Below the pieces are notes generated by a model. That model did not search any database. It was not told where the DNA came from and saw nothing but the letters and a program-made list of their open reading frames with translations. A DNA stretch of 63,896 nt, filler included, from an uncultured Methanosarcinales archaeon (lineage in GTDB: Archaea > Nanobdellota > Nanobdellia > Woesearchaeales > CAYXTQ01): assembly GCA_964608065.1 (NCBI GenBank). It is 4 parts of 4 records of this genome, joined end to end, with 100 filler letters (N's around TTAATTAATTAA, not from the genome) between each part and the next. Parts side by side here need not be neighbours in the genome. Positions count along the whole stretch, not along the records: positions 18,181 to 35,822 come from CAZSMA010000023.1; 3 more parts are not named here. The stretch is one strand, 5' to 3'. This document shows positions 1 to 63,896 of the stretch, piece by piece. The translations under genes were made by a program, and so were the position numbers. How positions within the stretch are numbered: the first letter of the stretch is position 1; each line of letters opens with the position of its first letter.

Positions 1-61
1 TGGTAACAGTAGAATTCAAAGATTTATATTAGATGGTAAAGAAATTTTTAAATTAAAATAA

Positions 62-418
62 TTATAAGCTTCTAACTGATACAGGTACTGAGACTGGTGC
101 TGTGTCTACAAACTTTTTCTTACCTTGTTGCCCTTCTATATAACCATCCACCCTTGTCCAGAAATAATCTATAAAGCTTTTTACTTTTTTTTTTTTTTTG
201 TTTAATTTATATAAATTTGCTTTTCCTATTGATCTTGTTTTAATTACAAATTTATTTTTTATAAAATAAGGAAATACTCGTTTTAAAGTTGCATAACTAA
301 CTTTAGCTAATTCTGAGATTTCTGTTAGGTTATAGTCAAACTCTTGATGGGTTATTAAAAAGTCCCAGACCTTATTTTTAGGTGTGCTATCTTCGAGTTT
401 TAGGAATATTGAAGTCAT
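62..418 (-). CDS. winged-helix DNA-binding protein
   Basis: 118 aa; HTH 'YNLTEISELAKVSYATLKR' plus wing 'TRSIGKANLYKLN'. Confidence 0.75.
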   Translation of the reverse strand: MTSIFLKLEDSTPKNKVWDFLITHQEFDYNLTEISELAKVSYATLKRVFPYFIKNKFVIKTRSIGKANLYKLNKKKKKVKSFIDYFWTRVDGYIEGQQGKKKFVDTAPVSVPVSVRSL

Positions 419-537
419 TTTATACTTAGTAATATGGGAGTATATATAAATATTTCTATTTTGAGCTTTTAATGGCTCATTTTTGAGCTAAAAAACATAA
501 AGTTTATATAATAGTTTAGATTATAGTTGCTAAGAAA

Positions 538-792
538 ATGAGTAAGATAGATTATAAAGTTGCAACAGATATTATCAGAATATTATGGAATAATGGTTGT
601 TTTGGAAATGGTACTTTAGGTGAAGATATCTTTAAAAGACATTTTAGAAGGCAGGGAAATGTTGATAAGGTTTTGAATATTTTATATAAAAAAGAGATAT
701 TAGATAGAGTAAAGAAGAAAGGAAGATGGAAGTATTATATATTAGATAAAGAAAAGGCAAAGCAAATAAGAGATGGAAATTTGAAATTCTAA
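538..792 (+). CDS. small hypothetical protein, possibly winged helix
   Basis: 84 aa ORF divergent from the wHTH gene, TATA-like TTTATATA upstream. Confidence 0.55.
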   Translation: MSKIDYKVATDIIRILWNNGCFGNGTLGEDIFKRHFRRQGNVDKVLNILYKKEILDRVKKKGRWKYYILDKEKAKQIRDGNLKF

Positions 793-868
793 ACACCTTT
801 AAAACCCCAACATTTAAATACTATTCTTTAACTACCAAATCTGTATAACATATAAGGGGACGGTATTT

Positions 869-2716
869 ATGGCCAAAAATAACAAGACTGATTATAAAAC
901 TCCAAAGAAAGAAACAAAGAAAAAAGAAGAATTACCAAAGGAATTGCAACAACTACCAAAAGAAGCCCAGGAAAAACTAAAGCAAATAAAATCAAAGCTT
1001 GAAAAGTTTAAGAAAAAAGTTCTAGACAAATTTGATAAATATATTACAGGAGTTGCATTATTACCTCCTCCAAAACCTGAAGAAGGCAAAAAAGAAGATA
1101 AAGAATCTATTAATGTGTTAGTTCTAGTAGATGATTCTGACAGCCAAAAGATGTCAAAGCAGGAGTTAAAGGAAAAGTTAGGGACTATAGTTGAGAGTGT
1201 TGCAAAGGAAATTGATAAAAACATTAAACCACAGACAGTTATTCTATCAGAGCTGTGGCAGAGTTGTTATGATGCTAAATATGATCTATTGCAGTTGATA
1301 GCTTTATCTGCTCCAATACATGATACTGGAATGTTATCTGCTATCAAAATAGCTGAAGTCCATAAAAACATGATTCTAAAGAAGTTTGAAAGATATATTG
1401 TTAGTTATGTTCTAGCTGGAAGCTTAGTTCAAGGCAAGGCTACTAAAACTTCAGACATAGATGTATGGGTTGTCATAGATGACACTGATGTTAAAAAGAT
1501 GACAAGAGCAGAATTAAAGGATAAATTAAGAGCTATTATCATAGGAATGGGTATTGAAGCAGGAGAGATGACTGGAATCAGAAATAAATTAAATATCCAG
1601 GTCTATATATTGACTGATTTCTGGGATTCTTTAAAAGAAGCAAATCCTATAATTTTCACTTTATTAAGAGATGGAGTTCCATTCTATGACAGAGGCATAT
1701 TTATGCCTTGGAAACAATTATTGAAGATGGGCAAAATCAAGCCAAGTGCTGAAGCTATAGATATGTTTATGAGCTCTGGTGAGCAGATGCTTCAGAGAGT
1801 TCATTTCAAACTAAAAGATATTGGGATGGAAGATATATTCTATGCAATACTGACTCCATCACAGGCTGCTATAATGATGTACGGTTTGAGTCCTCCAACT
1901 CCAAAAGAAACTCCAAGATTAATGAGAGAATTGTTTGTTCAGAAAGAGAAATTACTGGAAGGAAAGTTTGTAGATATTTTAGACAGAACTATTAATATAA
2001 GAAAAGAGATAGAGCATGGCAGTAAAAAGGAGTTAACTGGAAAGGAAGTAGACCAGTTATTGACTGATGCTGAGAAATATCTGAAAAGAATAAAAAGACT
2101 ATTCACACAGATTGAGAAGATCAAAGAAGAGTCAGAGATGATAGAAGTCTATGATACAATAGTTACTATGATAAGGGATGTTTTAAAATTAGAAGGTATA
2201 GAGAAAGTTTCAGATATAGAGATTGTCAAGATATTTGAAGATGAATTAATTGCACAAGGCAAGATTCCTGCTAAATTCTTAAGAATGTTAAATGGGATAA
2301 TCAAAGCTAAGAAAGATTATGATGAAAAGAAGTTAACTAAAGAAGAAGTGGAAAAGGTCAAGAAAGATTCAAGAGTGTTTATCAAGTTCTTAGTTGAATA
2401 TATGCAAAGGAAAAGAGGCAGAGAATTAGAAAGAGCTAAAATCAGGGTTAAACATGGCAACAGATACGGAGAAGTTATATTATTAGGGGATGTTGCTTTT
2501 ATTATCCATGATATTGATCATGAAGAGAAAGAGTTAAGTAAGGCAAAAATTAAACCTGATGGAAGCTTAGGTCCTACTTCAAGAACTACATTAGAAGAAC
2601 TAGAGAAATATTTAGCAAAAGTAGAGATTCCTCCAAAAGTCTTTATCAAAGAACCAATCTTCGAAGATTTAAAGAAAGTGTTTGGTAAGGATGTTGAAGT
2701 TTTGGTTAATTATTAA
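869..2716 (+). CDS. nucleotidyltransferase (MNT)-HEPN multidomain protein
   Basis: GSLVQG..SDIDV pol-beta NTase motif, degenerate N-terminal NTase repeat (INVLVLVDD), HEPN-like helical region with RKEIEH. Confidence 0.75.
   Translation: MAKNNKTDYKTPKKETKKKEELPKELQQLPKEAQEKLKQIKSKLEKFKKKVLDKFDKYITGVALLPPPKPEEGKKEDKESINVLVLVDDSDSQKMSKQELKEKLGTIVESVAKEIDKNIKPQTVILSELWQSCYDAKYDLLQLIALSAPIHDTGMLSAIKIAEVHKNMILKKFERYIVSYVLAGSLVQGKATKTSDIDVWVVIDDTDVKKMTRAELKDKLRAIIIGMGIEAGEMTGIRNKLNIQVYILTDFWDSLKEANPIIFTLLRDGVPFYDRGIFMPWKQLLKMGKIKPSAEAIDMFMSSGEQMLQRVHFKLKDIGMEDIFYAILTPSQAAIMMYGLSPPTPKETPRLMRELFVQKEKLLEGKFVDILDRTINIRKEIEHGSKKELTGKEVDQLLTDAEKYLKRIKRLFTQIEKIKEESEMIEVYDTIVTMIRDVLKLEGIEKVSDIEIVKIFEDELIAQGKIPAKFLRMLNGIIKAKKDYDEKKLTKEEVEKVKKDSRVFIKFLVEYMQRKRGRELERAKIRVKHGNRYGEVILLGDVAFIIHDIDHEEKELSKAKIKPDGSLGPTSRTTLEELEKYLAKVEIPPKVFIKEPIFEDLKKVFGKDVEVLVNY
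2636..2714 (+). repeat. 79-bp direct repeat copy 1 (3' end of MNT-HEPN gene)
   Basis: identical to 3241-3319. Confidence 0.95.
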
Positions 2717-2973
2717 TAGACTCTTCCTCTTTTGTCAAATTTAATAACTAAAATCAATTTTTCTTCATATGAAACTGAATACAGAATTCTATAATCACCT
2801 ACTCTAACCCTAAATATTTTCTCATCTTTGTATTCTTCTACCCTTACTGTTTCTGGAGGGAAAGGCTCTAATTGAAGTCTTAGTAGTTTAGTTTTTATTC
2901 TTTTCTTAGTTAACTCATCTAGTTTGTTAATAAATTTAACAGCTCTTGGTGCAAATTCAACAGAAAAAAGCAT
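2713..2973 (-). CDS. RelE/ParE family type II toxin
   Basis: 86 aa with 'FRVRVGDYRILY' and C-terminal 'KRGRVY'. Confidence 0.9.
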   Translation of the reverse strand: MLFSVEFAPRAVKFINKLDELTKKRIKTKLLRLQLEPFPPETVRVEEYKDEKIFRVRVGDYRILYSVSYEEKLILVIKFDKRGRVY

Positions 2974-2974
2974 T

Positions 2975-3181
2975 TTAACTAAAGACTTCTTTCATAGATT
3001 TTAGTTTATTTTGTTTCTTTGCTTCCAATGCTTCATCTACTGCTTTTTTATCTTCATCTGAGAGAAATTTGTCCTCAAACACACTTTTAATGAAATCCAC
3101 TTCTTTTTTCACACCAGTAACTACCTTTTTTATTTCTCCTATTTCATGCATTACATTATTTTGGAATTTTATTTCTGTCAT
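2975..3181 (-). CDS. putative antitoxin
   Basis: 68 aa directly upstream of the toxin; 'LSDEDKKAVDEAL..LKSMKEV' C-terminus typical of archaeal antitoxins. Confidence 0.75.
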   Translation of the reverse strand: MTEIKFQNNVMHEIGEIKKVVTGVKKEVDFIKSVFEDKFLSDEDKKAVDEALEAKKQNKLKSMKEVFS

Positions 3182-3240
3182 AGTTAGTATATATGGCTAT
3201 GATATATATAAAACTTTTGTTTACTTACCAATAGAGTTCT

Positions 3241-3319
3241 AAAGTCTTTATCAAAGAACCAATCTTCGAAGATTTAAAGAAAGTGTTTGGTAAGGATGTT
3301 GAAGTTTTGGTTAATTATT
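3241..3319 (+). repeat. 79-bp direct repeat copy 2 (orphan gene 3' end)
   Basis: identical to 2636-2714; reading frame ends in TGA. Confidence 0.95.
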
Positions 3320-3377
3320 GATTTAAAGTTTTAAAATCAACAACATTTAAATACTACTATTTTCTTTCAAGGTGCTT

Positions 3378-4268
3378 ATGTATGATGTAATTATTATTGG
3401 CGGGGGAGCTGCTGGATTGACTGCAGCTATATATTCTGTTAGATATAAACTTAAAACAGCAGTTATAGCCAAAGAAATGGGCGGTGTAATAGTCAACACA
3501 CATGAAATAGAAAACTGGCCTGGAGAGAAGAGTATTTCTGGATTAGACCTAATGAATAAGTTTGAAGAACAGGCTAAATCATTAGGTGTTGAAACAAAAG
3601 AAGAGGAAGTAAAAAAAATAAAAAAAGGTTTTAAAGTTATTACAGACAAAGCAGAGTATGAGACAAAAACAATAATATTAGCAATGGGAACAAAAAGAAG
3701 AAAATTAAATATTCCTGGAGAAGATAAACTTGCAGGAAAAGGTGTTAGTTATTGCGCAACCTGCGATGCTGCTTTTTTTAAAGATAAAACAGTAGCAGTA
3801 GTAGGTGGAAATGATTCAGCTGCAAGAGCAGTTCAGATATGCGCAGAATATTCAAAGAAAGTTTATGTTATATACAGAAAAGAAAAGATGAGGGCAGAAC
3901 CAGCTTTAGTTGAAGAGTTAGAAAACAATGATAAAGTTGAATTTATCTATAATGCGAATGTTACAGAAGTTTCAGGAGATAAATTTGTAGAAAAAATTAA
4001 ACTAGATACTGGGAAAAATATAGAGCTGCAGGGTTTATTTATTGAAGTAGGTGGGACACCAGCAGCAGCTTTAGCAGCAGATATTGGTGTAAAGTTAAAT
4101 GATAAAAACTATATAGAAGTTAGTAATGAAATGAAAACAAGCTGTGATGGAGTTTATGCAGCAGGAGACATAACAACAGGTTCAGCTGGGTTTCAGCAAT
4201 TAGTGACTGCTTCAAGCGAAGGAGCAATTGCTGCTTTTAATGCATATAAATTTATAAAGGCACAATGA
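3378..4268 (+). CDS. trxB: thioredoxin reductase
   Basis: GGGAAG FAD motif, CATCD redox motif, GVYAAGD. Confidence 0.92.
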   Translation: MYDVIIIGGGAAGLTAAIYSVRYKLKTAVIAKEMGGVIVNTHEIENWPGEKSISGLDLMNKFEEQAKSLGVETKEEEVKKIKKGFKVITDKAEYETKTIILAMGTKRRKLNIPGEDKLAGKGVSYCATCDAAFFKDKTVAVVGGNDSAARAVQICAEYSKKVYVIYRKEKMRAEPALVEELENNDKVEFIYNANVTEVSGDKFVEKIKLDTGKNIELQGLFIEVGGTPAAALAADIGVKLNDKNYIEVSNEMKTSCDGVYAAGDITTGSAGFQQLVTASSEGAIAAFNAYKFIKAQ

Positions 4269-4408
4269 ATGATATAATTAAAGATGTTGAGAAATTTAAA
4301 GTTGTAAAAAGATGTCCAAAGTGTAATGGTTTGGGCTTAACTTTTAATGAAGGAAGAATAAAATGCCAAAATTGTGGCTATGAAGAAAATATTAAGGTGA
4401 TACAATGA
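4265..4408 (+). CDS. small zinc-ribbon protein (47 aa, not in ORF track)
   Basis: MNDIIKDVEKFKVVKRCPKCNG..KCQNCGY; ATGA overlaps with both neighbours. Confidence 0.75.
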   Translation: MNDIIKDVEKFKVVKRCPKCNGLGLTFNEGRIKCQNCGYEENIKVIQ

Positions 4409-4911
4409 GCACACAACATAAAGGACAGAGAATAGGGGTTTTTGTTGATGTACAGAACCTTTATTATTCTGCTAAAAATTTATACAAAGCAAAGGTTAAT
4501 TTCAGAGAAGTTCTAAAAAATGCTGTTAAAACAAGAACACTAGTAAGAGCAATAGCATATGTAATCAAAGCTGATATAAAGGATGAAAAGAATTTTTTTG
4601 ATGCTTTAACAAATATGGGTTTTGAAGTTAAATCAAAGGACTTGCAGACATTCTGGGGAGGCCATAAGAAAGGAGATTGGGATGTAGGTATAGCTATGGA
4701 TTGTATTGAGCTTGCACAGAAATTAGATACATTGGTATTAATTTCAGGAGACGGAGATTTTATACCTTTAGTGCAGCATTTAAGCAAGGCTATGGGCTGC
4801 AGAGTAGAAGTTATGGCTTTTGGTAAGAGCTCTTCTTCAAAATTGAAAGAAGAAGCAGATTTATTCACAGATTTAGATATAAATGCATCAAAGTTTTTAA
4901 TGAAAAAGTAA
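4405..4911 (+). CDS. NYN domain (LabA/DUF88) protein
   Basis: FVDVQN, KGDWDV, SGDGDF motifs. Confidence 0.9.
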   Translation: MSTQHKGQRIGVFVDVQNLYYSAKNLYKAKVNFREVLKNAVKTRTLVRAIAYVIKADIKDEKNFFDALTNMGFEVKSKDLQTFWGGHKKGDWDVGIAMDCIELAQKLDTLVLISGDGDFIPLVQHLSKAMGCRVEVMAFGKSSSSKLKEEADLFTDLDINASKFLMKK

Positions 4912-4924
4912 GAGGTGGGTTTTA

Positions 4925-5188
4925 ATGAGTGACTTAAATTTTTGTCCAAGTTGTGATTCACCAGGACATAAAGTAGTAAGGTTTAATGACAAGCTGTGTT
5001 TTTGCAAGGTTTGCAGTAATTTTTTTAATTTAGATTTTCTTGAAACAAAATGTCCTAAATGTGATAATAAAAAAATTAAAACATCTGATTTTCCAGGTCC
5101 AAAAGGAGAATTGGTGTTTCATTGCGATAAATGCAAGAAGACTACCTCTGCTTCAGAGTTTTTAAAAAATAATGGTGTAAAAGCATGA
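4925..5188 (+). CDS. double zinc-ribbon protein
   Basis: four CxxC pairs in 87 aa. Confidence 0.75.
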   Translation: MSDLNFCPSCDSPGHKVVRFNDKLCFCKVCSNFFNLDFLETKCPKCDNKKIKTSDFPGPKGELVFHCDKCKKTTSASEFLKNNGVKA

Positions 5189-5925
5189 AATTAATTATAG
5201 GAAACTGGAAGATGAACAAGACTGTCAAAGAGGCAATTAATCTTGTGACTAGTCTAAAGAAAAAGCTAAATGATGTTAAGATTGTGATTTGCCCTCCTTT
5301 TACAGCTTTATGCGAAGTTCATGATATAGTTAAGAATTCAAATATTGAGTTAGGAGCTCAGGATGTTTTTTATGAAGATAAAGGAGCTTATACAGGAGAG
5401 ATCTCAGCTGAGATGCTGAAAGATGCTGGTTGTGGTTATGTAATAATAGGCCATAGTGAAAGAAGACAGTATTTTGGAGAAACAGATGAATTAGTTAATA
5501 AAAAAATAAAAAAAAGTCTAGAGCATGGGTTAAAAGCTATAGTCTGTGTTGGGGAAAACCTTGAAGAAAGGGAAAAAAGCGAGCACAGGGCTGTTATAGA
5601 AAAACAATTAAGAAGATGTCTGAAAGGTTTAAAAAAAAATAATATGGATCATGTTATTGTAGCTTATGAGCCTAGATGGGCTATTGGAACTGGAAAAACA
5701 GCAACACCGCAGCAAGCTCAGGAAATACACTCTTTTATAAGAAGTCTATTAGGTATGATATTCAGTGAAGATATTGCTAAAAAAACAAAAATACTTTATG
5801 GAGGCTCTGTCAATCCAAGCAATGTAAATGACTTGATGAAGATGAAAGATATAGATGGTGCTTTGGTTGGTGGTGCTAGTCTAGATGCTGAAAAATTTGT
5901 TCAGATTGTTAAATATAAGGGGTGA
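5185..5925 (+). CDS. tpiA: triosephosphate isomerase (bacterial type)
   Basis: GNWKMN, GHSERR, AYEP, LYGGSV, LVGGAS. Confidence 0.97.
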   Translation: MKLIIGNWKMNKTVKEAINLVTSLKKKLNDVKIVICPPFTALCEVHDIVKNSNIELGAQDVFYEDKGAYTGEISAEMLKDAGCGYVIIGHSERRQYFGETDELVNKKIKKSLEHGLKAIVCVGENLEEREKSEHRAVIEKQLRRCLKGLKKNNMDHVIVAYEPRWAIGTGKTATPQQAQEIHSFIRSLLGMIFSEDIAKKTKILYGGSVNPSNVNDLMKMKDIDGALVGGASLDAEKFVQIVKYKG

Positions 5926-5930
5926 GTTAT

Positions 5931-6107
5931 ATGAGTATAATTGTAAAGGCTAAATTAAAAGAAATTGCTAAGGTTGATGATAAAGCTTTAAATGTTTCAG
6001 CTGATCTTGCAGACAAACTGAATGAGAAAGTTGTCAATATGGTTAAGGAAGCCTGTGTAAGGGCTAAATCAAACGGTAGAAATACAGTGATGGCTAAGGA
6101 TTTATAA
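5931..6107 (+). CDS. small histone-fold protein (DUF1931-like)
   Basis: C-terminal 'RAKSNGRNTVMAKDL' RxTxxxxD motif. Confidence 0.8.
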   Translation: MSIIVKAKLKEIAKVDDKALNVSADLADKLNEKVVNMVKEACVRAKSNGRNTVMAKDL

Positions 6108-6632
6108 TTTTTGTTTTAAATTATTTATTCTTTCTTCTATTTTTTCTAATAGTTCTGGATTATATTGCTTTGACTTTTTTATAAGATTGTATTTATCTTC
6201 TAATTTTTTTATTTGCTGCTGCAAATTGTTTTTTCTCTGTGTTCTTGTCATAACATTCTTTTTTATTTTTTTCTCCAAAGCTTCTACTTTTATTTGTCTT
6301 TCTTTTCTATAGCTTAGAAATTCATTTATTTTTTGTTCAAAAGCGTTAATTCTTCTTTCCAGTTCTTTAGTCATAAAAAAATCCCTTTGTTGTTGTGTGA
6401 CTAGTTTTTTTTCTGCTTCAACTACATTACTGATTTTATTCTGCAGTTCTTTTAGTTCTCTTTCTAAAATGGGTTGTTTTGTTTTTGGCAAAGAAATATC
6501 TTTTACTTTTTTGAATTGTCTTGAAAGTTCTTCTTTAGCTGTTTTTCTTTCGTTTATTTTTTTTTGTGCCAGGGATAGATTTTTTAAAAAGAGGCTTACC
6601 TTTGCATGATCTATATTTTTAGAATCTATCAT
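6102..6632 (-). CDS. coiled-coil hypothetical protein
   Basis: 176 aa K/E/Q-rich, coupled to upstream gene. Confidence 0.7.
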   Translation of the reverse strand: MIDSKNIDHAKVSLFLKNLSLAQKKINERKTAKEELSRQFKKVKDISLPKTKQPILERELKELQNKISNVVEAEKKLVTQQQRDFFMTKELERRINAFEQKINEFLSYRKERQIKVEALEKKIKKNVMTRTQRKNNLQQQIKKLEDKYNLIKKSKQYNPELLEKIEERINNLKQKL

Positions 6633-7153
6633 TTCCTTGATCTACCGAATAGTCCTCTTTTTTGTTTGTTTTCTGAAAAGTCTGGTAGGGGTGGAATATC
6701 AAAAGAGGGTGGTGGTGGAATGTCAAATCCTGGCGGTAGAGGTCTGTTTTGTTGTGGAGGCATCTCTATAGGTCGAGGTATATTCTGTGGAATTGGTCTT
6801 GGTGGTTGTTCTAAAACTTGTTTGTCTGCTTTTAGTTTTAATTCTTTAATCATGTCTGCAACTGCCACTATGCCTTCTGCTATCCTTGTATTTTGGTCAG
6901 AAAGTAAATTTAATCTATGTTGTACTTCTTTAATATAAGGCGGTTCTTTTTCTTCCAGTTTAAAGCTTTCATGAGCTTCTTTGAATAAATCCAATAAATC
7001 ATTTATAGAATCCTTAAGCTGTGTTACCTGGTACATAATGTTTTTAGTATCTGTTTTTGTTTGTTTGTTTTTTAAGTCTTCTAGTTCTTTTTTGATCCCC
7101 ACTATCTCTTTATGAGGTAATAAATCATAATTTTCATCATCCATGAAGGCCAC
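6629..7153 (-). CDS. hypothetical protein, coiled coil plus Pro-rich tail
   Basis: 174 aa; SD GAGG upstream. Confidence 0.7.
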   Translation of the reverse strand: MAFMDDENYDLLPHKEIVGIKKELEDLKNKQTKTDTKNIMYQVTQLKDSINDLLDLFKEAHESFKLEEKEPPYIKEVQHRLNLLSDQNTRIAEGIVAVADMIKELKLKADKQVLEQPPRPIPQNIPRPIEMPPQQNRPLPPGFDIPPPPSFDIPPLPDFSENKQKRGLFGRSRK

Positions 7154-7297
7154 CTCTTTTTAAATTGTCCTAAGTAGGTAATTAATGCCATATCTATTTA
7201 AAGTTTTCTGTTAGGAGAATTCAATAATAAAAAAAAAAGAAAAAATAAAAAAGTCATAACTTAACTGATGTTATTTATTTAGGTGGAGTCCTATAAG

Positions 7298-8917
7298 TTA
7301 ATACTCGCCCATAGGCGGCATTCCACCTGGAGGCATTCCTGCCTGTCCTTTATCTCCTGAGCCTGCTATAACATCATCAATTCTTAGTATCATTATAGCT
7401 ACTTCTGAAGCTGAAGATACTGCTTGAGTCTTAATCTTTAATGGCTCGATAACTCCGTTTTTCCATGCATCTACTACTTTTCCTGTGAAAACATCAATGC
7501 CTGCCCATTTTTGCTTTTTGTCATGAGCTGATTTTAGCTCTGTTAGAACATCTATAGGGTCTAAGCCAGCATTTTCTGCTAAAGTTCTTGGGATTATTTC
7601 TATGGATTCTGCAAATGCCTGAACAGCTAATTGTTCTCTTCCTGATAAGGACTGGGCATATTTTCTTAACTGCTTTGCTAACTCTATTTCCGGAGCTCCT
7701 GCACCTGCAACTACTTTTCCAATCTTTAAAGCTGCTGCAACATCTCCTAATGCATCTTCCATTGCTCTTTTTACTTCATCAACAACATGCTCTGTGGTTC
7801 CTCTTACCAATATAGTTACTGTTTTTGGGTTTTTGCAGTTTTTTACATAAGTCATTTCTTCGTCTCCAACTTTGACTTCCTCTACAATTCCTGCTTTTCC
7901 CAAATCTTTTTCTGATAAGTCTGCAAGGTTAGTTACAATATTAGCTCCTGTTGCTCTTGAAATTGCTTCCATATCTGATTTTTTTATTCTTCTAGCTGCA
8001 AAGATTCCTTGTTTAGCTAAGAAATGCTGCGCCATGTCATCTATTCCTTTTTGACAGAATACAACATTAGCTCCAGATTTTACAACTTTTTCAACCAGTT
8101 CTTTTATTATTTTTTCTTCCTGATCTAAGAAAGCCTGCATCTGGTTTGGATCTGTGATTTGTATTTTTGCATCAATTTCTGTTGATTTTAGTTCCAAAGC
8201 TGAGTCTATTAAAGCGATTTTTGCATTGTTTACTATTTTAGGCATTCCACTGTGTACACGCTCTTTATCTAATACAACACCTTCAATTAGTTCTGTGCTT
8301 TCAACAGAGCCTCCTACTTTCTTTTCCAGTTTGATGTTTTCCCTGTCTATTTCATTGTTTTCCATAACTAATTTAACAGCTTTAACTGATAAATCTGCTA
8401 GTTTTTCTTTTGCAGATTCTGCTCCTTTTCCTGTCATTGCTGTTATTGCTATTTTTCTTAAAATATCTGTGTCTTTTCCAGTTACATCTTCTGCCATTTC
8501 GTTTAAGATTTGTTGGCTTTTTTCAGCTGCTAGTCTATAACCTTTAGCTATAACAGTTGGATGAATATTTTTTTCTAGTAAATCTTCTGCGTTTTTTAAT
8601 AGTTCTCCTGCAAGAACAACTGCTGTGGTTGTTCCGTCTCCAACTTCATCTTCCTGGGTTTTTGCAATTTCAACAATCATTTTTGCAGATGGATGTTCTA
8701 TCTGCATTTCTTCTAGAATTGTGACTCCATCATTTGTGATTGTTACATCTCCTAATGAGTCTACAATCATCTTGTCCATTCCTTTTGGACCTAAAGTTGT
8801 TCTGACTGTTTCAGCAACTAGCCTTGCTGCCATTATGTTTGTTCTCTGAGCATTCCTTCCAGTGCTCCTCTGTGTGCCTTCAGGCAATATAAATATAGGT
8901 TGTATGTCCCTTGTCAT
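7298..8917 (-). CDS. thsA: thermosome (group II chaperonin) subunit
   Basis: [19 protein letters not shown] tail. Confidence 0.97.
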
Positions 8918-8995
8918 TTTATCTACCCCCTTGTATCGGTTTTTGTAGGAAAAGCTATGTAACGGGTTCTATATAAAGGTTTTGGTTTTGGGGCT

Positions 8996-9028
8996 TTGGC
9001 TATAAACCCCCACGTTGGCTATAAACCC
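8996..9028. repeat. 14-bp direct repeat TTGGCTATAAACCC x2 upstream of thermosome promoter
   Basis: copies at 8996-9009 and 9015-9028. Confidence 0.8.
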
Positions 9029-9084
9029 TAGAATCGACTTATAAAAGCATATTTGATAATATTTATTTCTATTGGTGATAATAG

Positions 9085-9291
9085 ATGGTAAAAGCTAAAA
9101 AATCTATAAAGAATGTGTGTAGTGATGCTTCTGGAACAGGAGGCATGATCTATGTGTTGGGATTCATAGGTGCAGCTATTTATTACATCTCGACAGCTAC
9201 AGGATTCTGGTCTGGAGTACTGGGGTTTTTGAAAGCCATTATCTGGCCGTTATTCTTGGTACTAGAAGCATTGAAGTTCTTAGGCGCATAG
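9085..9291 (+). CDS. small membrane protein
   Basis: two hydrophobic segments, GGTGA SD. Confidence 0.75.
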   Translation: MVKAKKSIKNVCSDASGTGGMIYVLGFIGAAIYYISTATGFWSGVLGFLKAIIWPLFLVLEALKFLGA

Positions 9292-9324
9292 AAATATAGT
9301 TTAAAAAATAAAAAAAAAAAAAAA

Positions 9325-9525
9325 CTATTTACTAAAAACCTTAGACATAGGCCCAATAGCAGCTACTATTCCTATAATCAAATACCAATACCAATCTAAA
9401 CTTAAGATTGGAGACCATAGCTTGGCTACAAACAATATAAACCCGGCTACACTAAGTTTTGTCAGGCTTATGTCATACCACTTCATCTTTTGTACTTTTG
9501 AATCAATCCATGCAAATAAACTCAT
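9325..9525 (-). CDS. small membrane protein
   Basis: two hydrophobic segments, GAGGTGA SD. Confidence 0.7.
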   Translation of the reverse strand: MSLFAWIDSKVQKMKWYDISLTKLSVAGFILFVAKLWSPILSLDWYWYLIIGIVAAIGPMSKVFSK

Positions 9526-9557
9526 TTTTTTTTTTTCACCTCTTTTTTTTTTTTTTT

Positions 9558-9752
9558 TTATTTCTTATTAAACTCCATTTGAATTTTCTTATATCTTAAA
9601 TAGAAATATCCTAGGCCAACTATAAGTATTACTGCTCCAAGCAGATATTTTTGTTTGTATAAAATATAGATTCCAATAGCTGTTATTACAATTATTGGCA
9701 ATGTTGCATATACCCAAAAAGATATTTTTGCTGTTTTCTGAATATCTGTCAT
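9558..9752 (-). CDS. small membrane protein
   Basis: two hydrophobic segments. Confidence 0.65.
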   Translation of the reverse strand: MTDIQKTAKISFWVYATLPIIVITAIGIYILYKQKYLLGAVILIVGLGYFYLRYKKIQMEFNKK

Positions 9753-9835
9753 AATATATTATAGAAAATGGACTAATATAAAAAAGTTAGTAAAATTTAT
9801 AAACTTAACATATAAACCATATCAAAGGTGATATC

Positions 9836-10129
9836 ATGGGAAAAGAAAAATTAGTTGCAATATTAAGTTATATAACAATTATTGGATGGATAATTGCATT
9901 AATTATGAACAGCAAAGAAAAAACAAAACTAGGAAGGTTTCATATAAGGCAGGCATTGATTATAATGCTGGCTGGAATAGTTGTAAGCTGGATACCTGTT
10001 ATTGGGTGGATTTTAAGCATAATTCTGTTTATATTCTGGATAATGGGATTAGTAGCTGCTATCCAATGTAAAGAAAAAGAGGTTCCAATAATAGGTGCTT
10101 GGGGCCAGAAATGGTTTAAAGGACTTTAA
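9836..10129 (+). CDS. DUF4870-like membrane protein
   Basis: 'LSYITIIGWIIA..FHIRQAL..VPIIG' pattern. Confidence 0.8.
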   Translation: MGKEKLVAILSYITIIGWIIALIMNSKEKTKLGRFHIRQALIIMLAGIVVSWIPVIGWILSIILFIFWIMGLVAAIQCKEKEVPIIGAWGQKWFKGL

Positions 10130-10214
10130 TTTTTTTTTTTTTTTTTAAAAAAAAATTTATAGACATAGGTTTTTACGCAAAATTTAAATAATCTAAGTTC
10201 ATACTTATATTAAA

Positions 10215-10385
10215 ATGCCTGATGAATTTGGTCAAAAACTGGATATGATGAGAACAATTTCAGATGAAAGATATACAGAAGAAAAACCAAAGAAAGGCCC
10301 AGGATATTATATTAAACTTTTTTTAATAATTATTTTTAGTATAGCAGCGATTGTTGTTTGGTTGTTCTTTTTTAAGTTGATTTAA
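10215..10385 (+). CDS. small tail-anchored protein (56 aa, not in ORF track)
   Basis: MPDEFGQKLD..C-terminal TM helix; TTTAAATA upstream. Confidence 0.55.
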   Translation: MPDEFGQKLDMMRTISDERYTEEKPKKGPGYYIKLFLIIIFSIAAIVVWLFFFKLI

Positions 10386-10386
10386 A

Positions 10387-11253
10387 TTATTCAAACTCTT
10401 TCAAAAATTTAATCAATTCTCTAGCTTTTTCAAAATCCAAGAATTCTTTTTTAGTCATAGAAGGTATGTTCTTAGGTTTTTTCTTTTTGAAAATAACTAA
10501 GTCATGAGCATCTATTAGTTTAGATAAAGACTGAAGATTAGGACTAGTTTTATCACCAACATCTGTCAATATTATCTCTTTTTCTTTTTTAGCTATGATA
10601 TTAAATGGGGCTTTCTTTACCTCAGATGCTTCAAATCCCAGATCTGAATATTTTTTTGTGATAGGTGTTTTGATGTTTGTTTCTGCAGTAAATTGTGGAT
10701 CAAACAGATTTATTTTGTTAAAAACCTCCCCTCCAAAGATGTCGTATAGTTTGAATGCTTTCTTTAAAGTTATTTCTTGTATTCCTGATTCATATCTTGA
10801 AACCATTCTTGAAGAAACTCCTAATTTGTTTGATAAAGAGTTCAGGCTTAATCCTAGTTCTTCTCTTTTTTTTCTTAATTTGTCTCCTTTGATATAAGCA
10901 ATAAGGCCTGCTTTGCTTCTAGAGATAAAAGGAAATTTGTTTTCTACAGAGTTTTTAAAAGTTTCAATGTTTAAAGTGTAAATTCCAAACCTTGAATAAA
11001 CAACATTATTTTCTAATTTAAAAGCTGCTTTTTCTGCAATGATTATTGGAGAAGCATTTATGTAAGAAGACACTTTTTTCATCTCATCTGAACATTCTTT
11101 AGAGATTGCGTTAGCATCCTCTAATATTTTTAATAATAATATTAAAGAATCTTTTCTAGCCAGAATATCAAAACATGTTCTTGTTAAAGATTTTATTGTA
11201 AAACCTTTTTTTAATAAAAAGAATGCTGTTTTTTCTAGTAAAGACTGTTTCAT
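10387..11253 (-). CDS. archaeal HTH (cro/C1) transcriptional regulator
   Basis: central HTH 'LRKKREELGLSLNSLSNKLGVSSRMVSRYE' between duplicated FDILAR/FNIIAK domains. Confidence 0.85.
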   Translation of the reverse strand: MKQSLLEKTAFFLLKKGFTIKSLTRTCFDILARKDSLILLLKILEDANAISKECSDEMKKVSSYINASPIIIAEKAAFKLENNVVYSRFGIYTLNIETFKNSVENKFPFISRSKAGLIAYIKGDKLRKKREELGLSLNSLSNKLGVSSRMVSRYESGIQEITLKKAFKLYDIFGGEVFNKINLFDPQFTAETNIKTPITKKYSDLGFEASEVKKAPFNIIAKKEKEIILTDVGDKTSPNLQSLSKLIDAHDLVIFKKKKPKNIPSMTKKEFLDFEKARELIKFLKEFE

Positions 11254-11334
11254 ATAATTAAGAAAGTTATTTTTGTTTAATAATGTTATTATTTTAATAA
11301 CCTTTTTATATAACTTGTTCATTCTCAGACGAAT

Positions 11335-11871
11335 ATGATTGTAACTATTAGTGGTACTGCCGGGAGTGGTAAGAGTGCTGTTGGAAGAGAGTTAGCTAGA
11401 AGATTAAAGCTAAAGCATTATTCTATTGGAGGATTTATGAGAGAGATGGCAGAAGAAAAAGAAATTTCTTTACTAGAACTAAGCAAACAAGCAGAAACAG
11501 ACAGAGGGATAGATGAAGAACTAGACAGAAGGCAGATTGACTTAGGAAAAAAAGAAGAGAATTTTGTAATAGATTCAAGATTAGGATTTCATTTTATACC
11601 CAATTCTATTAAAATATTTTTAGATGCTGACATTAACATAAGAGCTAAAAGAATAGTCCAGGATACAATAAGGAACGAACATAATGTTAATCATGGGCAA
11701 GCTGCAAAGAATATAAAGACGAGGGAAGCTTCAGAAAAAAAAAGATATAAAGAGTATTATCATTTAAATTATTTAGATAAAAAGCCATATGATCTGGTTA
11801 TTGATACAACTGAATTAACAATTGAGCAGGTTGTTGAAAAGATTGTTGAGTTTGTTAAGGGTAAAGAATAA
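11335..11871 (+). CDS. cmk: cytidylate kinase (archaeal type)
   Basis: ISGTAGSGKS P-loop, DSRLG, YDLVIDT. Confidence 0.9.
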   Translation: MIVTISGTAGSGKSAVGRELARRLKLKHYSIGGFMREMAEEKEISLLELSKQAETDRGIDEELDRRQIDLGKKEENFVIDSRLGFHFIPNSIKIFLDADINIRAKRIVQDTIRNEHNVNHGQAAKNIKTREASEKKRYKEYYHLNYLDKKPYDLVIDTTELTIEQVVEKIVEFVKGKE

Positions 11872-11906
11872 GATTTATATATAAACTAAAACTAAATTCT
11901 TAGTAT

Positions 11907-12431
11907 ATGAATTTAAGAAAATTTTTAAAAAAAGAGAGGTTGTTGTGGCATAAGCATTTTATTCCTTCTTTTTTAGCTGCTATAGTTGTTGCAGTTATTG
12001 CTTTTATTTATGAAACTACTTTTTCAAATATAATATTATTAGCTAGTGTTGGAGCCTCTGCTGTTATTCTAACTAATTCCCAGTCACATCATTTAACTAA
12101 GCTGCACACTACAATAGTTGCGTATATTGTAGCAATTGTTATTTCTGCTATAGTGTATTTTGTTAATTCGCTTGTTAAATTAGATATGGCGTTAAATGTA
12201 TTTTTATTGATTTTTTTAGTTGGTATCTTTCTTTTTTTATTCAATGCTTTTCATCCACCAGCTATAACTGCTTCTATTTCATTTATTGTGTTAGAAATGC
12301 CTTTGGTAGAGATGTTTTATCTGTTTGGAGCAGTGATTATTTTGTTGATAGTTGTAAGGTTTTTAACTTATATAGTATCACAGCATTTGCCAGTCAAAGA
12401 TTTTATGAATGAGTTTAAGAGAAGTTTTTAA
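11907..12431 (+). CDS. HPP family membrane protein
   Basis: ASVGASAV and HPPA motifs, several TM helices. Confidence 0.85.
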   Translation: MNLRKFLKKERLLWHKHFIPSFLAAIVVAVIAFIYETTFSNIILLASVGASAVILTNSQSHHLTKLHTTIVAYIVAIVISAIVYFVNSLVKLDMALNVFLLIFLVGIFLFLFNAFHPPAITASISFIVLEMPLVEMFYLFGAVIILLIVVRFLTYIVSQHLPVKDFMNEFKRSF

Positions 12432-12483
12432 AAACAAAAATTATATAAACAAACAGAATAAAGTTTATTACAGGTGATGGATT

Positions 12484-13197
12484 ATGGAAATTATTCTAAA
12501 AAAAAAACCTAAAAATCCTATTATTATCGAGGGATTTCCTGGCTTTGGGTTAGTTGGGACAATTGCAACAGAATTCTTAATTGAGCATCTGGAGACAGAG
12601 CAGATAGGCAAGATAAGGTTTGAAGATTCTTTGCCTGTTGCTGCAATACATGAAGGAAAGGTTGTTGAGCCATTAGGTATTTTTTATAATAAAAAATATA
12701 ATATAATTATATTGCATGCTGTAAATCCTGCTAATGGAATTGAGTGGAGAGTAACAGAAGCTATAAAGGATATTGCAACACAGTTGAGTGCTAAAGAGAT
12801 TGTAAGTCTAGAGGGTGTTGGAAGTGCTGAAACAGCTTCTTCCCAGTCAAGAATTTTTTATTTTACAGAGGATAAATCTAAAAAACAAAAGTTTGAGAAA
12901 ATAGGTATGAAGCTTTTGAAAGAAGGTATTATAATGGGTGTTACAGGGGCTGTATTGCTGAAGATAGAGAAAACACCTGTAAGCTGTATTTTCGTCGAGA
13001 CGCATACTAATCTTCCAGACAGCAAGGCTGCTGCTAATATCATAGAAGCTTTAGATAAGTATTTAGGATTAAATGTTGATACTAAGCCTTTATTGAAGCA
13101 GGCAGAGAAGTTTGAGGAGAAGTTAAAGGGTTTGATGATGAAAAGCAGAGAAGCTGAAGAGATGAATGATAAGAAGAAGTTAAGTTATGTTGGTTGA
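12484..13197 (+). CDS. PAC2 family proteasome assembly chaperone
   Basis: EGFPGFGLVGTI, PDSKAAA, C-terminal YVG. Confidence 0.9.
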   Translation: MEIILKKKPKNPIIIEGFPGFGLVGTIATEFLIEHLETEQIGKIRFEDSLPVAAIHEGKVVEPLGIFYNKKYNIIILHAVNPANGIEWRVTEAIKDIATQLSAKEIVSLEGVGSAETASSQSRIFYFTEDKSKKQKFEKIGMKLLKEGIIMGVTGAVLLKIEKTPVSCIFVETHTNLPDSKAAANIIEALDKYLGLNVDTKPLLKQAEKFEEKLKGLMMKSREAEEMNDKKKLSYVG

Positions 13198-13240
13198 TTT
13201 CTTTATTGAATAGTAGTGACAGATAGAAAGGTTTAAATAG

Positions 13241-13603
13241 ATGTTGTTGTTTTTAGAGAGGGAAATGACATTATGTGGAATTGTAGATAAAAGAAGAGAG
13301 AAAAAAATATTAAGTGGATTAAATGATTTATGTTCGAGATATTCTAAGTATACTGAAAGTAATAGTGAAGATATAGAAGGTAACATAAGTGTTTTAAGAG
13401 CCATGATAGGGGAATATTTAAAAAAAAGAAAATACAATCAAGAAGAGGTTAATAGGGTTATAGGGAAATGTGAAAGTTTAAAATCAGATATTAAAAATGC
13501 AATTGAGCTTTATAATAGGTGGGACCATTGTAGACAATGTGAAAGAGTTATAGATGTTGTTATAGGATTAGTTAAAAAAATAAATCCTAAATATCTAAAA
13601 TAA
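13241..13603 (+). CDS. hypothetical protein
   Basis: 120 aa ORF, no recognisable motif. Confidence 0.5.
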   Translation: MLLFLEREMTLCGIVDKRREKKILSGLNDLCSRYSKYTESNSEDIEGNISVLRAMIGEYLKKRKYNQEEVNRVIGKCESLKSDIKNAIELYNRWDHCRQCERVIDVVIGLVKKINPKYLK

Positions 13604-14328
13604 ATTAACACCTTTATTTTTATCCCAAACTTTTCTTTTTTTATAGTCTTACTTTCTTATTAGTAATGATTTGCATTTCATTGGAATTATAAAGAGATGC
13701 CTGTTTTGCCCTTTTTCTGGCTTTAAAATAATGGATTCTTTGCCAACTCTCACTTTTTGATTGGTTTCAGGATCTATTGCTTCTTAGAGTATTTTGGCTG
13801 GAAATAGGACAATAGTGGCTATAATATAAAGTTTCTAAAAGGCTAATTCTTTATAATTCAATGAATATAGCCATTATAAAGCTTGAATTCAATGACATTG
13901 TATGGTGCCTAATTGAATGAAATTAGTATATTGGTCTGGAAAATTGTTTTTTTATTGAAAATATTGATTTTTTATTGTAACACTCACTTTTTTACTAAAA
14001 ATCCAATAAAGTTTTGATTAATTAATTTTTAATTATTTTCAATATAGAAAAATAATAATAGAAAATATATTTTGTTAGGTATGTTTTGGATTATATGTTA
14101 TTTGATTAATATGATGTGATTAATATAATATATTATAGATAATATTAAAATGGTTATTGGATATATATGACAAAAACTATAAATTTCGATTAAAATATTT
14201 TGTTTTTGATAAAAACTTTTATTTTCTCTCGACGAAGAAATAATTTTAGTTTTAAAGTTAGATTTTATCAAAAAATTTATATATTTTGGAGTTTAATATT
14301 AAAATTAATAATTAAATGAGGTGATCAA

Positions 14329-14658
14329 ATGAATCTATTAGGAAAAATTCTGGCTTTATTGGCAGTGATTATAGCTGTAGTATCTAGCTTTGTGATAGTT
14401 CCATACAGTGGTCTGATTTTAGTAGTTTTAGGCTTAGTATTGGGATTTGCAATAGCTAAATTAAAGGATTTACAGACATGTGTATTAGCTGCATTAGGAT
14501 TAGCATTAGGAAGTACAGTTTTAACGTATTTTGGAGATATTTGGGCTTTTCTAGGAGACTTTCTAACAGCATTATTCAGTAATTTGGTGATTTTAGTAAG
14601 TGCTGGAGCATTGGCCCTTGCATTAAGATATTTAGTAGGCTATATACTTAAGAAATAA
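14329..14658 (+). CDS. small multi-pass membrane protein
   Basis: GAGGTGA SD; very hydrophobic. Confidence 0.75.
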   Translation: MNLLGKILALLAVIIAVVSSFVIVPYSGLILVVLGLVLGFAIAKLKDLQTCVLAALGLALGSTVLTYFGDIWAFLGDFLTALFSNLVILVSAGALALALRYLVGYILKK

Positions 14659-14676
14659 TTTTTTTCTTTTTTTTTT

Positions 14677-15081
14677 TTATTTAGAAAAGTGTTTTTTCAA
14701 AGCATCGTTTATTTTTTTTTCTAAAACTTCTCTACTTTGACTTTTAATAAAAAAATCATCATTTCCAGTATTAGTCCAATTTGGTTTTTCTTCTTTTTTA
14801 GCAGACATTCCAATTATAGCAATATTTTTTCCATAATCTTTAGTTCTCATTTCTTTACAAACTTCATAGCCCTCAGGACCTCCTGGCATGTTAGTATCCA
14901 TTAGAACCAGGTGTGGTTTGTATTCTGGTGCAATTTTCAATGCTTCATTACCGTCGACAGCTTGTTCAATTCTAATGTAATCAAAATTAATGTAATCAAT
15001 ATCATTAAGCCATTCTGTAAATAGTTCTCTATCATATTTTTCGTTATCAACCAATAAAACTTTGATATCTTTTTTATCCAT
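14677..15081 (-). CDS. stand-alone response regulator receiver (CheY-like)
   Basis: VLLVDNE, LVLMDTNMPG (phospho-Asp), IIGMSA, FFIK. Confidence 0.85.
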   Translation of the reverse strand: MDKKDIKVLLVDNEKYDRELFTEWLNDIDYINFDYIRIEQAVDGNEALKIAPEYKPHLVLMDTNMPGGPEGYEVCKEMRTKDYGKNIAIIGMSAKKEEKPNWTNTGNDDFFIKSQSREVLEKKINDALKKHFSK

Positions 15082-15232
15082 TTTAATCAATATGTTAGAC
15101 GAGAATGTTGCTAAATATATAAACATTTCCTTTGTTCTTACTTTTTAGTGATAAATAATAGAAAGATTTATATATAAGTTGTTATCACTATATAGTAAAT
15201 ATATATAAAATCTATATAATGAGGTGAAACCA

Positions 15233-15367
15233 ATGGAAGAATTTGTAATAACAAAAAAAGTTGCAAGGCAAGGAAATCAAAGTATGATTTTGCTGCCAGA
15301 GTTTCTAAAAGACAGATTGCCGTCGAAGAGTTTGGTAAAAGTAACAATAGAATTGCTTGACGAATAG
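15233..15367 (+). CDS. small AbrB-like protein, copy 1 (44 aa, not in ORF track)
   Basis: MEEFVITKKVARQGNQSMILLPEFLKDRLPSKSLVKVTIELLDE; GAGGTGA SD. Confidence 0.8.
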   Translation: MEEFVITKKVARQGNQSMILLPEFLKDRLPSKSLVKVTIELLDE

Positions 15368-15375
15368 GTGATTAA

Positions 15376-15939
15376 GTGAGTATTGATGACAAATTTGATA
15401 AAAAAGAAGATAGAAAAAAATTAGGCAGGTCTTTATTAGCTGGAGAGCTGGCTTCTGTAGTTGGATCTGGAATTGGAGCTAAGATAGGTGAAAGAGCTTC
15501 TGGTAAATTAGGAGGGGTTATTGGTGGAGGTATTATTGGAGATTATGCTGTTGCTTGGCCTGTCGGTGCTTTATCATATTTATATCAAAATAGAGATTAT
15601 TATAAAGGTTTTAAAGGTAAGATGGAATGGTTAAGGGATGAATTAGAGTTTTCTGTTAGAGAATTACCTGCTGTTGCTGCTTCATATGTTGCTTATGCTC
15701 CTATAATGGGTTTATTGTATAAAGGTCTTGGATTAAGTGCTGCTGTAGCAGGAGGAGCAGCTTCTGTTTTAACATCTGCTTTATACGTAGGAGGAGCTAT
15801 GTTACTAGGACAAGGTGCTTTCAAGAAGAGGAAGTATAAGAAAGCTAAACAAGAGAAAGCTGTGAAAGAGGAGCCTAAAGCTGATCAACAATATGCTCCT
15901 GGAATGTCTCAGAGAGAGGGTTATACTGCTAAAGGATAA
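15376..15939 (+). CDS. Gly/Ala-rich membrane protein, copy 1
   Basis: GxxxG-rich helices; paralog of 16087-16656. Confidence 0.8.
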   Translation: MSIDDKFDKKEDRKKLGRSLLAGELASVVGSGIGAKIGERASGKLGGVIGGGIIGDYAVAWPVGALSYLYQNRDYYKGFKGKMEWLRDELEFSVRELPAVAASYVAYAPIMGLLYKGLGLSAAVAGGAASVLTSALYVGGAMLLGQGAFKKRKYKKAKQEKAVKEEPKADQQYAPGMSQREGYTAKG

Positions 15940-15940
15940 A

Positions 15941-16090
15941 ATGAAAGAATTTGTTATCACAAAGAAGATCGCGAAACAAGGAAATCAGAATATGATACTT
16001 TTACCTAGTTTTCTGAAGGATAGAATACCATCGAGAAGTCTAGTTAAAGTTACAATCCAGGTTATTGAAAAATCACAGGTGGTGAAATGA
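15941..16090 (+). CDS. small AbrB-like protein, copy 2
   Basis: MKEFVITKKIAKQGNQNMILLPSFLKDRIPSRSLVKVTIQV, paralog of 15233-15367. Confidence 0.8.
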   Translation: MKEFVITKKIAKQGNQNMILLPSFLKDRIPSRSLVKVTIQVIEKSQVVK

Positions 16091-16656
16091 CTAAAGAAAA
16101 TTTAGAGAAAAGAGTTGAAGGATTGTATGATAAGAAAAAGTTAGGTAAATCCCTACTGGCTAGAAAAGCAGCTGGTGTAGTTGGATCTGGAATTGGAGCT
16201 AAGATAGGTGAAAATATGGCTGGTGGTGGATTATTGGGAGTATTAGGAGGAGCAACTGTTGTCAGTTATGTTACATCATGGTTAGTTGGAGCTCCATATT
16301 GGTTGTATTTGAATAAGGATTATTATAAAGGGGCTAAAGGTAAAAGAGAATGGATAGCTGATGAGTTCAAATGGGCTATTAGAAGAACTCCTATTGCTGC
16401 ACTTCAGAATTTAGTTTATTATCCTTCATTGGCTTTGTTTTATAAAGTTTTAGGATTAGGCGCAGTAGTTTCTGGTATGTCTGCTTCGTTGCTGGCTACA
16501 GCTGTATATGTTTTAGGAGCTATTAAAAGCGGTAAAGGTCTTTTTTCAAGGAAAAAAAGGATAGAAAATGTGCCTGAGAAAGTTGATAATAAGTATCCTC
16601 AGAAAGAGAGCAAGGAAGTGGGAATGGATCAAAAAGAAGGGTATGATAAGGGCTGA
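16087..16656 (+). CDS. Gly/Ala-rich membrane protein, copy 2
   Basis: shares VVGSGIGAKIGE and DYYKG.KGK.EW with copy 1. Confidence 0.8.
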   Translation: MTKENLEKRVEGLYDKKKLGKSLLARKAAGVVGSGIGAKIGENMAGGGLLGVLGGATVVSYVTSWLVGAPYWLYLNKDYYKGAKGKREWIADEFKWAIRRTPIAALQNLVYYPSLALFYKVLGLGAVVSGMSASLLATAVYVLGAIKSGKGLFSRKKRIENVPEKVDNKYPQKESKEVGMDQKEGYDKG

Positions 16657-16661
16657 TTAGA

Positions 16662-16850
16662 ATGGGTGATTATTTTAATAAAAAAGATCAACACAAGAAT
16701 CTTAGAGAGTTTGATCGTCTTTTAGAAGATAGGGTGGTTAGATTTACTCATGATAATGATATATCTACTTTTTTAAAAGATAGTAAAGAATTGCTTAATC
16801 AATTCTGTCCTCCTACTTACAATATGTTTTTATTGTTATCTGCAACTTAG
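16662..16850 (+). pseudogene. ORF probably truncated by IS insertion
   Basis: stop codon TAG uses the first base of the IS left TIR. Confidence 0.5.
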
Positions 16851-16864
16851 GCGTTGCGTGGAAA

Positions 16865-17806
16865 CTAGCTGGCTTTAGCCAGCTTATTAAAGTAAGAAAG
16901 CTTTCTTCTGTTATGCAAAATTATCCTAGCAGTTGTTTGACTTAGCTGGCAAAGAGGTCTTCTCTTCATAAGCAGCTTATTTCTTGCTTTAAAACTAGAA
17001 TGAAAGCTCTCGCTATGGCTTCTTTGATGATATTCTGTTAGCCATTGCATCACATCATAATACAATTCAAGATACATTGTTTGCCAAGCTAATCTTCCGT
17101 TAAGATTATTGTTTTTCTTTGGAAAAACATAAGGTTTCATTCCAAGCTTAGATATCTTTGTAACAAGACACCTATCATTAAAACCAGCATCTAATCTTAA
17201 GCTATTTCCTTGAACTTCCATTATTAATCCGTGCATTGCTTGACATTCCTGTTTACCACTTATATCAAAAGCCTGCACAACTTCTCTTGAATCTACGATA
17301 CTAGTCATATAAGTTCCATATTTTTTGTTTTCTTCATAGTTTTGTTTTCTGCTTGTCTCTAACCCAGTTCCGTCTCCCGAGAGTATGCCATCTGACTTTT
17401 TATGTTTGTCAAAAACTTGCTTTAAGATATAGATAACTTCTGGTTTATCATAAGCTTCACCTATTGTCCTATCATCTAATTGATCATAAATACCCAGAAA
17501 GGGGCCTATTATCTTTAACCAACCTTGAGCAAATCTTTCTGTTAAGCTTAATTCTTCGCACAAAAGAATTGCTTTAGCAAGGCTTTTAGGATCTGTAAGG
17601 GGTCTTCCTGTTTTGCCTTGTGTATTCATGTATTCTACATTGTCTACAGAGTCTTTTATGAATGTCAAAGTTTCGTATGCATCTTCAATTTGAGATAAGT
17701 TATATTCTGGCCATGAGATTGGTCTTTTCTCTTCTGGATTATAGAATCCTTTTTCTCTGAGCAATGGAACCATTGCTCTGAATTGTTTGTTTGGAAGTTT
17801 TGGCAT
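16865..17806 (-). CDS. DDE transposase
   Basis: GDGTG, LDAGF and Y-x2-R-x3-E-x6-K (YHQRSHSESFHSSFK) signature. Confidence 0.92.
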   Translation of the reverse strand: MPKLPNKQFRAMVPLLREKGFYNPEEKRPISWPEYNLSQIEDAYETLTFIKDSVDNVEYMNTQGKTGRPLTDPKSLAKAILLCEELSLTERFAQGWLKIIGPFLGIYDQLDDRTIGEAYDKPEVIYILKQVFDKHKKSDGILSGDGTGLETSRKQNYEENKKYGTYMTSIVDSREVVQAFDISGKQECQAMHGLIMEVQGNSLRLDAGFNDRCLVTKISKLGMKPYVFPKKNNNLNGRLAWQTMYLELYYDVMQWLTEYHQRSHSESFHSSFKARNKLLMKRRPLCQLSQTTARIILHNRRKLSYFNKLAKAS

Positions 17807-17892
17807 AAATTTATATGTGCCTAACTACTATTTACTTTTTTCTATACTCTAGAATATAAATATTTATATATTAGATATGCCTAACTATATAT

Positions 17893-18057
17893 ATGATGGC
17901 GTATGTAAGAAAAAAGAAAATTAAAGGCAAAACATATTATTATATTGTTGAAGGAAGATATGATGATCAGGGGAAGGTTAAGCAAAAGGTTCTCCTATAC
18001 TTAGGTAGCGTTGAGAATATTATGAAGAAATTCAAATTCTGGGATGAACATCATTAA
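17893..18057 (+). CDS. small basic passenger protein inside the IS (54 aa, not in ORF track)
   Basis: MMAYVRKKKIKGKTYYYIVEGRYDDQGKVKQKVLLYLGS; resembles the N-terminal domain of IS1634-type transposases. Confidence 0.7.
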   Translation: MMAYVRKKKIKGKTYYYIVEGRYDDQGKVKQKVLLYLGSVENIMKKFKFWDEHH

Positions 18058-18080
18058 TTATTGAGTTTCCACGCAACGCC

Positions 18081-18180
18081 NNNNNNNNNNNNNNNNNNNN
18101 NNNNNNNNNNNNNNNNNNNNNNNNTTAATTAATTAANNNNNNNNNNNNNNNNNNNNNNNNNNNNNNNNNNNNNNNNNNNN
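18081..18180. other. artificial contig linker
   Basis: N-run with TTAATTAATTAA six-frame stop spacer. Confidence 0.98.
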
Positions 18181-18971
18181 CTTTTAACCTCTAATTTCAA
18201 CTCTTTCAGTAAATCTAGTATTCTCTGTTTCTCTTTTCCTAACCCTTTCCAGTCTAAAACCACAAAATCAACATTTTCTTCAGTTTTTTCTAAGGCTTGT
18301 AAAATCATTTCTTTGTCTAAGTTTTGAAGATTATATTTAGGGCATACATGGCCAAAAGCAATATCTTGTTTTTCCATTGTTTTTGTTAAGATTGGAGTAT
18401 GATGCAATCCTCCAATACCGAAAGTAACTGCATAGTTTTTTGGTTTGTTTTCTAAAACTTCAATAATTGTATTTGCAATTACTTTTGCAGCTTCTTTATT
18501 TTTCCAGCTTTCTTCATTGCTTCCAATCTCAATAAAAAAACACTGCTTATCTAAATATGGGCCATGGTGTGTAACTTCCTGTATAACTTCATAATCTAAA
18601 TTATTGTTTTTCTTCAATAAGAATAAAGCAGTTCTTAAATATTTGGCAGGAGCTGTACACAATTTTCTATCCTTACCACCAAACTCTGCTTTACCCCAGT
18701 TGCCTTGTGTATGAACACATAAACTATGAACTCCAGAAGCACTTTGGTGTTTTGTAGCGAAAATAAATAAATCAGAATTTATTTTTTTATCAATGTCTTC
18801 GTTAAAAATGCTTTCTTTCTCTACTGTGTATAGTTTAATATCATTTAATTGGTATACTGGATTGTTTTCAAAGTTTTCATCAGTCTTTTCAAACTTATAT
18901 AGTTCTAGTAATCTTTCCTTAATATTCATTCCAGCAGGATCTGTTTTGCTTACTATGATTGATGTTTTCAT
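18181..18971 (-). CDS. dtdA: D-aminoacyl-tRNA deacylase (archaeal DTD2), 3' end cut by gap
   Basis: DPAG, KHQS, EVTHHGP, FIEIGS, GIGGLH. Confidence 0.92.
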
Positions 18972-19070
18972 TAATAGATTAATTTACTGAAGAATATAAA
19001 AATGTTTGTAAAACGAAAGTTTTATATATAAAATAAGTATATTTATCAGTATAAACCTAAGTAAATTAAA

Positions 19071-19274
19071 ATGACAACAGAATTTAAGAGAAAACTCTAT
19101 AAAAGGGGATCTAGTTTTGAGACTACAGTACCAATGCCATTGTTGTTTGCTTTGGACAAAAAAAGAAAATATAATGTAGTTTTCATCTATGATTCTGATG
19201 CTAATAAATGGTATATCAAATTTGAAGAATTAAAAAAACAAACAATAACTGATAAAATAAAAGGAGTTGATTAA
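19071..19274 (+). CDS. small AbrB-like protein
   Basis: 'RKLYKRGSSFETTVP' pattern. Confidence 0.65.
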   Translation: MTTEFKRKLYKRGSSFETTVPMPLLFALDKKRKYNVVFIYDSDANKWYIKFEELKKQTITDKIKGVD

Positions 19275-21894
19275 AATCCATAACAAAACAATAAAAGACA
19301 TTTTTAAAGAATTGAAAACAGATGAAAAAGGATTATCAGAGAAAGAAGTAAAATCAAGGCAGGAAACTTACGGCTTGAATGAAATAAAAGAGAAAAAAAA
19401 AGTATCTCCATTAAAGATATTTCTATCACAATTCACTGATTTTATAATAATAATTCTGATTATAGCATTAGTAATCTCATTCATAATAGGAGAAAAACTT
19501 GATGCATTAGTCATAGGAATTATATTGATTATCAACGCAATTGTTGGATTCAGGCAGGAGTATAAAGCTGAGAAAGCAATTGAAGCATTAAAAAAATTAG
19601 CGTCATTAAAAGCTAAAGTGGTAAGAGATACTGAGCAAAAAGAAGTTGACTCAATAAATTTAGTTCCCGGAGATATCATCATGCTGGAAACAGGAGATAA
19701 AATACCTGCAGATGCAAGACTAATTGAAGTAATAAACTTGCAAACCCAGGAATCTTCTCTGACAGGAGAATCCACACCTGTCTCGAAGCATATAAAATTG
19801 CTGGAAGACAAAACAACAATAGCAGACAGAAAAAATATGGTTTTTTCTGGAACAATAATAACAAAAGGAAGAGCAAAAGCTGTTGTAACCTCTACAGGAA
19901 TGAATTCTCAGATTGGAAAAGTAGCTTCACTTATTCAAGAAGAGCCTCAAAAACTTACACCTTTACAACTAAAATTAGAAAAGCTTGGAAAAAAGATTGG
20001 AATAATAACTATAGCTATCTTGATTATTGTATTTGTTGCAGGAATCCTTACAGGACAGCCTATATTAAAGATGTTTATGGCTGCTGTCAGCTTGGCTGTA
20101 GCAGCAATTCCAGAAGGATTGCCTGTAGTAGTTACAGTCAGCCTTGCTTTAGGAGTTAGAAGGATGGTGAAAAGCCATGCTTTGGTAAGAAAACTACCCT
20201 CTGTTGAAACATTAGGTTCAACAACCATAATTTGTACTGATAAGACAGGCACATTGACATGCGACCAAATGACTGTCAGAAAACTTTATGTTAACAATAA
20301 AGTTATAGAAGTTTCTGGTTCTGGTTATGAAACCAAAGGAGCATTTCATATTAAGAATAAATTAATTGATCCTAGGCCATTAAACTTATTATTAAAGATA
20401 GGAACATTATGCAATAATTCTTCATTTACTGAAAAAGATGTTATGGGAGATCCAACTGAAGCTGCTTTAATAGTTTCTGCAGCAAAAGCACAGCTTTTGA
20501 AAGAGGATTTGGAGAAAAATAATCCAAGGTTAGATGAACTGCCTTTTGATTCTGAAAGAAAAAGAATGTCAACATTGAATAAGATAAACAATAAAAAAAC
20601 AATGCTTTGCAAAGGAGCTCCTGATGTTGTTCTTGAACTTTGTGACAGGATATTGATTAATGACCAAATTAAAAGATTGACAAGGCCAATGAAAAAAAGT
20701 ATTTTAAAACAAAATGAAAATTTTGCTAAAGAAGCATTAAGAGTATTAGGGTTTGCATATAAAGAAAGCTCTAAAATCGAGGAGAAGAATCTGATATTTG
20801 TTGGGTTGCAGGCAATGATTGATCCTCCAAGGCCTGAAGTTAAAGAAGCAATAAAAAAATGCAAGAAAGCTGGAATCAAGGTTGTAATGATAACGGGTGA
20901 TTATAAGGGAACTGCAGTTGCTATAGCTAATGAGCTTGGAATTAAAGGACAATCTATAACAGGCCAGGAATTGGATGAACTGAAAAACTTTGATAAAAAG
21001 GTTGAAGATATTTCAATTTATGCAAGAGTCAACCCTGAGCATAAAACAAAGATAATAGATGCTTTAAGAGCAAAAGGACATGTTATTGCAATGACTGGAG
21101 ATGGTGTTAATGATGCTCCTGCTCTGAAGAAAGCAGATATTGGTATAGCAATGGGCATTACAGGAACTGATGTAAGCAAAGAAGCATCTGATATGATTTT
21201 AACAGATGATAATTTTAATTCTATTGTAGGTGCAGTTGAGGAAGGCAGAGGTGTTTATGATAATATTAAGAAATTTTTTGCATTTTTAATTTCTGGCAAT
21301 ATAGGGGAAGTTATGATTATATTTTTAGCAATAATATTCGGATGGCCTTTGCCAATGACAGCAACACAGATATTATTGATAAATTTGGTGACAGATGGGT
21401 TGCCAGCTACAGCTTTAGGAGCAGATCCATTTGAGCCAAATGCAATGTCCAGGAAACCTAGGGATAAAAAAGAAGCAATATACAAAGGTCTTAACCATTT
21501 TATTGTATGGTATCCTTTAATTATGATAATAGTGACATTAGCATTGTTTTATTTTACATACAAAACATCAGGAAATCTGTTAAAAGCACAGACTGTTACA
21601 TTTTTGACAATAGCAATGTTTGAGATGTACCAGGCATTTGCATCAAGATCTACTAGGTTCTCAAGCTTTAGAGTAGGAATCTTTAAGAATAAATGGTTAG
21701 TTGGAGCTGTATTAACTTCATTGTTAGTGTCAATAGCAGTAATCTATGTTCCATTTTTACAACCCTTGTTCGACACATTTCCATTGACTGCAATAGAATT
21801 TGCTGTAGTGACTGTGTTATCAAGCTTAGGATTTATTTACCTAGAGATTTATAAGAACTGGAAGACTGGAAAGATAGCTATTAGTCTTGAATAA
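19267..21894 (+). CDS. P-type cation (Ca2+) ATPase, type IIA
   Basis: TGES, PEGL, DKTGTLT, GDGVND. Confidence 0.95.
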   Translation: MIKIHNKTIKDIFKELKTDEKGLSEKEVKSRQETYGLNEIKEKKKVSPLKIFLSQFTDFIIIILIIALVISFIIGEKLDALVIGIILIINAIVGFRQEYKAEKAIEALKKLASLKAKVVRDTEQKEVDSINLVPGDIIMLETGDKIPADARLIEVINLQTQESSLTGESTPVSKHIKLLEDKTTIADRKNMVFSGTIITKGRAKAVVTSTGMNSQIGKVASLIQEEPQKLTPLQLKLEKLGKKIGIITIAILIIVFVAGILTGQPILKMFMAAVSLAVAAIPEGLPVVVTVSLALGVRRMVKSHALVRKLPSVETLGSTTIICTDKTGTLTCDQMTVRKLYVNNKVIEVSGSGYETKGAFHIKNKLIDPRPLNLLLKIGTLCNNSSFTEKDVMGDPTEAALIVSAAKAQLLKEDLEKNNPRLDELPFDSERKRMSTLNKINNKKTMLCKGAPDVVLELCDRILINDQIKRLTRPMKKSILKQNENFAKEALRVLGFAYKESSKIEEKNLIFVGLQAMIDPPRPEVKEAIKKCKKAGIKVVMITGDYKGTAVAIANELGIKGQSITGQELDELKNFDKKVEDISIYARVNPEHKTKIIDALRAKGHVIAMTGDGVNDAPALKKADIGIAMGITGTDVSKEASDMILTDDNFNSIVGAVEEGRGVYDNIKKFFAFLISGNIGEVMIIFLAIIFGWPLPMTATQILLINLVTDGLPATALGADPFEPNAMSRKPRDKKEAIYKGLNHFIVWYPLIMIIVTLALFYFTYKTSGNLLKAQTVTFLTIAMFEMYQAFASRSTRFSSFRVGIFKNKWLVGAVLTSLLVSIAVIYVPFLQPLFDTFPLTAIEFAVVTVLSSLGFIYLEIYKNWKTGKIAISLE

Positions 21895-21896
21895 AT

Positions 21897-23588
21897 ATGA
21901 AAGAACAATTTTATCAAGAAATAACTGGAATTTTAAAGAAAGAGAACTTAGATAAAGATAAATTATCCAGGTTAAAGATTAAACTCTGCAAGAAATATAA
22001 ATTAAAAAAAATTCCTACAGATATAGAGATTTTGCTGAATATTCCTGAAAAATATATTCCAAGATTAAAGAAACAGTTGTTAACAAAACCAGTAAGAACT
22101 ATTTCTGGAGTGGCTGTTGTTGCTATAATGACTAAACCATTTCCTTGCCCACATGCTAAGACAGTAGGACCATGCATTTATTGTCCTGGAGGCCCTAAAA
22201 GCTATTTTGGAACTGTCCCACAAAGCTATACAGGAAAAGAGCCAGCTACAAGAAGAGCTATAAGGAATAAGTATGATCCATATTTACAAGTAATGAATAG
22301 GTTAGAGCAGTATATTGTTACAGGTCATGTTCCTGATAAGATTGAATTAATTATAATGGGAGGGACATTTCCTTCTTTTCCAAAGAAATACCAGGAAGAA
22401 TTTGTTAAATATGCATTCAAGGCTATGAATGATTTTTCTGGATTGTTTTTTAAAAAAAAATTTGATTTTGTTGAGTTCAAGAAATATTTTGAATTGCCTG
22501 GAAATATTGAAGATAAGAAAAGAACTTTAAGGATACAAAGGAAATTAGCAAAATTAAAAATAAAAACAACATTAGAGAAAGAGCAATTGAAGAATGAAAA
22601 CTCTAAAATCAAGTGTGTTGGATTAACTATAGAGACAAGGCCTGATTATGCAAAACTGAAAGAAGCTAATTTTATGCTGAAATTAGGATGCACAAGAGTT
22701 GAGCTTGGAGTTCAGACAATTTATGATGATGTTTTAAAAAAAATTCAAAGAGGGCATACTGTTGAAGATTCTGTTGAAGCTACAAAGATTCTGAAGGATG
22801 TTGGATTTAAGATAAATTATCACTGGATGCCTGGATTGCCTTCAGTAACTGCTAAACAAGACTTAAGAGCTTTTGAAGAGTTGTTTATTAACCAGGACTT
22901 TAAGCCAGATATGTTGAAAATATATCCTTGCATGGTGTTAAAAGGAACAAAACTGTATAATTTATGGAAGAAAGGAAAATATAATCCATTAACAACTAAG
23001 AAAGCTGCTGATTTAATTATAAAGTTTAAGAAATATGTTCCAGAGTATTGCAGGATCATGAGAGTACAGAGAGATATTCCGACTATGATGACAGAATCAG
23101 GAGTTGACAGGACTAATCTGAGGCAGTATATTCATGATAAAAAAGTAAAATGTAAATGCATAAGATGCAGAGAGCCAAAGTTAAAACAAGTTAACTTAAA
23201 AAAAACAGAAATTATAGTGAGAGGATATCCTGCATCTGATGGTGTTGAGTTTTTTATTTCTTTAGAAGATGTTAAAAATGATATTATAGTCGGGTTTTGC
23301 AGATTAAGGTTTCCTTCAGGGTTCTTAAGAGATGAGATAAACTCTGAAAGTGCTTTAATACGTGAGTTGCATGTTTATGGTGTTGCAACAGCTATTGGTA
23401 AGGAGAAACACCTGCAGCACAAAGGTATAGGGAAAGTGCTGTTAAAAGAAGCTGAGGATATCTGTAAGACTTATTATAAGAATAAGATAGTTGTAATATC
23501 TGGTGTGGGGGCCAGGAATTATTATAGGAAGTTAGGCTATAAAAGAGACGGTCCTTATATGGTTAAGAAAATTACGAAAAATATTTAA
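21897..23588 (+). CDS. elp3: Elp3 tRNA U34 acetyltransferase (radical SAM + KAT)
   Basis: CPH..CIYCPGG, PQSYTG, IETRPD, IRELHVYG, QHKGIG. Confidence 0.95.
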   Translation: MKEQFYQEITGILKKENLDKDKLSRLKIKLCKKYKLKKIPTDIEILLNIPEKYIPRLKKQLLTKPVRTISGVAVVAIMTKPFPCPHAKTVGPCIYCPGGPKSYFGTVPQSYTGKEPATRRAIRNKYDPYLQVMNRLEQYIVTGHVPDKIELIIMGGTFPSFPKKYQEEFVKYAFKAMNDFSGLFFKKKFDFVEFKKYFELPGNIEDKKRTLRIQRKLAKLKIKTTLEKEQLKNENSKIKCVGLTIETRPDYAKLKEANFMLKLGCTRVELGVQTIYDDVLKKIQRGHTVEDSVEATKILKDVGFKINYHWMPGLPSVTAKQDLRAFEELFINQDFKPDMLKIYPCMVLKGTKLYNLWKKGKYNPLTTKKAADLIIKFKKYVPEYCRIMRVQRDIPTMMTESGVDRTNLRQYIHDKKVKCKCIRCREPKLKQVNLKKTEIIVRGYPASDGVEFFISLEDVKNDIIVGFCRLRFPSGFLRDEINSESALIRELHVYGVATAIGKEKHLQHKGIGKVLLKEAEDICKTYYKNKIVVISGVGARNYYRKLGYKRDGPYMVKKITKNI

Positions 23589-23614
23589 ATAGACTTTAAA
23601 TCAGAAACCCTTAT

Positions 23615-23794
23615 GCCCTGGTAGCTTAGTGGTTGGAGCGTGCGACTGTTACTTTAAAAGTGGACATCGCAAGGTCGCCAGTTCAAAACAACTGGTTACG
23701 CTCGGTTGACACGCAAGGTGCGACATTTTGCTTCGCAAAAGTCCCACTTGCTCACTAATCGTTCGCAATCAGTGTGAAAGTCTGGCCCGGGGCG
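23615..23794 (+). tRNA. tRNA-Asn(GTT) with two introns: 14 nt at 37/38 (23652-23665) and 93 nt at 59/60 (23688-23780)
   Basis: acceptor GCCCTGG/CCGGGGC, anticodon stem TGCGA/TCGCA, T stem GCCAG/CTGGC; T-loop intron forms BHB TTCA-AA|A...TGAA-AG|T. Confidence 0.88.
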
Positions 23795-23806
23795 TTTTTT
23801 TTATTT

Positions 23807-24919
23807 TTATTTTTCTTTAAGCAAATGTTCTATTGTTGATGCCTGGTGGTCTACTTCCGTAGGGTCTAACGTATAAATCCTGCAGCCGTTCTTTCTTCTA
23901 AAACATCTAAGAACGCTTTCTGTTCTTCCCCAAACATTTTCAGGATCTTCATCTAGACCAGATATATTAGCTCCTCTTTGAGCCAAAATTTTTCTGTTTG
24001 ATGCAATATTTTCTAGAAGTACTGGCTCCTCAATTGGGTTCTTTCCTCTTATTGTAAATGAACCTAATTGTGTGTCGTGGACTGACTGAAGTTCCTGACA
24101 TTTTTCCTGAAGCTTGCTGGCTAATTCATCTTTTAATTCTTTAGGTGACAATTGTTTGTTTTCTGCAGAAAATGCCTCACTAGAGATAGGTTCTCCAAAA
24201 TTAACTGTGACTCCTATTTTTGGGTCTTGTTTTAAAGAGCTTAGATAAATATAAGGCCAATCATAAACATAGTACTTTGCTTTATTTATCTTATTTATTA
24301 TCCCTTTTCTGCTTGATTTATATTTTCTTAATAAAGGTAGATTGTCAATAACTTTTTCATAAGAGATGTTAACAGGAACAAAATATATATTTTTTCCTGC
24401 TTTTTCTGCAGCATCCATCATTACTCCAATTGAACCTGAGCTAAATCTGACAAATTTCCCTGTATAGCTTCTTCCTTTTTCAGGAAACACAACTATATTT
24501 TCTTCATCTAATAAAAGCTGCCGAGTGTAGTCTATAAGGGTTTTGATAAAGTTTTCTTTGTTTTCAGGGTGCCTTAGAATTTTATAACCTTTACATTTCC
24601 TTATCTTATCATCAAAATTAATAAGTGAAAACAAGTTTATGAAAAGATTATCTCCTCCTGCAGTTGCAGCAACTTTCATGCCTTCCTTGTAGAAGATAAA
24701 TGGCAATACAAAATAATCCAGGTGGCTCCTATGATTGGGAGTAAATACAATGTTTACTTCATTTCCTAAGCTTTTGATGGGTTCAATTCCAGAATAGTGT
24801 ATTCCATCTTCTCCAAAAAATCTATTCAAAAATGCTATTCCTTTTGGAACTACCTTTTCATAATAATACTTAGAATCAAATCTATGTGCTATATCCTCCT
24901 GCGTGATTAGTTTACCCAT
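23807..24919 (-). CDS. glycerol-3-phosphate/DHAP acyltransferase-like protein (PlsB/PlsC superfamily)
   Basis: NHRSHLD, AGGDNL, FPEKGRSYTG, VPVNISYE. Confidence 0.85.
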   Translation of the reverse strand: MGKLITQEDIAHRFDSKYYYEKVVPKGIAFLNRFFGEDGIHYSGIEPIKSLGNEVNIVFTPNHRSHLDYFVLPFIFYKEGMKVAATAGGDNLFINLFSLINFDDKIRKCKGYKILRHPENKENFIKTLIDYTRQLLLDEENIVVFPEKGRSYTGKFVRFSSGSIGVMMDAAEKAGKNIYFVPVNISYEKVIDNLPLLRKYKSSRKGIINKINKAKYYVYDWPYIYLSSLKQDPKIGVTVNFGEPISSEAFSAENKQLSPKELKDELASKLQEKCQELQSVHDTQLGSFTIRGKNPIEEPVLLENIASNRKILAQRGANISGLDEDPENVWGRTESVLRCFRRKNGCRIYTLDPTEVDHQASTIEHLLKEK

Positions 24920-25025
24920 ATTTAGTTCAAGTTTACTGCTATTTTTAAAAACATTTCTATAATCCAATAAGCATTATCAAAACCATAAGCTTTATAAAAA
25001 TCATAAAATTCCAATAGCTAACAAC

Positions 25026-25134
25026 GGGCCTGTAGCATAGTCTGGTTGGTGCGCTCGAGGCTAACGCCGGCGAAACTGATATCCAAATCAGGCTAGAAAT
25101 CGAGTGGTCCCGTGTTCAAATCACGGCAGGCCCA
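25026..25134 (+). tRNA. tRNA-Ile(GAT) with two 17-nt introns: 30/31 (25058-25074) and 37/38 (25082-25098)
   Basis: GGGCCTG/CAGGCCC acceptor, CCGTG-TTCAAAT-CACGG T arm; BHB CGCT-CG|A-GGC..GCC-GGCG-AA|A. Confidence 0.85.
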
Positions 25135-25181
25135 TTTTATTCCCATAAGATTAATATACAACTTTGGTTTCTTTAGAACAG

Positions 25182-26726
25182 ATGAACAAAAAGATAAAAC
25201 TTATTACTGATAATCATGCATTAAACCTAGCTTTAGATACAATTAATTTGCAAAAACAAGCTTTAGTGTTTGTAAACACTAAAAGGTCTGCTGAGAAGCT
25301 TGCAGAAGAGATTTCAAGGAAATTAAAAATAAAAAAAAATAAAGAAGTTTCAGAGAGAATATTAAAAGCAATTTCTAGACCAACAAAACAATGTATAAGA
25401 TTATCTGAATGTGTAGAGAAAGGCATTGCTTTCCATCATGCTGGTTTAACATATAAACAAAAAGAAATTGTGGAAAATAGCTTCAGAAAAGGAGAAATCA
25501 AGGTTATTTGTTCTACCCCAACGTTGGCAATGGGCTTAGATCTCCCAGCTTTCAGAACAATAATCAGGGATTTAAGAAGATACACTCACCATGGTTTAGC
25601 ATGGATTCCAGTTTTGGAATATTTGCAGCAAGCTGGAAGAGCAGGAAGACCTAAATTTGATAAATTTGGAGAAGCGATTGCAGTTGCCAGTACTGAGCCA
25701 GAAAAAGAAAAGATAGTGGAAATGTACCTTAATGGAGAGCCAGAAAAAATATATTCAAAATTAGCAGTAGAGCCTGTTTTAAGGATGTATCTATTGTCAT
25801 TAATATCAACAAGATTTGTAAAAACAAAGAAACAAATCCTGGATTTCTTTGAAAAAACATTCTGGGCTTATCAGTTTAAGGATATGGAAAAATTAGAAGT
25901 TAATATAACAAAAATACTTAATTTATTGGAAGAGTTTGAGTTTATATCTTCTACACAGGAAGAGTTTGCTTCTGCAGATGAATTAGATGATATTAAATAT
26001 AAGCCGACCATACTTGGAAAAAGGGTTGCTGAGCTGTATATTGATCCATTAACAGCTTATAATTTTATTGTCTGCCTAAGGAAAGCTACTGCAAAGAAAG
26101 CTGTAAAAGCATTCTCATTTTTACAAATGGTTTCTAATACTTTAGAAATAAGGCCTTTGTTAAGGACAAAAGTTAAGGAATATGAATATATCCAGGAAAA
26201 ATTAACATATTACAATGAGATTATATTGAGTGAAGAGCCCTCAATGTTTGATCATGATTATGATGATTTTTTGAATTCTATAAAAACAGCTTTGTTTTTT
26301 TTAGATTGGGTTAATGAAAAAGATGAAGAATTTTTATTAGAAACTTATGGAATACGACCTGGTGAAATTAGAGCAAAATTAGAATTAGCAGATTGGTTGT
26401 TGTATGCAACAGAGGAAATTGCCAAATTATTAAAATTACAGCCATTAGTTAAAGAGATAATCAAATTAAGATTTAGGATAAAACATGGAGCTAAAGAAGA
26501 GTTATTGGCTTTACTGAAACTAAAAGATATAGGAAGAGTAAGAGCAAGAAGACTGTATTTTAATAGAATTAAAGATATAGGAGATGTTAAGAAAGCAGAT
26601 ATTACAAAATTAAGGCAGATATTAGGAGAGAAAATTGCTGTAAGTGTAAAACAACAGGTTGGTCAGGAAGTTAAGCCTATAAAGAAAGGGACAAGAAAAG
26701 GTCAGTTAAGTTTAAGTAACTATTAA
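25182..26726 (+). CDS. Hel308/Ski2-like helicase lacking the N-terminal RecA1 domain
   Basis: AFHHAGL, TPTLAMGLDLPA, QAGRAGRP, C-terminal HhH; no Walker A or DExH. Confidence 0.85.
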   Translation: MNKKIKLITDNHALNLALDTINLQKQALVFVNTKRSAEKLAEEISRKLKIKKNKEVSERILKAISRPTKQCIRLSECVEKGIAFHHAGLTYKQKEIVENSFRKGEIKVICSTPTLAMGLDLPAFRTIIRDLRRYTHHGLAWIPVLEYLQQAGRAGRPKFDKFGEAIAVASTEPEKEKIVEMYLNGEPEKIYSKLAVEPVLRMYLLSLISTRFVKTKKQILDFFEKTFWAYQFKDMEKLEVNITKILNLLEEFEFISSTQEEFASADELDDIKYKPTILGKRVAELYIDPLTAYNFIVCLRKATAKKAVKAFSFLQMVSNTLEIRPLLRTKVKEYEYIQEKLTYYNEIILSEEPSMFDHDYDDFLNSIKTALFFLDWVNEKDEEFLLETYGIRPGEIRAKLELADWLLYATEEIAKLLKLQPLVKEIIKLRFRIKHGAKEELLALLKLKDIGRVRARRLYFNRIKDIGDVKKADITKLRQILGEKIAVSVKQQVGQEVKPIKKGTRKGQLSLSNY

Positions 26727-26727
26727 A

Positions 26728-27231
26728 ATGATTAAAGCAAAATTGTTTATTGGAATTTTGTATAATAAGAAAGAGGTTTATGATAATGTTTTAAAAGAGT
26801 TAATTGAAAAATTTGGTTCATTAGAGAAAGATTCTATTGAATATGATTTTGAGCAATATACTAATTATTATGAAAAAGAGATGGGCAAGAAATTATTAAA
26901 AAAAATAATTGTCTTTAAAGGGCTAATTAATAGAGAAGATTTAGCTGATATTAAAGTTTATACAAACAAATTAGAGGATAAATATTCTGTCAATAAAAAA
27001 AGAACTATAAATTTAGACCCAGGATACTTAACAAAAGAACAAATAGTTCTAGCTTCAGTCAAAAACCGCACTTATAAGATTTACATTGGTAAGGGCGTCT
27101 TTGCCCATTTAATCTATACTTTTGATGGAGATAAAGTTATAGGATGGTTAAGAACATTTCCTGATTTTAGAGATGAGAAAGTTCAGGAGTTTTTTGTTGG
27201 GGTTAAGAATAGAATAAATAGTTTAATTTAA
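26728..27231 (+). CDS. DUF4416 family protein
   Basis: YYEKEMG, RTINLDPGY, TFPDF. Confidence 0.85.
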   Translation: MIKAKLFIGILYNKKEVYDNVLKELIEKFGSLEKDSIEYDFEQYTNYYEKEMGKKLLKKIIVFKGLINREDLADIKVYTNKLEDKYSVNKKRTINLDPGYLTKEQIVLASVKNRTYKIYIGKGVFAHLIYTFDGDKVIGWLRTFPDFRDEKVQEFFVGVKNRINSLI

Positions 27232-28166
27232 AAAAAATCTCGCATCATATCAATAGTGTATTCTGCCCTTACTTCTCCTTTTTCTAATTTTACATTTTCT
27301 GCAGAATATCCTTTTTCATGAGCTTCTTTTATGTATTGAGCTAAATTTTTTCCATTAATCTCTTTATCTTTTTTTTGTTCGATAAAGAAATAAAGTGCAA
27401 TCTGTGGAGCAGGTGCATTTACAAGATATTTAAAAGCGTCTTCCACTACTCCAAGAGAAGGATCCTCAAAACTTCCAACAGCTTCATTAAATCTTGATTT
27501 GATTGGGTCAAAATGTGAATCTTTTATTGAATCTAAAAATAAATCTCTTTCTTTTCCATATACATAATCCGGATTTGCAATTGCGTCTACTAAATACATA
27601 AGAAATAAATTTGCACTGCCACCCTCCCATGCCCCTTCAATTCTATTTTGGTTGTATATTTCAAAGTCTTTTTTTGTTAGGCCAGCAGATTCCAAGAATT
27701 CATCTTTATATAAATTGGGTAAATGCTCAAAAACAGTCCTTTCTGCAATCGCTTCTTTTGCCCACTTAGAATCTAACCAGTGAAATTTTACATCTTTTTC
27801 TTGCCAGAACTGATCGTTTATATAATGCAGATGCTCATGAAATGCAGAAGACAACAAAGAAACTAAGTGGGTTTTTCTCAAATTTTTAGGAAATTTAATT
27901 CCAATAGCACCATAATCATAAACAGCGTCAGCGTTATTTTCCATCATACTTTCCAAATGTCTACTGTATTTTTGTGTATCCACCCCATTTTCCTTAATTT
28001 GGTTTAATGATTCGTCCTCCCTTATTGCAAACCATTCAGGAACTGCAAAATTAACTTCAATTAAACTATTTGTAGAGGATACTGTTTCTTCTAATAACTT
28101 AGAACAAAGACTATTCATCCTTTCAACAGTAAGTTCAGATCCAAATTCTTCTTTAATATTATCCAT
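27228..28166 (-). CDS. hypothetical protein with HExxH motif (putative metallopeptidase)
   Basis: FHEHLH followed by downstream KEAIAE. Confidence 0.6.
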   Translation of the reverse strand: MDNIKEEFGSELTVERMNSLCSKLLEETVSSTNSLIEVNFAVPEWFAIREDESLNQIKENGVDTQKYSRHLESMMENNADAVYDYGAIGIKFPKNLRKTHLVSLLSSAFHEHLHYINDQFWQEKDVKFHWLDSKWAKEAIAERTVFEHLPNLYKDEFLESAGLTKKDFEIYNQNRIEGAWEGGSANLFLMYLVDAIANPDYVYGKERDLFLDSIKDSHFDPIKSRFNEAVGSFEDPSLGVVEDAFKYLVNAPAPQIALYFFIEQKKDKEINGKNLAQYIKEAHEKGYSAENVKLEKGEVRAEYTIDMMRDFF

Positions 28167-28279
28167 ACTACAAAAACAGAAAGTAACATATATATAAATC
28201 TTTCCATTCATAACTACTCTAAAGTAACTAAATATTTAATAATAATATTTATAAACCAAGCAGAAATCATATGCTTTAT

Positions 28280-28364
28280 GCCCTTGTAGTATAGTGAACA
28301 GAATAGAACCCTGCGGTTCCTAAGCTGAAAGGTTCAGACCCGGGTTTAATTCCCGGCAAGGGCG
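28280..28364 (+). tRNA. tRNA-Arg(GCG) with 13-nt intron at 37/38 (28317-28329)
   Basis: GCCCTTG/CAAGGGC, GAACC/GGTTC, CCGGG/CCCGG stems; atypical D and T loops. Confidence 0.8.
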
Positions 28365-28432
28365 TATTTATATCTATTCAGTAGTAACAAAAACAAAAGA
28401 TTTATAAAGATAAACATTTTACAATTAGTAAA

Positions 28433-28642
28433 ATGATGAAACCTCTTGAAAGAATAGTTGTAACCTATGATGGTATATATGATATGTCTATGTTTAAGGG
28501 ACAGAATAAAGTGGCTTTCACAAGCCTTAAAAATGGTAGTTCAGGAGCTATGAACTTAGGACAATGGTCTGAATATATGCCGACTGGAAAAAAGATAAAT
28601 GATAAGGATGTTTACGTCTTGAAAAAAAAGTATAGAAAATAA
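28433..28642 (+). CDS. hypothetical protein
   Basis: 69 aa, TTTATAAA upstream. Confidence 0.5.
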   Translation: MMKPLERIVVTYDGIYDMSMFKGQNKVAFTSLKNGSSGAMNLGQWSEYMPTGKKINDKDVYVLKKKYRK

Positions 28643-28773
28643 AAGAAAAAAAAAAAAAAAAAAAATAAAAGTTTCACTTCTTCTGCCCATAAAAAAAATA
28701 AATAATAAGGAGGTTTACAAATTAAAAAAAAAAAATAGAAAAAAAAAAAAAAAAAAAAAAAAAAATAAAAGTT

Positions 28774-30528
28774 TCACTTCTTCTGCCCATAATACAAATC
28801 TTCTATCTCATTAAGGGTTACTACATCCTCCGCACTTCTTTCCATGTGCCTCAATCTACTAAGTCTAGGAAATCTGAGCGCGTAACCACTTCTATAAGTT
28901 GGGCTTTTCTGTATTTCTTCATAATTGATTTCAACAACTATCTCTGGCTTAACTTTAACAGTTTTGCCTTTTTCAGATATTATCAAAGGTTTTAATAAAT
29001 TAGTTAATTGCTCAAAACTGACTCCTTCTTCAATTTTCTCTTTAATTCCGGTTCCAACTTTGCCAATCTCTAAAAAGTTTCCATCTTCATCAACACAAGC
29101 TATTGTAAAAGAAGAAAGCCATTGAACTCTTTTACCTTCACCCCATTCTGCTGCAACAATAACTAAATCCAGAGTTTCCATCACAGGCTTTAACTTGCAC
29201 ATATGGCCAACTCTTGCTCCTGGTTTATATGGAGCATCCAGTTTCTTGAACATTACACCTTCATTACCAGCTTTCAAACTTTCATCATAGAATTTCTGGA
29301 CTTGTTTTGCATCTTTTGTAATAATGTGTTTAGCTACTATAGCTTTAAATGGAACTGGTGTGATGATTTTCTCTAATAATTTTCTTCTTTTTTCAAAATT
29401 TTCTTTGATCATATTTTTCCCTTCATAATAAAGAACATCAAATACATTCAGTTCAATAGGCATCTTTTTAGCTAATTCATTAATGCCGTATTTTCTTTTT
29501 ATTCTTTGGGAAATATTCTGGAATGGCAGATATTTCTTTGTTTTATTATCAAAACCAACAGCTTCTCCATCAATAATAAAGTTTTTTCCTTTAACATTTT
29601 TTTTTACAAAATCAACAACTTCTGGAAATTGTTTTGTGACATCTTCTAATCTTCTGGTGAATATCCTTATTTCTTTGTCCTTATGAATCTGCATCCTGAA
29701 TCCATCGTATTTGAATTCTACAGCAGCAGGAGTTCCAACACGTTCAAAACCTTCTTTAATATCTTTTACTTTTATAGCCAGCATAACTTTTATCGGTCTT
29801 CCAATTGTCAGCTCAACATCTCCTAATCCTTTGAAACCTTTTTTCTTGATAACTTCAACAACACTTCCAAAATCATTTGTCAGATCATAAGCTCTCTGTA
29901 CTGCTGCAACGTATTTATTGAACTCCTCCCTTCCTTTTATTATGATTTCGTTTTCTTTTTTATCATAAGTAAATCCTATTTCTTCAGAGAAAAAAGCCCA
30001 GACTATTGCGTCTCTCATTCCGCCTTCTCCAACTCCAATCCTTAGTTCTTCTAAGACTGTTCTTGTTATGTATTTTGCTTCTAATGGTTTTGCTGAAGTT
30101 AATAACTCTGCAATCAAAGAAACTTTTTTGTCTATTGTTCCAGAACCTTCTAATACAGCTAGTTTTCTTAAGTTTTTTATTACTTTACTGACATTTATGT
30201 TTGTGGTAAATAATGTTCTTTGTTTTTTTTTCTCTGTTAGTTTTTCTGCTACTGTTCCTAAATCTCCTTCTTTTTTCCATTTTTTTTCTATTTCAGTTGT
30301 TTTAATGCCTGTTGCTACATTAATAGCCTTAAGAATCAATCTAGAAGCAACTCCTAGCTTATGCTCATCCCAGGAGGGGAATACTTTTCCCTGCAATAAC
30401 AGGACACTGTCTTCTGTATCTTTTATGTCAATAGTTTTAAGAAATTCTGATATAATGTATGTTTTTTGCAGTCTTTTAGTTGTTTTGCTTAATTCTTCGT
30501 AAATATCAACTAATTTTTCGTATAACAT
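28774..30528 (-). CDS. lig: ATP-dependent DNA ligase
   Basis: EFKYDGFR, IIDGE, EGVMFK, ALRFPR. Confidence 0.97.
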   Translation of the reverse strand: MLYEKLVDIYEELSKTTKRLQKTYIISEFLKTIDIKDTEDSVLLLQGKVFPSWDEHKLGVASRLILKAINVATGIKTTEIEKKWKKEGDLGTVAEKLTEKKKQRTLFTTNINVSKVIKNLRKLAVLEGSGTIDKKVSLIAELLTSAKPLEAKYITRTVLEELRIGVGEGGMRDAIVWAFFSEEIGFTYDKKENEIIIKGREEFNKYVAAVQRAYDLTNDFGSVVEVIKKKGFKGLGDVELTIGRPIKVMLAIKVKDIKEGFERVGTPAAVEFKYDGFRMQIHKDKEIRIFTRRLEDVTKQFPEVVDFVKKNVKGKNFIIDGEAVGFDNKTKKYLPFQNISQRIKRKYGINELAKKMPIELNVFDVLYYEGKNMIKENFEKRRKLLEKIITPVPFKAIVAKHIITKDAKQVQKFYDESLKAGNEGVMFKKLDAPYKPGARVGHMCKLKPVMETLDLVIVAAEWGEGKRVQWLSSFTIACVDEDGNFLEIGKVGTGIKEKIEEGVSFEQLTNLLKPLIISEKGKTVKVKPEIVVEINYEEIQKSPTYRSGYALRFPRLSRLRHMERSAEDVVTLNEIEDLYYGQKK

Positions 30529-30572
30529 TATAGTTAAATATAAATATAAGTTTTATTTAAATATTTCCTATA

Positions 30573-31214
30573 ATGGACGTATTTGAGTGTATTACTACAA
30601 GAAGGAGTATAAGGAAGTATAAAGAGCTTCCAGTAGCTTGGGATAAAGTTGGCCAGATTCTGGAAGCAGGAAGAGCAGCTCCTTCTTCAGGTAATATACA
30701 GAATTGGAAATTTATTGCAGTTCTGGATAAAGATTTAAGAGAAGGTATTGCAGAAGCTTCTTTTCAGCAGTATTGGATGGTTCAGGCTCCTGTACATATT
30801 GTTATTGTTGAAGAACCGTTGAAAGCTAAGAGACATTATGGTCTTAGAGGAGAGAAACTATATTCAATACAGAACTGCGCTGCAGCAGTACAGAGTATGT
30901 TATTAATGGCTCATGAGCTTGGCTTAGGAGCTTGCTGGGTTGGCGCTTTTGATGAAGAAAGAGTCAAGAGATTATTAAAGATTATAGATGAGGCAAGGCC
31001 TCAGGCTATCATAACAATAGGTTATGCTGATGAAGTTCCTCCAGCTCCACCAAAGTTTAAGATGGATAATGTTGCTTACTTTAATGCATGGTGGGGTAGA
31101 ATTAAAGATGTTAATAATTTTCTTGAGTACACTTCTGCTAATGTGTTAAGAACTGTTGATAAAGGCAAAGAGATTCTCAGAAAAATAAATAAGAAATTAA
31201 GGAAAGAGAATTGA
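30573..31214 (+). CDS. nitroreductase family protein
   Basis: RRSIRKY, APSSGNIQNW, LGACWVG. Confidence 0.9.
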   Translation: MDVFECITTRRSIRKYKELPVAWDKVGQILEAGRAAPSSGNIQNWKFIAVLDKDLREGIAEASFQQYWMVQAPVHIVIVEEPLKAKRHYGLRGEKLYSIQNCAAAVQSMLLMAHELGLGACWVGAFDEERVKRLLKIIDEARPQAIITIGYADEVPPAPPKFKMDNVAYFNAWWGRIKDVNNFLEYTSANVLRTVDKGKEILRKINKKLRKEN

Positions 31215-31254
31215 GAGTTTATATTGAATTCTGAATATTAATTGTTTAATTAAA

Positions 31255-31290
<36 letters not shown>

Positions 31291-31411
31291 GCCCCCCACA
31301 ATTTGAGGGGTAAAAATTATGCCTTCACCGTTTTATTGTTGGGGGTGGTAAAAAGATGAAGGCAAGAAACCTTCCTCCGAAGAGGTCACCACACAAAGAC
31401 TAAAGGGGTGA
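31291..31411 (-). ncRNA. structured 3' element/terminator downstream of ftsZ (four hairpins, then poly-U)
   Basis: GC-rich island containing CCTC-TTCG-GAGG and GCCTTCA..TGAAGGC stems. Confidence 0.45.
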
Positions 31412-32482
31412 TCATCTAACTATTTCAATGCCAAGCTCATCTGAAACTTCTTGCATTTCAGCACTAGGCTCTCCATATTCTACTTTGCCCAATATCCATG
31501 GGCTTTTGACACCTGTTACAATAGTCATAACAGTCAGTTTTCCTTTCATATCTTCACTGACACGAGCTCCCCAGATTACATTAGCATCGTCATCCAGGCT
31601 TTCAGTTATCAATTCACCAACTCTGCTAATTTCATCCAGAGTCATGTCAGGTCCGCCAGCAACATGAATTAAGGCTCCTGTTGCACCATCATAACTAATA
31701 TCTAGTAAGGGGTTGGTTAGAGCGCCTTTTACAGCCTCTTCAACTCTGTTTTCTGTGTCAGAAGCTCCAACTCCAATAACAGCTACTCCACCATTTTTCA
31801 TTATAGTCTTAACATCTGCATAATCCAGGTTAACTAATGAAGGAATTGCGATTGTTTCTACAATACCTTTAATCATAGTTGAGATTAATTCATTAGCTAC
31901 TGCAAATGCATGTTTTATTGGCAGATTACCAGCAATCTGTACTAATCTGTTATTATCAATTACAATCACAGTATCTGTGACTTGTCTTAATTGTTGTAAT
32001 CCGAATTCTGCTTTATCAACTCTTGCTCTTTCAATCTTGAAAGGCATTGTTACTGTTCCAATTACAATTGCTCCAGCATCTCTGGCAACTTGTGCAACTA
32101 CAGGTGCAGCTCCTGTTCCTGTTCCGCCACCTTCTCCAGCGCAAACAAAGACCATGTCTGCACCTTTTAAACATTCTTTGATTTCTTGTAATGATTCCTG
32201 AGCAGCTTCAGCTCCTTTTTCAGGAAATCCACCACAGCCTAATCCCCTAGTTACATCTTTTCCAATCAAGAATTTTCTATCAGATTCAGTCATATTGAGA
32301 TGTTGTTGATCAGTATTACACGCCATAATCTCAGCGCCTTTTACACCTTTTTTATAGAGCCAGGATACCATATTATTACCTGCTCCTCCAATACCAATAA
32401 CCTTTATGTTGGCTTGGCCTTCTACACCCTCATATTGTTGCATATCTGCTTGCTGTTTTGCTTTCTCCACGATAAAATCCAT
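31412..32482 (-). CDS. ftsZ: cell division protein FtsZ
   Basis: GIGGAGNN, GGGTGTG, NLDYAD. Confidence 0.97.
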   Translation of the reverse strand: MDFIVEKAKQQADMQQYEGVEGQANIKVIGIGGAGNNMVSWLYKKGVKGAEIMACNTDQQHLNMTESDRKFLIGKDVTRGLGCGGFPEKGAEAAQESLQEIKECLKGADMVFVCAGEGGGTGTGAAPVVAQVARDAGAIVIGTVTMPFKIERARVDKAEFGLQQLRQVTDTVIVIDNNRLVQIAGNLPIKHAFAVANELISTMIKGIVETIAIPSLVNLDYADVKTIMKNGGVAVIGVGASDTENRVEEAVKGALTNPLLDISYDGATGALIHVAGGPDMTLDEISRVGELITESLDDDANVIWGARVSEDMKGKLTVMTIVTGVKSPWILGKVEYGEPSAEMQEVSDELGIEIVR

Positions 32483-32769
32483 TTATATCAACCCCTTTTT
32501 GTCTTTATATTTTATAATATATATTTTGGACTACCAAAATATTTATATTGACTATTAGTTTACCTTCTACTAAGAAAAAGTTTAATTATCTGCGCCAACA
32601 GGTATTAAATATGGTTATTTTAGCAAAACAACTACCATATAAACTTTATTTTAACCACAAAAACATTTAAACGCCGTTTTTCGCCAAAAAAACGCTTGTT
32701 TAATTACTTCTTATTTAAGTTCTTTAGATATATAAATGTTTCTGTTCTTTAAAATATATTTTCAAATAT

Positions 32770-33303
32770 CTATTTATTATATAATACTTTTTTTTGACCA
32801 GAATAAAGCCCCATAGAACTCATTTGTTTAAATTGATCTTCTGTTAAGTTTAGAGGAGAAATTGTGAAGTTGTATTTTGATTTTATATCTGCGCATAGTT
32901 GTTTTATTTCATTAGAATCAATGCTTTCACCTATAATCAGGATGTTAGCCCTGTCTTTTGCTTCTTTTCCATGCAGTATAACTGAATTTATTCCTTTTAT
33001 GTTTTTAGCCTTTTCTGTGAATATGTCTAAAATCTGCTTTTCTTCTCGGATAAATGTCTCTAAGAACTTGGTATTTGATCCTTGTTTTATCTTGTAAAGC
33101 TTGAATTTTTTTATTTTTATTTCTTCTATTATGCTTAGTTTTAACAATTTTTTTATGATTCTGAATGTAGTTGCAACTGGAACATTAACTTTAGTTGATA
33201 TTTCTCTTAAATAGAATTGGTTTTCTTTTTCATTTAGGAATAATCTTACTATTTTTAGTATTTTTTTGTCAAATAAACCTTCTAAAACATTGACCTCTTC
33301 CAT
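32770..33303 (-). CDS. wHTH plus degenerate nucleotidyltransferase domain protein
   Basis: FYLREIS..VATTFRI HTH; 'VILHG..ANILIIG'. Confidence 0.75.
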   Translation of the reverse strand: MEEVNVLEGLFDKKILKIVRLFLNEKENQFYLREISTKVNVPVATTFRIIKKLLKLSIIEEIKIKKFKLYKIKQGSNTKFLETFIREEKQILDIFTEKAKNIKGINSVILHGKEAKDRANILIIGESIDSNEIKQLCADIKSKYNFTISPLNLTEDQFKQMSSMGLYSGQKKVLYNK

Positions 33304-33436
33304 TAAATAAATTGAAATATAATAAGTATTTAAATCTTTCCATTTTTGGAACATTGTTTCATTTATGGAAAGTATCGTCTATAACACTAATCACAAACAA
33401 ATAGATTTAAATAATAACAGCAAATTCTAAAGCTTT

Positions 33437-34189
33437 ATGGTATTGTATTTTATTGGGATTGGGTTGAATGACGAGAAAGATATTAGTGTGAAAGGTCTTG
33501 AGATAGTCAGGAAATGTGATTTTGTTTATTTGGAAAACTATACTTCTAAGATCAATGTTCCTGTAAACTCTTTAGAGAGGATATATGGCAAAAATGTGAT
33601 ATTAGCTGATAGAGAGTTAGTAGAGCAGAAATCTGAAGAAATACTGGATAATGCTTCTATTAAAAAAGTGGCTTTTTTGGTTATTGGTGATGCAATGTCA
33701 GCTACAACACATATAGATTTAATGCTTAGAGCTAAAAAAAGAAAGATAAAAACACAAGTAATTCATAATGCTTCTATATTAACTGCTGTTGGGATTACTG
33801 GTCTGCAGCTATATAAATTTGGGAAAATAACATCAATTCCGTTTGATAATGATAATATTGAAGCTCCTTATGATGTTTTAGCTGCTAACCAAAAAGCTAA
33901 ATTGCATACTTTATTTTTACTTGATCTTAATCCTAAAGAAAATAAGTTTTTAACTATAAATGATGCAATAAGGTATTTGTTGAAGATTGAGATAAAAAGA
34001 GGAGAAAAAGTGTTTACTGATTCTACATTATGTGTTGGTTGTGCTAAGATTGGAAGTTTAGATCAAATAATTAAAGCTGGAAAAGCTAAAGATCTGTTAA
34101 AGTTTGATTTCAAAGAGGGTCCTTATTGTTTAATAGTTCCTTCTAAGATGCATTTTATGGAAGAAGAAGGTTTAAAGTTGTGGGAATAA
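33437..34189 (+). CDS. dph5: diphthine synthase
   Basis: YLENYTS, ATTH, LYKFGK, LHTLFLLD, HFMEEE. Confidence 0.95.
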   Translation: MVLYFIGIGLNDEKDISVKGLEIVRKCDFVYLENYTSKINVPVNSLERIYGKNVILADRELVEQKSEEILDNASIKKVAFLVIGDAMSATTHIDLMLRAKKRKIKTQVIHNASILTAVGITGLQLYKFGKITSIPFDNDNIEAPYDVLAANQKAKLHTLFLLDLNPKENKFLTINDAIRYLLKIEIKRGEKVFTDSTLCVGCAKIGSLDQIIKAGKAKDLLKFDFKEGPYCLIVPSKMHFMEEEGLKLWE

Positions 34190-34225
34190 ACATATTTATA
34201 AACTTTAAATATTACTAATTCTAAT

Positions 34226-34588
34226 ATGGGGTTAACTAAAAAAACTAAGCTAATCTTGTTTGCACTCTATTGGTACTATAAAGAGAGGAATGCAAAGCTT
34301 AAAGATACTCCACTAAGATTAGCTATTTCTAAAGTAAGCTTTATAGATATGATTAAAAAGTTTGAGCTAGCAGAGAAAAAACCAAGAGCAATATACAAGA
34401 ATTTAGAAACCTTGGAGAAAAAGAAATTAATTCAGTATAAGGAAAAGCATCTTTATCTTACAGAAAGAGGCAAGAATTTGATTAAAAAAACATTGCATGA
34501 AATACAGCCTTATTTAGATGTTATTAAAGATATAAAAAAAAAAAAAGGTAAAGTCTCAGTAAGAAAAGCAGAAACTGTTTTTAGGTAA
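34226..34588 (+). CDS. winged-helix hypothetical protein
   Basis: 'YKNLETLEKKKLI..LTERG'. Confidence 0.65.
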   Translation: MGLTKKTKLILFALYWYYKERNAKLKDTPLRLAISKVSFIDMIKKFELAEKKPRAIYKNLETLEKKKLIQYKEKHLYLTERGKNLIKKTLHEIQPYLDVIKDIKKKKGKVSVRKAETVFR

Positions 34589-34623
34589 GATTTATTAACA
34601 AAAACTTAATTCTTTAAGTTTAG

Positions 34624-34716
34624 AGCCCTGTAGTGTAGAATGATGAAACCATGCACAACGGTCAATCATGCGACCCTCTGGAGGTTGCGACCTCGGTTCG
34701 AATCCGAGCAGGGCTA
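34624..34716 (+). tRNA. tRNA-Gln(CTG) with 20-nt D-loop intron at 15/16 (34639-34658)
   Basis: BHB GTGT-AG|A-ATG..CAT-GCAC-AA|C; spliced D arm matches the intronless tRNA-Gln(TTG). Confidence 0.88.
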
Positions 34717-34724
34717 TTTATTCT

Positions 34725-34821
34725 CATTGAGGGACTCCGACCGTTAGGGCAAGGAGTCGCTCTTTGCGTGTCAACTGAGCGTAACCAGTTGGTTCTGAAT
34801 CCGGGTGGGGCTATTTATTCT
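34725..34821 (-). mobile_element. structured mini-element plus duplicated tRNA-Gln 3' end
   Basis: 34756-34791 is the reverse complement (33/36) of 23689-23724; 34797-34821 repeats 34700-34724 (22/25). Confidence 0.6.
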
Positions 34822-34872
34822 TAATATAAATGCTTAAATTTAAATATTAAATCAATAATTCTAAAACAATAC

Positions 34873-34945
34873 AGCCCTATAGTGTAGCGGTCAATCATCT
34901 CGGATTTTGGGTCCGAGGACCTCGGTTCGAATCCGGGTAGGGCTA
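34873..34945 (+). tRNA. tRNA-Gln(TTG), intronless
   Basis: AGCCCTA/TAGGGCT, TCGGA-TT TTG GG-TCCGA, GGTTCGAATCC. Confidence 0.93.
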
Positions 34946-34987
34946 TTTTTTATTTCATAAAAAAAAAAGAAAAAAAAATAGCCATCT

Positions 34988-35443
34988 TTATTTCTTATCA
35001 TATTTTCTCGGTTTATCAATATAATATTTTGCCTTAGAAAAATCAGTTATTTTAATTTCATAATTCCAATCATCAAGAAGCAAAACAGTTACAATCCTAA
35101 CATCAAATCTAATTTTAATTGCATCATTATACATTTTATGAGTAGCTAAGGTCATTTTATTTATCCAATGAGGTTTTGGATTGATTTTCTTATTCATTGT
35201 TTTAATCTCAAACAACATGGCTTTTGGAGGTCTTTTTGAATAATCAAATTCAATCCCATCTACAGAATACCAATTCTTATCAATAAATTCCTTTTGTTCT
35301 CTTGATAATTTATCTCCGAATGTATCAAAGTATTTATTTTTATTCCAAAATTGTGTTAAAACTAAATAACGCCGAGTTAATTTAAACATACATTCTCCAA
35401 TCAAACCTTTATAGGTTCCTTTTCCTTTCTTGAGGTTATACAT
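34988..35443 (-). CDS. putative PD-(D/E)XK nuclease-fold protein
   Basis: GLIGE..SVDGI..LFEIKT. Confidence 0.6.
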   Translation of the reverse strand: MYNLKKGKGTYKGLIGECMFKLTRRYLVLTQFWNKNKYFDTFGDKLSREQKEFIDKNWYSVDGIEFDYSKRPPKAMLFEIKTMNKKINPKPHWINKMTLATHKMYNDAIKIRFDVRIVTVLLLDDWNYEIKITDFSKAKYYIDKPRKYDKK

Positions 35444-35515
35444 AATAATATTAGCAATCAATTTGATTTAAATATTTAACGAAAGATGTAGAAAATTTTC
35501 TGAAATTCCATCCTA

Positions 35516-35650
35516 TCAAGAATTAGATAATATCCATATAATCCCATAAGCAACTAGGGCAAAGAAAACAATAAAAAAAATAATATTAATAATTAAAGAG
35601 TTGCGAAGTGTTTTCTTTTCAAACTCTTCTTTGCTTATTTCTTTAGCCAT
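35516..35650 (-). CDS. small single-pass membrane protein (44 aa)
   Basis: MAKEISKEEFEKKTLRNSLIINIIFFIVFFALVAYGIIWILSNS. Confidence 0.5.
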   Translation of the reverse strand: MAKEISKEEFEKKTLRNSLIINIIFFIVFFALVAYGIIWILSNS

Positions 35651-35715
35651 ATATAATGCTATAACTTTATTGTTTATATACTTAATGGAGCATGGAACTT
35701 TTTATTTCCACAAAC

Positions 35716-35822
35716 TTTATAAATAGGCGATTAATCCTACACTTAACCGATAGATAAGCAGGTGAAAGCTCGCTTATACTGGAGACAACTTCTGATTGTT
35801 TCCTAACGAGGTAATTAAAAAT
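35716..35822 (+). promoter_or_regulatory. promoter plus two-hairpin 5' leader of a gene lost in the gap
   Basis: TTTATAAA, hairpin with GAAA loop, second hairpin, GAGGT SD, then AT at contig end. Confidence 0.5.
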
Positions 35823-35922
35823 NNNNNNNNNNNNNNNNNNNNNNNNNNNNNNNNNNNNNNNNNNNNTTAATTAATTAANNNNNNNNNNNNNNNNNNNNNN
35901 NNNNNNNNNNNNNNNNNNNNNN
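35823..35922. other. artificial contig linker
   Basis: N-run with TTAATTAATTAA. Confidence 0.98.
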
Positions 35923-35973
35923 CCTGTAATCAACATCATACCAAAAATGATTGTTAATATTTTTTTTAACATT

Positions 35974-38900
35974 TTATGCACTTGATATAGCTTCTGGACT
36001 ACAACAATAATTGTCTCCTGGACATTGGCCTTTGATACATTTACTAGGATGGTTTTCACATTCCTGTAAGTTGCAGCTACAACTCCAACCAGATTTACTG
36101 CTATCAGTTTTTGCCAAGTATTCACACCCTATTACACATTTTCCATCTAGACAATTCTTATAACTATACCCTTCACAAGATTTTCCTTCTCTAATAGGAT
36201 TTCCTTTATCGTCAGCACATCTTTCAGTTTCACCACTACTTCCACTTTCTTCAGTTTTAGTTGTTACAGTTTCTTTTCCAATTATTACAGGTTTTGCTTT
36301 ATTAATTTCGCTTTCTTTTCTTTCAAATTCCTCTGGAGGGTCATCAATAGCAGTCATTTCACATTCAAATTTATCGTTTTCATTTAATTTATTTTCTTGT
36401 TTTAGTTTATCTAAATCAATTGAAATCTTGAATTGTTTATTTGGTACAAACCATTCTATATCAAAGTAATCATTGCTTAGTTTTGCGCTGTTTTGCTTTA
36501 CATCATAAGTGACCCAGACATCGTCATTATCTTTGTCTGTTATCACTCCAATACATTCTAAAGTGCTGTCTGTTAATGTTGGATGGTTTGTTTGGAAGAA
36601 CACGCCTGTTATTTCAGGCGCTGCATTTTTTATTGTGACAATAGCGCTGTCAGAGTCTTCCTCTTCTTTAGAAAGCTGTGCTTTGTATACTTTACATTTT
36701 ATTTTATCTCCTCTTTTGAGATCATCATTAGGGATAGTACAATCACATTTTTGTTTTTTAGCACCACACTCTTCAGTACGTTCTATTAAAAGTTTTTCAT
36801 TATCATTTTTATCTATTTGGTATATTTCAAAAGGAGCTCTTATTATATATGAGTCACTGTGAGAAGCAATACATTTCAATCTCCCTTCTTCCAAATCCGC
36901 AATTGTTGGTTGTCTTGGTTCAAAATAGACATTAAAGCCAACAGGTGTTTTAACATTTATGTTAATAACTTCTTCTGAATTATAGATATAGTCAATACGC
37001 GCTTTTATGTATTTTATTGAGATAGGAGAATCTCCTAAGACTTTACTTGGGTCTTTTATCCTTAATCTACACTTTCTAGATCTGTAAACTTCTATGTTTT
37101 TCCATTCTCGTGATTCTTTTATCCCTTTAGTAAATTCATAGCCTTTGTAACCCTCTAATTTGTACTCTTCTCTTGTAAGATCCTGGAATGCTCTGTCGCA
37201 GTAATCATCTAATTCCAAACCATCTGGCAAATAAATAATTAAGTCCTTTATTTCAGCTATTTTTCCTTTCCAATTGTTTTCTATTGTAATTCCAAATTTT
37301 GGAGTTGAGTCATAATCATCATTTACACCTATTGGAGGGGTTTTTGTTTCCATTCCTATACCAACAGGGCCATTAGTGTAGATTGCTATTGGGTTTTTAT
37401 CTGTAATACCATATTCTTTGAAAACATCAATTTTTTCTCTTTTGAAAGCTTTCAGTCGTTCATCATCAATAAAATAAGTTTTTAGATAACCTAATGTTGT
37501 AAAGTCAAATTCAGCAGTGAATGTTATTAAATGAGAACCTTCTTCCAATACACCAGCTTCAAATTTACAGTCTATGTCATCTTCATCATCAAATAGATCA
37601 TGGAATTCTTTAACTTTTGTTGTGCCTGGTATTTCTTTGCCTAGTGTGTGAGTATCTGCTTCACATTTAACTTTAATAGTTTCTATAGGCTCTTCAATAC
37701 TTTTTGCGATTAAAGTAGCCCAGATGTCTATTTCTTCATCTTCATAGACTATTGGGTCAGAGGTTTCAATATTAGTTATGTATACCCCTAAGGGTTCTCT
37801 AACGTTTTGGTCAACTTTTCCAGTGTAATAGTCTTTACTGTCGTAGTAAAAGGATTCGTTGAGTTGTTGTTCACCCCTTTTTAATGCACTACTAATACCT
37901 GCTGCAATGTTTTTTACAGCTTCTTTACCTAATTCAATAGGATTAGGTGTATCTCCTTGAGTCCCTATATCAACACCAGGAACGTTTGTTTTTAGAATAT
38001 AATTTATGGCAGCTACATTTGATGCGACAATACCTGCTATTACTAAAAAAACAAAGAAATTTGCTAATCTTCTTTTTTCACTAGATTTATGCCAATGATA
38101 TAAAGTATAGACAACCCAAAATGGAACAATGAATAATTTTTCGTAAGACCAGTTACCAAAAACTTTCATTAATATTGAAAATAAAAAAAAATCAAAAAAT
38201 AATAACACAATATACCATCTATATATCTTGGCTTTGCTGATATTTGGAATATTTTTTAAAGCAAATAAGACGAAAATTGAAAAAATTAAGTGAGCAAAAG
38301 CACCAAAAACCTGAGGAGATCTTAAAAAATCCCTGCTGAATAAAAACATACCAGAGATAGTCACTACCATTAAAACATACATTAAATATTCCAACCACTT
38401 ATTTTTAATATCAAATCCAGTGACAAAAAGATAAATTGCAACAGCTATTAATACAAATACATTCAATGATACCATAGTTATGTAAAAAGCATTTAATCCT
38501 GAAACAATCTTAATGAAATTATCTATATCAAAACCATTAAATTTAGTGAAGAAATAATCGGAAATCCATAGCAACATTGAGAAAAGGAATAATAAACCCC
38601 AACCACTTTTTGGATTTACATTATTTAGAAACTGTTTTCTTTCTCCACTACTTTTTTCTTTATTTTCTTTTTCTATGAGTTCCTCTTCTTTTTGAGTAAG
38701 CTTTTGCTGTTCTTTAGTAAGCTTTTCTTGTTGTGCTATACTTTTTTGTTCTTTGTCTTCTGTTACTTGTTCTTTTTTTTCAGTTTTTTGTTCTGCCTTT
38801 TCAGTTTTATAATGTTTTCCAATGGCATTTTTAGCGTTTCCATTAACTTTTGCATTTTGATGGAAATCTTTCGATTTAAAATATTTTTTTGCAGCTCTAT

Positions 38901-39078
38901 CACTTGTTATTTTATTAGCGTGGAGATCTTCAACTATTGCTTTATGATGGCCATCACCTATTCCTTGTATGTTTCTAATCCAGTTAAACTTTTCAAGTCT
39001 TTTAATTATGTCGTGCTCTTCCATCTGTTTCTTCTGTCTTCTTGTTTCTTCTACGTTAGGTACATGTGATTTTGCCAT
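35974..39078 (-). CDS. large multi-pass membrane protein with beta-rich extracellular region and Cys-rich C-terminus
   Basis: 1034 aa: charged N-terminus, about 7-8 TM helices, Ig-like segments, terminal Cys cluster. Confidence 0.8.
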   Translation of the reverse strand: MAKSHVPNVEETRRQKKQMEEHDIIKRLEKFNWIRNIQGIGDGHHKAIVEDLHANKITSDRAAKKYFKSKDFHQNAKVNGNAKNAIGKHYKTEKAEQKTEKKEQVTEDKEQKSIAQQEKLTKEQQKLTQKEEELIEKENKEKSSGERKQFLNNVNPKSGWGLLFLFSMLLWISDYFFTKFNGFDIDNFIKIVSGLNAFYITMVSLNVFVLIAVAIYLFVTGFDIKNKWLEYLMYVLMVVTISGMFLFSRDFLRSPQVFGAFAHLIFSIFVLFALKNIPNISKAKIYRWYIVLLFFDFFLFSILMKVFGNWSYEKLFIVPFWVVYTLYHWHKSSEKRRLANFFVFLVIAGIVASNVAAINYILKTNVPGVDIGTQGDTPNPIELGKEAVKNIAAGISSALKRGEQQLNESFYYDSKDYYTGKVDQNVREPLGVYITNIETSDPIVYEDEEIDIWATLIAKSIEEPIETIKVKCEADTHTLGKEIPGTTKVKEFHDLFDDEDDIDCKFEAGVLEEGSHLITFTAEFDFTTLGYLKTYFIDDERLKAFKREKIDVFKEYGITDKNPIAIYTNGPVGIGMETKTPPIGVNDDYDSTPKFGITIENNWKGKIAEIKDLIIYLPDGLELDDYCDRAFQDLTREEYKLEGYKGYEFTKGIKESREWKNIEVYRSRKCRLRIKDPSKVLGDSPISIKYIKARIDYIYNSEEVININVKTPVGFNVYFEPRQPTIADLEEGRLKCIASHSDSYIIRAPFEIYQIDKNDNEKLLIERTEECGAKKQKCDCTIPNDDLKRGDKIKCKVYKAQLSKEEEDSDSAIVTIKNAAPEITGVFFQTNHPTLTDSTLECIGVITDKDNDDVWVTYDVKQNSAKLSNDYFDIEWFVPNKQFKISIDLDKLKQENKLNENDKFECEMTAIDDPPEEFERKESEINKAKPVIIGKETVTTKTEESGSSGETERCADDKGNPIREGKSCEGYSYKNCLDGKCVIGCEYLAKTDSSKSGWSCSCNLQECENHPSKCIKGQCPGDNYCCSPEAISSA

Positions 39079-39139
39079 TTTATTCTGCTAAATAACACCC
39101 CAAGAAGTCTTTGTGTGATAGCCTCTTTTTTTGGAAACA

Positions 39140-40345
39140 TTAATCTTCGTATTTAACTTCTAACTTGACCATGTACAATGTTGTTCTTGGCCTTATTTCA
39201 ATGTAGTTGTTTCCTTCTTCTACCCAATGTGTGATATCTTTGCTGTAGTCTGGTTCATCCTGTCTTATGCTTGTTAAGTGGCCATTAATACTTATGTCTA
39301 ATTTCTTTTCTTCATCATCATCTACAAAAGTTATGTACAGATTTGATTTTTTGTCTTCTTCAGTTATACTTTCAAACTGAGATTCATTCAACTCAAAATA
39401 GTAAAGTATTTTTTGAGTTTCTTTTAGGTCTAATCCAATTCTTATCTGCTCAACACTATAGCTGCCTTTATTTGATTTAAAGACAATGTTGTTTTCACCT
39501 GAGTTTAGAATGTTGATAGAGAATGATTGTTTTACAGGGTCATCACAGACAGGTACAGCAGAGTAGACTTTTCTGTTATTGATAGATGCGTCTAGAAGAC
39601 CTACATCAGTTGTCTGGCTGCAATAAGGAACAAATCTTATTTCTGCTGAATCCAAATTCTGATATTCTGATTCAGTTAAAGTGAAAATATTCCTGCTTTT
39701 TTGTTTGCTGATGTCTGTTACATCTCCAATTACTCTGACACCTTCAAAATCATATTCGTTTGTTTTCCAGAACTTCCACCCAACACCGCTTGTGCTGAAT
39801 TCCAAGACATTGATTTCTTTCAATAAACCTTTGTTTAACTCAACAGGATCAACATTTAGTGTGTTAACATCATACTCATAAATTGTCTCTCCATTAAGCT
39901 TTATTGTTAAGATTCCTTTGTTCTTTTTTGTCATGAGAGATAACATAACCCCTTCTGTGTTTTCCAAGTCGCTAATAGTAAAAGTTATGTTTTTCTTTAT
40001 CTTATCAAACCAGCCATTTCTTATATAGAAATTATTGAATTTCTCTATGACTTGTGCATTAGAGTCCTTGAATAAATAGACATTAGGTATATCTTTATCT
40101 GCATCTTTTTGACTAATAAAAGACAGAGTCCCAGGATTTTCTGATAATAATGTAAGATTTGAGTCTTCTCCGTTATCGTATGTTCCTCCATTACTGTCAT
40201 CTCCTAATAACTCATCTCGTTCAGCAGGAGGCAAAAGAACTATGTACAGTACTATTATTATTATTAACATAGTGATAAGAGCAGCAGCATTGCCACCTTC
40301 TAGATGTTTTTGCCCTCTTTTTTTTTTTTTAAACATTGATATCAC
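39140..40345 (-). CDS. membrane-anchored beta-rich hypothetical protein
   Basis: KKRGQ then hydrophobic helix; repeated 'ING..L..G.N.I.F' units. Confidence 0.75.
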   Translation of the reverse strand: MISMFKKKKRGQKHLEGGNAAALITMLIIIIVLYIVLLPPAERDELLGDDSNGGTYDNGEDSNLTLLSENPGTLSFISQKDADKDIPNVYLFKDSNAQVIEKFNNFYIRNGWFDKIKKNITFTISDLENTEGVMLSLMTKKNKGILTIKLNGETIYEYDVNTLNVDPVELNKGLLKEINVLEFSTSGVGWKFWKTNEYDFEGVRVIGDVTDISKQKSRNIFTLTESEYQNLDSAEIRFVPYCSQTTDVGLLDASINNRKVYSAVPVCDDPVKQSFSINILNSGENNIVFKSNKGSYSVEQIRIGLDLKETQKILYYFELNESQFESITEEDKKSNLYITFVDDDEEKKLDISINGHLTSIRQDEPDYSKDITHWVEEGNNYIEIRPRTTLYMVKLEVKYED

Positions 40346-40414
40346 CTAGTCCTTAGACTATCTTAAACAATAAAATAAATAAATTTATATATAAATGTTT
40401 TTATTTTTAAGTTA

Positions 40415-41479
40415 ATGAAAGTCGTTTATTCTGATTTCAGGAAAGGAGAAGCAAAGCTTAAAACACAGAATCTTGACGATCTGTGGTATTTAAGCCATAT
40501 AATAGACAAAGGAGATTTGGTTAAAGGCAAGACTATAAGGAAGATTAAGATAGGTAAAGAAGGAGAAAGAAAGCAGAATATTGCAAAGAAGACTGTCACA
40601 TTAGTAATAGAGGTAGATAAAATAAGTTTTCATAAATATTCAAGTAATCTAAGGGTTTCAGGAGTTATAAAACAAGGTCCAGAGGATATTACAAGAGGAA
40701 AACACCATACTTTTGATATTGATGATAATACAACTATAACTTTAATTAAAAAGAAATGGCTTAAGTTCCAGCAGGATAAGTTAAAAGAAGCTTCTCAAGA
40801 GAAAGTAGCCAGTATATTAATATGTGTTTTAGATAGAGAAGAGGCATATTTCGCTTTATTAAAAAAACAAGGCTATAAGCTGTTGAGTCATATTAAAGGC
40901 AAGGTTCAAAAGAAGCAGGATAATGAGAAAGTAAAAAGTACGTTCTATGGGGATGTAATTAAGATTTTAGAGGAGTATGTTGAAAAATATAAGATTGAGC
41001 AGATAATTTTAGCAAGTACTTCTTTTTGGAAAGAAGAGATAATGAAGGATATAAAGGAGGAAGATTTGAGGAAGAAGATAATATTAGCGACATGCTCGTC
41101 TGTTGATAAGACTGCTATAAATGAAGTATTAAAAAGGCCTGAGTTAAGAGAAGCTTTAAAGAAAGACAGAATTTCAAGAGAACTTAAATTAGTTGAAGAA
41201 CTATTAGGAGAGATATCTAAAAATGGAGCCGCATCTTATGGTATCAAAGAAGTGAAGAAAACAGTGGAATCTGGTGCTGTAAAGGTTTTGATGATAACAG
41301 ATTCATTTATCAATAAACAAAGAGAAAAAAACAAATATGAAGAAGTAGATCAATTATTAAATTTAGTAGAGTCTATGAAAGGAAGTATAGCAATAATATC
41401 CTCAGATAATGATGCTGGCAAAAAGTTAGATGGATTGGGAGGAGTAGGGGCTTTGTTAAGGTATAAATTGAATTATTAA
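40415..41479 (+). CDS. pelA: mRNA surveillance protein pelota
   Basis: DDLWYL, LRVSGVI, HHTF, LGGVGALLRY. Confidence 0.95.
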   Translation: MKVVYSDFRKGEAKLKTQNLDDLWYLSHIIDKGDLVKGKTIRKIKIGKEGERKQNIAKKTVTLVIEVDKISFHKYSSNLRVSGVIKQGPEDITRGKHHTFDIDDNTTITLIKKKWLKFQQDKLKEASQEKVASILICVLDREEAYFALLKKQGYKLLSHIKGKVQKKQDNEKVKSTFYGDVIKILEEYVEKYKIEQIILASTSFWKEEIMKDIKEEDLRKKIILATCSSVDKTAINEVLKRPELREALKKDRISRELKLVEELLGEISKNGAASYGIKEVKKTVESGAVKVLMITDSFINKQREKNKYEEVDQLLNLVESMKGSIAIISSDNDAGKKLDGLGGVGALLRYKLNY

Positions 41480-41628
41480 TGAAAAGTTATATAAAGTTAT
41501 AATTATTAGATTAAATATATTTTTAAAAAAAAAAAAAGAGGCTGATAGAAATTACTAAGTCTAATTTATCTGAAGAGAAAAAAGTTTATCCTTCTAAAGG
41601 ATTTAGTGAGCATGCTCATGTTAGGAGT

Positions 41629-43500
41629 TTGGAAGAGTATGAAAAGATTTACAAAAGATCAGTGAAGGATCCAGAAGGATTCTGGTCTGAAAAAGCTGAA
41701 CAATTACATTGGTTTAAGAAATGGGATAGGGTCTTTAGGTATGAAACACCGCCTTTTGTGAAATGGTTTGAAGGAGGTAAAATAAACGTTTCTTATAATT
41801 GTCTGGACAGGCATCTGAATAGCTGGAGAAGAAATAAAGCAGCAATAATATGGCAGGGAGAGCCAGAAGAAGATTCAGAGACTTATACTTATTCTGAGCT
41901 CCATAGAGAAGTTTGTAAGTTTGCTAATGTCTTAAAGAAACATGGAGTGATGAAAGGAGATCGAGTTTCTATTTATATGCCTATGGTTCCTAGTCTGCCA
42001 ATTGCAATGCTAGCATGCACAAGGATTGGAGCAATACATAGTATTGTTTTTGGAGGTTTTAGTTCTAAAGCTTTAATGAACAGGATAAATGATTGTGAGG
42101 CAAAGATTCTAATAACAAGTGATGGGGGTTTTAGAAGAGGAAAAGTTATTCCATTAAAAGATTTTGCAGATGAAGCTCTTAAAGGATGTAAAACAGTTAA
42201 GAAAGTTATAGTTTACAAAAGGACAAAAAATAAAATAAAGATGAAAAAAGGAAGAGATTTGTGGTGGCATGATGAGATGAAAAATATAAATGCAGAGTGT
42301 GAAGCAGAGCAGATGGATGCAGAGGATCCTTTGTTTATTTTGTATACAAGCGGTACAACTGGCACTCCAAAAGGAGTTTTACATACTACAGGAGGCTATT
42401 TAGTTTATACATATCAGACATTTAAATGGATATTTGATGCTAAAGATACAGATACTTTTTGGTGCACAGCAGATATTGGATGGATTACAGGCCATAGCTA
42501 TATTGCTTATGGTCCTTTAGCTAATGGAATTACAACTGTTATGTTTGAAGGTGTTCCAGATTATCCAGAGCCAGACAGGTTTTGGGAAATAATTGAAAAA
42601 TATAAAGTAACAATTTTTTATACAGCTCCGACTGCAATAAGGGCTGTTGAGAGATATGGTGATAAATGGCCGAGAAGCAGAAACTTGAGCAGTTTACGTT
42701 TACTAGGATCAGTTGGAGAGCCGATTGGACCAGAAACATGGTTATGGTATTATAATGTAATTGGAAATGGAAAATGCCCTATAGTAGATACATGGTGGCA
42801 GACAGAGACAGGAGGGATACTGATAAGTTCTTTGCCAGGAGCAATTCCTATGAAACCTGGCTCTGCAACAAAACCTTTTCCAGGCATAGTAGTTGCTATT
42901 TTGAGAGAAGATGGCAAGGAAGCAGGAGTTGATGAGGATGGTTATTTGGTTGTAATGAAGCCATGGCCATCAATAGAAAGAACAATATGGGGAAATCCTG
43001 AGCGTTATAATGAAGTTTATTTTAGTAAATTTCCAGGAATCTATTTAACAGGAGACCAGGCAAAAGTGGATAAAGAAGGTTATTTTTGGATAATGGGGAG
43101 ATTAGATGATGTTGTTAATATATCAGGTCATAGGATTGGAACAGCAGAAGTAGAAGCAGCATTAGTTGAAAATAAATCAGTAGCAGAGGCAGCAATTGTT
43201 GGTGTACATCATGAAATAAAAGGACAGGGGTTGTATGCGTTTGTAACTTTGAAGAAAGGAGTAAACAAGAGTGATGATATTAAGAAAGAACTTTTATCAA
43301 CAGTAAAAAAAGAAATTGGAAGCATAGCAAAGCCAGATGTGATCCAGTTTACAGATGTGCTTCCAAAGACAAGGTCTGGAAAAATAATGAGAAGAATTCT
43401 AAGAGCAATAGCAGAAGGTAGTGGAGAATATGGAGATATTTCTACTTTAGCAGATCCTAAAGTAATAGAACAACTTGTGGAAGGTAGAAAGAATTTATAA
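41629..43500 (+). CDS. acs: acetyl-CoA synthetase (AMP-forming); true start probably further upstream
   Basis: [31 protein letters not shown]. Confidence 0.95.
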
Positions 43501-43756
43501 CTAGCTGATTAATAATACGATTTACTGAACTTTTTACCATATTTTCGAATACATAAATATTTAAATATTAGTTGTGTTTTAATATAAAATAATGTTTTGA
43601 CTCTGAAGTCAAAATTTTTTGTTATTATTCGGGAATGAAACCACTTAGTTAGAGCAAAAAAGCGTAACATATTAATAGTAGTAGTTTTTTTTTATCCTAT
43701 ACACATAGCAAAAATTTTGAATAGGATAAAAAAAAAAAAAAAGAGGGGGGTTTTAA

Positions 43757-44572
43757 ATGATAGTAAAAGAAGAATTTTTAAGTAAGTTGAGAAGGTACTT
43801 CGCATTAAACCTTTATGAAGTAAAAATATGGACTGCTCTTTTGTCAAGAGGAGTTAGCACAGCAGGAGAACTTTCTGATATTGCAAACGTACCAAGAAGC
43901 AGAAGTTATGATGTTTTAGAAAGCCTTGAGAAAAAAGGATTTGTTATAATGAAGCTAGGCAAACCAATTAAGTATATTGCAGTTCCTCCTGAAGAAGTTG
44001 TTGAACGTGTCAAGAAGAATATGCGGGAAGATGCAGAAGAAAAAGTAAAGAGATTAGATAAATTAAAAGGAACAGAAGTTCTTGGCGAGTTAAGCACATT
44101 ACACACACAAGGTATTGAATTAATTGAGCCAAGCGATCTATCTGGAAGTTTAAGAGGAAGACATAATCTATATAACCATCTTGAGTTAACTCTTAAGAAT
44201 GCAGAGAAGTCTGTAACTATGATGACAACAACACAAGGTTTTATGAGAAAAGTTGAAGGACTGAAGCCTGTGTTTGAAAAATTAAAGAAAAGGGGAGTTA
44301 AGATAAGAATAGCAGCACCATTAACAAAAGAAACTGCTCAATCTGTAAAAGACATTTCAAGTGTAGCAGAAGTAAGAAATACAAACAGCAACGCAAGGTT
44401 TGCTATTGTTGACGGTAAGGAACTAGTATTTATGGTTTTAAATGACAATGATGTACACCCAACATATGATGTAGGAATCTGGGTAAACACACCATTCTTT
44501 GCAAAAGCATTAGAAGGATTATTTGATCAGTCTTGGAAAGGTATGAAAGCACCTTCATCTGCTTTGAAGTAA
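43757..44572 (+). CDS. TrmB family transcriptional regulator
   Basis: 'VPRSRSYDVLESLEKKGF..GKPIKY' HTH. Confidence 0.9.
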   Translation: MIVKEEFLSKLRRYFALNLYEVKIWTALLSRGVSTAGELSDIANVPRSRSYDVLESLEKKGFVIMKLGKPIKYIAVPPEEVVERVKKNMREDAEEKVKRLDKLKGTEVLGELSTLHTQGIELIEPSDLSGSLRGRHNLYNHLELTLKNAEKSVTMMTTTQGFMRKVEGLKPVFEKLKKRGVKIRIAAPLTKETAQSVKDISSVAEVRNTNSNARFAIVDGKELVFMVLNDNDVHPTYDVGIWVNTPFFAKALEGLFDQSWKGMKAPSSALK

Positions 44573-44783
44573 TTTTTTTTTTTAATTTTTCTTTTTTTCT
44601 TTATGATTATTTTGGATAGTTTTCTATATACGAAATTTCTTTTAATTTTTGGAAACCAATTATTTTCTATATTGAAAATAATTAATTTTATATAATTTGC
44701 CATTACCATTAATAAAAACAGATATGGGCGGAATAAGGCTTATTTGTTTTAAATATTGTAAATAAAGGTCAATTTCAATTAAA

Positions 44784-46301
44784 ATGAACTTAAAAAAGCT
44801 TTTAGGAAGCTTACATCCTTTAGAAAGGGAAGTTTTGCCTGTTTTGGATAAATATAATGCTTTAAATGATATTATAAATATAACTGGATTAAAAGAAGTA
44901 CAGGTAATGAGAGCATTACAGTGGCTGCAGAACAAGAAGATAATAACCTTAAAGGAAGACTTAAGGGAAATAGTTAATCTTGATGCAAACGGCAAGCATT
45001 ATCTAAAGGAAGGGCTACCAGAAAAGAGATTGTTAGAAGCAATAAGTAAAAAAGAACTGAGTATTAGTCAGACTGTAAAAGAAGCAAGGCTAGTAAAAGA
45101 AGAAATTAACATTGGATTAGGTGTTTTAAGGGATAATGCCGCTATTTTTGTAACAAAAGACAAGAAAATAAAGATACTTGATCAGGGAAAAAAATTATTA
45201 CAAAAAGGATTGATCGAAGAAAGGTTTCTAAAAAAAGAATTCCCAGTAGAAGTAACAAGTTTAAGGGATGAAGAGAAATTAGCATTAAAGAAATTAAAAA
45301 GAAGGAAGAATATTATAAAAATTGATGTAGTTAAGCTAAAAACAGCTGAGCTTACAGAAATTGGCAGAGAGATTTTGGAATCTGGAGTAAAGATTGGAGA
45401 TGTAATTGATAAACTTACAGCTAATATACTTAAAGATGGTTCTTGGGAAGACAAGAAATTCAGGAGATATGATATAAAAATAAATGTTCCAAAAATTTAC
45501 AGCAGCAAGAAACAACCATATAGAAGGTTTCTTGATGAAGTAAGGCAAAAGTTTTTGGCTATGGGTTTTAAGGAAATGCAAGGACCTATTGTTGAGACAG
45601 AGTTCTGGAATATGGATGCTTTATTTATGCCTCAGTTTCACAGTGCTCGTGATATTCATCAGGGTTATCATATTAAAAAACCACAATATGCTTTAGATTT
45701 ACCTAAAGAATTAGTATCTAATGTAAAGAAGGCACATGAAAATGGTTTTAATACAGGCTCTAAAGGATGGCAGTATGAGTTTGATGTAAAAAGAACACAC
45801 AGACATTTACTTAGGACACAAGGAACAGCGTTATCAGCAAAAAAATTAGCGGCATCTGATTTAGAGATTCCAGGAAAATACTTTGCTCTTGTCAGATGTT
45901 TTAGATATGATGTTATTGATAATCAACATCTAGCTGATTTTAATCAGGTAGAAGGCATAGTTGTTGAAGAAGGCCTGAATTTCAGACATTTGAAAGGATT
46001 ATTGAAATTATTTGCAGAAGAGTTTGCTGAGACAGACCAGGTAAAAATAACTCCAGGTTATTTTCCATTTACAGAACCGTCTGCTGAGTTACATGCAAAA
46101 CATCCGGATTTAGGATGGATTGAGCTGGCAGGATCTGGAATCTTTAGACCAGAAATGTGCAAACCTTTTGGAGTTAATGCTCCTGTTCTTGCATGGGGTG
46201 TTGGTATAGATAGGATTGCTATGTTTAAGCTTGGAATTAAAGATATCAGAGATTTATTCAGTCATGATTTAAATTTTTTAAGAAATTCAAAGGTGGTATA
46301 A
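44784..46301 (+). CDS. pheS: phenylalanine-tRNA ligase alpha subunit
   Basis: FWNMDAL, FNQVEG, YFPFTEPS, GIFRPE. Confidence 0.97.
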   Translation: MNLKKLLGSLHPLEREVLPVLDKYNALNDIINITGLKEVQVMRALQWLQNKKIITLKEDLREIVNLDANGKHYLKEGLPEKRLLEAISKKELSISQTVKEARLVKEEINIGLGVLRDNAAIFVTKDKKIKILDQGKKLLQKGLIEERFLKKEFPVEVTSLRDEEKLALKKLKRRKNIIKIDVVKLKTAELTEIGREILESGVKIGDVIDKLTANILKDGSWEDKKFRRYDIKINVPKIYSSKKQPYRRFLDEVRQKFLAMGFKEMQGPIVETEFWNMDALFMPQFHSARDIHQGYHIKKPQYALDLPKELVSNVKKAHENGFNTGSKGWQYEFDVKRTHRHLLRTQGTALSAKKLAASDLEIPGKYFALVRCFRYDVIDNQHLADFNQVEGIVVEEGLNFRHLKGLLKLFAEEFAETDQVKITPGYFPFTEPSAELHAKHPDLGWIELAGSGIFRPEMCKPFGVNAPVLAWGVGIDRIAMFKLGIKDIRDLFSHDLNFLRNSKVV

Positions 46302-46308
46302 AACAAAA

Positions 46309-47967
46309 ATGCCTACAATAACTTTTTCATTAAACGATCTGCAGAACCTTTTGAAAAGGAAAGTTAGTTTAGAGCAGTTAAAAGAATTAATAGAATATGC
46401 TAAAGGTAATTTTGAGGATTATGACGAGGAAGAGGACGAAGTTAAGGTTGATCTTGATGATACAAATTTACCTTATTTGTGGAGTATAGAAGGATTTGTA
46501 AGATTGATTAAAGGAATTCTTGGAAAAGAAAAAGGAATTCCAAAGCTTAAGATTAATAACTCAAATTATAGTGTTATAGTGGATAGGTCTGTAAAGAAGA
46601 TAAGACCCTATATAGCTGCTTTTGTTGCAAAGGAATGCAAAGTTGATGATTATTTAATAAAACAGATGGTGCAATTACAGGAAAAATTAAGTGAAACATA
46701 TGGTAGAAAAAGAAAAAAAATAGCTATAGGTGTTTATTCTCATAAGAAAATCAAATATCCAATTTACTATAAAGCAACTGATCCAGATTCAGTAAAGTTT
46801 ATTCCTTTGGAATCCAGAAAAGAGATGACACAAAAACAGATACTTGAAGAACATCCTAAAGGCCAGGAATATGCATGGATCCTTAAGGATTTGAAGAAAT
46901 GTCCTATATTAATAGATGATAAAAACGATGTATTGAGTTTTCCACCAATAATAAATTCAAATGAAACAGGCAAGATTGAAGAAGGAGATGATGAGTTGTT
47001 TTTTGAGGCAACAGGTGAAAATCTTGAGGATGTTTTGCTTGTAACAAATATATTTGCATATGCTCTGCAGGACAGAGGTTTTAAGATATTCTCAGTTAAT
47101 ATTAAATATCATGATAAAAATATTTTAACACCTCATTTGTTTAATGAAAAAATAAAAGTTGATAAAGATAAAATACAAAAAATTCTTGGTCTTGATCTAA
47201 AAGAATCTGAAATTAAGAGATTGTTAGAAAGAATGAGATATGATTATGTAAAAGGAAAAGTTGTAATACCTTCTTATAGAAAAGATATATTACATCAAGT
47301 TGATGTAATTGAGGATATTGGGATAAGTTATGGATATAATAAGATAAAACCATTATCATTGACAACTTATTCTATTGGAACCACATTTCCTATTGTAAAC
47401 TTTGTTGATAAAGTAAGAGAAATAATAATAGGATTAGGTTATCAGGAAATAATGAGCCCTGTACTTACTAACAAAGAAATTTTATATGAAAAGATGAACA
47501 TTAAGGATTTTGGTACTGTTGAGATTGATCAATATATGTCAGAAACTTATTCTGTTATCAGAAGCTGGATTTTACCTATCTTAATGGATTTTTTATCAAA
47601 GAACAGACATACTGAGTATCCACAGAAAGTGTTTGAGCAAGGACTTGTTACAGTCAGAAAAGGAGAGGAGATAAAAGACTATGAAAGGATTGCTATAGTA
47701 AGTGCTCATGAAAAAACAGATTTTACAGTGATGAAACAAGTGTTAGACACTTTGTTCAGGAATTTAGGGGTAAGTTATGAGATAGAGGAGACAGAGCATG
47801 AAAGTTTTATAGAAGGAAGAGTTGGAAGGGTTTCAGTGAATGGAAAGAATGTTGCTTATATTGGAGAGATTAACCCCGCTGTACTTAATAATATTGGACT
47901 TTCAGTACCTGTTTCTGGTTTAGAGCTTAATTTAAGTGATTTGTTTGAATCTATAAAAGAGAAATAA
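46309..47967 (+). CDS. pheT: phenylalanine-tRNA ligase beta subunit
   Basis: SFPPIINS, YRKDILHQVDVIED, GEINP. Confidence 0.95.
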   Translation: MPTITFSLNDLQNLLKRKVSLEQLKELIEYAKGNFEDYDEEEDEVKVDLDDTNLPYLWSIEGFVRLIKGILGKEKGIPKLKINNSNYSVIVDRSVKKIRPYIAAFVAKECKVDDYLIKQMVQLQEKLSETYGRKRKKIAIGVYSHKKIKYPIYYKATDPDSVKFIPLESRKEMTQKQILEEHPKGQEYAWILKDLKKCPILIDDKNDVLSFPPIINSNETGKIEEGDDELFFEATGENLEDVLLVTNIFAYALQDRGFKIFSVNIKYHDKNILTPHLFNEKIKVDKDKIQKILGLDLKESEIKRLLERMRYDYVKGKVVIPSYRKDILHQVDVIEDIGISYGYNKIKPLSLTTYSIGTTFPIVNFVDKVREIIIGLGYQEIMSPVLTNKEILYEKMNIKDFGTVEIDQYMSETYSVIRSWILPILMDFLSKNRHTEYPQKVFEQGLVTVRKGEEIKDYERIAIVSAHEKTDFTVMKQVLDTLFRNLGVSYEIEETEHESFIEGRVGRVSVNGKNVAYIGEINPAVLNNIGLSVPVSGLELNLSDLFESIKEK

Positions 47968-47991
47968 AAAAAAAAAAAATAAAGATTATTT

Positions 47992-48369
47992 TTATTTTTT
48001 ATCTGTTTCGATTTTCTTTGTTTCTTTCTTTTGTTTTTCTTTTTTCACTTTCTTTTCTTTCTTAGTTTCTTCTTTCACTGTTTTCTTTTTTCCCCTTAAT
48101 TTTTTAGGGCGTTCTGTCTTTTGCTTAGATTTTGTTTCTCTGACTTTTAACTTTAGTTTTTTGAATTCTGATTTTACTTCGTCGTGAGAGATATTTTTTT
48201 TTATCTTGATTAAATTGTCTAAGGGTTCTAAATGCATTATATTACATTTTCTCCTTCTAGTTTCTCCATCTATTAAAACAAAATTATTATCTAGTAAATC
48301 TACAACTATGCATTTTTTCCCAGCATCTCTGCCTGCTATTTTCAAACATAATCTTCCTAATCCAATCAT
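47992..48369 (-). CDS. rpl14e: 50S ribosomal protein L14e
   Basis: GRLCLKIAGRDAGK, RRKCNIMHLEP. Confidence 0.95.
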   Translation of the reverse strand: MIGLGRLCLKIAGRDAGKKCIVVDLLDNNFVLIDGETRRRKCNIMHLEPLDNLIKIKKNISHDEVKSEFKKLKLKVRETKSKQKTERPKKLRGKKKTVKEETKKEKKVKKEKQKKETKKIETDKK

Positions 48370-48370
48370 T

Positions 48371-48637
48371 TTAACCTCTATTTTTTTTAATTAAAACTTG
48401 CCTCATACACTTACTGCAATAATAGCCACCATAAGGTCTTTGAGGCCTTTTTTTTGTTTTTGATGTATTCATCATCTTATAAGGGCGTTCTCTAAGTGTA
48501 CCGCTAAGTTTAACACCACAATTAGCACAACTAGCATTTTTTGGTTTTCTTTTTTTGTAATGAATTGCTACTCTACTGCCTGGTGTTTTTCTGTAAACTT
48601 TTCTAAATGATTTTGATTTATACATTCCTCTTGGCAT
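48371..48637 (-). CDS. rpl34e: 50S ribosomal protein L34e
   Basis: KTPG, CANCG, RPQRPYGG..CSKC. Confidence 0.95.
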   Translation of the reverse strand: MPRGMYKSKSFRKVYRKTPGSRVAIHYKKRKPKNASCANCGVKLSGTLRERPYKMMNTSKTKKRPQRPYGGYYCSKCMRQVLIKKNRG

Positions 48638-48661
48638 TTTTTTTTTTTTTTTTATAAAACC

Positions 48662-49411
48662 TCAATACACTTTAAGTATTTTTCTTAGCACCATGCTAAG
48701 GATTATTGAAAATATAATATAAGCACCTAACCAACCTAGCTTCAAACGACCTATGTTCAAAACCTTTAATTTGTTGTTATTGATAGTTATTGAATTTATT
48801 TCATTGTCTTTGATTTTTTTTTGTACAGGTTTATAAGCTCTTTCATTGGTTATTAATAAATCTTTTGTAAAACTTTTGCTGTTGAACGTGTACTCTAGGA
48901 TATATTCTCCTTCCGGACCTTTTAAAGCCCATTCAGTCTTACCAGCTGCTATTGTTTGTGTAGCATCGCTGATTAAAGTCAATTCTCCTGGAACAATAAG
49001 CTCAGCTTCTCCTTGAACATTATTTGCAAAAAGCAGTGTTGTTGTGAATTCAGTATTTGCCATAATAGGGTCATAGGCCATGTGGGCGTTTAACCAACCA
49101 AATATTAATATTATTGGAATAAATGTGAATAGCATTGGTTTGAAGCTGAGTGTCATATACTTCATATTGGTTTTCATTGCTTTTTTCTGAACTTCCATTG
49201 CTTTTTTAGGGTCATTCTTTAGAGTTTTTATTTCATTTTGAAACTCTTTAGTTTCATCCTTTAGCTGTTTCATTAAGTTTTGGTCAGTAGTCCATTTGTA
49301 AATTACTGTGACTAATACTGTGACGATAACCGAAATTATGATAATCCCTATTAAAGGAGGTAATGTCAGTAAAGGTGCAAATACAGGATGTAATAAGTTT
49401 TCAAATGCCAT
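48662..49411 (-). CDS. EMC3/TMCO1 (DUF106, Oxa1 superfamily) protein with inserted soluble domain
   Basis: TM-coiled coil-TM, SFKPML, GWLGAYI; located after secY. Confidence 0.85.
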   Translation of the reverse strand: MAFENLLHPVFAPLLTLPPLIGIIIISVIVTVLVTVIYKWTTDQNLMKQLKDETKEFQNEIKTLKNDPKKAMEVQKKAMKTNMKYMTLSFKPMLFTFIPIILIFGWLNAHMAYDPIMANTEFTTTLLFANNVQGEAELIVPGELTLISDATQTIAAGKTEWALKGPEGEYILEYTFNSKSFTKDLLITNERAYKPVQKKIKDNEINSITINNNKLKVLNIGRLKLGWLGAYIIFSIILSMVLRKILKVY

Positions 49412-50803
49412 TTATACCTCCATGAACTTACGCATAGCAGGATGCATATCCATCATATGCTGCTGTGCTATTTCTTCATATAGCTTATAAATAATCATAA
49501 CTGCAAGTAATATTCCAGTACCCCTGGATAAAGCTCCAGCTAAATCTGCTACTGATGCTAAAATACCTACAACTATAGCTCCCATTACAGTTAATGGCCA
49601 TATGTATCTATTTAATAATCTTTCGAGTATCCTTTGGTCTTTTCTAAAACCAGGGATTTGAAGTCCAGAAGCCATCATTTGTTTAGCTTGGGACCTAGCG
49701 TCCATTCCAGCTGTCTGCATCCAAAAAATAGAGAATATTACACAACCAACTACAAAAAACAAAACATAAACCAAAGCATGAGATAAATCACTTGGAGTAA
49801 TACTTTTTTGAATTATTTTTTCAACTATATTTGGAGAATAAAGCCATGAAACAAGGCCTGTTGCAGGAGTGTTTCCGACAAAAGTACCTAATATAGGTTT
49901 TCCCCAATTTTGGAGTAAACGAGCCCATAATTGAATATTCGCCATTAAAGCAGCAACCAATATAACTGGGATAACACTTGTGTAAATAAAGCTTAAAGGC
50001 CATCTTATACCGTGGCCACGGATTCTTCCGAAACTTAGTGGAATCTCTACTTTCATAGATTGAGCATAAACAGCCATTACGAAAACAAGCAAGGTAGCCA
50101 GAACCCCTGCTATCATTAGCAAGGCAGTTGTTGTGTCACCAGCTGCTAAACTCTGAAATAAGGCAGGAATAGCTCCTGTTGCTATCTCTGGATTAACAGG
50201 AGAAGGTAATGGAGATAATGCTCTAACAAATATTTCTTGTGATACGCCTGCTGCAATAAATAATGAAACACCAGAGCCAAAACCCCATTTACTTATAATC
50301 TCATCCATAAATAATATTAATATACCTCCTAAAAATAACTGAAATATCAGCATTAGTTGTATCTGGAAATACATTCCAGTTCCTGCTAGTTCTGCTGCTG
50401 GAGCCAGACCACCCATAAAAACATAGATGCCAGCTTCAAAAATTATAAAGAATATAGCTAATAGTTTTTGGACTCCCTGGAAGGTCTTTTTTCCTTCATG
50501 AGTTGTCAGGTCAAATTTTAGAAGACCTGAACCATTCAAAAGCTGCAAAACGATAGATGCAGTAACTATTGGACCAATACCTAATGAAATTATTGAACCA
50601 AACTGTGCAGCTAATATAACTGATAAAAATTCGAATTGCTGCAGTGCGTTCTGACCTAAACCAAATAATGGAACCATACCTAATATATAATAAATTACCA
50701 GAATCATACCTGTCCATTTTAACTTTTCTTTAAATGCAAGTCTTTTTTGAGTAGGGCCAGCTACCTCAGGCAAATTCATTAAAATGCTTCTAAACACTGA
50801 CAT
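49412..50803 (-). CDS. secY: preprotein translocase SecY
   Basis: LGIGPIVTASI, KWGFGSG, IPGFR, GTGILL. Confidence 0.98.
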   Translation of the reverse strand: MSVFRSILMNLPEVAGPTQKRLAFKEKLKWTGMILVIYYILGMVPLFGLGQNALQQFEFLSVILAAQFGSIISLGIGPIVTASIVLQLLNGSGLLKFDLTTHEGKKTFQGVQKLLAIFFIIFEAGIYVFMGGLAPAAELAGTGMYFQIQLMLIFQLFLGGILILFMDEIISKWGFGSGVSLFIAAGVSQEIFVRALSPLPSPVNPEIATGAIPALFQSLAAGDTTTALLMIAGVLATLLVFVMAVYAQSMKVEIPLSFGRIRGHGIRWPLSFIYTSVIPVILVAALMANIQLWARLLQNWGKPILGTFVGNTPATGLVSWLYSPNIVEKIIQKSITPSDLSHALVYVLFFVVGCVIFSIFWMQTAGMDARSQAKQMMASGLQIPGFRKDQRILERLLNRYIWPLTVMGAIVVGILASVADLAGALSRGTGILLAVMIIYKLYEEIAQQHMMDMHPAMRKFMEV

Positions 50804-51380
50804 CTTTCTTTTCCTCTTTTGAAAAAGTTTTTGATTTCTCTGAAATCTGAGATTTCTTAGACACAGAAAAGCTTTGCTTTTCTCGTGTTTTCAAACCCTT
50901 CTCACCTTTGTTAGAATGTTTAACTTCTTCCTTTATTTTTGGAATAATAACTTCTCCGCCTGCTTTTTTGATCCTTTCTATAGCATTTTTTGAAGCATAT
51001 TTAGCATTTATCCTGAACTTTTTTGTTACTTTACCAGAACCTAGCAGCTTATTATAACCTAATTTTGAAATATCAACAATAAAAACATTGTTTTCCTCTG
51101 TAATAAGCTTTTTTGAAAGTAAATTATTAGAATTATACTCTAAATATGATATGTTGACTGTTTTGATAGATTCTTTTAAACCTTTTTTCTTGAAACCATA
51201 TTTACCAAAGTATTTTGTATTCTTCCAGTTAGAAGGTTTATTAGCATCTCCTCTTTTACCTGAGCCTGCCATCCCAGCTCCGCCTTTATTACCTTTACCT
51301 CTATGTTTTTTCATAGCACCCCATCCATGGGTCTTACTTCCTCTGAATTTAACTGATTTTTTCCTTCTATTAGTTACCAT
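50790..51380 (-). CDS. rpl15: 50S ribosomal protein uL15 with C-terminal palindromic insertion
   Basis: RGSKTHGWG..GGAGMAG, KLLGSG, IKKAGG. Confidence 0.95.
   Translation of the reverse strand: MVTNRRKKSVKFRGSKTHGWGAMKKHRGKGNKGGAGMAGSGKRGDANKPSNWKNTKYFGKYGFKKKGLKESIKTVNISYLEYNSNNLLSKKLITEENNVFIVDISKLGYNKLLGSGKVTKKFRINAKYASKNAIERIKKAGGEVIIPKIKEEVKHSNKGEKGLKTREKQSFSVSKKSQISEKSKTFSKEEKKDVSV
50818..50895. repeat. multi-hairpin palindromic element within rpl15
   Basis: TTTGAAAA..TTTTCAAA ends; GAAATC-TGA-GATTTC; AGAAAAGC-TTT-GCTTTTCT. Confidence 0.75.
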
Positions 51381-51420
51381 GCTTGAAAACCTCCGGTTTT
51401 CGGCACCACCTTCGGTGGTC
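51381..51420. repeat. double triloop hairpin filling the rpl30-rpl15 spacer
   Basis: GAAAACC-TCC-GGTTTTC and ACCACC-TTC-GGTGGT. Confidence 0.75.
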
Positions 51421-51858
51421 TTAAATCATCCTCTTTATAAGATCATTAATTTTTTCTCCCCTATAACCTAATGCGCCTCCAGCATTAAAGCTTATTTTAA
51501 TGCCTTTTCTTTCAAAACCTTTTTTTGGAGGGCTTAAACGGAAGAATTTCTTATATTTCTTATTATCATGGACAAAAAATTTGTTATAAGTTATTTTTCC
51601 TCTACTATCTTTTTCCCTTCCTTTGTATTCTTCCCCTTTTTTTTCTACTAATATTTTAAAAGTTTCATCATTAATTTCTCCGTATGTTACATAATCTTTG
51701 CTTTTTTTTATCATGCCTAGATAAGCTTGTGTAGCAGGAACAACAACGCAGCAGTTCTTATTGTATAATCTTAACATGCTTAGAGTATCATTTATTTTTG
51801 TCTTTACCCTGACAGGACCTCTTACTCTGATTACAGCTATTTTCTTTGGATCACTCAT
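51421..51858 (-). CDS. rpl30: 50S ribosomal protein uL30
   Basis: AVIRVRG, TLSMLRL, FRLSPP. Confidence 0.95.
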   Translation of the reverse strand: MSDPKKIAVIRVRGPVRVKTKINDTLSMLRLYNKNCCVVVPATQAYLGMIKKSKDYVTYGEINDETFKILVEKKGEEYKGREKDSRGKITYNKFFVHDNKKYKKFFRLSPPKKGFERKGIKISFNAGGALGYRGEKINDLIKRMI

Positions 51859-52678
51859 TTTTATCCTCTTTTAGTTTACCTTCAACTATACCTAGACACT
51901 CTTTATGTTCTGGTTTTATTTTTGTGCTGGTTAATTTTTTAATAGCTTCTACGCAAGCATAAATCAAGTTTATCTTTGTTTTTGTCTGGCCGCGTGTTTT
52001 TGACCATACATCTTTTATACCAGCTAAACTTAATATTTTTTTTATTTCTTTCTCTACTCTTAGACCTGTTCCTTTAGGGGCAGGCATTAATTTTATTTTA
52101 GCGGATCCACACTTACCTTCAACTTTATAAGGGATTGAATGAGGTTCTTTGCATCCACACTGCCAGCTGCCACAACCGCGTCTAATCCTCATAAGATGGA
52201 GTTTAGCGTTTCTTATTGCCTTTTCTCTTGCAGGAACTGTTTCTTTACTTTTTCCGTAGCCAATACCCACATAACCATTCCTGTTACCTACTACAGCAAT
52301 AGTAGCGAATTTTGGTTTATTACCTTCCTGTGTTTTTTTCTGTGTTTGTTTAAAGACTCTTCTTTGGCCACCACCAAATTTACCTTTAGACTGGCCTATT
52401 AGTAATAAATCTGTTTCTGCATTAGCTATTAGAGCATCTACTATTTCAGGCTCTTTTATTCCTGCTCCAATATCAATTATCTGGTCAATATCAGTAATTT
52501 CTCCTGATTTTACTTTAGCTCCAATCCCTGTTTTAGGAGTCCATGATTCCTTATCGAAGCTTTTTTTTTCTATTTTTTCTTCAATCTCCTTTTTATCAAC
52601 AGGTTTTGCGATTACTTCTTCAGATTCTTTAGAGATATCTTTGGGCTTACTTTTTTCTTTGATTTCTTTCTTTTTCAT
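51851..52678 (-). CDS. rps5: 30S ribosomal protein uS5
   Basis: WTPKT, VVGNRNGYVG, RRGCGSW, PAPKGTG. Confidence 0.97.
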   Translation of the reverse strand: MKKKEIKEKSKPKDISKESEEVIAKPVDKKEIEEKIEKKSFDKESWTPKTGIGAKVKSGEITDIDQIIDIGAGIKEPEIVDALIANAETDLLLIGQSKGKFGGGQRRVFKQTQKKTQEGNKPKFATIAVVGNRNGYVGIGYGKSKETVPAREKAIRNAKLHLMRIRRGCGSWQCGCKEPHSIPYKVEGKCGSAKIKLMPAPKGTGLRVEKEIKKILSLAGIKDVWSKTRGQTKTKINLIYACVEAIKKLTSTKIKPEHKECLGIVEGKLKEDKNE

Positions 52679-52681
52679 CTT

Positions 52682-53251
52682 TTAGTTACCTTGTAAAATT
52701 TTCTTTTTTATATCATCAATAATCTTCGAAATTTCTGAAATATTCATATTTTCTTTTTTATATTTTGAAAAAAGTTTGTTATCTTTTGTTAAATTAAAAT
52801 ATTTGACTATGTTTGCGCCTTTTATTGAATCATCACTTGGAAGCATCTCTTTTGAGTGAGGTATTTCCAAACCAGCATCTGAAGCACCTTTTAATAAAGC
52901 ATATATCCTGCCCCCTTTTGCGGAAGCATTTAAGCCTAAATCCAGTATTGCTTTTTTTATCCCTTTTTTTTTTGCTTTGGTTCCTAATAATAAACCTGTT
53001 AAATAAGCAGCAGGTATGTTACTTTTACTTAATTTCCAATCATATTTTTTTTTTAATTCATTTGATGACGTTCCTAAAATAACTTTGTCTCCATTAACAT
53101 CATATTCAACTAATTGGGATGAGATGTTTTTCAAGGATTTTCTAATAATCAACCTTAAGTTATTTGAAGTCAGTAGCTTTAACCTTTTTCTATAGTTAGT
53201 TCTGCCTTCTCTTTTTCTCCTATATTCTACTATTTTTCTTTTTTGTCTCAT
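52682..53251 (-). CDS. rpl18: 50S ribosomal protein uL18
   Basis: RRKREGRTNYRKRL, AAYLTG, DAGLEIPH. Confidence 0.95.
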   Translation of the reverse strand: MRQKRKIVEYRRKREGRTNYRKRLKLLTSNNLRLIIRKSLKNISSQLVEYDVNGDKVILGTSSNELKKKYDWKLSKSNIPAAYLTGLLLGTKAKKKGIKKAILDLGLNASAKGGRIYALLKGASDAGLEIPHSKEMLPSDDSIKGANIVKYFNLTKDNKLFSKYKKENMNISEISKIIDDIKKKILQGN

Positions 53252-53302
53252 TACATTCAAAGGATACCTTGCACTTTAGTGCAATGGTAACCTATTCCTC
53301 CA

Positions 53303-53402
53303 NNNNNNNNNNNNNNNNNNNNNNNNNNNNNNNNNNNNNNNNNNNNTTAATTAATTAANNNNNNNNNNNNNNNNNNNNNNNNNNNNNNNNNNNNNNNNNN
53401 NN
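53303..53402. other. artificial contig linker
   Basis: N-run with TTAATTAATTAA. Confidence 0.98.
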
Positions 53403-53404
53403 TA

Positions 53405-53662
53405 ACTCAAAGCTCTATTGGAACTCCTGATGGTAATGACTTCATAATTCAAGATTCTGGCAGTAGTGCTGTTGCATGGATTAATGATGCTACTGGAAAC
53501 ATGAGATTAGCTGGAACTGCCTCATCAGATAACGGAGGTAGTTGCACTGCTCCTGCTAATAGCTTTATTGTTCAAGACTCAACTGGAAATTGTAAAGCTT
53601 ACATAGATAGTTCAGGAAATTTATGGCTTTCAGGAAGCTTACTTGAAAGCTCTACGATTTAA
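53405..53662 (+). CDS. 3' fragment of a surface protein with beta repeats (5' end in gap)
   Basis: two repeats FIIQDSGSSAVAWINDATGNMRLAG / FIVQDSTGNCKAYIDSSGNLWLSG. Confidence 0.65.
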   Translation, partial: TQSSIGTPDGNDFIIQDSGSSAVAWINDATGNMRLAGTASSDNGGSCTAPANSFIVQDSTGNCKAYIDSSGNLWLSGSLLESSTI

Positions 53663-53867
53663 AGAGATGAGCAAATAATAAAAATTATCTTATTTTTTTT
53701 TTTTTATTTAATTATAACATTGTCAATAATATTATCCAGAATTTAAAGATTGTTTGGAAAGCTAGTTTTTTTATTTATTTTTTTATTTATATTTATTGAT
53801 TAGTTTTTAATTGTTTTTTATCTCCTATATTGATTTCTCTTAATTAAAATAGAAAACTTTAAATATA

Positions 53868-53893
53868 ACTTATAATTACTAATAATTATAAGT
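53868..53893. promoter_or_regulatory. palindromic operator upstream of TA pair
   Basis: ACTTATAATTA-CTAA-TAATTATAAGT, perfect 11-bp arms just after TTTAAATA. Confidence 0.6.
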
Positions 53894-53913
53894 CATTACT
53901 AAAGGTTATTTTA

Positions 53914-54117
53914 ATGATCATACAAATAAGCTTACATGCAAAAAAAAAGATGGATATTGAAGGAATAGACGAAGGTCAAATTAAAAGAGCTATAAAAATG
54001 GGTTCAATATCCAGGCAAACAGAAGGTTATCTCGCTACATACACATATATCAAAGTCGCTTACAAAAGAAAAGGTGATATTTACAGGATTAAAACAGTAT
54101 TTGTAGATAAAGGGTGA
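53914..54117 (+). CDS. DUF4258-like (RelE/BrnT-fold) putative toxin
   Basis: 'ISLHAKKKM..IKRAIKMG..IKTV'. Confidence 0.75.
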   Translation: MIIQISLHAKKKMDIEGIDEGQIKRAIKMGSISRQTEGYLATYTYIKVAYKRKGDIYRIKTVFVDKG

Positions 54118-54123
54118 TTTACT

Positions 54124-54459
54124 ATGAACGATGAAAATTTATGTTGGGAATGTGGAAAAAAAATGAAAATAAAAAAAGTAGATTATTCTCTATACGGCAT
54201 TAAGATAGGGAAATTTCCTGCGAAAGTATGTGAAAAATGCAATGAAACTTATTTTAGTGAAGAAACATCAAAAAAGATGACAGGGATTGCAAAAAAGAAA
54301 GGTCTTTGGGGATTACAAGCTAAAACAAAAATAGGTCAAGCAGGATCAACATTAGATATAAGATTGCCTAAAAAAATAATTGATTTTTTAAATTTAAAGA
54401 AAGGGGAAGAAGTTACAATATATCCTGAAGATAAGAATAAAATAATAATATATACCTAA
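54124..54459 (+). CDS. YgiT/MqsA-type zinc finger plus AbrB domain putative antitoxin
   Basis: CWECG..VCEKCNETYF; 'GSTLDIRLPKKIIDFLNLKKGEEV'. Confidence 0.8.
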   Translation: MNDENLCWECGKKMKIKKVDYSLYGIKIGKFPAKVCEKCNETYFSEETSKKMTGIAKKKGLWGLQAKTKIGQAGSTLDIRLPKKIIDFLNLKKGEEVTIYPEDKNKIIIYT

Positions 54460-54460
54460 T

Positions 54461-54527
54461 AAACACAACAGGAGCATCTATCAGATTAGACGACACAGGC
54501 AATGTAATAATTCAGTTAGGCTCTTAA
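54461..54527 (+). pseudogene. orphan gene 3' end (NTTGASIRLDDTGNVIIQLGS*)
   Basis: no start codon; similar to the end of 56396-56542. Confidence 0.5.
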
Positions 54528-54725
54528 ACTTGTTTTTTTTTTTTTTTTTTTTATCTACCAACTCAAAAAACCACCCCATCCTCCGCAAACCAAGCCCAAA
54601 CAAGCCTTTTCCTACAACAACTTTTAGCAATATCTGTCAGGTTTCATCACATAATTCCAGCAAAATCCATCACTCACTCGCAATATATATTTGCTTTTTG
54701 CTAATTAAAAATTTAGCTTATAGGA

Positions 54726-55604
54726 TTAGAAATAAAGAGAGCTTATTTTATTAATGACAAATTTACTCACGTCATGGAAGTTAATATCTTTAATAGATAA
54801 TCCTAGTTCCTTCAATTTGGGTTCTATGATTAATTGATTTACCATCATATCCCATTCGTTTGGTTTTGCTGAGTGGTAAATGGAATCTGAAAAATTTTTT
54901 AGAGTAAATGCTTCTGTTTTACCAGCAGGTAATTTTTTCCAAATATCTTTAATTTTACAAACATAACCTTTTAATAATAAAATATAAAGGTCAAATAAAT
55001 CCCTTGCTTCGTCTCTTTGACCAAAAATAAAATTTTTATCCAAAATTGTTATAATTTTTTCAGCAAATATTTCTTTTGGATCGACTACGTTCAAATTTAT
55101 GATTCCTTTAAGTCTATAGTACTTTAGGAATAAAGAGGTATCATGATACTTTTTCTTAATACCATATATCAACTTTTTTCTCGATGATAAATCAAATTTT
55201 ACATGGCTACTTCTATGGGTTTGTGAAAAAGCTGGACCCCTAATGTCAGTGTGTACATTAAAACCTGTAGGGTTTTCTTTTATTATGAAATTAATATTGC
55301 TAAATCCAAAAAGTTCTCTTAATGTATTTGTTAAATGCTTGTTAAACAATAAATCAATATTTCTTTTTACTAATTTTCCTGCCAAAATATCAAAATCCAA
55401 ATCTTCTGAAAATCTTGGGAAACCATAACATTTGTATAAACAGGTTCCGCCTTTAAAAGCCAAATATTTTGTATATTTTTTAAGCCGCGTAAGATTAAAA
55501 AGTGAATATAAAAAAATATTATGAAACAATTCTTTTTCTGTATTTTCCAATGATAAATGAACTTTCTCAGCTAATTTCTCTAGTTCAAAAAAATTTATTG
55601 GCAT
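54726..55604 (-). CDS. AbiEii/AbiGii type IV toxin nucleotidyltransferase
   Basis: FKGGTCL, RFSEDLDF, AEKI, RDLFDL. Confidence 0.92.
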   Translation of the reverse strand: MPINFFELEKLAEKVHLSLENTEKELFHNIFLYSLFNLTRLKKYTKYLAFKGGTCLYKCYGFPRFSEDLDFDILAGKLVKRNIDLLFNKHLTNTLRELFGFSNINFIIKENPTGFNVHTDIRGPAFSQTHRSSHVKFDLSSRKKLIYGIKKKYHDTSLFLKYYRLKGIINLNVVDPKEIFAEKIITILDKNFIFGQRDEARDLFDLYILLLKGYVCKIKDIWKKLPAGKTEAFTLKNFSDSIYHSAKPNEWDMMVNQLIIEPKLKELGLSIKDINFHDVSKFVINKISSLYF

Positions 55605-56308
55605 TTAACTATTCTCCATTTCTTTAACTTAGATTTATCCAGTAAGCTATATAACGTTTTATCGATAATTAGCGGGTTATAATCTAAATATTTTTTGAAG
55701 TCTTTGTATAAATCATAGCCTATGCTATCAAAAATTATACCATTTTTTTTTAAAAATTGTTTGTTTTTTAATTTTAAACAAATCTTTTTAATTCTATCTA
55801 AAGAAATCTTGTCTTTGCCAATTTTAATTGCTTGAATAATAACTGATGTTGGGGAAAGGTTGAAATATAAGCAATCGATAATAGTTTTTTCTATCGAAGC
55901 AATATTCATAGTATACTGCTCACTAACTTCGCTGAAAAATTCAAAAAGGTATTTCTTATTGACACTCAAATACCTTATTTTTTCATTACCAAAAACTACT
56001 ATCTTATTATTTTTCTTTTTAGTGGTTAGAACATCAATCTGCTGTGGTAGCTGCTCGGTTAGACCATAAACTTTTAAAGCATACCAGCCAGTGATATATG
56101 AGGGTATAACTAAATGGGCAGCTATGGTTTGGGCAAGATTACATAAAGTATATTTACCAAACTCTATCTTTTTTACTGCCTTTTTGCGATAAAGTCTTGT
56201 TAATACTAAATTGGCATATCTTTTATTGCAATTTAATATTTTTGATACTTCTTTTGCACTAAATACAGGGTATATTTTTAATTTGTTTAGGAGTTTAATT
56301 GCATTCAT
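55595..56308 (-). CDS. AbiEi type IV antitoxin
   Basis: N-terminal wHTH, PSYITG..AL..YGLTEQLP, EKTIIDCL. Confidence 0.9.
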   Translation of the reverse strand: MNAIKLLNKLKIYPVFSAKEVSKILNCNKRYANLVLTRLYRKKAVKKIEFGKYTLCNLAQTIAAHLVIPSYITGWYALKVYGLTEQLPQQIDVLTTKKKNNKIVVFGNEKIRYLSVNKKYLFEFFSEVSEQYTMNIASIEKTIIDCLYFNLSPTSVIIQAIKIGKDKISLDRIKKICLKLKNKQFLKKNGIIFDSIGYDLYKDFKKYLDYNPLIIDKTLYSLLDKSKLKKWRIVKCQ

Positions 56309-56395
56309 ACTGCTAATTAAAAAATGAATTACTATATAAATGTTCCTATTTCATATCAAAATTGATATTAATCAAGGAGTAAAATATTATAATTG

Positions 56396-56542
56396 ATGCA
56401 CATGGTAATTTTAGAAAGCTGCGACATCAGCATCAACAAAACAGCGCCAACAGATACTTCAGAAGTAGATGGTGGAATTAAGTTTAACGCAAATAAATAC
56501 TCCCGCACAGGTGGCAATGCAATAATCAGATTAGGCGCTTAA
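56396..56542 (+). pseudogene. remnant of a fibre-like surface protein C-terminus
   Basis: ISINKTAPTDTSEVDGGIK..GNAIIRLGA*. Confidence 0.45.
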
Positions 56543-56620
56543 TTTTTATTATTATTTCAAATTAAATTCTATTATTGATTTTTATCAAAACATTTAAATA
56601 AACATTTCCATATTAAAACA

Positions 56621-57991
56621 ATGGGGGATAATTTGAAACACTTGCTTTTTACAATAGACCTTGAAGAATGTGATGTCCATAAAGAGTTTGGTTCAAATAA
56701 ATATCCTGATTTTGATATTAGCTACAAAGGAACCCCAATACTTCTAAAACTACTAAAAAAACACAATATAAAAGCAACATTCTTCACAACAGCTTCTTTT
56801 GCAGAAAAATACCCTGAACTAATAAAACAGATATCAAAACAGCATGAGATAGCATGCCATGGCTTAGACCATTCTAACAAAAAAATAACATCAGAAGATT
56901 TAACCAAAGCAAAAAATATTATCGAAAAAATAATAAACAAACCAATTTACGGTTTTAGAGCTCCAAGACTAAAATTAAAAAATTACAAATTACTAAAGCA
57001 AGCAGGATTTTCTTATGATTCCTCACTACATCCAACATGTATTCCAGGACGATACTGTAATTTTTTTAAAAAAAGAAAAATACACACAAAGAACAATATA
57101 AAAATAATTCCAATCTCAGTAACACCTATAGCCAGAATCCCAATCTCATGGATATGGTTCAGAAACTATCCATTAAGCTTCTCAAAATTCTTAACAAACC
57201 TTTCTTTAATAAACAAAAATTTCCTAAACACTTATTTCCATCCATTTGAATTCATAGATATGAAAAAACAAAATCTACCTTTTTATGTAACAAAAAACAC
57301 AGGAAAAAAATTATTTTTAATGCTAGATAATTATCTATCATGGTTAAATAAGAAGAACATAAAACCAATAACAATGCATGATTTCTTAAAACAAAGCAAT
57401 GTCAAAACATACTTTGACAAACAAGCTAGAACATATAACCAAAAGACTTCAACAGGATTATTATCAATAATAAAAAAAAAGGAATTCGACTCTATCAAAA
57501 ATCTGCTTGACAAAGGCTCTGTCCTAGACGCTGGACTTGGCTCTGGATACTATGCAATAAAACTAAAGAAATTAGGATTTGATGTTTTTGGTATTGATTT
57601 CTCAGAAAAAATGGTAAAACAAGCAATAAAAAACAATATTAAAGCTAAAACAGCAGATATTAAAGATTTCAACCTAAACAAAAAGTTCAATAACATTTTA
57701 TGCGCAGGAGTGCTTGAATTCTGCAACCCGAAAAACTATCCAAAAATATTGAACAACTTCAAAAAACATCTTAAAGATAATGGTAATTTAGTCATACTTA
57801 CAAGCAGACCAAGTATATCAGGAATATTGTACAAACTATTCCATAAATCACATAAAGTAAACATCACTTTACTAAAAAAAAATAAAATTATTTCTATTCT
57901 GCAAAAATCTGGATTTAAATTAATTAATATAAAGAAAAGCAGTCTTTGGAGCTATACAGTTAAGGCATTACCTATAAATAGCAAAAAATAA
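56621..57991 (+). CDS. polysaccharide deacetylase-class I SAM methyltransferase fusion
   Basis: TIDLE, HEIACHG, GFRAP, YFHPFE; then VLDAGLGSG. Confidence 0.85.
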   Translation: MGDNLKHLLFTIDLEECDVHKEFGSNKYPDFDISYKGTPILLKLLKKHNIKATFFTTASFAEKYPELIKQISKQHEIACHGLDHSNKKITSEDLTKAKNIIEKIINKPIYGFRAPRLKLKNYKLLKQAGFSYDSSLHPTCIPGRYCNFFKKRKIHTKNNIKIIPISVTPIARIPISWIWFRNYPLSFSKFLTNLSLINKNFLNTYFHPFEFIDMKKQNLPFYVTKNTGKKLFLMLDNYLSWLNKKNIKPITMHDFLKQSNVKTYFDKQARTYNQKTSTGLLSIIKKKEFDSIKNLLDKGSVLDAGLGSGYYAIKLKKLGFDVFGIDFSEKMVKQAIKNNIKAKTADIKDFNLNKKFNNILCAGVLEFCNPKNYPKILNNFKKHLKDNGNLVILTSRPSISGILYKLFHKSHKVNITLLKKNKIISILQKSGFKLINIKKSSLWSYTVKALPINSKK

Positions 57992-58048
57992 AGATTCTAA
58001 TGGAAAACTTTAATAATAGCTTTAATTAATAATAACTCAGGGGGAACT

Positions 58049-59476
58049 ATGAGGATCCTATTAATACAGCCAGATGATAAAGAAAAAAGATACTATGGCT
58101 ATAAGAATGTAGGTTCTTACTTACAGCCATTAGGCTTAGCATATGTAGCTGCAGTTCTGGAAAAACAAGGACACAAAGTCAGAATCATAGATATGACAGT
58201 ACAGAACATAAATGCAGATAAAATAGCTTCAATTGTAAAAGATAATAATGTTGAATTGGTTGGATTAGGCATTGTAACAATAATGTATCCTGCTGCACAA
58301 AAAATAGCAAAAAAAATAAAAGAACTAAGCCCAAACATAAAAATAATTCTTGGAGGCCCGCATCCTTCAGCAAACCCAAAAGACGCTTTAAAAGACCCTG
58401 TTTTTGATTTTGCAATATTCGGAGATGGTGAAGAAACAGCTGTTGAACTAATAAAATTCCTGGAAAACAAGAAAACAGCAAAATCAGATTTAAAAAAAAT
58501 AAAAGGAATTGCATTCAGATACAAAGATGAAATAATCTTAAACCCTCCAAGACCATTTATCAAAGATCTAGACTCATTACCATACCCAGCAAGACATCTT
58601 TTACCTCATCCAAAACATTATCATGTTGATCCAGATAGATCTTATGATGAACCTTTGGGAACAATCTCAGCCAGTAGGGGCTGCCCTTACAGATGCATCT
58701 TCTGTGATCATTCTGTTTTCGGAAAAACCTGGAGAGGAAGATCTGCTAAAAGCATGGTTGAAGAAGCAGGATTCCTAGTAAAAAAATATGGTGTAAAAGA
58801 GATTGATTTTGAAGAAGACTTATTTAATTTCAGCAACAAACGTGTTTATGAATTCTGCAAACTATGGAAACAACATTTGCCAAAAATAAAATGGCAGTGC
58901 ATAGTAAAAGTCACTAACATGGACGAACATCTTATCAAGACAATGGCAGATGCAGGATGTTGGCTGATTAACATAGGGGTTGAATCTGGTTCCCAAAAAA
59001 TATTAGATTTTATCCACAAAGACATCACAGTAGAGCAAGTTAAAAAAGTAACAAATCTTGCAGATAAGCACGGAATCAAAGTTAGAGGATTATTCATGAT
59101 AAATCACCCAACTGAAACACATGAAGACTTAAAAGCCACTTTAGACTTAACCCTGAAAAACCCCTTCCACACTATAATTGTTTGCATCACAAATCCCTAT
59201 CCTTACACAGAATTATGGGATATTGCAGCAAAATATGGAACATTCAAAAAAGACTTAACACAGATGACTGAATTCCCAAGCAAACCAAATTTTGTAGGTA
59301 AAAACTTCACAGCAGACGAATTAATCAAACTCCAAAAAATGTTCTATGTGAAGTTCTTCTTCAGACCAAAGCAAATATTAAAATATCTCAAATTCATATT
59401 TTCACTAAAACCCTTGCCTGCATTAAGATTATTAAGATATTATACTAGGGGTGCTATAACTGTATTAAAAGCTTAA
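58049..59476 (+). CDS. B12-binding radical SAM protein
   Basis: PLGLAYVAA, GGPHPS, SRGCPYRCIFC, GVESGS. Confidence 0.92.
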   Translation: MRILLIQPDDKEKRYYGYKNVGSYLQPLGLAYVAAVLEKQGHKVRIIDMTVQNINADKIASIVKDNNVELVGLGIVTIMYPAAQKIAKKIKELSPNIKIILGGPHPSANPKDALKDPVFDFAIFGDGEETAVELIKFLENKKTAKSDLKKIKGIAFRYKDEIILNPPRPFIKDLDSLPYPARHLLPHPKHYHVDPDRSYDEPLGTISASRGCPYRCIFCDHSVFGKTWRGRSAKSMVEEAGFLVKKYGVKEIDFEEDLFNFSNKRVYEFCKLWKQHLPKIKWQCIVKVTNMDEHLIKTMADAGCWLINIGVESGSQKILDFIHKDITVEQVKKVTNLADKHGIKVRGLFMINHPTETHEDLKATLDLTLKNPFHTIIVCITNPYPYTELWDIAAKYGTFKKDLTQMTEFPSKPNFVGKNFTADELIKLQKMFYVKFFFRPKQILKYLKFIFSLKPLPALRLLRYYTRGAITVLKA

Positions 59477-59477
59477 A

Positions 59478-59924
59478 ATGCTAAAACACTTAAAAAAATA
59501 CTTTAAAAGCCTTGATAAAAGAGAAATTTTTATTATTTTCTTAGTTTTTTTAGTAATTATCTTATTTGCAACAACAGCTTATTATCAGAAAAAAAACAGT
59601 ATATCTATCATCGTAAGACCCTTTAAAGGTGAAAAAATAAATCCTTCACTGATTGAAGTCACAACTAACAGGATATTAACAGAACCAGGAGAAAAAAAAT
59701 ATGATATAGAAATATCAGAAGATAAAAATTTCCAAAATATCCAAGGCCAATGTAAAAACATGACTAATGACAGATGCAAATTCCATTTTAAGTTTAAATC
59801 CAACACAAAATATTATATCAGAACCAGAACAATAATAGACAACAACATAAATCCATGGAGCAAAACAACCTTTTTTTACACAACAAAAAACTACCCCCTT
59901 GTATTTTTAGAGGGTTTTGAATAA
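59478..59924 (+). CDS. membrane-anchored FnIII-like protein, copy 1
   Basis: TM helix then YDIEISED..TKYYIRTR..PWSK..FYT. Confidence 0.7.
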   Translation: MLKHLKKYFKSLDKREIFIIFLVFLVIILFATTAYYQKKNSISIIVRPFKGEKINPSLIEVTTNRILTEPGEKKYDIEISEDKNFQNIQGQCKNMTNDRCKFHFKFKSNTKYYIRTRTIIDNNINPWSKTTFFYTTKNYPLVFLEGFE

Positions 59925-59925
59925 C

Positions 59926-62298
59926 ATGAAAAAAAAAGAAAAAATATTGCCATATCTAATCCTAATTTTTGCAGTTTTATTTGCAATCTTTATTCAAAAA
60001 CAATTAGTTTTTGCAAACAACCACAGTGTATGGGGCGACGGCTTATACCATTATACAAATCAGTTTAATTTAATAAAACATATTGAAAAAGGGGATGTTT
60101 TTGGGTTTTACGAGCATTTTAATTCTGGATATCCTATGATGAACCAGTACCAGCCCCTATATTATCTGGCAGTTGTAGCTATTTTTTTCCTTTTCCTGAA
60201 ACTAATCCCCCTTTTAGTCATACATAACACTTTATTTGTAATTATCTACTCACTTACACCAGTTGGTGTTTTCTACTTGCTTTCAAAGTTCAGGTTCAAT
60301 AAAATGGTATGCGCAATTGGCTCCTTGCTCTCAATACTTCCAATTGGAGTTTTTGGCCATTCATTAGAAGCTTATCATGGAGCAGCACTACTCACACTCT
60401 CACTAGCAACACTCTTATATTTCTTCACTCTTGGAAAATTCCATGAGTTTGTTTACTACAACAAAAGAAACATCACAGATTATCTTAAATTAGCAATCCT
60501 GATATCATTATCCTCATTAGCGCATCAATGGGTAGCATATCTTATATTCATAACATTCACTATTTACATTATCTCTTATTTATTCCATGCAAAAATAAAA
60601 GAAATACTAAGTTTGATAAAACCATTGTTGATAATTAGCCTCATATCATTAGTCATGATATCGTTCTGGTTTGTACCTAAATTAATAACATACAAAGAGT
60701 TCTCTATAAGCACAGATTCAACAGAACGGGTTGATAACGCTTTCTACGCATTCTCTATTCAGATGTTTGTTGAAAAATATTTTAATGGAGAGCTTCTTGA
60801 CTCAACAAATAATTTTGGAGAGATTGCTGGTGAAAACTTCAGATGGCCTGATAACCTGCATTTCTACCGTTTTCCAATACTTACTGTATTCTCTATACTT
60901 GGATTTATTATGTTATTGTTCAGATTAAAAGATTTCAAAAGCAAATTTTTAATCATATTTTTCATAATAAGCGCAGCACTTATGTGCGGCTTTGATGATA
61001 TACAAATATTCAAATTCCTTCCTATTTTCGAGAGTGTTGCATTCATAAGGTTCATTTTCTTATTTGATTTAGCAGCAATAATCCTATCAGCTTTCAGTAT
61101 TTACTATATTGTTAATTTTGCACAAGAAAAAGTTGTAAAATTCTACAAAATAAAAAATAATAATAGATTATTTCAAATAATTGCAACAATAGCACTATTA
61201 CTTTTACTTTTTTATTCCCCATTAAAAGAGCGTTACTCTCATACTAGAACTTTGATGGGCTTCAAAGATCAAGGAGAAATTTCAGAATTCAAGACACTCT
61301 TGGAATCAAACAACATAACAAACAGTAATATTGCTTTTGAATACAGAGACCAAAATGATAATGTTATTTACAACAAATTAGTTGTTGAAAATATCCCAAA
61401 AATTTACGGAAACTCTGTTTACTCAACTATTGTCTTCTCTGAGATTGATTTCATGAGAAGTATGGCTAGAAGGGAAATGATTATTTCTGATAACTTGCTG
61501 AATCTCTTCAACATAGATTATGTTATTACATCAAAAGATACAGACAAGAAACTTCCAAACACTCTTAATTTAATAGATGAAAACTCATATTACAAACTTT
61601 ATAAACACAATAAAAAAGAAAATGTCTTTGAATTCAGTAACTATAAGCCATACATAGGTATTGTTGACAATTTCAACCACCTTAACATTTTAAATCATAA
61701 ATGGATTGAATCCTATAAAATCAAACTTATTCCTCCAGTCATCTACAATTTTGAATTAGACAAAGAACTAATAGACCACACAGACCCTGCAGGAATCCTA
61801 TATTTTAAACAACAAAATAATCCTCAGGATTACAAACAATTAAGAGAATTAATCTCTAAAGATATCCATGTCATAAGCAATACTAATCTTCCTGGAGCTT
61901 TATTTTTCAATCCTGAAGAAGACTATGCAAAAATAGATCTGGTTGAAAACACCATTGATAGTTCTTATTCAATCAGTAATATAAAAAACAAAATAAACTA
62001 TTATTCAGCGCAAGTATATACTGAAAAATCAAGATTGCTTTTGTTCAAGAAAACATACACTACTGACTGGAATGTTTACATCAACAAAATTCCTGCAAAA
62101 AACATTAGAGTAAGCCCTTATTTCAACGCAGTCCTAATCCCAGAAGGTGAACACTTTATAGAATACAAATTCCAGAAAAGATTTTATGAGAATTTATTAC
62201 TAACATTATCTATAGGTGCTTTTTTAATCAGTATTGTTATAATTCTAATTAATAAATACAAAAAGAAAGGAAGAAAGAAAAAGGGGAGATCAAAATAA
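59926..62298 (+). CDS. GT-C-like multi-pass membrane protein with YfhO-like C-terminus, copy 1
   Basis: WGDGLYH, GYPMMNQYQPLYY, many TM helices, 'W..YIN..IPEGEHFIEY'. Confidence 0.75.
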   Translation: MKKKEKILPYLILIFAVLFAIFIQKQLVFANNHSVWGDGLYHYTNQFNLIKHIEKGDVFGFYEHFNSGYPMMNQYQPLYYLAVVAIFFLFLKLIPLLVIHNTLFVIIYSLTPVGVFYLLSKFRFNKMVCAIGSLLSILPIGVFGHSLEAYHGAALLTLSLATLLYFFTLGKFHEFVYYNKRNITDYLKLAILISLSSLAHQWVAYLIFITFTIYIISYLFHAKIKEILSLIKPLLIISLISLVMISFWFVPKLITYKEFSISTDSTERVDNAFYAFSIQMFVEKYFNGELLDSTNNFGEIAGENFRWPDNLHFYRFPILTVFSILGFIMLLFRLKDFKSKFLIIFFIISAALMCGFDDIQIFKFLPIFESVAFIRFIFLFDLAAIILSAFSIYYIVNFAQEKVVKFYKIKNNNRLFQIIATIALLLLLFYSPLKERYSHTRTLMGFKDQGEISEFKTLLESNNITNSNIAFEYRDQNDNVIYNKLVVENIPKIYGNSVYSTIVFSEIDFMRSMARREMIISDNLLNLFNIDYVITSKDTDKKLPNTLNLIDENSYYKLYKHNKKENVFEFSNYKPYIGIVDNFNHLNILNHKWIESYKIKLIPPVIYNFELDKELIDHTDPAGILYFKQQNNPQDYKQLRELISKDIHVISNTNLPGALFFNPEEDYAKIDLVENTIDSSYSISNIKNKINYYSAQVYTEKSRLLLFKKTYTTDWNVYINKIPAKNIRVSPYFNAVLIPEGEHFIEYKFQKRFYENLLLTLSIGAFLISIVIILINKYKKKGRKKKGRSK

Positions 62299-62732
62299 AA
62301 ATAATAAAAAAATACCATAACAAACTAAATAGTAAGGATCTGATTTTCCTATCTTTATGTATAATATTTTTATTCTCAATATTATTGATGTACACTTATC
62401 AACACATAAGCAAAGTTCCATTGATAATATCGCCTATCCACAGAGAAACTGTAAATCCTTCTAAAATCCACATCATATATAACCTGGTTTATGATTTTTC
62501 TTATTCATATGACATAGAGATATCAAAAGATCCTTTCTTCAGAAGCTTAGATGGCTTTTGCTATGATACTAAAGGCAGTTCCTGCACATTTTATTCAAAA
62601 TTTGAAGAGGATACAAGATATTATATCAGAACAAGAAGTAAAAAGAACAATTCATTAAATAGATGGAGCAAACCAAGAATATTTTACACAGGCAATAACT
62701 ATCCTGTTGTTTTCATTGGTGAGTTTGTATGA
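62295..62732 (+). CDS. membrane-anchored FnIII-like protein, copy 2 (start uncertain)
   Basis: paralog of 59478-59924; TM region lies upstream of the first TTG/ATG. Confidence 0.65.
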   Translation: MKIIKKYHNKLNSKDLIFLSLCIIFLFSILLMYTYQHISKVPLIISPIHRETVNPSKIHIIYNLVYDFSYSYDIEISKDPFFRSLDGFCYDTKGSSCTFYSKFEEDTRYYIRTRSKKNNSLNRWSKPRIFYTGNNYPVVFIGEFV

Positions 62733-63896
62733 AAAGAAAAGAAAAAACAAAAAGAGAATATCTAACTTACATATTCCTAATTTTTGCAATATTATTTACA
62801 TTATTCATCCAAAGAGATATGCTTTTCAGTGACAGATACAGTTATGCAGGAGACTCAATGTCAAATTATGCTAATGAAGAAGTTGTAGTTAATCATATAG
62901 AAAACGGAGATGTTTTTGGATTTTACGAACACACCAATCTTGGAAATCCATTAATGAACACATATCAGCCATTACTTTACTTGCTAATTGCTGCTTTTTC
63001 TTTTTTATTTTTTAAATCAATTTCCACAGTTGCTATCCACAACACATTAGCAGCAGTAACTCTTTCCCTTATTCCATTAAGCATATATTACATGCTCTCA
63101 AAGTTTGATTTTAAAAAAATAGTTTGTGGAATTGGTTCATTAATTTCAGTATTGACAATAGCTGGATGGGGTGTTTCATTAGAATCTACCTACAACCTTG
63201 GAACAGTATCTTTTACTCTAGGAGCTTTTTTCCTTCCATTTGCTTTAGGAAAATTCCATGAGTTTGTCTACAACAAAAAAAGAAATATACGAGATTATGT
63301 TATTTTATCAACTTTAATAGCACTAACATTCTTAAGCCATCAATTTCTTGCTTATGCATTATTTATCCTATTCTTTATACACATTTTTGTTTTTTCCATA
63401 TTCCATGCCAAAAAGCAGACAATCATTGATTTAATAAAACCAATGTTAATACTTACTATTATTTCCTTTCTTTTAGTCTCATTTTGGCTAATCCCAAAAT
63501 TCACAACATACAAGGAATTTTCTGTTGATAATATGGCTGTTATCGCAATGGGTAACCCAACAGGAGCATTTACTACTAAATTCTTTGTTGACAGGCTTAT
63601 AAATGGAGAAATCCTTGATAAAACAAACAATCTTGGATTAGATTCCAGTGACTTCTTCAGATGGCCTTACAACAGAGAATTCAACAGACTTCCTATCTTA
63701 ACTATATTATTTTTCTTAGGCCTTATCTTATTCTTCTACAAGATAAATAAATTCAGAAATAAATTTTTCCTTGCCACATTATTTACAAGCATAATCTTCT
63801 TATTCAGTTTTGATGATATACCTATTTTAGCAAAAATAGTGCCTCTTGCAACAACATTGCAGTATATAAAATTCATTTACACATTTAACTTAGCTG
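62729..63896 (+). CDS. GT-C-like membrane protein, copy 2 (runs off window; not in ORF track)
   Basis: MKRKEKTKREYLTY..GDVFGFYEH..YQPL, paralog of 59926-62298. Confidence 0.8.
   Translation, partial: MKRKEKTKREYLTYIFLIFAILFTLFIQRDMLFSDRYSYAGDSMSNYANEEVVVNHIENGDVFGFYEHTNLGNPLMNTYQPLLYLLIAAFSFLFFKSISTVAIHNTLAAVTLSLIPLSIYYMLSKFDFKKIVCGIGSLISVLTIAGWGVSLESTYNLGTVSFTLGAFFLPFALGKFHEFVYNKKRNIRDYVILSTLIALTFLSHQFLAYALFILFFIHIFVFSIFHAKKQTIIDLIKPMLILTIISFLLVSFWLIPKFTTYKEFSVDNMAVIAMGNPTGAFTTKFFVDRLINGEILDKTNNLGLDSSDFFRWPYNREFNRLPILTILFFLGLILFFYKINKFRNKFFLATLFTSIIFLFSFDDIPILAKIVPLATTLQYIKFIYTFNLA

Follow-up and report, generated by a model that had tools for sequence, protein, structure and literature searches.

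A 28-nt module common to a tRNA-Asn intron and an insertion beside tRNA-Gln may help to show how archaeal tRNA introns are gained

Results

Two tRNA genes with inserts

The window considered here, by which we mean the whole stretch of DNA that was analysed (63,896 nt including filler, hereafter 64 kb), comes from an uncultured archaeon submitted as Methanosarcinales and placed by GTDB in the Woesearchaeales (GCA_964608065.1). It carries a tRNA-Asn(GTT) gene with two introns and a tRNA-Gln(CTG) gene followed closely by a short antisense insert (Table 1).

All four stems of tRNA-Asn (acceptor, D, anticodon and T) pair in the hand parse. As it stands the gene is missed by ARAGORN and by Rfam at the gathering score, positions 8–63 of the Rfam tRNA model matching 23622–23696 below that score. 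Once 23688–23780 was removed in silico, as an intron would be, the cloverleaf was restored and ARAGORN called tRNA-Asn(gtt). The smaller intron, assigned to 37/38 by hand parse and reported by ARAGORN as 14 nt in the anticodon loop, forms a bulge-helix-bulge (BHB) with a central helix of 4/4 pairs (G.U pairs included), an outer helix of 5 and an inner helix of 3. The larger insert folds into a strict hBHBh' motif, with 3-nt bulges (AA/A and AG/U, slash at the splice junction) on opposite strands. Its outer helix is the T stem, GCCAG/CUGGC (5 bp), its central helix is UUCA/UGAA (4/4), and its inner helix comprises 2 bp and then six more past a 1-nt bulge; the intron as a whole folds into a rod (-30.2 kcal/mol, z = -3.05). 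The insert is thus predicted to be a canonical helix-bulge-helix-bulge-helix intron at 59/60, as the preliminary description of this DNA had proposed. No EndA gene was found among the 54 window ORFs scanned.

The tRNA-Gln(CTG) gene, which has a 20-nt D-loop insert at 34639–34658, is called by ARAGORN and missed by Rfam at the gathering score. Its 3' end recurs beyond the mini-element as an imperfect direct repeat of 29/30 nt (X and X' in Table 1), for which the local alignment score is 18.5 against a shuffled maximum of 10.0; X' has an extra T (TTCTGAAT). A direct repeat of part of the tRNA therefore stands at both borders of the insert, the arrangement by which integrative elements are recognised.

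Table 1. Features of the two tRNA loci, with positions counted along the window
Feature	Position	Strand	Basis or remarks
tRNA-Asn(GTT) gene, two introns	23615..23794	+	Hand parse; ARAGORN call after removal of the T-loop insert
14-nt intron, canonical 37/38 (hand parse)	23652..23665	+	BHB check; ARAGORN anticodon-loop intron, 14 nt
93-nt predicted BHB intron, 59/60 in T-loop, module-family member	23688..23780	+	Strict hBHBh' motif
Conserved 28-nt module: hairpin P1 (CAACUG / loop GUUACGCU / CGGUUG) and linker ACACGCAA	23689..23716	+	Seed recovers 103 loci
Hairpin P2: GUGCGAC ... GUCCCAC, conserved C.C mismatch, C(UUCG)G tip	23718..23747	+	Outer-triplet covariation 14/14; fold
Right arm	23748..23780	+	Pairs with module 5' end; UGAA (23775-23778) pairs with T-loop UUCA as the central BHB helix
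Intact tRNA-Gln(CTG) gene	34624..34716	+	Comparison with tRNA-Gln(TTG) at 34873-34945; ARAGORN Gln(ctg)
Repeat copy X: T-loop to 3' end of intact tRNA-Gln(CTG), with trailer TTTATTCT	34696..34724	+	Local alignment
66-nt mini-element, antisense to the tRNA	34726..34791	-	Module 34764-34791, P2 34729-34762
Truncated repeat copy X' of tRNA 3' end, with trailer	34792..34821	+	Starts in T-loop, abuts module 5' end

A module shared by the two inserts

The preliminary description had held that the start of the Asn intron matches the reverse complement of sequence beside tRNA-Gln, and that the differences between the two preserve pairing. The match is present, 33 of 36 bases being identical between 23689–23724(+), CAACTGGTTACGCTCGGTTGACACGCAAGGTGCGAC, and 34756–34791(-); none of 100 dinucleotide shuffles yielded any match with three or fewer mismatches, and in a repeat search of the window the similarity stretched to 46 nt at 85%. 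The change from GUG..CAC to GAG..CUC is borne out as compensatory, module position 16, whether A or G, retains its pair with U5, and the hairpin tips of the two copies are indeed unrelated in sequence. It is likewise the same end of the element that meets a T-loop TTC at both loci: the module 5' end abuts TTC-A/G-AA, with the junction TTCAAAA/CAACTGG at Asn and, on the minus strand, ATTCAGAAC/CAACTGG at Gln, where the flank is the reverse complement of the duplicated T-loop. Searches of the window with blastn-short and with nhmmer and a module profile gave no copies beyond these two, one an intron and the other not, and terminal inverted repeats (TIRs) are absent from both.

A family of copies in DPANN genomes

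A scan with a 19-base seed, which samples exact-seed copies, returned 103 loci (23 of them with only ~300 nt of flank) in about 60 assemblies by hand count, almost all of them DPANN, where about 4.3 hits would be expected by chance (1.2e12 positions / 4^19). One seed hit, on a Parasalinivibrio chromosome (L094), has flanks unlike those of the family. The 28-nt module is almost invariant across genomes labelled Woesearchaeota, Nanoarchaeota and Nanohaloarchaea, among them, as labelled, a complete Nanosalina genome and several Nanohalobium MAGs. A single MAG holds 16 seed-matching loci, and the ends of some loci lie about 100 nt or less from the end of a contig.

The common unit consists of P1 (CAACUG-GUUACGCU-CRGUUG), the linker ACACGCAA and then the variable hairpin P2. 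A purine occupies module position 16 in 99 of 105 seed copies (G 53, A 46, T 5, C 1). In the NNNCGAC..GTCCNNN subfamily, which comprises 14 of 107 copies and includes both from the window, the outer P2 triplets are fully complementary in all 14 by way of seven different triplet pairs, whereas the triplet shifted outward is complementary in 0/14. Further traits of an RNA type are the G.U tolerance of position 16, UUCG and GNRA-like tips, extra hairpins at one junction and, in long forms of the element, a multi-helix RNA fold with compensatory change in 10 of 27 predicted pairs.

At the gathering score, Rfam 15 gave only tRNA hits in the window and none on five long-form loci, while lenient scans gave no family for locus L010 and, at both window loci, only tRNA and weak, chance-level matches. 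Among the papers listed in literature searches on DPANN or Woesearchaeota tRNA-intron repeats and MITEs, none describes the module family in its title or abstract opening, and the sole match to the module sequence as text in papers was in an unrelated zebrafish paper.

Location of the copies

When four automated criteria are pooled, at least 51 of 107 copies are tRNA-associated. ARAGORN places a tRNA no more than 150 nt from 25/105 copies, compared with 2.5% of positions; nhmmer finds a tRNA-like match at 33/105 copies, compared with 1/81 control segments; and in-silico splicing produces a tRNA spanning the junction in 33/107. Copies run in the same orientation as the tRNA far more often than in the opposite one (21:4), and the tRNAs that host T-loop introns, where ARAGORN gave them an identity, are those for Asn, Ile, Ala, Ser, Trp, Pro and Arg. 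The sites include introns in the T-loop and the anticodon loop, D-loop positions and exact tRNA 3' or 5' ends, as well as the starts and stops of protein genes and the interior of long, MITE-like forms with TIRs and target-site duplications (TSDs). The earlier proposal of insertion at tRNA T-loops consequently stands as regards the association with tRNAs and gives way as regards the T-loop, which is one of several kinds of site.

Near-identical copies occur in unrelated tRNAs of a single genome. In one same-assembly pair (L024/L067) all 76/76 element bases are identical and the tRNA bodies agree at 37/60; in another (L011/L078) the figures are 142/144 and 36/60. These pairs were found in related genomes, the window having one intron copy in its 64 kb. 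Since such copies occupy unrelated tRNAs of one genome, the suggested link to tRNA intron gain appears reasonable.

AT-rich sequence yields many chance BHB motifs, and for this reason only the T-loop-anchored BHB test was used. All 14 T-loop introns with downstream sequence, a class that follows our own classification of copies with helices read directly from the alignments, have a 3' site with a 4/4 central helix and a T stem of at least 4 bp, against 67/420 trials with shuffled downstream sequence. Within these introns N57 covaries perfectly with the opposite intron base (G-C in seven copies, A-U in seven). A generic BHB scan around copies did not discriminate (40/94 against 87/213 control positions), nor did one with the 5' site within 2 nt of the module (29/94 against 140/355 controls); the prediction of splice competence, made on structural grounds, therefore extends no further than the T-loop class and a small number of other copies.

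Duplications and junctions

Target duplications accompany 30 of 94 testable copies, in the order truncated target copy, element, intact gene. Several are perfect (22/22, 39/39, 21/21), some lie inside genes, and their length ranges across the family from 14 to 45 nt, which is unlike a fixed-length short TSD. In many cases the outer edge of the duplication falls 0–3 nt from a gene end, being 1–3 nt before tRNA +1 (seven loci), at ATG (two) or 0–2 nt past the stop codon (three). Five to seven extra junction bases occur in 12 loci. Five copies (L021, L038, L050, L054, L092) join the tRNA exactly at position 71/72, with CA common to the tRNA end and the module, and two (L084, L099), which lie on the other strand, abut the 5' end of the tRNA. 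The long forms have TIRs of two different types and, as judged by eye, 8–9-bp target duplications.

Pfam searches detected no integrase, transposase or reverse transcriptase among the 14 ORFs of the contig and 40 others in the window, and no mobile-element enzyme in the 25 most recurrent neighbour families of the fetched loci (752 ORFs clustered). No ORF family adjoins the module in more than five loci, and the top 25 representatives are housekeeping or lack a Pfam match.

Discussion

Origin and spread of the copies

We regard it as probable that the two copies in the window are members of a family of mobile elements, small, non-coding and structured as RNA, that extends across DPANN. The preliminary description had seen in them a repeated, structured, non-coding mini-element in either orientation, and the (+) and (-) copies of the window, together with the large family, agree with this. 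Its non-autonomous, mobile reading also finds support in the number of copies, the near-identity of some and the absence of a mobile-element enzyme from the neighbourhoods searched, while its appeal to a tyrosine integrase finds no support, the 54 window ORFs and 25 neighbour families offering no integrase, transposase or reverse transcriptase. The insertion of family copies is suggested by the repeats and the copy patterns; no pair of empty and occupied orthologous sites was seen, and neither a donor nor a mobilising enzyme came to light in the sequences searched.

On the mobile-element reading, the element would be copied in trans by machinery encoded elsewhere than beside it, insertion would bring a target duplication of variable length, and a copy would persist only where harmless. 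Harmlessness could come about through a transcript that folds into a BHB for the host splicing endonuclease and ligase, through placement in a leader or trailer open to trimming by RNase P or RNase Z, or through a duplication that rebuilds an intact gene end. The first and last of these had been put forward for the window copies and remain in good standing: the Asn copy is a predicted BHB intron, and at Gln the tRNA 3' end is duplicated and the gene intact. Because the UGAA of the Asn right arm pairs with the T-loop UUCA, tRNA position 59/60 is the one place where its BHB is possible. T-loop introns of the Asn type most likely moved as whole units from one T-loop to another, and the short homology for this may come from the conserved T-arm sequence. 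The mini form lacks TIRs, and its 14–45-nt duplications are unlike known DDE transposition; a simple staggered-cut model fits duplication edges near gene ends only with added selection.

Several other origins deserve consideration. A virus or plasmid may have integrated at the T arm of tRNA-Gln by att recombination and then been almost wholly deleted, and the Asn intron may derive, as proposed for Caldiarchaeum, from an attP that carried an intron. Archaeal integrative elements classically leave a tRNA 3' end directly repeated next to a tRNA that has been reconstituted (PMC3293823; PMC4090602), and the 29/30-nt Gln repeat does begin in the T arm. The Gln insert, however, is 66 nt long and codes for nothing, neither an integrase nor any other recombinase was found in the window ORFs or recurrent neighbour families, and one fixed attP cannot duplicate many unrelated targets that include protein-gene starts and stops. 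The 93-nt intron has no match in a phage collection, and its one match in a plasmid collection (21 nt, Levilactobacillus plasmid, E = 0.7) was taken as chance. We hold such a scar to be highly improbable. A somewhat different case can be made for the module and P2 as a functional RNA of use to the host, for example a protein-binding or guide RNA, which would ride on tRNA transcription, be freed by EndA, RNase P or RNase Z and multiply through duplication and recombination of the ordinary kind. Precedent exists in the C/D box RNA of an archaeal tRNA-Trp intron. The near-invariance of the 28-nt module across class-level lineages could instead reflect host RNA function, and 21 of 25 tRNA-linked copies are co-oriented even when leaders and trailers, where orientation should not affect tolerance, are included; the RNA-style covariation with its G.U pairs and the compensatory changes in the long forms' multi-helix fold point the same way. 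Less easily accommodated are the 16 seed-matching loci of one MAG, the loci near contig ends, the copies inside TIR/TSD MITE-like elements, antisense copies such as that at Gln, perfect target duplications inside genes and the lack of any Rfam family match. As an explanation of the whole family we judge it rather unlikely, although host-RNA function and mobility are not mutually exclusive and this account overlaps with that of a mobile element.

Spread might also have been mediated by RNA. A reverse transcriptase would copy the element RNA to its defined 5' end and, by a template switch, continue on the 3' end of a different cellular RNA, such as a processed tRNA, a 5' exon or a piece of a transcript, and the chimeric cDNA, perhaps circular, would recombine with the gene to leave the truncated target copy, element and intact gene. 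This would suit a module whose 5' end is always flush with the junction, the five exact joins at 71/72 with their shared CA, the two copies against tRNA 5' ends, the duplication edges near tRNA +1, ATG and stop codons, the extra junction bases at 12 loci, the strong bias to sense orientation, and the same extra T at position 56/57 in two independent truncated T-loop copies (window and L021). Yet no reverse transcriptase appears in the window ORFs or recurrent neighbour families, an encoded CCA or poly-A mark was not seen, antisense copies such as that at Gln need an additional step, stop-codon edges are not natural RNA ends, and the extra junction bases share CCA or CAGC motifs and so may simply belong to some subfamilies. 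This route seems unlikely to us. We are equally doubtful of the broader proposition that the family is an RNA-level parasite or symbiont of tRNA processing, written back by reverse transcription and recombination. Were it true, an RNA with a defined 5' end would join processed or broken cellular RNA ends and in this way generate tRNA introns, leaders and trailers anew; BHB introns would have in the family a live and traceable source, and the truncated tRNAs would have arisen as retro-copies of tRNA transcripts.

Trans-splicing of the Asn/Gln pair as a split tRNA of the Nanoarchaeum type was rejected by hand, as the stems and bulge geometry do not fit. Plus-strand Gln RNA could pair with the left arm of the Asn intron at 35/36 positions (two of them G.U, by hand); the attached Gln 3' piece (CCGGG / UGGGGCU) pairs with neither the T stem (GCCAG) nor the acceptor (GCCCUGG) of Asn.

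Relation to known systems

In 2010, Fujishima et al. reportedly described transposing BHB tRNA introns in Thermoproteales. Two reports (PMC4090602; 10.64898/2026.10.13.758758) likewise record, for Thermoproteales, families of near-alike BHB introns that occupy various tRNA types as well as non-canonical positions, their transposition being inferred without a mechanism; the preliminary description's premise of BHB introns confined to single loci is out of date. As set out there, those introns resemble ours in that similar BHB introns occupy different tRNA types at non-canonical positions within one genome. Our copies differ in their DPANN lineage, in the near-invariant 28-nt 5' module of all members, in the occurrence of that module outside introns (leaders, trailers, protein-gene ends, antisense, MITE-like forms) and in their many target duplications. 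The tRNA-Thr locus of Caldiarchaeum subterraneum, where intron gain and a tRNA fragment are attributed to an integrated element (Sugahara et al. 2012, PMC3293823), is comparable in that an insertion lies next to an intact tRNA between direct repeats of a tRNA portion, and in the tie to gain of a non-canonical intron. Its insert is 1.8 kb and encodes a recombinase, whereas module inserts are 56–93 nt, contain no gene and have many unrelated targets. The C/D box RNA housed in an archaeal tRNA-Trp intron (PMC4090602) shares with the Asn copy a structured RNA inside pre-tRNA that is freed by the splicing endonuclease (predicted here); unlike such functional RNAs, the module shows no C/D or H/ACA box arrangement, has no Rfam match, is multi-copy and bears insertion footprints.

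Like MITEs, the elements are small, non-coding, multi-copy, structured and dependent on functions supplied in trans, and the long forms have the TIRs and short target duplications described above. Unlike MITEs, the mini form of the window has no TIRs and a 29/30-nt duplication at Gln, and the module core of the long forms looks like a passenger nested in two TIR types. Eukaryotic SINE-like retroposition involves short, non-coding, tRNA-gene-associated sequences with variable-length target duplications. In contrast to SINEs, the conserved end of the module is 5' rather than 3', and neither poly-A nor a partner reverse transcriptase was found in the sequences searched.

These observations bear on how archaeal tRNA introns reach new positions, and the family provides something that was missing from the Thermoproteales work. 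A single recognisable module turns up at several positions in tRNAs as an intron predicted to be competent for splicing; elsewhere it is an unspliced insertion, in either orientation and with fresh duplications, or a passenger in MITE-like elements. Intron gain therefore becomes testable by census, population comparison and RNA sequencing. The module family also explains tRNA genes that standard finders miss in these genomes (Asn by ARAGORN and Rfam, Gln(CTG) by Rfam). For a further tRNA in the window, at 25027–25135, the identity call varies with the place at which its insert is cut.

The two copies in the window

The inverted match between the tRNA-Asn intron and the tRNA-Gln flank described in the preliminary description was borne out. 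The 36-mers at 23689-23724 (plus strand) and 34756-34791 (minus strand) differ by three mismatches, a match absent from all shuffles (0/100), and a repeat search of the window extended it to 46 nt at 85%. Neither blastn-short nor a profile search detected a third copy within the window. Both loci lie on the contig at 18181-35822, which, like the rest of the window, encodes ordinary archaeal housekeeping proteins; those of the window include Elp3, ATP-dependent DNA ligase, FtsZ, an archaeal-type helicase, thermosome, an eRF1-domain protein, PheRS, SecY and ribosomal proteins. A search of the window proteins, on this contig and the remaining ones, turned up no splicing endonuclease and no integrase, transposase or reverse transcriptase.

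Features of the window and of its tRNA-Asn and tRNA-Gln loci
Feature	Position	Description	Basis
Contig joins	18081-18180, 35823-35922, 53303-53402	N runs around TTAATTAATTAA; window is four concatenated contigs, not a single molecule	
tRNA-Asn acceptor stem		GCCCUGG/CCGGGGC	hand parse
tRNA-Asn D stem		GCUU/GAGC	hand parse
tRNA-Asn anticodon stem		UGCGA/UCGCA, loop CUGUUA|A	hand parse
tRNA-Asn T stem		GCCAG/CUGGC	hand parse
tRNA-Asn discriminator	23794	G	hand parse
tRNA-Asn first insert	23652-23665	14-nt intron at 37/38	passes BHB check
tRNA-Asn second insert	23688-23780	93 nt, between A59 and U60	
tRNA-Gln(CTG)	34624-34716	complete but for a 20-nt D-loop insert	
tRNA-Gln(CTG) D-loop insert	34639-34658	AATGATGAAACCATGCACAA; includes box-C-like ATGATGA; absent from tRNA-Gln(TTG)	
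tRNA-Gln(CTG) T-loop-to-trailer segment	34696-34724	GTTCGAATCCGAGCAGGGCTATTTATTCT	
Imperfect repeat of that segment	34792-34821	GTTCTGAATCCGGGTGGGGCTATTTATTCT	
tRNA-Gln(TTG)	34873-34945	follows the Gln element	

The tRNA-Asn gene was overlooked by ARAGORN and by Rfam at gathering score; after in silico deletion of the 93-nt insert, ARAGORN reported tRNA-Asn(gtt) with the 14-nt anticodon-loop intron. The 93-nt insert satisfies the strict helix-bulge-helix-bulge-helix (BHB) rule: the 5-bp T stem serves as outer helix, U54-A57 (UUCA) pairs with UGAA at 23775-23778 as central helix, and the bulges A58 A59 | A and A G | U60 are accompanied by an inner helix. Folded in isolation, the intron is predicted to form a long rod (-30.2 kcal/mol, z = -3.05), in which the shared 36 nt would make the left arm and the intron's 3' third the right, with many G.U pairs. 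By hand alignment, Gln plus-strand RNA could pair with the left arm at 35/36 positions. A split-tRNA reading of the Asn/Gln pair was rejected by hand, as the attached 3' piece does not match the stems of tRNA-Asn and the geometry of the bulges is incorrect.

At tRNA-Gln(CTG), the two repeats are separated by a 66-nt insert that carries, on its minus strand, the module followed by variable hairpin P2; the truncated repeat touches the module's 5' end, with the intact gene on the P2 side. A strict BHB test turned up no motif for the D-loop insert. One locus from another genome, L021, mirrors this arrangement (full tRNA, sense element, copy truncated in the T-loop), its truncated copy lying in minus-strand orientation about 95-117 nt past the module start. 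The truncated tRNA 3' copies at 34792-34800 and in L021 both read TTCTGAAT, the intact genes reading TTCGAAT (window) and TTCAAAT (L021). The same extra T stands at T-loop position 56/57 in two independent truncated copies; it may be fortuitous, stem from an artefact at the junction, or record copying through a modified T-loop.

A structured module across DPANN genomes

GTDB species-representative genomes were scanned with the module's first 20 bases, position 16 left free. This returned 103 loci (L001-L103) with 105 matches, where about 4 chance matches were calculated, from about 60 assemblies by hand count of the locus table; the window's own two loci were absent from this set. Nearly all are labelled Woesearchaeota, Nanoarchaeota/Nanobdellota, Nanohaloarchaea (Nanohalobium and a complete Nanosalina genome) or "uncultured Methanosarcinales" MAGs; one locus occurs in a MAG labelled Aminicenantes, and one match, in a Parasalinivibrio chromosome, is probably fortuitous. 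The MAG DAOVBM01 holds 16 seed-matching loci, some with a contig end within about 100 nt. The module family is DPANN-wide, not a two-copy oddity. No description of it was found in the titles and abstract openings of literature on tRNA-intron transposition, DPANN BHB introns or MITEs, Woesearchaeota intron repeats and the motif itself.

The shared unit comprises hairpin P1 (CAACUG, loop GUUACGCU, CRGUUG), the linker ACACGCAA and P2. Position 16 (G 53, A 46, T 5, C 1 among 105 copies) pairs with U5 as A-U or G.U in 99/105 copies because a purine stands there, a pattern that fits a putative RNA hairpin on the module strand. The P2 subfamily NNNCGAC...GTCCNNN accounts for 14/107 copies, both window copies included. 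Its outer triplets, seven different pairs, are complementary in 14/14 cases against 0/14 in a shifted control, which confirms the compensatory change proposed earlier. Some copies carry one or two additional hairpins between P1 and linker, as is typical of structured RNAs.

Among 752 ORFs clustered from the loci, no protein family adjoined the module in more than five loci; representatives of the top 25 neighbour families were housekeeping proteins or lacked a Pfam match. The 93-nt intron matched nothing in a phage collection and nothing meaningful among plasmids.

Association with tRNA genes

ARAGORN placed a tRNA within 150 nt of 25/105 copies, against just 2.5% of all locus positions, and a tRNA profile matched the flanks of 33/105 copies versus 1/81 control segments. 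Removal of candidate inserts yielded a junction-spanning tRNA in 33/107 copies. Together with the T-loop motif, these measures link 51/107 copies to tRNAs, and about seven more were recognised by eye. Copies share the orientation of the tRNA far more often than they oppose it (21:4).

Manual reading divided the tRNA-linked copies into five groups: T-loop introns resembling that of the window's tRNA-Asn; anticodon-loop introns (e.g. L036 in Gln CTG, L025, L071); tRNA 5' fragments ending in the D-loop, followed by a module copy and a second, complete tRNA; exact junctions at tRNA position 71/72, with CA common to tRNA end and module (L021, L038, L050, L054, L092); and antisense copies (window Gln, L004, L019, L046, L084, L099). 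In L014, a tRNA 5' fragment is immediately preceded by a diverged inverted module (CGCAACTGGAGCCTCGGTTGAC, other strand) and followed by a sense copy, about 20-45 nt from the inverted one, so that opposed modules bracket the fragment.

In 21 copies the motif GTTCRAW lies no more than 26 nt upstream of the module; contig ends cut three of these, and four belong to the group joined to tRNA 3' ends. In all 14 remaining copies, a 3' site allows a central helix paired at 4/4 positions and a T stem of at least 4-5 bp, as against 67/420 trials with shuffled downstream sequence. These introns are 82 to 223 nt long; the host tRNAs that ARAGORN identified are Asn, Ile, Ala, Ser, Trp, Pro and Arg. Across them, N57 covaries with the opposing intron base (G57-C in L015, L018, L055, L056, L062, L085 and L089; A57-U in the window, L001, L011, L017, L078, L093 and L103). 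The T-loop specificity of this subtype is structural, since UUCR in the T-loop is the pairing partner of the intron 3' end. A generic BHB scan could not distinguish family copies from control positions, and splice competence is therefore claimed only where the anchored test works.

Identical or near-identical elements occur in unrelated tRNAs of single assemblies: L024 and L067 share 76/76 element bases with tRNA bodies matching at 37/60, and L011 and L078 share 142/144 with bodies at 36/60. Such a pattern has been described for Thermoproteales as intron transposition (PMC4090602; 10.64898/2026.10.13.758758).

Target duplications and long forms

We aligned the 45 nt upstream of each module with the sequence 28-420 nt downstream; 94 copies were testable, 13/107 being too near a contig end. 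A significant direct repeat was found in 30/94, including the window Gln copy. The duplications span 14-45 nt, several are perfect, and their targets are mutually unrelated. The truncated target copy touches the module directly or via 5-7 extra bases (e.g. CCACGG, CCATGG, CCAGCA). The outer edge often coincides with a gene end: 1-3 nt before tRNA position 1 (L007, L014, L016, L029, L033, L037, L044), at ATG (L009, L042) or 3 nt before it (L100), or 0-2 nt beyond the stop codon of an antisense gene (L060, L068, L075). Element and repeat form tandem arrays in L030, L046 and L090.

By eye, about 28 copies have a module that begins a core of about 200 nt with more hairpins. When 11 of these copies, drawn from several genomes, were aligned, the consensus comprised P1 to P4 plus a closing CCC/GGG helix, with compensatory change in 10/27 predicted pairs. 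Covarying stems and the closing helix were noted in L010, L012, L020, L023, L028, L048, L052, L058, L061, L079 and L080. The core, which had no Rfam match, is possibly a structured RNA of DPANN archaea that has escaped description. Long-form cores are nested in elements bounded by terminal inverted repeats; on either side of these elements, target duplications of 8-9 bp were recognised by eye (GGTTAAAA, CTATAAAGC, ATAATTTA, GTTTGATA, TGTTGGAG, GGAAATTAT). The core looks like a passenger in MITEs, because two different terminal-repeat types carry it and, in DAOVBM01, pairs of the same terminal repeats, spaced by about 160 nt, are also present where no seed match is nearby.

Possible routes of spread

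The central idea of the preliminary description, a small, non-autonomous, structured element occurring in both orientations, stands, as does its account of harmlessness: a predicted BHB intron in tRNA-Asn, and at tRNA-Gln a duplication that leaves an intact gene. T-loop targeting holds for the intron subtype; the family as a whole is tied to tRNA genes generally and to gene ends. Nothing points to the suggested integrase, neither the window proteins nor the recurrent neighbour families. Copying at the DNA level would require variable staggered breaks or microhomology-driven copying, with subsequent selection for intact genes, and copying through RNA would proceed by template switching at RNA ends and cDNA recombination; each route accounts for part of the data. 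The module RNA may also have a functional role, for which its near-invariance and sense-orientation bias speak.

Other features of the window

A further tRNA gene at 25027-25135, overlooked by ARAGORN and Rfam, has clear acceptor, D and T arms, while its anticodon region is interrupted by about 34 nt of inserted sequence. Its anticodon varies with the cut site (candidates include Ser, Val, Leu and Phe), and a strict BHB motif was not detected. An AbiEii-family nucleotidyltransferase toxin ORF (54726-55604, minus strand) adjoins an ORF at 54124-54459 with a weak MazE-like match. Finally, an 82-nt direct repeat, 99% identical (2636-2717 and 3241-3322), duplicates the 3' end of ORF 869-2716 around a 523-nt insert containing two small minus-strand ORFs. 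One (2713-2973) is presumably akin to RelE/ParE-type toxins, judging from its GDYRILY motif, and the other, of 68 aa, lies just upstream. The gene-end-duplication layout of this locus (2636-3322) is like that of the mini-element, but with a cassette inside.
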